From the IMG/VR virus record IMGVR_UViG_2706794698_000008: DNA of 6,390 nucleotides. The stretch is one strand, 5' to 3'. How positions within the stretch are numbered: the first letter of the stretch is position 1; every line of letters begins with the position of its first letter. This document shows positions 1 through 6,390 of the stretch, piece by piece. The DNA is from a virus. Its lineage: Duplodnaviria; Heunggongvirae; Uroviricota; Caudoviricetes. The position numbers and the translations under genes are program-made. The notes beneath the pieces were generated by a model. It made no database searches. It was not told where the DNA came from and saw only the letters and a list, made by a program, of their open reading frames with translations.

Positions 1-1
1 A

Positions 2-814
2 GATAAGACACGGCATCAGTACATGGCTGAATTTGGTGAACAGGTGCTGGTATTTTCCAAAGCCGATATTGCTAGTCGTTTTGACGAAGCCGATAATTTT
101 AGTGACCGCCGCTCAATTTTTTACGCCCGTAATGCCTGTTTCGACCAGGCAAAACTGGTCGGGTGTAAATACTTCATTCAGCTCGATGATGATTATCACG
201 AGTTCCAGTTTCGGGTGGATCGCAACTATGACCAGGCCTATTTCCCGATAAGGAAACTGGATGAGATCCTTTCTGAAATGCTTGCGTACTACGAATCAAT
301 ACCTGCTCTTTCCATCGCTATGTCGCAGGGCGGGGATTTTCTTGGTGACAATGGCGGCCATGCTTCGTGGGTGAAACGCAAGGCAATGAACAGCTTTATC
401 TGTTCGGTTGATCGACCGTTCTCATTCATGGGGCGCATTAACGAGGATGTGAATACGTACACGAATCTCGGTCGCTGTGGTGAATTGTTTATGACGATCG
501 GTGCTGTCCAGTTAGGGCAGAAACAGACGCAGAAAAACAGCGGCGGAATGACCGAGCTGTATCTGGATTCCGGAACCTACGTTAAAAGTTTTTACTCCGT
601 CATGTATGCGCCGTCGTGCGTAAAAATCTCACTTATGGGTGCCAGTCATAAACGCATTCACCATCAGGTCACCTGGAACAACGCTGCAGTAAAAATCCTT
701 CACGAAAAATACAGGAAGAAGACACCCTGCATATCAATGGGGGTGACAAATGATTCCGTATTCGAAAGTCGAGTCTCTGGCAGCGTGCCGGATGACTGCA
801 CAACAAATCGCTGA
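2..814 (+). CDS. Putative GT-A fold (family 2-like) glycosyltransferase, 5'-partial; function tentative
   Basis: Open frame runs from window edge (no in-frame stop upstream of first ATG at 23, and no Shine-Dalgarno before 23), stop TGA 812-814. Translation contains ARNACFDQAKLVGCKYFIQLDDDY, resembling the GT2/GT-A pattern ARN..G...A.G.Y(I/L).(F/L)D.DD (hydrophobic strand followed by DxD). The DxD sits only ~56 aa after the first in-window Met, so the N-terminus probably lies upstream. Motif-level evidence only. Confidence 0.45.
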   Translation, partial: DKTRHQYMAEFGEQVLVFSKADIASRFDEADNFSDRRSIFYARNACFDQAKLVGCKYFIQLDDDYHEFQFRVDRNYDQAYFPIRKLDEILSEMLAYYESIPALSIAMSQGGDFLGDNGGHASWVKRKAMNSFICSVDRPFSFMGRINEDVNTYTNLGRCGELFMTIGAVQLGQKQTQKNSGGMTELYLDSGTYVKSFYSVMYAPSCVKISLMGASHKRIHHQVTWNNAAVKILHEKYRKKTPCISMGVTNDSVFESRVSGSVPDDCTTNR

Positions 815-1001
815 CGTTCTGGATGTTGATCTGAACCGACTGAAAGAAAATCGGGAAGCAATGACAGATTTTTATGCGGCCATCCGTAAGGGCAGAGCGA
901 AAGGTGAAGCCGAGTTACGAGCGGCATTGTTTAAGCTTGCCAGAAAAGGGGATGCCTTTGCTCTGCGCGAACTACTCAGGGTGGATAAAAATCAGGACTA
1001 A
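750..1001 (+). CDS. Small HTH DNA-binding protein (83 aa), function unknown; possibly packaging-associated
   Basis: ATG 750 preceded by GGGGGTGA (739-746); stop TAA 999-1001, 3 nt before the terS start. Predicted HTH at TAQQIADVLDVDLNRL followed by a basic helical region. Alternative start ATG 792 (69 aa) is possible. Overlaps the 3' end of the upstream ORF by 65 nt in another frame. Confidence 0.5.
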   Translation: MIPYSKVESLAACRMTAQQIADVLDVDLNRLKENREAMTDFYAAIRKGRAKGEAELRAALFKLARKGDAFALRELLRVDKNQD

Positions 1002-1004
1002 CTG

Positions 1005-2099
1005 ATGAGCAGACCGGACTGGGGGGCGTTGCAGCAGGAGTATATTGCTGAATACACCCGCTCCGGTATATCTCCGGTGGCATGGTGTGAAGCAAGGGGA
1101 CTGAATTACGCAACAGCCCGTCGTTACATCAAAAAAACTCCGAAAAATGCGCAGACAGAAATGTGCAAAACTGCGCAAAAAAGTGCGCAGAAAAAATCTG
1201 CGCAGACTGCACAAAAGCGGAACGAAAAATCTCAGGAAAAAAAGCCAGTATTCGATGCGGGCCTGAATGAGGGCGACGCGGAGGAATTTTCGTTCTGTCC
1301 CGATGAATTCGGCATTTCTGACCAGCAGGCTAAGTTTGCGATGCTTGTTGCTCAGGGTAAAAAGCCGACAGAGGCGTACCGACTAGCCGGTTATGAGGGG
1401 CAAGGTGCGACAGCTAACAGCAACGCCAGTCGTATGCTTAGAAATGCCAGGGTTTTTCGCGCTATCAGCTACTTCCGCAATCAGTACCAGAAACGCTATA
1501 CCGCAGACCTGGATTTACTAGTGAGTCAGTTGATGGCTATTGTCCTGGCCGACCCCAATCAGCTTGCACAATTTCGCCGTGTTAACTGCCGTTATTGCTG
1601 GGGCGAGAATCATCTCTACCAGTGGCGCGATATAGCAGAATTCGACAAGGCAGCGGCGCAGGCTTCCAGAGATGGCAAACCCGAACCGGAATATGGAGGC
1701 CTCGGCTTTGTTGATAACGCCATACCCAATCCGGACTGCCCGAAGTGCTGCGGTGAGGGAACGGGACAGCTTTATATGGCTGATACCACTCTGCTTGATG
1801 GGGATGCGCGGCAATTATATGCAGGGGCAAAATTCGGAAAATTCGGCGTTGAGATCCTGCTGGAGGATAAGGCTGCCGCCCGGCGTGAATTGTTGCGTTT
1901 GTTTTCTGCTGGCGGGGCTTTATGTGCAGATAAGCGGCTACGGGAACTGGAAATTGAACGGCGCAGAATGGAAAACCAGAAGCTGCGCAAAGAGATCGAA
2001 ACGGTGGAAGATAATGAACATCCCCAGCCTGTGGCGATCAATATTAATGTGGTTGATGCCAGAGTAAGGAGTGATGAAGATGATCTCTCCGACGCTTAA
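1005..2099 (+). CDS. terS: Terminase small subunit (Terminase_2 / P27-like DNA-binding domain), atypically long at 364 aa
   Basis: ATG 1005 with AGGA (994-997) 7 nt upstream. The segment ISDQQAKFAMLVAQGKKPTEAYRLAGYEGQGATANSNASRMLRNARV matches the terminase small-subunit HTH signature (..Q..F...Y......A...AGYS...A......LL....V). Also an N-terminal transposase-like HTH, a K/Q-rich linker, a CxxC...CxxCC motif, a coiled-coil region and an acidic tail. Sits immediately upstream of terL. Confidence 0.85.
   Translation: MSRPDWGALQQEYIAEYTRSGISPVAWCEARGLNYATARRYIKKTPKNAQTEMCKTAQKSAQKKSAQTAQKRNEKSQEKKPVFDAGLNEGDAEEFSFCPDEFGISDQQAKFAMLVAQGKKPTEAYRLAGYEGQGATANSNASRMLRNARVFRAISYFRNQYQKRYTADLDLLVSQLMAIVLADPNQLAQFRRVNCRYCWGENHLYQWRDIAEFDKAAAQASRDGKPEPEYGGLGFVDNAIPNPDCPKCCGEGTGQLYMADTTLLDGDARQLYAGAKFGKFGVEILLEDKAAARRELLRLFSAGGALCADKRLRELEIERRRMENQKLRKEIETVEDNEHPQPVAININVVDARVRSDEDDLSDA
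1148..1213. repeat. Cluster of palindromic hexamer TGCGCA (4 exact + 2 one-mismatch copies in 66 bp) inside terS
   Basis: Exact TGCGCA at 1148-1153, 1172-1177, 1184-1189, 1199-1204; variants TGTGCA 1162-1167 and TGCACA 1208-1213. Spacing 9-15 bp. Coincides with the Ala-Gln repeats of the terS linker (NAQT..TAQKSAQKKSAQTAQK). Confidence 0.65.
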
Positions 2100-3367
2100 T
2101 GTGCCTCAGGCGCGATTTCTNNNNNNNNNNNNNNNNNNNNNNNNNNNNNNNNNNNNNNNNNNNNNNNNNNNNNNNNNNNNNNNNNNNNNNNNNNNNNNNN
2201 NNNNNNNNNNNNNNNNNNNNNNNNNNNNNNNNNNNNNNNNNNNNNNNNNNNNNNNNNNNNNNNNNNNNNNNNNNNNNNNNNNNNNNNNNNNNNNNNNNNN
2301 NNNNNNNNNNNNNNNNNNNNNNNNNNNNGTATCGGGGAACCACTATCTGCAGATCGATGGAGAAGCCACAAACGATCGTCGGTTTCAAAATTGGTAATGC
2401 GTTGGTGGATGAACTGGACATTTTGCCGAAGGAAAAAGCCAGAACGGCGTGGCGCAAGATAATTGCACGTATGCGTTATAAGATTGATGGACTTCGCAAC
2501 GGTATTGACGTTACAACCACGCCGGAAGGATTCAAATTTGTCTACGAGCAGTTTGTTAAAGCCGTGCGTGAAAAAACAGAGCTGGCCTCACTGTATGGTC
2601 TGGTGCAGGCATCTACTTTCGATAATGAAAAGAACCTGCCAGCAGATTACATTCCTTCGCTTCTTGAATCATACCCTCCAGAGCTGATTAAAGCCTATCT
2701 TCGAGGACAGTTTACTAACCTGACAAGTGGTACTGTTTACCATCAGTTTGACCGGAAACTGAATAATTGCGAAGAAGTGGAGCAGCCAGGGGAGCCGATT
2801 TATATTGGGATGGATTTTAACGTTGGAAAGATGGCGGGAATCGTCCATGTGCTGCGTTTGGGGCTTCCATGTGCGGTAACTGAAATCATCAATGCCTACG
2901 ATACGCCGGATATGATCCGCATCATTAAAGAACGCTTCTGGCTGTATGATGGGAATGATTACNNNNNNNNNNNNNNNNNNNNNNNNNNNNNNNNNNNNNN
3001 NNNNNNNNNNNNNNNNNNNNNNNNNNNNNNNNNNNNNNNNNNNNNNNNNNNNNNNNNNNNNNNNNNNNNNNNNNNNNNNNNNNNNNNNNNNNNNNNNNNN
3101 NNNNNNNNNNNNNNNNNNNNNNNNNNNNNNNNNNNNNNNNNNNNNNNNNNNNNNNNNNNNNNNNNNNNNNNNNNNNNNNNNNNNNNNNNNNNNNNNNNNN
3201 NNNNNNNNNNNNNNNNNNNNNNNNNNNNNNNNCAGGTCTGGGATGAGAAGGGGGAGCCTGATAAAAAATCTGGCAATGATCACCCGAATGATGCCGGAGG
3301 TTATTTCATCGTTAAGCAATTCCCTATTGTCAAACCGACCGGAAGAGTCACATCACTTCGGATTTAA
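2099..3367 (+). CDS. terL: Terminase large subunit (ATPase + nuclease), interrupted by two N-masked blocks; start uncertain
   Basis: Frame-2 ORF with ATG 2099 overlapping the terS stop (TAATG). Visible motifs: Walker B-like NALVDELD, terminase ATPase C-motif VTTTPEG, nuclease-domain start IYIGMDFNVGKMAG and C-terminal NDHPNDAGGYF acidic motif. Walker A is presumably inside the 2121-2328 N block. Position between terS and portal fits. Confidence 0.85.
   Translation: MCLRRDFXXXXXXXXXXXXXXXXXXXXXXXXXXXXXXXXXXXXXXXXXXXXXXXXXXXXXXXXXXXXXXXXXXXXXXYRGTTICRSMEKPQTIVGFKIGNALVDELDILPKEKARTAWRKIIARMRYKIDGLRNGIDVTTTPEGFKFVYEQFVKAVREKTELASLYGLVQASTFDNEKNLPADYIPSLLESYPPELIKAYLRGQFTNLTSGTVYHQFDRKLNNCEEVEQPGEPIYIGMDFNVGKMAGIVHVLRLGLPCAVTEIINAYDTPDMIRIIKERFWLYDGNDYXXXXXXXXXXXXXXXXXXXXXXXXXXXXXXXXXXXXXXXXXXXXXXXXXXXXXXXXXXXXXXXXXXXXXXXXXXXXXXXXXXXXXXXXXXQVWDEKGEPDKKSGNDHPNDAGGYFIVKQFPIVKPTGRVTSLRI
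2121..2328. other. N-masked block (208 nt) inside terL 5' region
   Basis: Run of n characters; content unknowable from this window. By position it should contain the terL Walker A motif. Confidence 0.99.
2963..3232. other. N-masked block (270 nt) inside terL nuclease-domain region
   Basis: Run of n characters; the terL frame is the same on both sides. Confidence 0.99.
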
Positions 3368-3369
3368 TT

Positions 3370-4791
3370 ATGGCTGATATATCAACACCCAACCTCGACT
3401 ATAACGATATGCTGGAGGCGTGGGATATTAACGACGCACTGATGGGCGGTACGCTTGAAATGCGCAGGCAGGGGGAAAATTATCTCCCAAAATGGCCTAA
3501 CGAAGATGAAGACGCTTATAAAAAACGCCTGTCTGTGGCTACGCTACTTCCTGTGTATGAAGAAAGCATCAAGCAAAATATTGGGCGCATATTTGCAGAG
3601 CCGACAGTATTGAGTGAGGAAACGCCGGCAAAAATCAGGGAATATGCAGANNNNNNNNNNNNNNNNNNNNNNNNNNNNNNNNNNNNNNNNNNNNNNNNNN
3701 NNNNNNNNNNNNNNNNNNNNNNNNNNNNNNNNNNNNNNNNNNNNNNNNNNNNNNNNNNNNNNNNNNNNNNNNNNNNNNNNNNNNNNNNNNNNNNNNNNNN
3801 NNNNNNNNNNNNNNNNNNNNNNNNNNNNNNNNNNNNNNNNNNNNNNNNNNNNNNNNNNNNNNNNNNNNNNNNNNNNNNNNNNNNNNNNNNNNNNNNNNNN
3901 NNNNNNNGTATAAAAGAGGTCATCATTATTGATGGTGATGATTTCGGGCAGAAGAAGGTGGAGCAGATCCGCCATATTATGCCCCGTCGAGTTGAAATTT
4001 ATCGACGTAGCGAAGGCACTAATGGCGAATCTGTCTGGACGCTTCATGAGTCATGGAATACCAGCCGTGATGATATTCCTCTGGTAACACTGTACACGAA
4101 GAAAACAGGATTTATGCGTGGTACACCGCCATTGCTTAATCTTGGCTTGCTGAATATCAAGCACTGGCAAAGCCAGAGCGAGCAGGACAATATTCTTCAT
4201 GTTGCCCGCGTTCCATTGCTGGTGGCCTACGGGCTGGACAGGAATGAAGAACTGACGGTTGGTGCATCCACCGCTACGATTTTTGAGGACAGAACAAAAA
4301 ATGGCCTCGAATATGTTGAACATAGTGGCGCAGCGATAGAATCTGGCGAAACATCACTTGAGAAGCTGGAAAATCAGATGCGTCATGCCGGCGCTAAACT
4401 TCTGCGTGCTGAAAATACATCCACCAAATCTGTTGATCAGACTAATGAAGAGCGAATGCAGGAAAACTCGCCGCTTTATACAATGGCGAACTCCCTCGAA
4501 GATGCCCTCGATAATATTCTCCAGATAATGGCGGAATGGATCGGAGAGAGTTGCGGTGGCAATGTGGATGTGCGCACTGAACTGGATGTATCTGCCCAGG
4601 TGTTTGACTCATCCTCCGCGCTGGCTGTTCAGTCATTGCGTCAGGGCGGTGATATACGTCAGATTGATGCGGTTCGGGTGTTGCAGGCGTTGAAATTTAT
4701 CGATCAGGATTCCCGTCCAGAGGAAGTGATCGATGAATTAAAAAATCAGAGTGTAATGCTGATGGAAATCAATGATGCAAACCGTGAATGA
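3370..4791 (+). CDS. Portal protein (473 aa), central part N-masked
   Basis: ATG 3370 lies 2 nt after the terL stop (TAA 3365-3367); stop TGA 4789-4791. Size and position (terL - this gene - Mu F-like gene) are those of a portal. Assignment is by synteny and overall character, not a specific catalytic motif. Confidence 0.75.
   Translation: MADISTPNLDYNDMLEAWDINDALMGGTLEMRRQGENYLPKWPNEDEDAYKKRLSVATLLPVYEESIKQNIGRIFAEPTVLSEETPAKIREYAXXXXXXXXXXXXXXXXXXXXXXXXXXXXXXXXXXXXXXXXXXXXXXXXXXXXXXXXXXXXXXXXXXXXXXXXXXXXXXXXXXXXXXXIKEVIIIDGDDFGQKKVEQIRHIMPRRVEIYRRSEGTNGESVWTLHESWNTSRDDIPLVTLYTKKTGFMRGTPPLLNLGLLNIKHWQSQSEQDNILHVARVPLLVAYGLDRNEELTVGASTATIFEDRTKNGLEYVEHSGAAIESGETSLEKLENQMRHAGAKLLRAENTSTKSVDQTNEERMQENSPLYTMANSLEDALDNILQIMAEWIGESCGGNVDVRTELDVSAQVFDSSSALAVQSLRQGGDIRQIDAVRVLQALKFIDQDSRPEEVIDELKNQSVMLMEINDANRE
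3651..3907. other. N-masked block (257 nt) inside portal gene
   Basis: Run of n characters; the portal frame is continuous across it if the masking is one-for-one. Confidence 0.99.
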
Positions 4792-5887
4792 ACGGCTGCG
4801 TGATGAATCAATTGCTCATGCAGTCTGGATATCCCGCTATAGCACTGGCGTGGCTGCCAGAATGGTGAAAATACTGAATGACAGCGATGCGGAACTTACT
4901 GCTCGCCTGCTGATAGCACTGGACAGCCTCGATCCAGGTAGTTTTACCGTTAAGCGCCTGGAGTCACTTCTGGCGAGCGTCAGAGAGGTTAACCGCACTG
5001 CTATTAACAGCATGTTTACCAGTCTCTCCGGAGAGCTGAACGAGCTGGCAATTTATGAGGCTGGTTATCAGTTAAGTCTGTTTGATTCTATGCTACCTGA
5101 TTTTGTTGCTGATGTTCACCCTCTGGTTGGTATCTCTCCTGATGCACTTTATGCCGCTGCAATGGCGCGACCATTCCAGGGACGACTGCTCAGTGAGTGG
5201 GCCTCAGATCTTGAGGCGGATCGGCTCAGACGCATAACAAATACAGTGCGTCAGGGTTTTTTGCTGGGGGATACCAATGAGCAGATCGCAAGAAAAATTC
5301 GGGGACATGTCAGTAAGGGATTTCAGGATGGTGCATTGCAGATGAGCCGGGCTAATGCGGCCAGCATTGCAAAAACAGCGGTTGGACATCTTGCTGCTAC
5401 TGCCCGTGAGAGTTTTGCCAGCGCGAATAATGATTTGATTAAGGGTAAGCAATGGTTATCAACGCTTGATAATCGTACTACGCCACAATGTCGAATCAGG
5501 GATCGCCTCAAATATACGCTGAATAATAAACCTGTAGGTCACAGCGTGCCTTATTTGCAGGGGCCGGGAAAAATTCATTTCTGCTGCCGCTCAACGGAAA
5601 CGTTCATTCTGAAATCAGCGAAGGAACTGGGTATTGATGTTCGCGATATTTCCCCGGCTGAGCGGGCCAGCATGGATGGCGTGGTGGCCGGAGATACAAC
5701 CTACAGGGAATGGTTTTTGCGTCAGCCTTACACCAGACAAAAACAGATTGTGGGGGAAAGCCGAGCAAAGCTGATTCGGGATGGTGGTATGTCGCCAGAT
5801 GAATTTTACACCGATAAAGGCGAATGGCTGACGCTGAAGCAGCTCCGTGAGCGTGATGCACAGGTATTCAGAAAAGCAGGGATTTAA
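4772..5887 (+). CDS. Head morphogenesis / minor head protein, phage Mu F / SPP1 gp7 family (371 aa)
   Basis: Starts ATGATG at 4772, overlapping the portal 3' end by 20 nt; stop TAA 5885-5887. Contains TTPQCRIRD and KIHFCCR (H at 5576-5578, CC at 5582-5587), matching the conserved H-x-x-C-R-C motif of the Mu F family. Position directly after portal is canonical. Confidence 0.85.
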   Translation: MMQTVNERLRDESIAHAVWISRYSTGVAARMVKILNDSDAELTARLLIALDSLDPGSFTVKRLESLLASVREVNRTAINSMFTSLSGELNELAIYEAGYQLSLFDSMLPDFVADVHPLVGISPDALYAAAMARPFQGRLLSEWASDLEADRLRRITNTVRQGFLLGDTNEQIARKIRGHVSKGFQDGALQMSRANAASIAKTAVGHLAATARESFASANNDLIKGKQWLSTLDNRTTPQCRIRDRLKYTLNNKPVGHSVPYLQGPGKIHFCCRSTETFILKSAKELGIDVRDISPAERASMDGVVAGDTTYREWFLRQPYTRQKQIVGESRAKLIRDGGMSPDEFYTDKGEWLTLKQLRERDAQVFRKAGI

Positions 5888-5907
5888 ATAAATCATTTAT
5901 TACAACA

Positions 5908-5933
5908 GGCTACCTTCGGGTGGCCTTTTTTAT
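5908..5933 (+). terminator. Rho-independent terminator: 8-bp stem, TTCG tetraloop, T-tract
   Basis: AGGCTACC (5907-5914) pairs with GGTGGCCT (5919-5926), 7 Watson-Crick pairs plus one G-U, loop TTCG 5915-5918, followed by TTTTTTATT. Lies 21 nt after the stop of the head morphogenesis gene. Confidence 0.6.
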
Positions 5934-5991
5934 TGCTGCGATCCGGATGGTGAGCAGCGTAACTGTCGGAAGACTTAAACCAGGTACTAAT

Positions 5992-6390
5992 ATGAAACTG
6001 AAAACGGTCGAGATTAACGGAAAACAATACGCAGAAATTGATACTGCTGGCCTGCCAGTTTATGTGCACGACGATGGTAAAGAAATTGGCTTCGATGCAC
6101 CGCTGGCGACAAAAAAAATTACAGAGCTTAATGGCGAGGCAAAAAATCATCGCCTGGCTAAAGAAGCTGCAGAGGAAAAACTGGCTAAGTTTGCCGCTAT
6201 CGAAGACCCGAAGAAGGCGATCGAGGCACTGGAAATGCTGTCAAAAATCGACCAGAAAAAGCTGCTCGATGCGGGACAGGTTGACCAGGTTAAGGCAGAA
6301 ATTACGAAAAATTTTCAGCAGCAATTAGATGAAGAAAAGCAACGCTCTCAGATGCTGGAGAAGCAGCTTTACGATTCTATGATTGGCGGT
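5992..6390 (+). CDS. Scaffold-like / minor structural protein (possibly GP20-like), 3'-partial (133 aa in window, no stop)
   Basis: ATG 5992, frame 1, open to the window end; it is absent from the ORF track only because it has no stop. Translation MKLKTVEINGKQYAEIDTAGLPVYVHDDGKEIGFDAPLATKK... then a K/E/Q-rich helical region, typical of scaffolding proteins that precede the major capsid gene. No clear Shine-Dalgarno upstream. Confidence 0.55.
   Translation, partial: MKLKTVEINGKQYAEIDTAGLPVYVHDDGKEIGFDAPLATKKITELNGEAKNHRLAKEAAEEKLAKFAAIEDPKKAIEALEMLSKIDQKKLLDAGQVDQVKAEITKNFQQQLDEEKQRSQMLEKQLYDSMIGG

Follow-up and report, generated by a model that had tools for sequence, protein, structure and literature searches.

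The 6,390-nucleotide viral DNA stretch analysed here (the window) begins with the 3' part of a gene that is confirmed to encode a GT-A glycosyltransferase of the TAGT family (positions 2–814, residues 41–310 of 310). Together with a YnaK-like partner gene, which lies outside the window, it constitutes an obligate, co-inherited two-gene module. The reading that we favour, at a probability of roughly 0.45, is that the module encodes a late-expressed, two-component DNA glycosyltransferase which works without TET. The window features given below with positions lie on the plus strand.

The open reading frame of the glycosyltransferase is open towards the window's left edge and closes with the stop codon TAA at positions 812–814. 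Its translation matches the Pfam family TAGT (PF20691) with 77.7 bits (E 1.5e-21; gathering cut-off 27.5 bits) and PHROG 842 with an E-value of 2e-84. NCBIfam and PADLOC searches returned no family for the protein, and the E. coli copies carry the NCBI name ‘GREB1-related’. A full-length copy of 310 residues is present in a 98.9%-identical phage (L001:11882–12814) and covers profile positions 4–205 of 205 with 121.1 bits. The 40 N-terminal residues located outside the window comprise strand β1 and the first acidic motif, VVDDED. Thus the preliminary description of this DNA was right in regarding the gene as 5'-truncated, but the unseen upstream domain which it had assumed does not exist: the TAGT domain begins at residue 8 of the complete protein, which rules out an extra N-terminal domain, and the element missing upstream is a gene in its own right, the partner ynaK. 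The glycosyltransferase is soluble and mildly basic, and its nucleotide-sugar and metal-binding motifs are intact.

The nucleotide-sugar/metal-binding region, extending from YARN to FIQLDDDY, is encoded at positions 122–196 (YARNACFDQAKLVGCKYFIQLDDDY), with the DDD triplet at 185–193, and is supported by two alignments (A1 and A2), by the structure model and by the motif of the family. Within both alignments R83 and D102 are invariant, and D103 and D104 are at least 90% conserved. The second acidic motif of the family, N-E-D-V (positions 440–451), is one of two peptide patterns by which relatives were recovered. N187 and D189 of this motif are invariant in A2, which contains 36 sequences down to 38% identity, and by sequence the N-E-D-V residues are candidates for a catalytic or acceptor-side function. 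R83, D102–104 and N187-E188-D189 follow the R...DDD...ED(Y/F) pattern of phage DNA GT-A enzymes in a minor variant, in which V190 comes directly after ED and Y193 stands three residues further. The R...DDD...ED motif characterizes phage DNA GT-A enzymes for which glycosylation of 5hmC in DNA has been demonstrated (bioRxiv 10.1101/2023.12.21.572611), and the fit of R83, D102, N187 and D189 to it supports DNA as the target. In the C-terminal third, H260-H261 (positions 659–664) are invariant in A1 and A2 and lie at a site with a model pLDDT below 50.

The AlphaFold2 model displays a GT-A core which is confident at residues 1–180, with a pLDDT of about 90 for residues 1–150, and is unreliable in the C-terminal third (residues 218–310). 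The modelled strand β4 (residues 97–102) runs into D102-D103-D104. A Foldseek comparison with the PDB identified SpsA, glycogenin and LARGE1, all of GT-A fold, as neighbours, and the best neighbours among viral models are TAGT-domain proteins with TM-scores of 0.67–0.74. The glycosyltransferase signature noted in the preliminary description is hence borne out at both points where it might have failed, since the profile search places the protein in a family of glycosyltransferases and the model shows a GT-A fold with the acidic triplet following β4.

The end of the gene (positions 728–814) encodes a C-terminal tail, PCISMGV...TTNR, which only the E. coli Rac-type copy carries and which is missing in 18 of 18 other A1 sequences. 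This tail overlaps the next open reading frame, and the glycosyltransferase of relatives, about 288 residues long, stops where the small frame begins. Probably, the tail arose by read-through after the ancestral stop codon was lost. The small frame itself (positions 750–1001, 83 residues from the ATG at 750; 69 residues from the annotated ATG at 792) matches positions 145–218 of 319 of PHROG 309, ‘terminase small subunit’, with an E-value of 8e-23. Enterobacterial relatives have a conserved frame of 83–86 residues at this place, and the product is probably a small packaging-associated DNA-binding protein. Further downstream follow the small terminase subunit of 364 residues (positions 1005–2099; PHROG 51, E 7e-75; Pfam Terminase_2), the large terminase subunit (2080–3367; annotated as terminase in the related phages L001 and L002; masked runs of N at 2121–2328 and 2963–3232), a portal protein of the DUF4055 type (3370–4791; PHROG 145, E 1e-122, and the annotation of L001; run of N at 3651–3907) and a Mu-F/SPP1 gp7-like head morphogenesis protein (4772–5887; PHROG 241, E 1.5e-182; Pfam Phage_Mu_F). 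The genomic context agrees with the earlier placement of the glycosyltransferase between the lysis and packaging genes of a lambdoid genome. The gene is indeed located upstream of terS, but not directly, as had been stated, because the small frame intervenes and overlaps its 3' end.

Directly upstream of the glycosyltransferase gene lies its partner, known as ynaK in Rac-type lambdoid prophages. The ynaK stop codon and the TAGT start share 8 nt (ATGCGTGA), and the run GGAGGAGG precedes this overlap. YnaK is acidic, with a pI of 4.5. The constant element of the partner is a C-terminal domain of about 115 residues, helical in the model, which carries the motifs YTxKIxxPxYEP, AAxRHxVF..IA.YY and SALVIID..AIxxG and for which no Pfam family and no PDB relative were found. 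Outside E. coli this domain is mostly a stand-alone protein of about 130 residues, adjoined by a TAGT gene in 3 of 3 sampled cases, and in Vibrio phage pv27 it is the only part of the partner present. In the E. coli protein a ParB N-terminal domain, less well conserved than the C-terminal one, is fused in front of it; the ParB/Srx nucleotide-binding domain of YnaK represents an optional addition.

The Pfam search of YnaK detected ParB_N at residues 23–90 (28.9 bits, cut-off 26.3) and no other domain, including no recognisable DNA-binding domain, and Spo0J aligns with residues 7–93 only. Residues 3–141 match the phage ‘DNA methyltransferase’ family PHROG 498 with an E-value of 1e-50 and the N-terminus of the PADLOC Type II MTase with 2e-38, compared with only 1e-6 for generic ParB_N; these matches place the ParB_N of YnaK in the subtype that phage DNA methyltransferases carry at their N-terminus. 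The sequence GHGR of YnaK aligns with GERR of Spo0J (CTP-binding box II, GERRxR), with G57 conserved in at least 95% and R60 in at least 80% of the sequences. In ParB176 the CTP/NTP-box residues are dispensable (PMC13229309). No functional information was found in the literature on ynaK.

Co-occurrence of both genes was observed from either side. All 85 loci found from TAGT contain a YnaK-like gene, directly upstream in 84, and 82 of the 83 loci found from the partner contain TAGT, directly adjacent in 78. Moreover, the identity matrices of the two proteins co-vary (Spearman 0.52; Mantel 0/999). The module is found in phages of E. coli, Lactobacillus, Nocardia, Porphyromonas and Vibrio and in an archaeal virus, and the order of partner and TAGT is the same in the Lactobacillus, Nocardia and Porphyromonas phages and in the archaeal virus HHTV-2. 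The large terminase gene lies downstream in 31 of 37 dereplicated loci, at a median distance of 821 nt, and belongs to at least four TerL families. In Rac-type phages the module sits in the late operon ahead of the terminase genes, with trkG immediately upstream; in Vibrio phages the neighbours of the pair are genes for primase, exonuclease and helicase.

Genes fused or adjacent to the module in relatives encode SAM methyltransferases, a sulfotransferase, a P-loop NTPase, a second TAGT, a cytidylyltransferase and an epimerase, all of kinds that DNA hypermodification clusters contain, which speaks for DNA as the target. A GT9-type heptosyltransferase and nucleotide-sugar genes are located near the module in a few relatives, and a Gp23-like gene in Vibrio phage pv27. 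None of the 382 proteins retrieved is a convincing ParB-TAGT fusion, which could have served as Rosetta-stone evidence: P0081 and P0363 seem to be chimeric gene calls or products of read-through, and the N-terminal extensions of about 180 residues in P0151, P0188 and P0198 are P-loop NTPases rather than ParB domains.

A source of hydroxymethyl-pyrimidine for the enzyme was not detected. The complete 38.7-kb Rac-type phage contains no gene recognised as encoding a TET/5mYOX or other dioxygenase, a thymidylate-synthase-like hydroxymethylase or a sugar-nucleotide enzyme, and dCMP hydroxymethylase and α-/β-glucosyltransferase are absent from its gene list. Its unannotated early genes, considered as hidden dioxygenases or hydroxymethylases, turned out to be DUF1627, DUF977, KilA-N, DUF1971, DUF1367 and YbcO, and two frames of 167 and 189 residues which match no family are too short for a typical 5mYOX. 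Among the best 25 families listed per scan for 159 flanking genes of 34 dereplicated loci there is no TET/5mYOX or hydroxymethylase, and eight contexts with precomputed Pfam annotation include no Tet_JBP or other dioxygenase. We know of no glycosyltransferase that acts on canonical DNA bases.

These observations also bear on the possibility that the glycosyltransferase is a second-step enzyme, decorating a modification installed by a co-resident prophage or by the host, or, in Rac-type phages, a remnant of a ParB-5mYOX-GT pathway left without substrate and with little present function. The T2/T6 enzyme, the best-known member of the family, only adds a second glucose to glucosyl-hmC. ParB, 5mYOX, GT and terminase genes have been found together in mined phage contigs, and many phage 5mYOX are missed by the Pfam TET/JBP model (PMC13229309). 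A remnant, however, is at odds with the strong purifying conservation, the catalytic residues remaining invariant down to 27–38% identity across bacterial phyla and archaea, with the intact pair in 889 of 5,426 complete E. coli genomes (≥95% nucleotide identity; strain L73, NZ_CP033378, is one of them), and with the recurrence of the minimal two-gene unit without any third conserved gene. Conservation, retention and recurrence indicate a self-sufficient, selected function, so that a leftover or a second-step role appears quite improbable.

For the favoured two-component DNA glycosyltransferase, the two proteins would be the subunits of one enzyme, in which the small domain activates the transferase or sets its acceptor specificity. 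Precedents for such an arrangement might be seen in the ParB-like proteins that activate phage 5mYOX dioxygenases on double-stranded DNA and in α-lactalbumin, which re-specifies a GT-A galactosyltransferase. The ParB-type domain could tether the enzyme to replicated phage DNA or time its action there. With a nucleotide-sugar of the host as donor, phage DNA would be glycosylated late in infection, during packaging, and the nucleases of the next host would then be confronted with modified DNA. In contrast to every characterised TAGT enzyme, the module would require no phage-encoded TET/5mYOX or hydroxymethylase. DNA is favoured as the target because of the family and of the domain type of the partner. 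In addition, the linkage to terminases agrees with an older proposal, as later papers relate it, that ParB proteins direct modification during packaging, although the adjacency could partly reflect a common insertion hot-spot. Against DNA as the target speak the acidity of YnaK and its lack of a recognisable DNA-binding domain, the departure of its GHGR from the ParB CTP-binding motif GERR, and the missing hydroxymethyl-pyrimidine source. A special form of this reading, in which the YnaK-like domain and TAGT are self-sufficient and put the sugar directly onto unmodified phage DNA during packaging, at a canonical base, at the backbone or at the ends made by terminase, is doubtful. If true, it would constitute a new chemical class of DNA modification without a TET or hydroxymethylase step, spread over tailed viruses of Bacteria and Archaea and unnoticed in about one sixth of the sequenced E. 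coli strains.

The missing hydroxymethyl-pyrimidine source in the Rac-type phage would suit an enzyme that glycosylates protein. Here the most economical acceptor would be the partner itself, at the invariant Tyr, or at the Thr, of YTxKIxxPxYEP; another would be a virion or packaging protein of the adjacent operon; variants are a glycogenin-like priming reaction and a modification that regulates a ParB-type switch. The partner is the only protein which universally co-occurs with the TAGT clade, terminases and capsids varying by lineage, and its invariant, Pro-flanked Tyr, located in a low-confidence and probably extended acidic segment, could instead be a protein acceptor site in an exposed linker. 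However, a docking or activating segment would equally give a conserved linear motif. Glycogenin, a Tyr-O-glucosylating GT-A enzyme, is among the fold matches, but these are generic for GT-A, at 10–12% identity. Structural genes adjoin the module, and the Gp23-like gene is close by in pv27, yet the Vibrio phage pair sits in a replication gene block. In mycobacteriophage-type virion glycosylation, glycosyltransferase genes near structural genes place glycans on capsid or tail proteins, and the location of the present gene beside structural genes is compatible with such a role. Since, on the other hand, all characterised family members use DNA as substrate and the ParB domain of the partner is of the DNA-methyltransferase-associated subtype, a protein acceptor is considered unlikely.

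The position of the module invites a further explanation, namely a host-directed moron acting either on an envelope glycan, with lysogenic conversion or superinfection exclusion as the outcome, or on a small molecule or nucleotide that host defence uses, and for which the place before terS is just a permissive insertion site. The lysis/terminase junction is a known site of accessory cargo, with the obvious moron trkG immediately upstream, and the heptosyltransferase and nucleotide-sugar genes near the module in a few relatives would be in line with glycan modification. Neither protein of the pair contains a membrane segment, though: the maximum 19-residue hydropathy is 1.08 and 1.25, versus 2.62 for TrkG. 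Thus the features of Gtr-type O-antigen glucosylation are lacking, with no hydrophobic segment in the glycosyltransferase (maximum KD19 1.08) and with trkG, ynaK and terminase genes as neighbours in place of the gtrA/gtrB-like or flippase genes for which the preliminary description had proposed to look; no flippase, GtrA or GtrC was found among them. Virulent-type and archaeal viruses, which infect hosts with unrelated envelopes, also keep the module beside the terminase genes, and the only match to a defence model is the MTase-type ParB domain. The absence of membrane segments and of flippase or GtrC neighbours, together with the late-operon position, which speaks against expression in lysogens, makes a Gtr-type role at the host surface unlikely, and strict conservation of the two-gene module next to terminases across phyla makes random cargo unlikely. 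A host-directed moron as a whole is very improbable. Of the targets originally envisaged (DNA, virion proteins, host surface or mere cargo), the choice is therefore narrowed, with DNA in the favoured position.

Among the main ways in which phages evade restriction and CRISPR is the glycosylation of their DNA, which is itself targeted by the host defences GmrSD and Brig1. To our knowledge, every characterised pathway of DNA glycosylation first installs a hydroxymethyl or hydroxyl pyrimidine. Orphan genes without a hydroxylation step have been left unexplained, both for phage GT-A enzymes, where they occur in 65% of GT contigs (10.1101/2023.12.21.572611), and for TAGT, where they occur in 288 of 753 phage genomes (PMC13216743). 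At least one large orphan clade now has a defined anatomy, with an obligate, unannotated partner of about 115 residues, often ParB-fused, and a place at the front of the packaging genes in viruses ranging from E. coli phages to those of haloarchaea. Should DNA be the target, the module would represent a TET-independent glycosylation system; should it be protein, a new phage glycoprotein system linked to a ParB-type switch. The module would also explain the past role of the pseudogene-like ynaK in K-12, a strain without the module.

Comparison with known systems starts from the family itself. Iyer et al. 2013 (NAR 41:7635) reportedly defined TAGT and, as far as citing papers relate, advanced the ParB hypothesis; this work may already describe TET-less ParB-TAGT pairs. 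The association with TET/JBP (5mYOX) dioxygenases from which the family takes its name was not observed for the present enzyme. The base-J glucosyltransferase JGT/GREB1, a eukaryotic member of the GT-A superfamily, transfers glucose onto hydroxymethyl-pyrimidine in DNA and relies on the thymine hydroxylases JBP1/2. JGT is only about 9% identical to the phage enzymes (10.1101/2023.12.21.572611). The T2/T6 β-glucosyl-HMC-α-glucosyltransferase, whose name PHROG 842 (matched at E 2e-84) carries, shares PF20691, the GT-A fold, the DDD and ED motifs, phage origin and solubility, but enzymes of T-even-type phages are only 22–24% identical to the present one (E ~1e-4). In T-even phages the acceptor of the second glucose is α-glucosyl-5hmC premade by dCMP hydroxymethylase and α-GT, neither of which is encoded here, and the literature consulted describes no ParB-like or small-domain partner of the T-even enzyme. 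The characterised TAGT members, namely the T2/T6 enzyme and TET-associated GTs, all act on DNA (PMC13216743; 10.1101/2023.12.21.572611), and the present clade belongs to the ‘solitary TAGTs’ to which PMC13216743 draws attention.

The TET/5mYOX-associated GT-A enzymes (Burke 2021, PMC8256090; Pyle 2023/2024, 10.1101/2023.12.21.572611) share the family name and the R...DDD...ED motif. Like the present module they are operonic, post-replicative and often located near ParB and terminase genes, and some of their clusters include accessory O-methyltransferases, kinases and epimerases. In contrast, they act on 5hmC or 5hmU supplied by an adjacent C5-methyltransferase/TET or T-dioxygenase, neither of which was found in the present clade, and an obligate small-domain partner is not described for them (PMC8256090; 10.1101/2023.12.21.572611).

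With the prophage-enriched ParB_N-DNA methyltransferase fusions (PHROG 498; PADLOC Type II MTase; Kaljevic et al. 2025, PMC12704722), YnaK shares the ParB_N subtype; neither a glycosyltransferase nor YnaK is mentioned in that paper. In the fusions the catalytic domain is attached to ParB_N, whereas in YnaK ParB_N sits on a non-catalytic-looking helical domain, and the glycosyltransferase is separate and translationally coupled. Lactose synthase consists of a GT-A β-1,4-galactosyltransferase whose acceptor specificity is set by the small, separate, helical α-lactalbumin. Being eukaryotic, secretory, directed at a sugar acceptor and without homology to the present pair, it provides a mechanistic precedent for a specifier subunit only.

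The activated dioxygenases supply a further comparison. ParB-like NBD-linker-CTD proteins without a DNA-binding domain are, by experiment, cognate activators of DNA 5mYOX on dsDNA (PMC13229309). The 5mYOX176/ParB176 system (O'Toole et al. 2026, PMC13229309) shares by description the combination of a DNA-modifying-type enzyme with such a partner; both NBD and CTD are needed, the pairs are cognate-specific, and the clusters co-occur with GTs and terminases. In the module described here, a ParB/Srx domain is likewise followed by a CTD lacking an HTH, and the two genes form an adjacent, co-inherited pair. The activated enzyme, however, is a Fe/2OG dioxygenase in one case and a glycosyltransferase in the other, and the NBD is dispensable in many lineages of the present module, which retain the CTD alone. 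YnaK and TAGT would represent a new pairing of the ParB-activated kind rather than a member of the 5mYOX systems.

On the plus strand, frame 2 is open from the left edge of the window to the TAA at 812-814 (270 codons), and the signature by which the preliminary description had recognized a GT-A-like glycosyltransferase, YARNACFDQAKLVGCKYFIQLDDDY, is indeed encoded within this ORF at nt 122-196. Over its first 1,100 nt, the window shares 98.8-98.9% identity with ten phages in the databases (E. coli accounts for nine, Salmonella for one), in which the complete glycosyltransferase (GT) gene comprises 933 nt, encodes 310 aa and is annotated as 'hypothetical protein'. The proposed 5' truncation is therefore real but confined to residues 1-40, comprising strand β1 and a VVDDED motif, and the full-length copy of 310 aa rules out the additional upstream domain that had been presumed to lie out of view. 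The C-terminal tail (728..814, plus strand) of the Rac-type E. coli copy is absent from 18 other aligned family members and looks, by this comparison, like read-through following loss of an ancestral stop codon. It extends 23-65 nt into the following ORF.

The window fragment scores 77.7 bits against Pfam PF20691 (TAGT, 'TET-associated glycosyltransferase'; cut-off 27.5 bits) and the full protein 121.1 bits, covering profile positions 4-205 of 205. PHROG 842, labelled beta-glucosyl-HMC-alpha-glucosyltransferase, is matched with an E-value of 2e-84. In the AlphaFold2 model, which is unreliable in its last third, the GT-A core is predicted with confidence (pLDDT about 90 over residues 1-150) and the strand 97-102 runs into D102-D103-D104. 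Foldseek searches with this model returned exclusively GT-A enzymes from the PDB, among them SpsA, glycogenin, LARGE1 and SunS/ThuS, and TAGT-domain proteins among viral models (TM 0.67-0.74). In an alignment of 36 homologues with identities as low as 38%, R14, D41, R83, D102, G151-D152, K167, N187, D189 and H260-H261 are invariant, which fits the R...DDD...ED pattern of phage GT-A enzymes glycosylating 5hmC in DNA (10.1101/2023.12.21.572611). Since profile, fold and invariant residues agree, both the observation and the core interpretation of the preliminary description are correct, and the conserved GT-A enzyme is probably active. Public annotation already describes this protein as a glycosyltransferase, either TAGT or 'GREB1-related'.

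The near-identical phages share the order Q antiterminator, holin/endolysin/Rz, trkG, a 263-aa 'ParB' gene, GT, small ORF, terS, terL and portal, and the complete genome of 38.7 kb represents an intact Rac-type lambdoid phage (int, ralR, recET, racC, kilR, sieB, ydaW, trkG, ydaY). RefSeq names the 'ParB' gene ynaK. Its stop codon overlaps the GT start (ATGCGTGA) and a GGAGGAGG run lies ahead of that start, an arrangement which, at the sequence level, is typical of translational coupling. The ynaK-GT pair was matched in 1,580 of 5,426 complete E. coli genomes, 889 of the 5,426 carrying at least 80% of it. In K-12 derivatives, ynaK is reduced to its first 254 nt and joined to ydaY (e.g. NZ_CP026342:1425377-1425630); the Rac deletion in K-12 took out the remaining ynaK, the GT and the entire packaging/head region. 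The potassium transporter gene trkG (L001:9485-10960, in one of the near-identical phages, just ahead of the region matching the window) is a moron between lysis cassette and ynaK in all Rac-type phages examined.

A YnaK homologue is encoded in every one of 85 GT-seeded loci (55-100% identity; viral contigs, metagenomes and GenBank phages). It is located directly upstream of the GT, with its stop overlapping the GT start, in 84 of them, the sole exception being L071, where the GT is fused to a methyltransferase and the YnaK-like gene lies 3.2 kb away. The order partner-GT is also present in cultured phages of 27-47% identity. In Lactobacillus phage phi jlb1 it reads ParB-like, GT, terS, terL, portal; in L. 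delbrueckii phage c5 the pair forms the first two genes past the cos site; and it is kept in Nocardia phage NTR1, Porphyromonas phages and the haloarchaeal virus HHTV-2. Moreover, the pairwise identity matrices of GT and YnaK co-vary (Spearman 0.52, a value reached by 0 of 999 Mantel permutations). The two genes form an obligate, co-inherited module in which the stop of one overlaps the start of the other. Upstream of the pair, gene content is heterogeneous; downstream, TerL is encoded on the same strand in 31 of the 37 dereplicated loci that have sufficient sequence, at a median of 821 nt from the GT stop, and these TerLs represent four or more Pfam TerL families. The module is situated in the late operon, adjoining the terminase genes. 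We are highly confident that the protein is a TAGT-family glycosyltransferase working with a YnaK-like partner.

In the window, the GT is followed on the plus strand by a small ORF (750..1001, 83 aa; 69 aa from the annotated start at 792), which matches the middle of the 'terminase small subunit' PHROG 309 (E 8e-23). At the equivalent position, enterobacterial relatives have a conserved ORF of 83-86 aa. The product of the ORF in the window may be a distinct component of the packaging machinery that recognizes DNA. Then follow, also on the plus strand, terS (1005..2099), terL (2080..3367), the portal gene (3370..4791) and a Mu-F-like head gene (4772..5887). Three masked N runs (2121-2328, 2963-3232 and 3651-3907) fall within terL and the portal gene. 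The first run shifts the apparent terL frame, the true start being the ATG at 2080, which overlaps terS by 20 nt. GenBank relatives label the 4772..5887 gene 'NAD+--asparagine ADP-ribosyltransferase'. Since Pfam (Phage_Mu_F) and PHROG 241 detect only Mu-F/SPP1 gp7-type head morphogenesis in the product, this label has probably been transferred from longer fusion proteins.

Within YnaK, Pfam detects only a ParB N-terminal domain (residues 23-90). The C-terminal half is the best-conserved part, above the ParB domain, with conservation of 95% or more at each of Y148, P155, Y157, R201, H202, Y214, Q222, E226 and D234. This small domain displays three motifs (YTxKIxxPxYEP, FLxxAAxRHTVFNFxKIADYYAHA and QxLMExSALVIIDFxKAIENGF) and matches no Pfam family. 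In Vibrio phage pv27 (~191 kb), the gene directly upstream of the GT encodes 139 aa matching the C-terminal domain alone (E 2e-53), and the neighbours of the pair are primase, exonuclease and helicase genes. A 303-aa Gp23-like (major-capsid-like) gene (L088:3905-4813) lies some 650 nt ahead of the pair, within this otherwise replicative block. A profile search with the small domain retrieved 6,152 proteins, the best matches being mostly stand-alone (125-135 aa, devoid of Pfam domains) and the others having ParB_N in front. Stand-alone genes were directly upstream of a TAGT in 3/3 examples, and viral loci seeded with the small domain contained a TAGT in 82 of 83 cases, directly downstream in 78. 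In many lineages, the partner carries a fused ParB domain of the type seen on DNA methyltransferases. In four loci (L150, 2942-3895; L156; L162; L165) a His-phosphatase plus cytidylyltransferase gene is inserted between partner and TAGT, and in L154:3578-5260 it is fused to the YnaK-like protein, on a contig ending before any GT could appear. This suggests a sub-lineage making its own nucleotide-activated donor.

Several observations tie the module to DNA. Every characterized TAGT-family enzyme acts on DNA, namely the T2/T6 enzyme and TET-associated enzymes (PMC13216743; 10.1101/2023.12.21.572611), the T2/T6 product being gentiobiosyl-hmC (PMC13216743). Residues 3-141 of YnaK resemble the N-terminal part of phage DNA methyltransferases (PHROG 498, E 1e-50; PADLOC Type II MTase, E 2e-38) far more closely than they do generic Pfam ParB_N (1e-6), and ParB_N-methyltransferase fusions are enriched in prophages (PMC12704722). 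Members of the TAGT clade are fused to class-I SAM methyltransferases (P0128, P0129, L071:6001-7719), a Sulfotransfer_2 domain (P0165), a P-loop NTPase/kinase-like domain with Walker A GxSCAGKS (P0151, P0188, P0198) or a second TAGT (P0146, P0148), and cytidylyltransferase and epimerase/dehydratase also occur as fusions or insertions. Enzyme types like these are on record for DNA hypermodification clusters (PMC13229309), and the fusions imply that in some phages of this clade glycans would be phosphorylated, methylated, sulfated or extended.

However, no TET/5mYOX (TET/JBP-like dioxygenase), hydroxymethylase or sugar-nucleotide gene was found in the complete Rac-type phage, among the families listed for flanking genes in 34 dereplicated loci, or in eight contexts with precomputed Pfam. 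As no glycosyltransferase is known to accept canonical DNA, the chemistry would be new. Also against DNA as the target, YnaK is acidic (pI 4.5), has no recognizable DNA-binding domain and carries a GHGR box that deviates from the GERR motif of ParB. That the GT is a remnant or a second-step enzyme is difficult to square with the conserved minimal two-gene unit and appears quite improbable. A host-surface or other moron role is highly improbable, as both proteins are soluble, Gtr-type neighbours are absent and the module recurs in viruses of hosts with unrelated envelopes. The GT has no membrane segment by hydropathy and is mildly basic (pI 8.0-8.5). An acceptor must be at hand in every host, whether E. 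coli or a haloarchaeon, which leaves DNA or another universal molecule, or the partner itself. An invariant Tyr in an exposed linker of the partner would suit a protein acceptor, which we nevertheless regard as unlikely.

In the preferred reading, DNA glycosylation, the small partner domain would bind the transferase and activate it or set the acceptor, and the ParB domain would load or time the complex on replicated phage DNA. Sugar would be transferred from a host nucleotide-sugar to DNA shortly before or during packaging, a late timing comparable to that of Mu Mom, and the modification would shield the genome once injected into the next host. To this chain as a whole we assign a tentative probability of about 0.45.

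Orphan TAGT/GT-A genes, often near ParB and terminase, have been noted without explanation (PMC13216743; 10.1101/2023.12.21.572611). The literature compared yielded no description of the strict two-way linkage, of independence from any hydroxymethyl-pyrimidine source, of the module's reach into archaeal viruses or of the link to E. coli ynaK, nor had the small partner domain, which belongs to no Pfam family and can occur alone, been identified there; prior mention by Iyer et al. (2013), who defined TAGT, is possible. The module is common, and two genes in E. coli suffice for testing.

A further link to DNA is supplied by a 2026 study in which phage ParB-like proteins were shown to act as cognate activators of 5mYOX thymine dioxygenases, needed on double-stranded DNA (PMC13229309). 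5mYOX clusters co-occur with GTs (31%), ParBs (27%) and terminases (19%) (PMC13229309). The ParB-like activators share the layout of YnaK, in which a nucleotide-binding domain, a linker and a C-terminal domain follow one another without a DNA-binding domain (PMC13229309).

Follow-up and report, generated by a model that had tools for sequence, protein, structure and literature searches.

The pac site of phage P1 spans 161 bp, contains seven hexamers, depends on Dam methylation and has been defined experimentally; synonymous recoding of these hexamers lowered the P1 titre about 9-fold (PMC10028697). In the P1 genome annotation, TGATCA/G hexamers are located at nucleotides 194-233 and 324-380 of pacA, where they use at least two reading frames and lie on either side of the annotated cleavage positions and of an IHF site. 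For P22 and Sf6, wobble-position recoding is an established pac test (PMC11260489; PMC9611059). The HTHs of SF6 and SPP1 are described as having little local sequence specificity, with recognition ascribed to bent DNA (PMC4737164). Recognition of pac DNA by TerS is still called unclear and controversial, and in vitro binding to P22, Sf6, SF6 and SPP1 pac DNA is described as weak or non-specific (PMC9611059; PMC4737164).

The window analysed here is a stretch of 6,390 nucleotides (IMG/VR record IMGVR_UViG_2706794698_000008) and represents the packaging and head region of an E. coli prophage, which is lambdoid, of Rac type and full-length. When 1.4 kb spanning the hexamer array was compared with 5426 complete E. 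coli genomes, 906 of them matched. In strain EC2, one flank of the locus carries recE-racC-kilR-ydaSTUV, lysis genes, trkG and ynaK, and the other carries the portal, MuF-like, P22-type coat and lambda-like tail genes. Just upstream of terS, Rac contains a ParB-like gene (ParB/Srx-like YnaK) and a TAGT glycosyltransferase gene.

Within terS, a cluster of TGCGCA hexamers lies directly behind the codons of an additional N-terminal HTH domain. These hexamers are probably a binding-site array for the N-terminal HTH of the same TerS, and together the hexamers would form the pac site of the Rac-type phage. A candidate pac site in terS had been proposed in an earlier note on this DNA, and the proposal is supported by the comparative data and by the headful-type relatives of TerL. 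The features of the window were as follows.

1-814: 3' part of the TAGT glycosyltransferase gene
792-1001: ORF of 69 aa
1005-2099, plus strand: terS, 364 aa, assigned to Pfam Terminase_2 and phrog_51
1005..1139, plus strand: terS codons 1-45, the additional PacA-like N-terminal tri-helical HTH (AF2, hhalign)
1107-1127: helix 3 of this HTH, residues 35-41 (YATARRY), with the Arg39 codon at 1119-1121
1140..1283, plus strand: DNA coding for the Lys-rich linker, residues 46-93, which hosts the array; A-runs separate the hexamers
1284..2099, plus strand: terS body of SPP1/SF6 G1P type, which has an HTH of its own (about residues 99-146) followed by a long helix, a CxxC...CxxC insert and the C-terminal end
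2080..3367, plus strand: terL, Terminase_6N/6C, whose product is the presumed nuclease/motor that would cut close to the array; N runs mask part of it, and Pfam was run on the complete copy in locus L001
After terL in gene order: a DUF4055 portal gene, then the gene of a MuF-like protein

The terS product matched phrog_51 with an E value of 7e-75. Its PF03592 (Terminase_2) match covered residues 122-321 only, with 34.5 bits against a gathering cut-off of 26.1, and the first 45 residues were outside this match. A sequence search of PDB with terS gave no useful match, and the relatives listed in the full-length homologue search all had at least 81% identity.

The array consists of six slots. Their positions in the window are given below with the encoded residues and the conservation among 22 indel-free Rac haplotypes.

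1148-1153: hexamer 1, TGCGCA, read as aaT GCG CAg (N-A-Q); exact in 22/22 haplotypes
1162-1167: slot 2, TGTGCA with one mismatch, read here as M-C-K; exact TGCGCA in 18/22 haplotypes
1172-1177: hexamer 3, TGCGCA (T-A-Q); exact in 22/22 haplotypes
1184-1189: hexamer 4, TGCGCA (S-A-Q); exact in 17/22 haplotypes, TGCGCG in the others
1199-1204: hexamer 5, TGCGCA (S-A-Q); exact in 21/22 haplotypes
1208-1213: slot 6, TGCACA with one mismatch; exact TGCGCA in 12/22 haplotypes

These positions confirm the four exact and two near copies that the earlier note had counted within 66 bp of terS. The first near copy had been put at 1163, one base off, and actually starts at 1162. The terS translation further confirmed a low-complexity AQK linker, as the array DNA encodes the ...NAQTEMCKTAQKSAQKKSAQTAQK... 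linker of terS. Individual slots are dispensable: the window allele, with 4/6 slots exact, is at the poor end of the haplotype range, and six slots are exact in other alleles.

The whole window contained 7 TGCGCA copies compared to 3.1 expected from shuffles. When 7 sites were placed randomly on the 5655 non-N bases, at least four starts fell within 60 nt with P ~1e-4. In the 41-kb prophage context, 15 TGCGCA copies were found, and three within 80 bp occurred only at this array. Based on the excess in the window, the clustering statistics and the sole cluster in 41 kb, the array is real and not a product of chance.

The N-terminal domain next to the array was modelled using AF2. Residues 1-48 gave a pLDDT of 82.7 and formed a tri-helical HTH with helices at residues 6-20, 24-31 and 35-41. 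In the full terS, residues 46-93 had a pLDDT below 50 and were predicted to be disordered, and the full-length model from a shallow alignment was poor outside the N-domain (pLDDT 49.7). A Foldseek search with the N-domain gave no significant match (best E 0.47), and the top matches were almost all HTH DNA-binding domains. The N-domain was found in about 190 clusters at 50% identity, almost always in N-terminal position, and it precedes differing terS bodies (240-364 aa) and differing TerL families. A homologue search with the 50-aa domain returned truncated or frameshifted fragments only.

In all cases, a repeat array started only a few bases from the domain end; the arrays start about -11 to +56 nt from this end on the same strand. 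A protein-blind search for TGCGCA triplets in IMG/VR viral contigs was performed, and 59 of the 81 arrays adjoined the N-domain. Arg39 was present in 56 of these 59 and Lys39 in 0. The remaining arrays were microsatellites or arrays in GC-rich genomes. In the corresponding TGCGAA-triplet search, chance matches and microsatellites dominated; of 80 arrays, 7 adjoined the domain (5 Lys39, 0 Arg39, 2 unparsed).

Residue 39 of the domain covaried with the hexamer. Among 107 non-redundant loci, Arg39 domains (..TARRYIK..) were accompanied by TGCGCA in 48/48, and Lys39 domains (..TAKRYIK..) were accompanied by TGCGAA/TTCGCA, often as TGCGAATTCGCA, in 57 with one additional tie; no locus was discordant. 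At least 10 switches between the Arg39/TGCGCA and Lys39/TGCGAA states were counted on a tree of codons 1-35. Residue 36 did not track the hexamer. The encoded peptides differed completely by class, with SAQK on one side and SANS and NCET in the Lys39 class. Other helix-3 variants were associated with other repeats, namely four copies of (C/T)GATCAT in 933W and TGATCA in P1. TGCGCA is a palindrome and the Lys39 class uses both the TGCGAA and TTCGCA orientations, which fits double-stranded DNA rather than RNA as the target.

As a working hypothesis, one residue may specify one base. Three observations qualify this reading. Three Lys39 loci (L108, L109 and L118) have conserved distal TGCGCA copies beyond the TGCGAA array, so that either the code is loose or these copies have another reader. 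The hexamer of P1 is TGATCA although its residue 39 is Arg; other residues would thus also set specificity. Furthermore, residue 39 is only about 20 bp away from the array, and physical linkage of two old haplotypes, and not functional coupling, could therefore explain part of the covariation.

The N-domain is homologous to the N-terminus of P1 PacA. In hhalign, the N-domain matched PacA residues 1-57 with a probability of 92.4% and an E value of 5e-7 over 39 columns. PacA residues 3-41 aligned end to end with the N-domain profile, and pairwise BLASTP gave an E value of 0.001. This homology spans about 40 residues; in BLASTP, the terS body showed no similarity to PacA and TerL showed none to PacB. 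The analogy to P1 drawn in the earlier note is therefore closer than thought, since the N-domain is homologous to the start of PacA and pacA carries its hexamers at the corresponding position.

An array bound by the N-domain could also serve another purpose: bound TerS might act as a roadblock that autoregulates expression of terS or of the late operon, or it might be tethered in this way to its own gene. The adjacency and covariation described above show a pairing of reader and site and not what the binding achieves, and gene-regulatory side roles for TerS binding are proposed for SPP1/SF6 (PMC4737164). However, in P1 the homologous module has been established by experiment as a pac site, and no promoter-like site was found within 700-1500 of the window. 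The known function of TerS, to recognize pac, also counts against a non-packaging role. We consider such a role improbable. Within a packaging role, the second HTH in the terS body could read pac in place of the N-domain.

The array might instead be occupied by another protein, such as a host factor, the product of the 69-aa ORF, the ParB/Srx-like YnaK, or a GCGC restriction-modification or methylation enzyme. TGCGCA contains GCGC, the ParB-like and TAGT glycosyltransferase genes are located just upstream in Rac, and a few domain-less arrays occur in GC-rich viral contigs. However, the arrays persist in Klebsiella, Yersinia, Providencia, Pasteurella, Aeromonas and Stx-type phages, where the upstream genes are lysis genes or unrelated ORFs, and only the N-domain stays constant beside them. 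The TGCGAA sister arrays lack GCGC and the context showed no sign of a GCGC methylase, so the earlier suggestion that GCGC methylation could modulate recognition found no support. The chance that the array is the target of another protein appears slim.

A further explanation is that the protein drives the repeat: replication slippage would have lengthened a low-complexity (S/T)AQK linker, and the hexamers would be identical through recent duplication. TRF detected periods of 12 and 36 bp over 1143-1216, the linker is predicted to be disordered, and the array copy number shifts by whole units, with one more in locus L079 and fewer in L080 and L081. These observations are in line with slippage. 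The reading frames, the codon usage and the divergent relatives point in the other direction, and slippage as the driver of the array is very unlikely.

The reading frame of the hexamer was analyzed across terS loci gathered from IMG/VR, GTDB genomes and GenBank phages. In most Rac alleles, slot 2 is read as aTG CGC Aaa (M-R-K) or gTG CGC Aaa (V-R-K), a frame that differs from the xxT GCG CAx (x-A-Q) of the remaining slots. Serratia, Buttiauxella and Klebsiella relatives carry the hexamer in two or three frames, including TGC GCA (C-A). Across 45 distinct arrays, the frame counts were 180/47/9, and the peptides read from TGCGCA in relatives were A-Q, M/V/L-R and C-A, representing all three frames. 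Together with the SANS and NCET of the sister class, these are unrelated peptides. The codons preceding the window hexamers were AAT, ACT, AGT, TCT and ACT; positions 1-2 vary and the third position is always T, which also argues against slippage.

Synonymous resampling was then compared to the observed copy numbers. For linker codons 41-95, a mean of 0.40 hexamers was obtained against 4 observed (P ~5e-5). In seven terS genes, 0.2-0.7 copies were expected and 4-6 were observed, with P at most 6e-4. Overall, TGCGCA was 6-20 times commoner than the peptide demands.

The array also persists through divergence. It was kept in Superficieibacter, Serratia and Buttiauxella terS at 52-55% protein identity, and in Klebsiella, E. 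coli PHB10, Aeromonas and GER2 terS at 34-43% identity or less. The relatives, which span several genera, retained 3-9 exact TGCGCA copies in otherwise unalignable linkers. At the conserved residues of the N-domain, only 39-62% of the codons were identical, and synonymous sites were near saturation, yet 4-9 exact hexamers remained. In Rac-SA53, in which the domain is deleted, 3/5 of the remaining slots were mutated.

The frame independence, the excess over the need of the peptide and the persistence through divergence together indicate that the TGCGCA array is selected at the DNA level. The AQK peptide would be largely a by-product of the hexamer in its commonest frame and of A-rich spacers. 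The earlier note had left the repeat as protein-driven, DNA-driven or both, and had asked whether the hexamers are conserved where the peptide differs. By frames, resampling and divergent relatives they clearly are, which is the opposite of an AQK peptide kept with freely varying hexamers; the DNA-driven part stands and the protein-driven part is largely refuted. A peptide-only explanation was ruled out by the frame analysis and the resampling.

An RNA or single-strand structure, either terS mRNA hairpins that tune translation or stability or antisense terminators, is likewise very unlikely: the sense RNA of 1130-1230 has a folding energy of -29.8 kcal/mol (z = -5.1 relative to shuffles) and the minus strand contains two terminator-like hairpins with T runs at 1184-1215, but palindromic repeats pair anyway and explain the z-score, the array region had no match in Rfam, sequence is conserved and not compensatory pairing, spacing and number vary freely, and the 8 TGCGAA copies of Pasteurella phage Pmp11, all in direct orientation, cannot pair.

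The reading of the array as a pac site was further compared to the packaging type of related phages. The Rac TerL shared 40-51% identity with its counterparts in Kagunavirus, Jerseyvirus and Dhillonvirus. Jerseyviruses are placed by PhageTerm in the class of P1-like headful packaging with pac initiation (PMC10783031), and Dhillonviruses are classed as headful (PMC9022532). In nine other phages, comprising seven with the N-domain plus P1 and ST512phi13.5 (other HTH type), TerL belonged to Terminase_6, Terminase_3 or remained unclassified, and never to the lambda-/HK97-type cos family. These TerL relatives are an indirect fit to a pac mechanism in the Rac-type phage, which may package by the headful route. 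The vB_EcoS-xxxR records are in-silico prophages.

The literature was searched in a library that is incomplete. In it, no prior description was found of a Rac pac, of TGCGCA together with terminase, of a Stx-phage pac or of PacA homologues. No virion termini, packaging or binding results were found for phages with TGCGCA or TGCGAA arrays, nor was a published pac site found for the Stx, Klebsiella, Yersinia, Providencia, Pasteurella and Aeromonas relatives.

In the mechanism that we infer, from physical binding and the Arg39-base contact through ring stoichiometry and cut position to headful packaging, TerS would assemble into a ring via its Terminase_2 body. Each subunit would carry its PacA-like HTH on a disordered Lys-rich tether of about 48 residues. 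Several tethered HTHs would each occupy one TGCGCA with helix 3 in the major groove, where Arg39 probably reads the G opposite C5. Specificity would arise from multivalent occupancy and avidity over 4-6 sites in either orientation. A site spacing of 7-16 bp would be tolerated because the tether is long and disordered, and the A-runs between sites may add bendability. TerL (Terminase_6) would then be positioned for a first cut nearby, followed by headful packaging. The array may have settled in the linker-coding DNA because nearly every peptide would be acceptable there, and because this placement would let the address be inherited in one block with its reader.

More broadly, and only tentatively, the PacA-like HTH and the linker-encoded array might constitute a portable 'reader-plus-address' cassette that sets packaging specificity by a near-digital code in many enterobacterial temperate phages. 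On this possible reading, which falls somewhat short of an even chance, the cassette would span Rac-type, Stx/933W-type, P1, Klebsiella, Yersinia, Providencia, Pasteurella and Aeromonas prophages, and the code would pair Arg39 with TGCGCA, Lys39 with TGCGAA, and other helix-3 variants with GATCA-type repeats. If so, pac sites would be readable from sequence, and an exchange of one residue together with the hexamers could redirect the specificity of packaging or transduction.

If the pac assignment is true, pac would be located for a prophage in the 906/5426 complete E. coli genomes and, by extension, for Stx phages. Such a location would help to predict transduction, both lateral and generalized, and to construct packaging-specific phagemids. 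The array family is a simple system in which the sites can be counted and recognition appears to be sequence-specific, with a small HTH, a 6-bp site, natural variants and a validated P1 relative. It is also a clean case of a cis-acting DNA code within the coding region of a disordered linker.

Compared to the known systems, the Rac-type array resembles P22 and Sf6 in that their pac lies within the terS coding sequence (gene 3 and gene 1, respectively) of a headful phage. However, P22 pac is a single asymmetric 22-bp sequence with no repeat array, and its TerS family and fold are unrelated to the Rac type. SPP1/SF6 G1P, with its pacL-pacC-pacR site, has PF03592 in common with the terS body and shows multiple TerS contacts at the terS start and an HTH ring. 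Unlike these, Rac-type terS has an additional appended HTH, and its DNA has exact, countable hexamers; these two features appear to supply the specificity in Rac-type terS.

Stx (933W), Klebsiella, Yersinia, Providencia, Pasteurella and Aeromonas prophages are like Rac in that the N-domain is followed by 4-9 short repeats within the DNA that codes for the linker, and they differ from it in the repeats, the terS bodies and the TerL families. The 933W terS (L0112) contains a clearly related domain (..NYNTARTRIK), behind which the unit (C/T)GATCAT is repeated four times with a period of exactly 12 bp. Unlike the Rac array, arrays of the 933W type contain GATC, and 933W forms a bridge between Rac and P1.

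P1 shares with Rac the repeated hexanucleotides within the small-terminase-equivalent gene, just 3' of the codons of an N-terminal HTH (..LN..TARRY[IL]..), and in both the hexamers occur in several reading frames. The P1 hexamers form two clusters, HEX4 and HEX3 (4 + 3), about 90 bp apart that flank the cut sites and the IHF site, whereas the Rac array is a single cluster. The next TGCGCA after the array is at 1984, with no second P1-like cluster in the window and no IHF consensus between 1000 and 2100, i.e., across terS. In some of the Klebsiella and PHB10 relatives, a further small cluster follows about 160-200 bp downstream. In P1, Dam methylation of the GATC cores controls cleavage, whereas the Rac array has no GATC. 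No GATC was present between 831 and 1853, so there is no basis for Dam control around the Rac array. The most fitting reading of the Rac array is that it varies the pac architecture of P1, with only the reader domain and the array common to both. It is most likely a P1-style pac array in which a single TGCGCA cluster is combined with a PacA-like HTH on an SPP1-type terS body.

The pairing of the helix-3 residue with the array class (Arg39 with TGCGCA, Lys39 with TGCGAA) was compared among the collected loci. A strict one-residue code does not hold for three Lys39-type loci from IMG/VR (L108, L109, and L118), which carried a TGCGAA array in the proximal part and 3–5 conserved TGCGCA copies in the distal part. 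These distal copies occupied the same positions as those of the Arg39 relatives sharing their terS body, and the three loci look like recombinants. In phage Rac-SA53 (L104, 1351–2379), a deletion fused terS to an upstream gene and the N-domain was lost. Five hexamer slots remain in this phage, and three of them were mutated.

Many database "proteins" of 77–88 aa were terS N-domains that lost the reading frame in the A6–A9 runs between the hexamers (window 1140–1240). These runs look prone to frameshifts, either genuine or introduced by sequencing error. On the antisense strand (window 1184–1215, minus), hexamer pairs followed by T runs formed two hairpins resembling intrinsic terminators.

Two features were located upstream of terS.

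Window 1–814 (L001 18402–20115): TET-associated glycosyltransferase gene (Pfam TAGT), directly upstream of the packaging genes.
Window 792–1001 (a longer ORF starts at 750): small ORF immediately 5' of terS, with a match to phrog_309.

The product of the first gene matched Pfam TAGT (E 1e-20) and phrog_842, and its RefSeq name is "GREB1-related". This gene is preceded by ynaK (ParB/Srx-like), which also matched the N-terminal part of a phrog of phage DNA methyltransferases. The two genes may constitute a DNA-modification pair; no TET/JBP gene was visible across the 41-kb prophage context. The small ORF had no Pfam match but aligned with the central part of phrog_309 ("terminase small subunit", E 8e-23); it could represent either a remnant or an accessory subunit that binds DNA. 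Three masked N runs (window 2121–2327, 2963–3232, and 3651–3907) interrupted terL and the portal gene, and complete copies of both were taken from L001.

In the representative search, P0184, P0234, P0264, and P0266 carried a distantly related HTH unit, present 4–7 times in tandem, with the pattern ..W..L..EQ..SG.S...WC.E.GI...TF.. These four proteins probably belong to transposase-type HTH families.

Another N-terminal HTH type was present in the terS of L008/L009 (Erwinia, Izhakiella), L188 (Klebsiella ST512-KPC3phi13.5), and L192. The repeat arrays in their linkers were GGGGCAAAAAAA/GCCCCAAAA, 6–7 copies of GTACGCA, and TGCGCA. Because arrays also lie behind this different HTH type, the layout of an HTH plus a cognate linker array may be more general. 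A further array was carried by an Stx phage.

L185 1501–2307: terS of Stx-phage 933W, in which four (C/T)GATCAT units come after a related N-domain.

The units recur with a period of exactly 12 bp and encode the peptide IDHE IDHK TDHE IDHD. A published pac site for 933W was not found in the literature. As Dam-site repeats, the (C/T)GATCAT units recall P1 pac.
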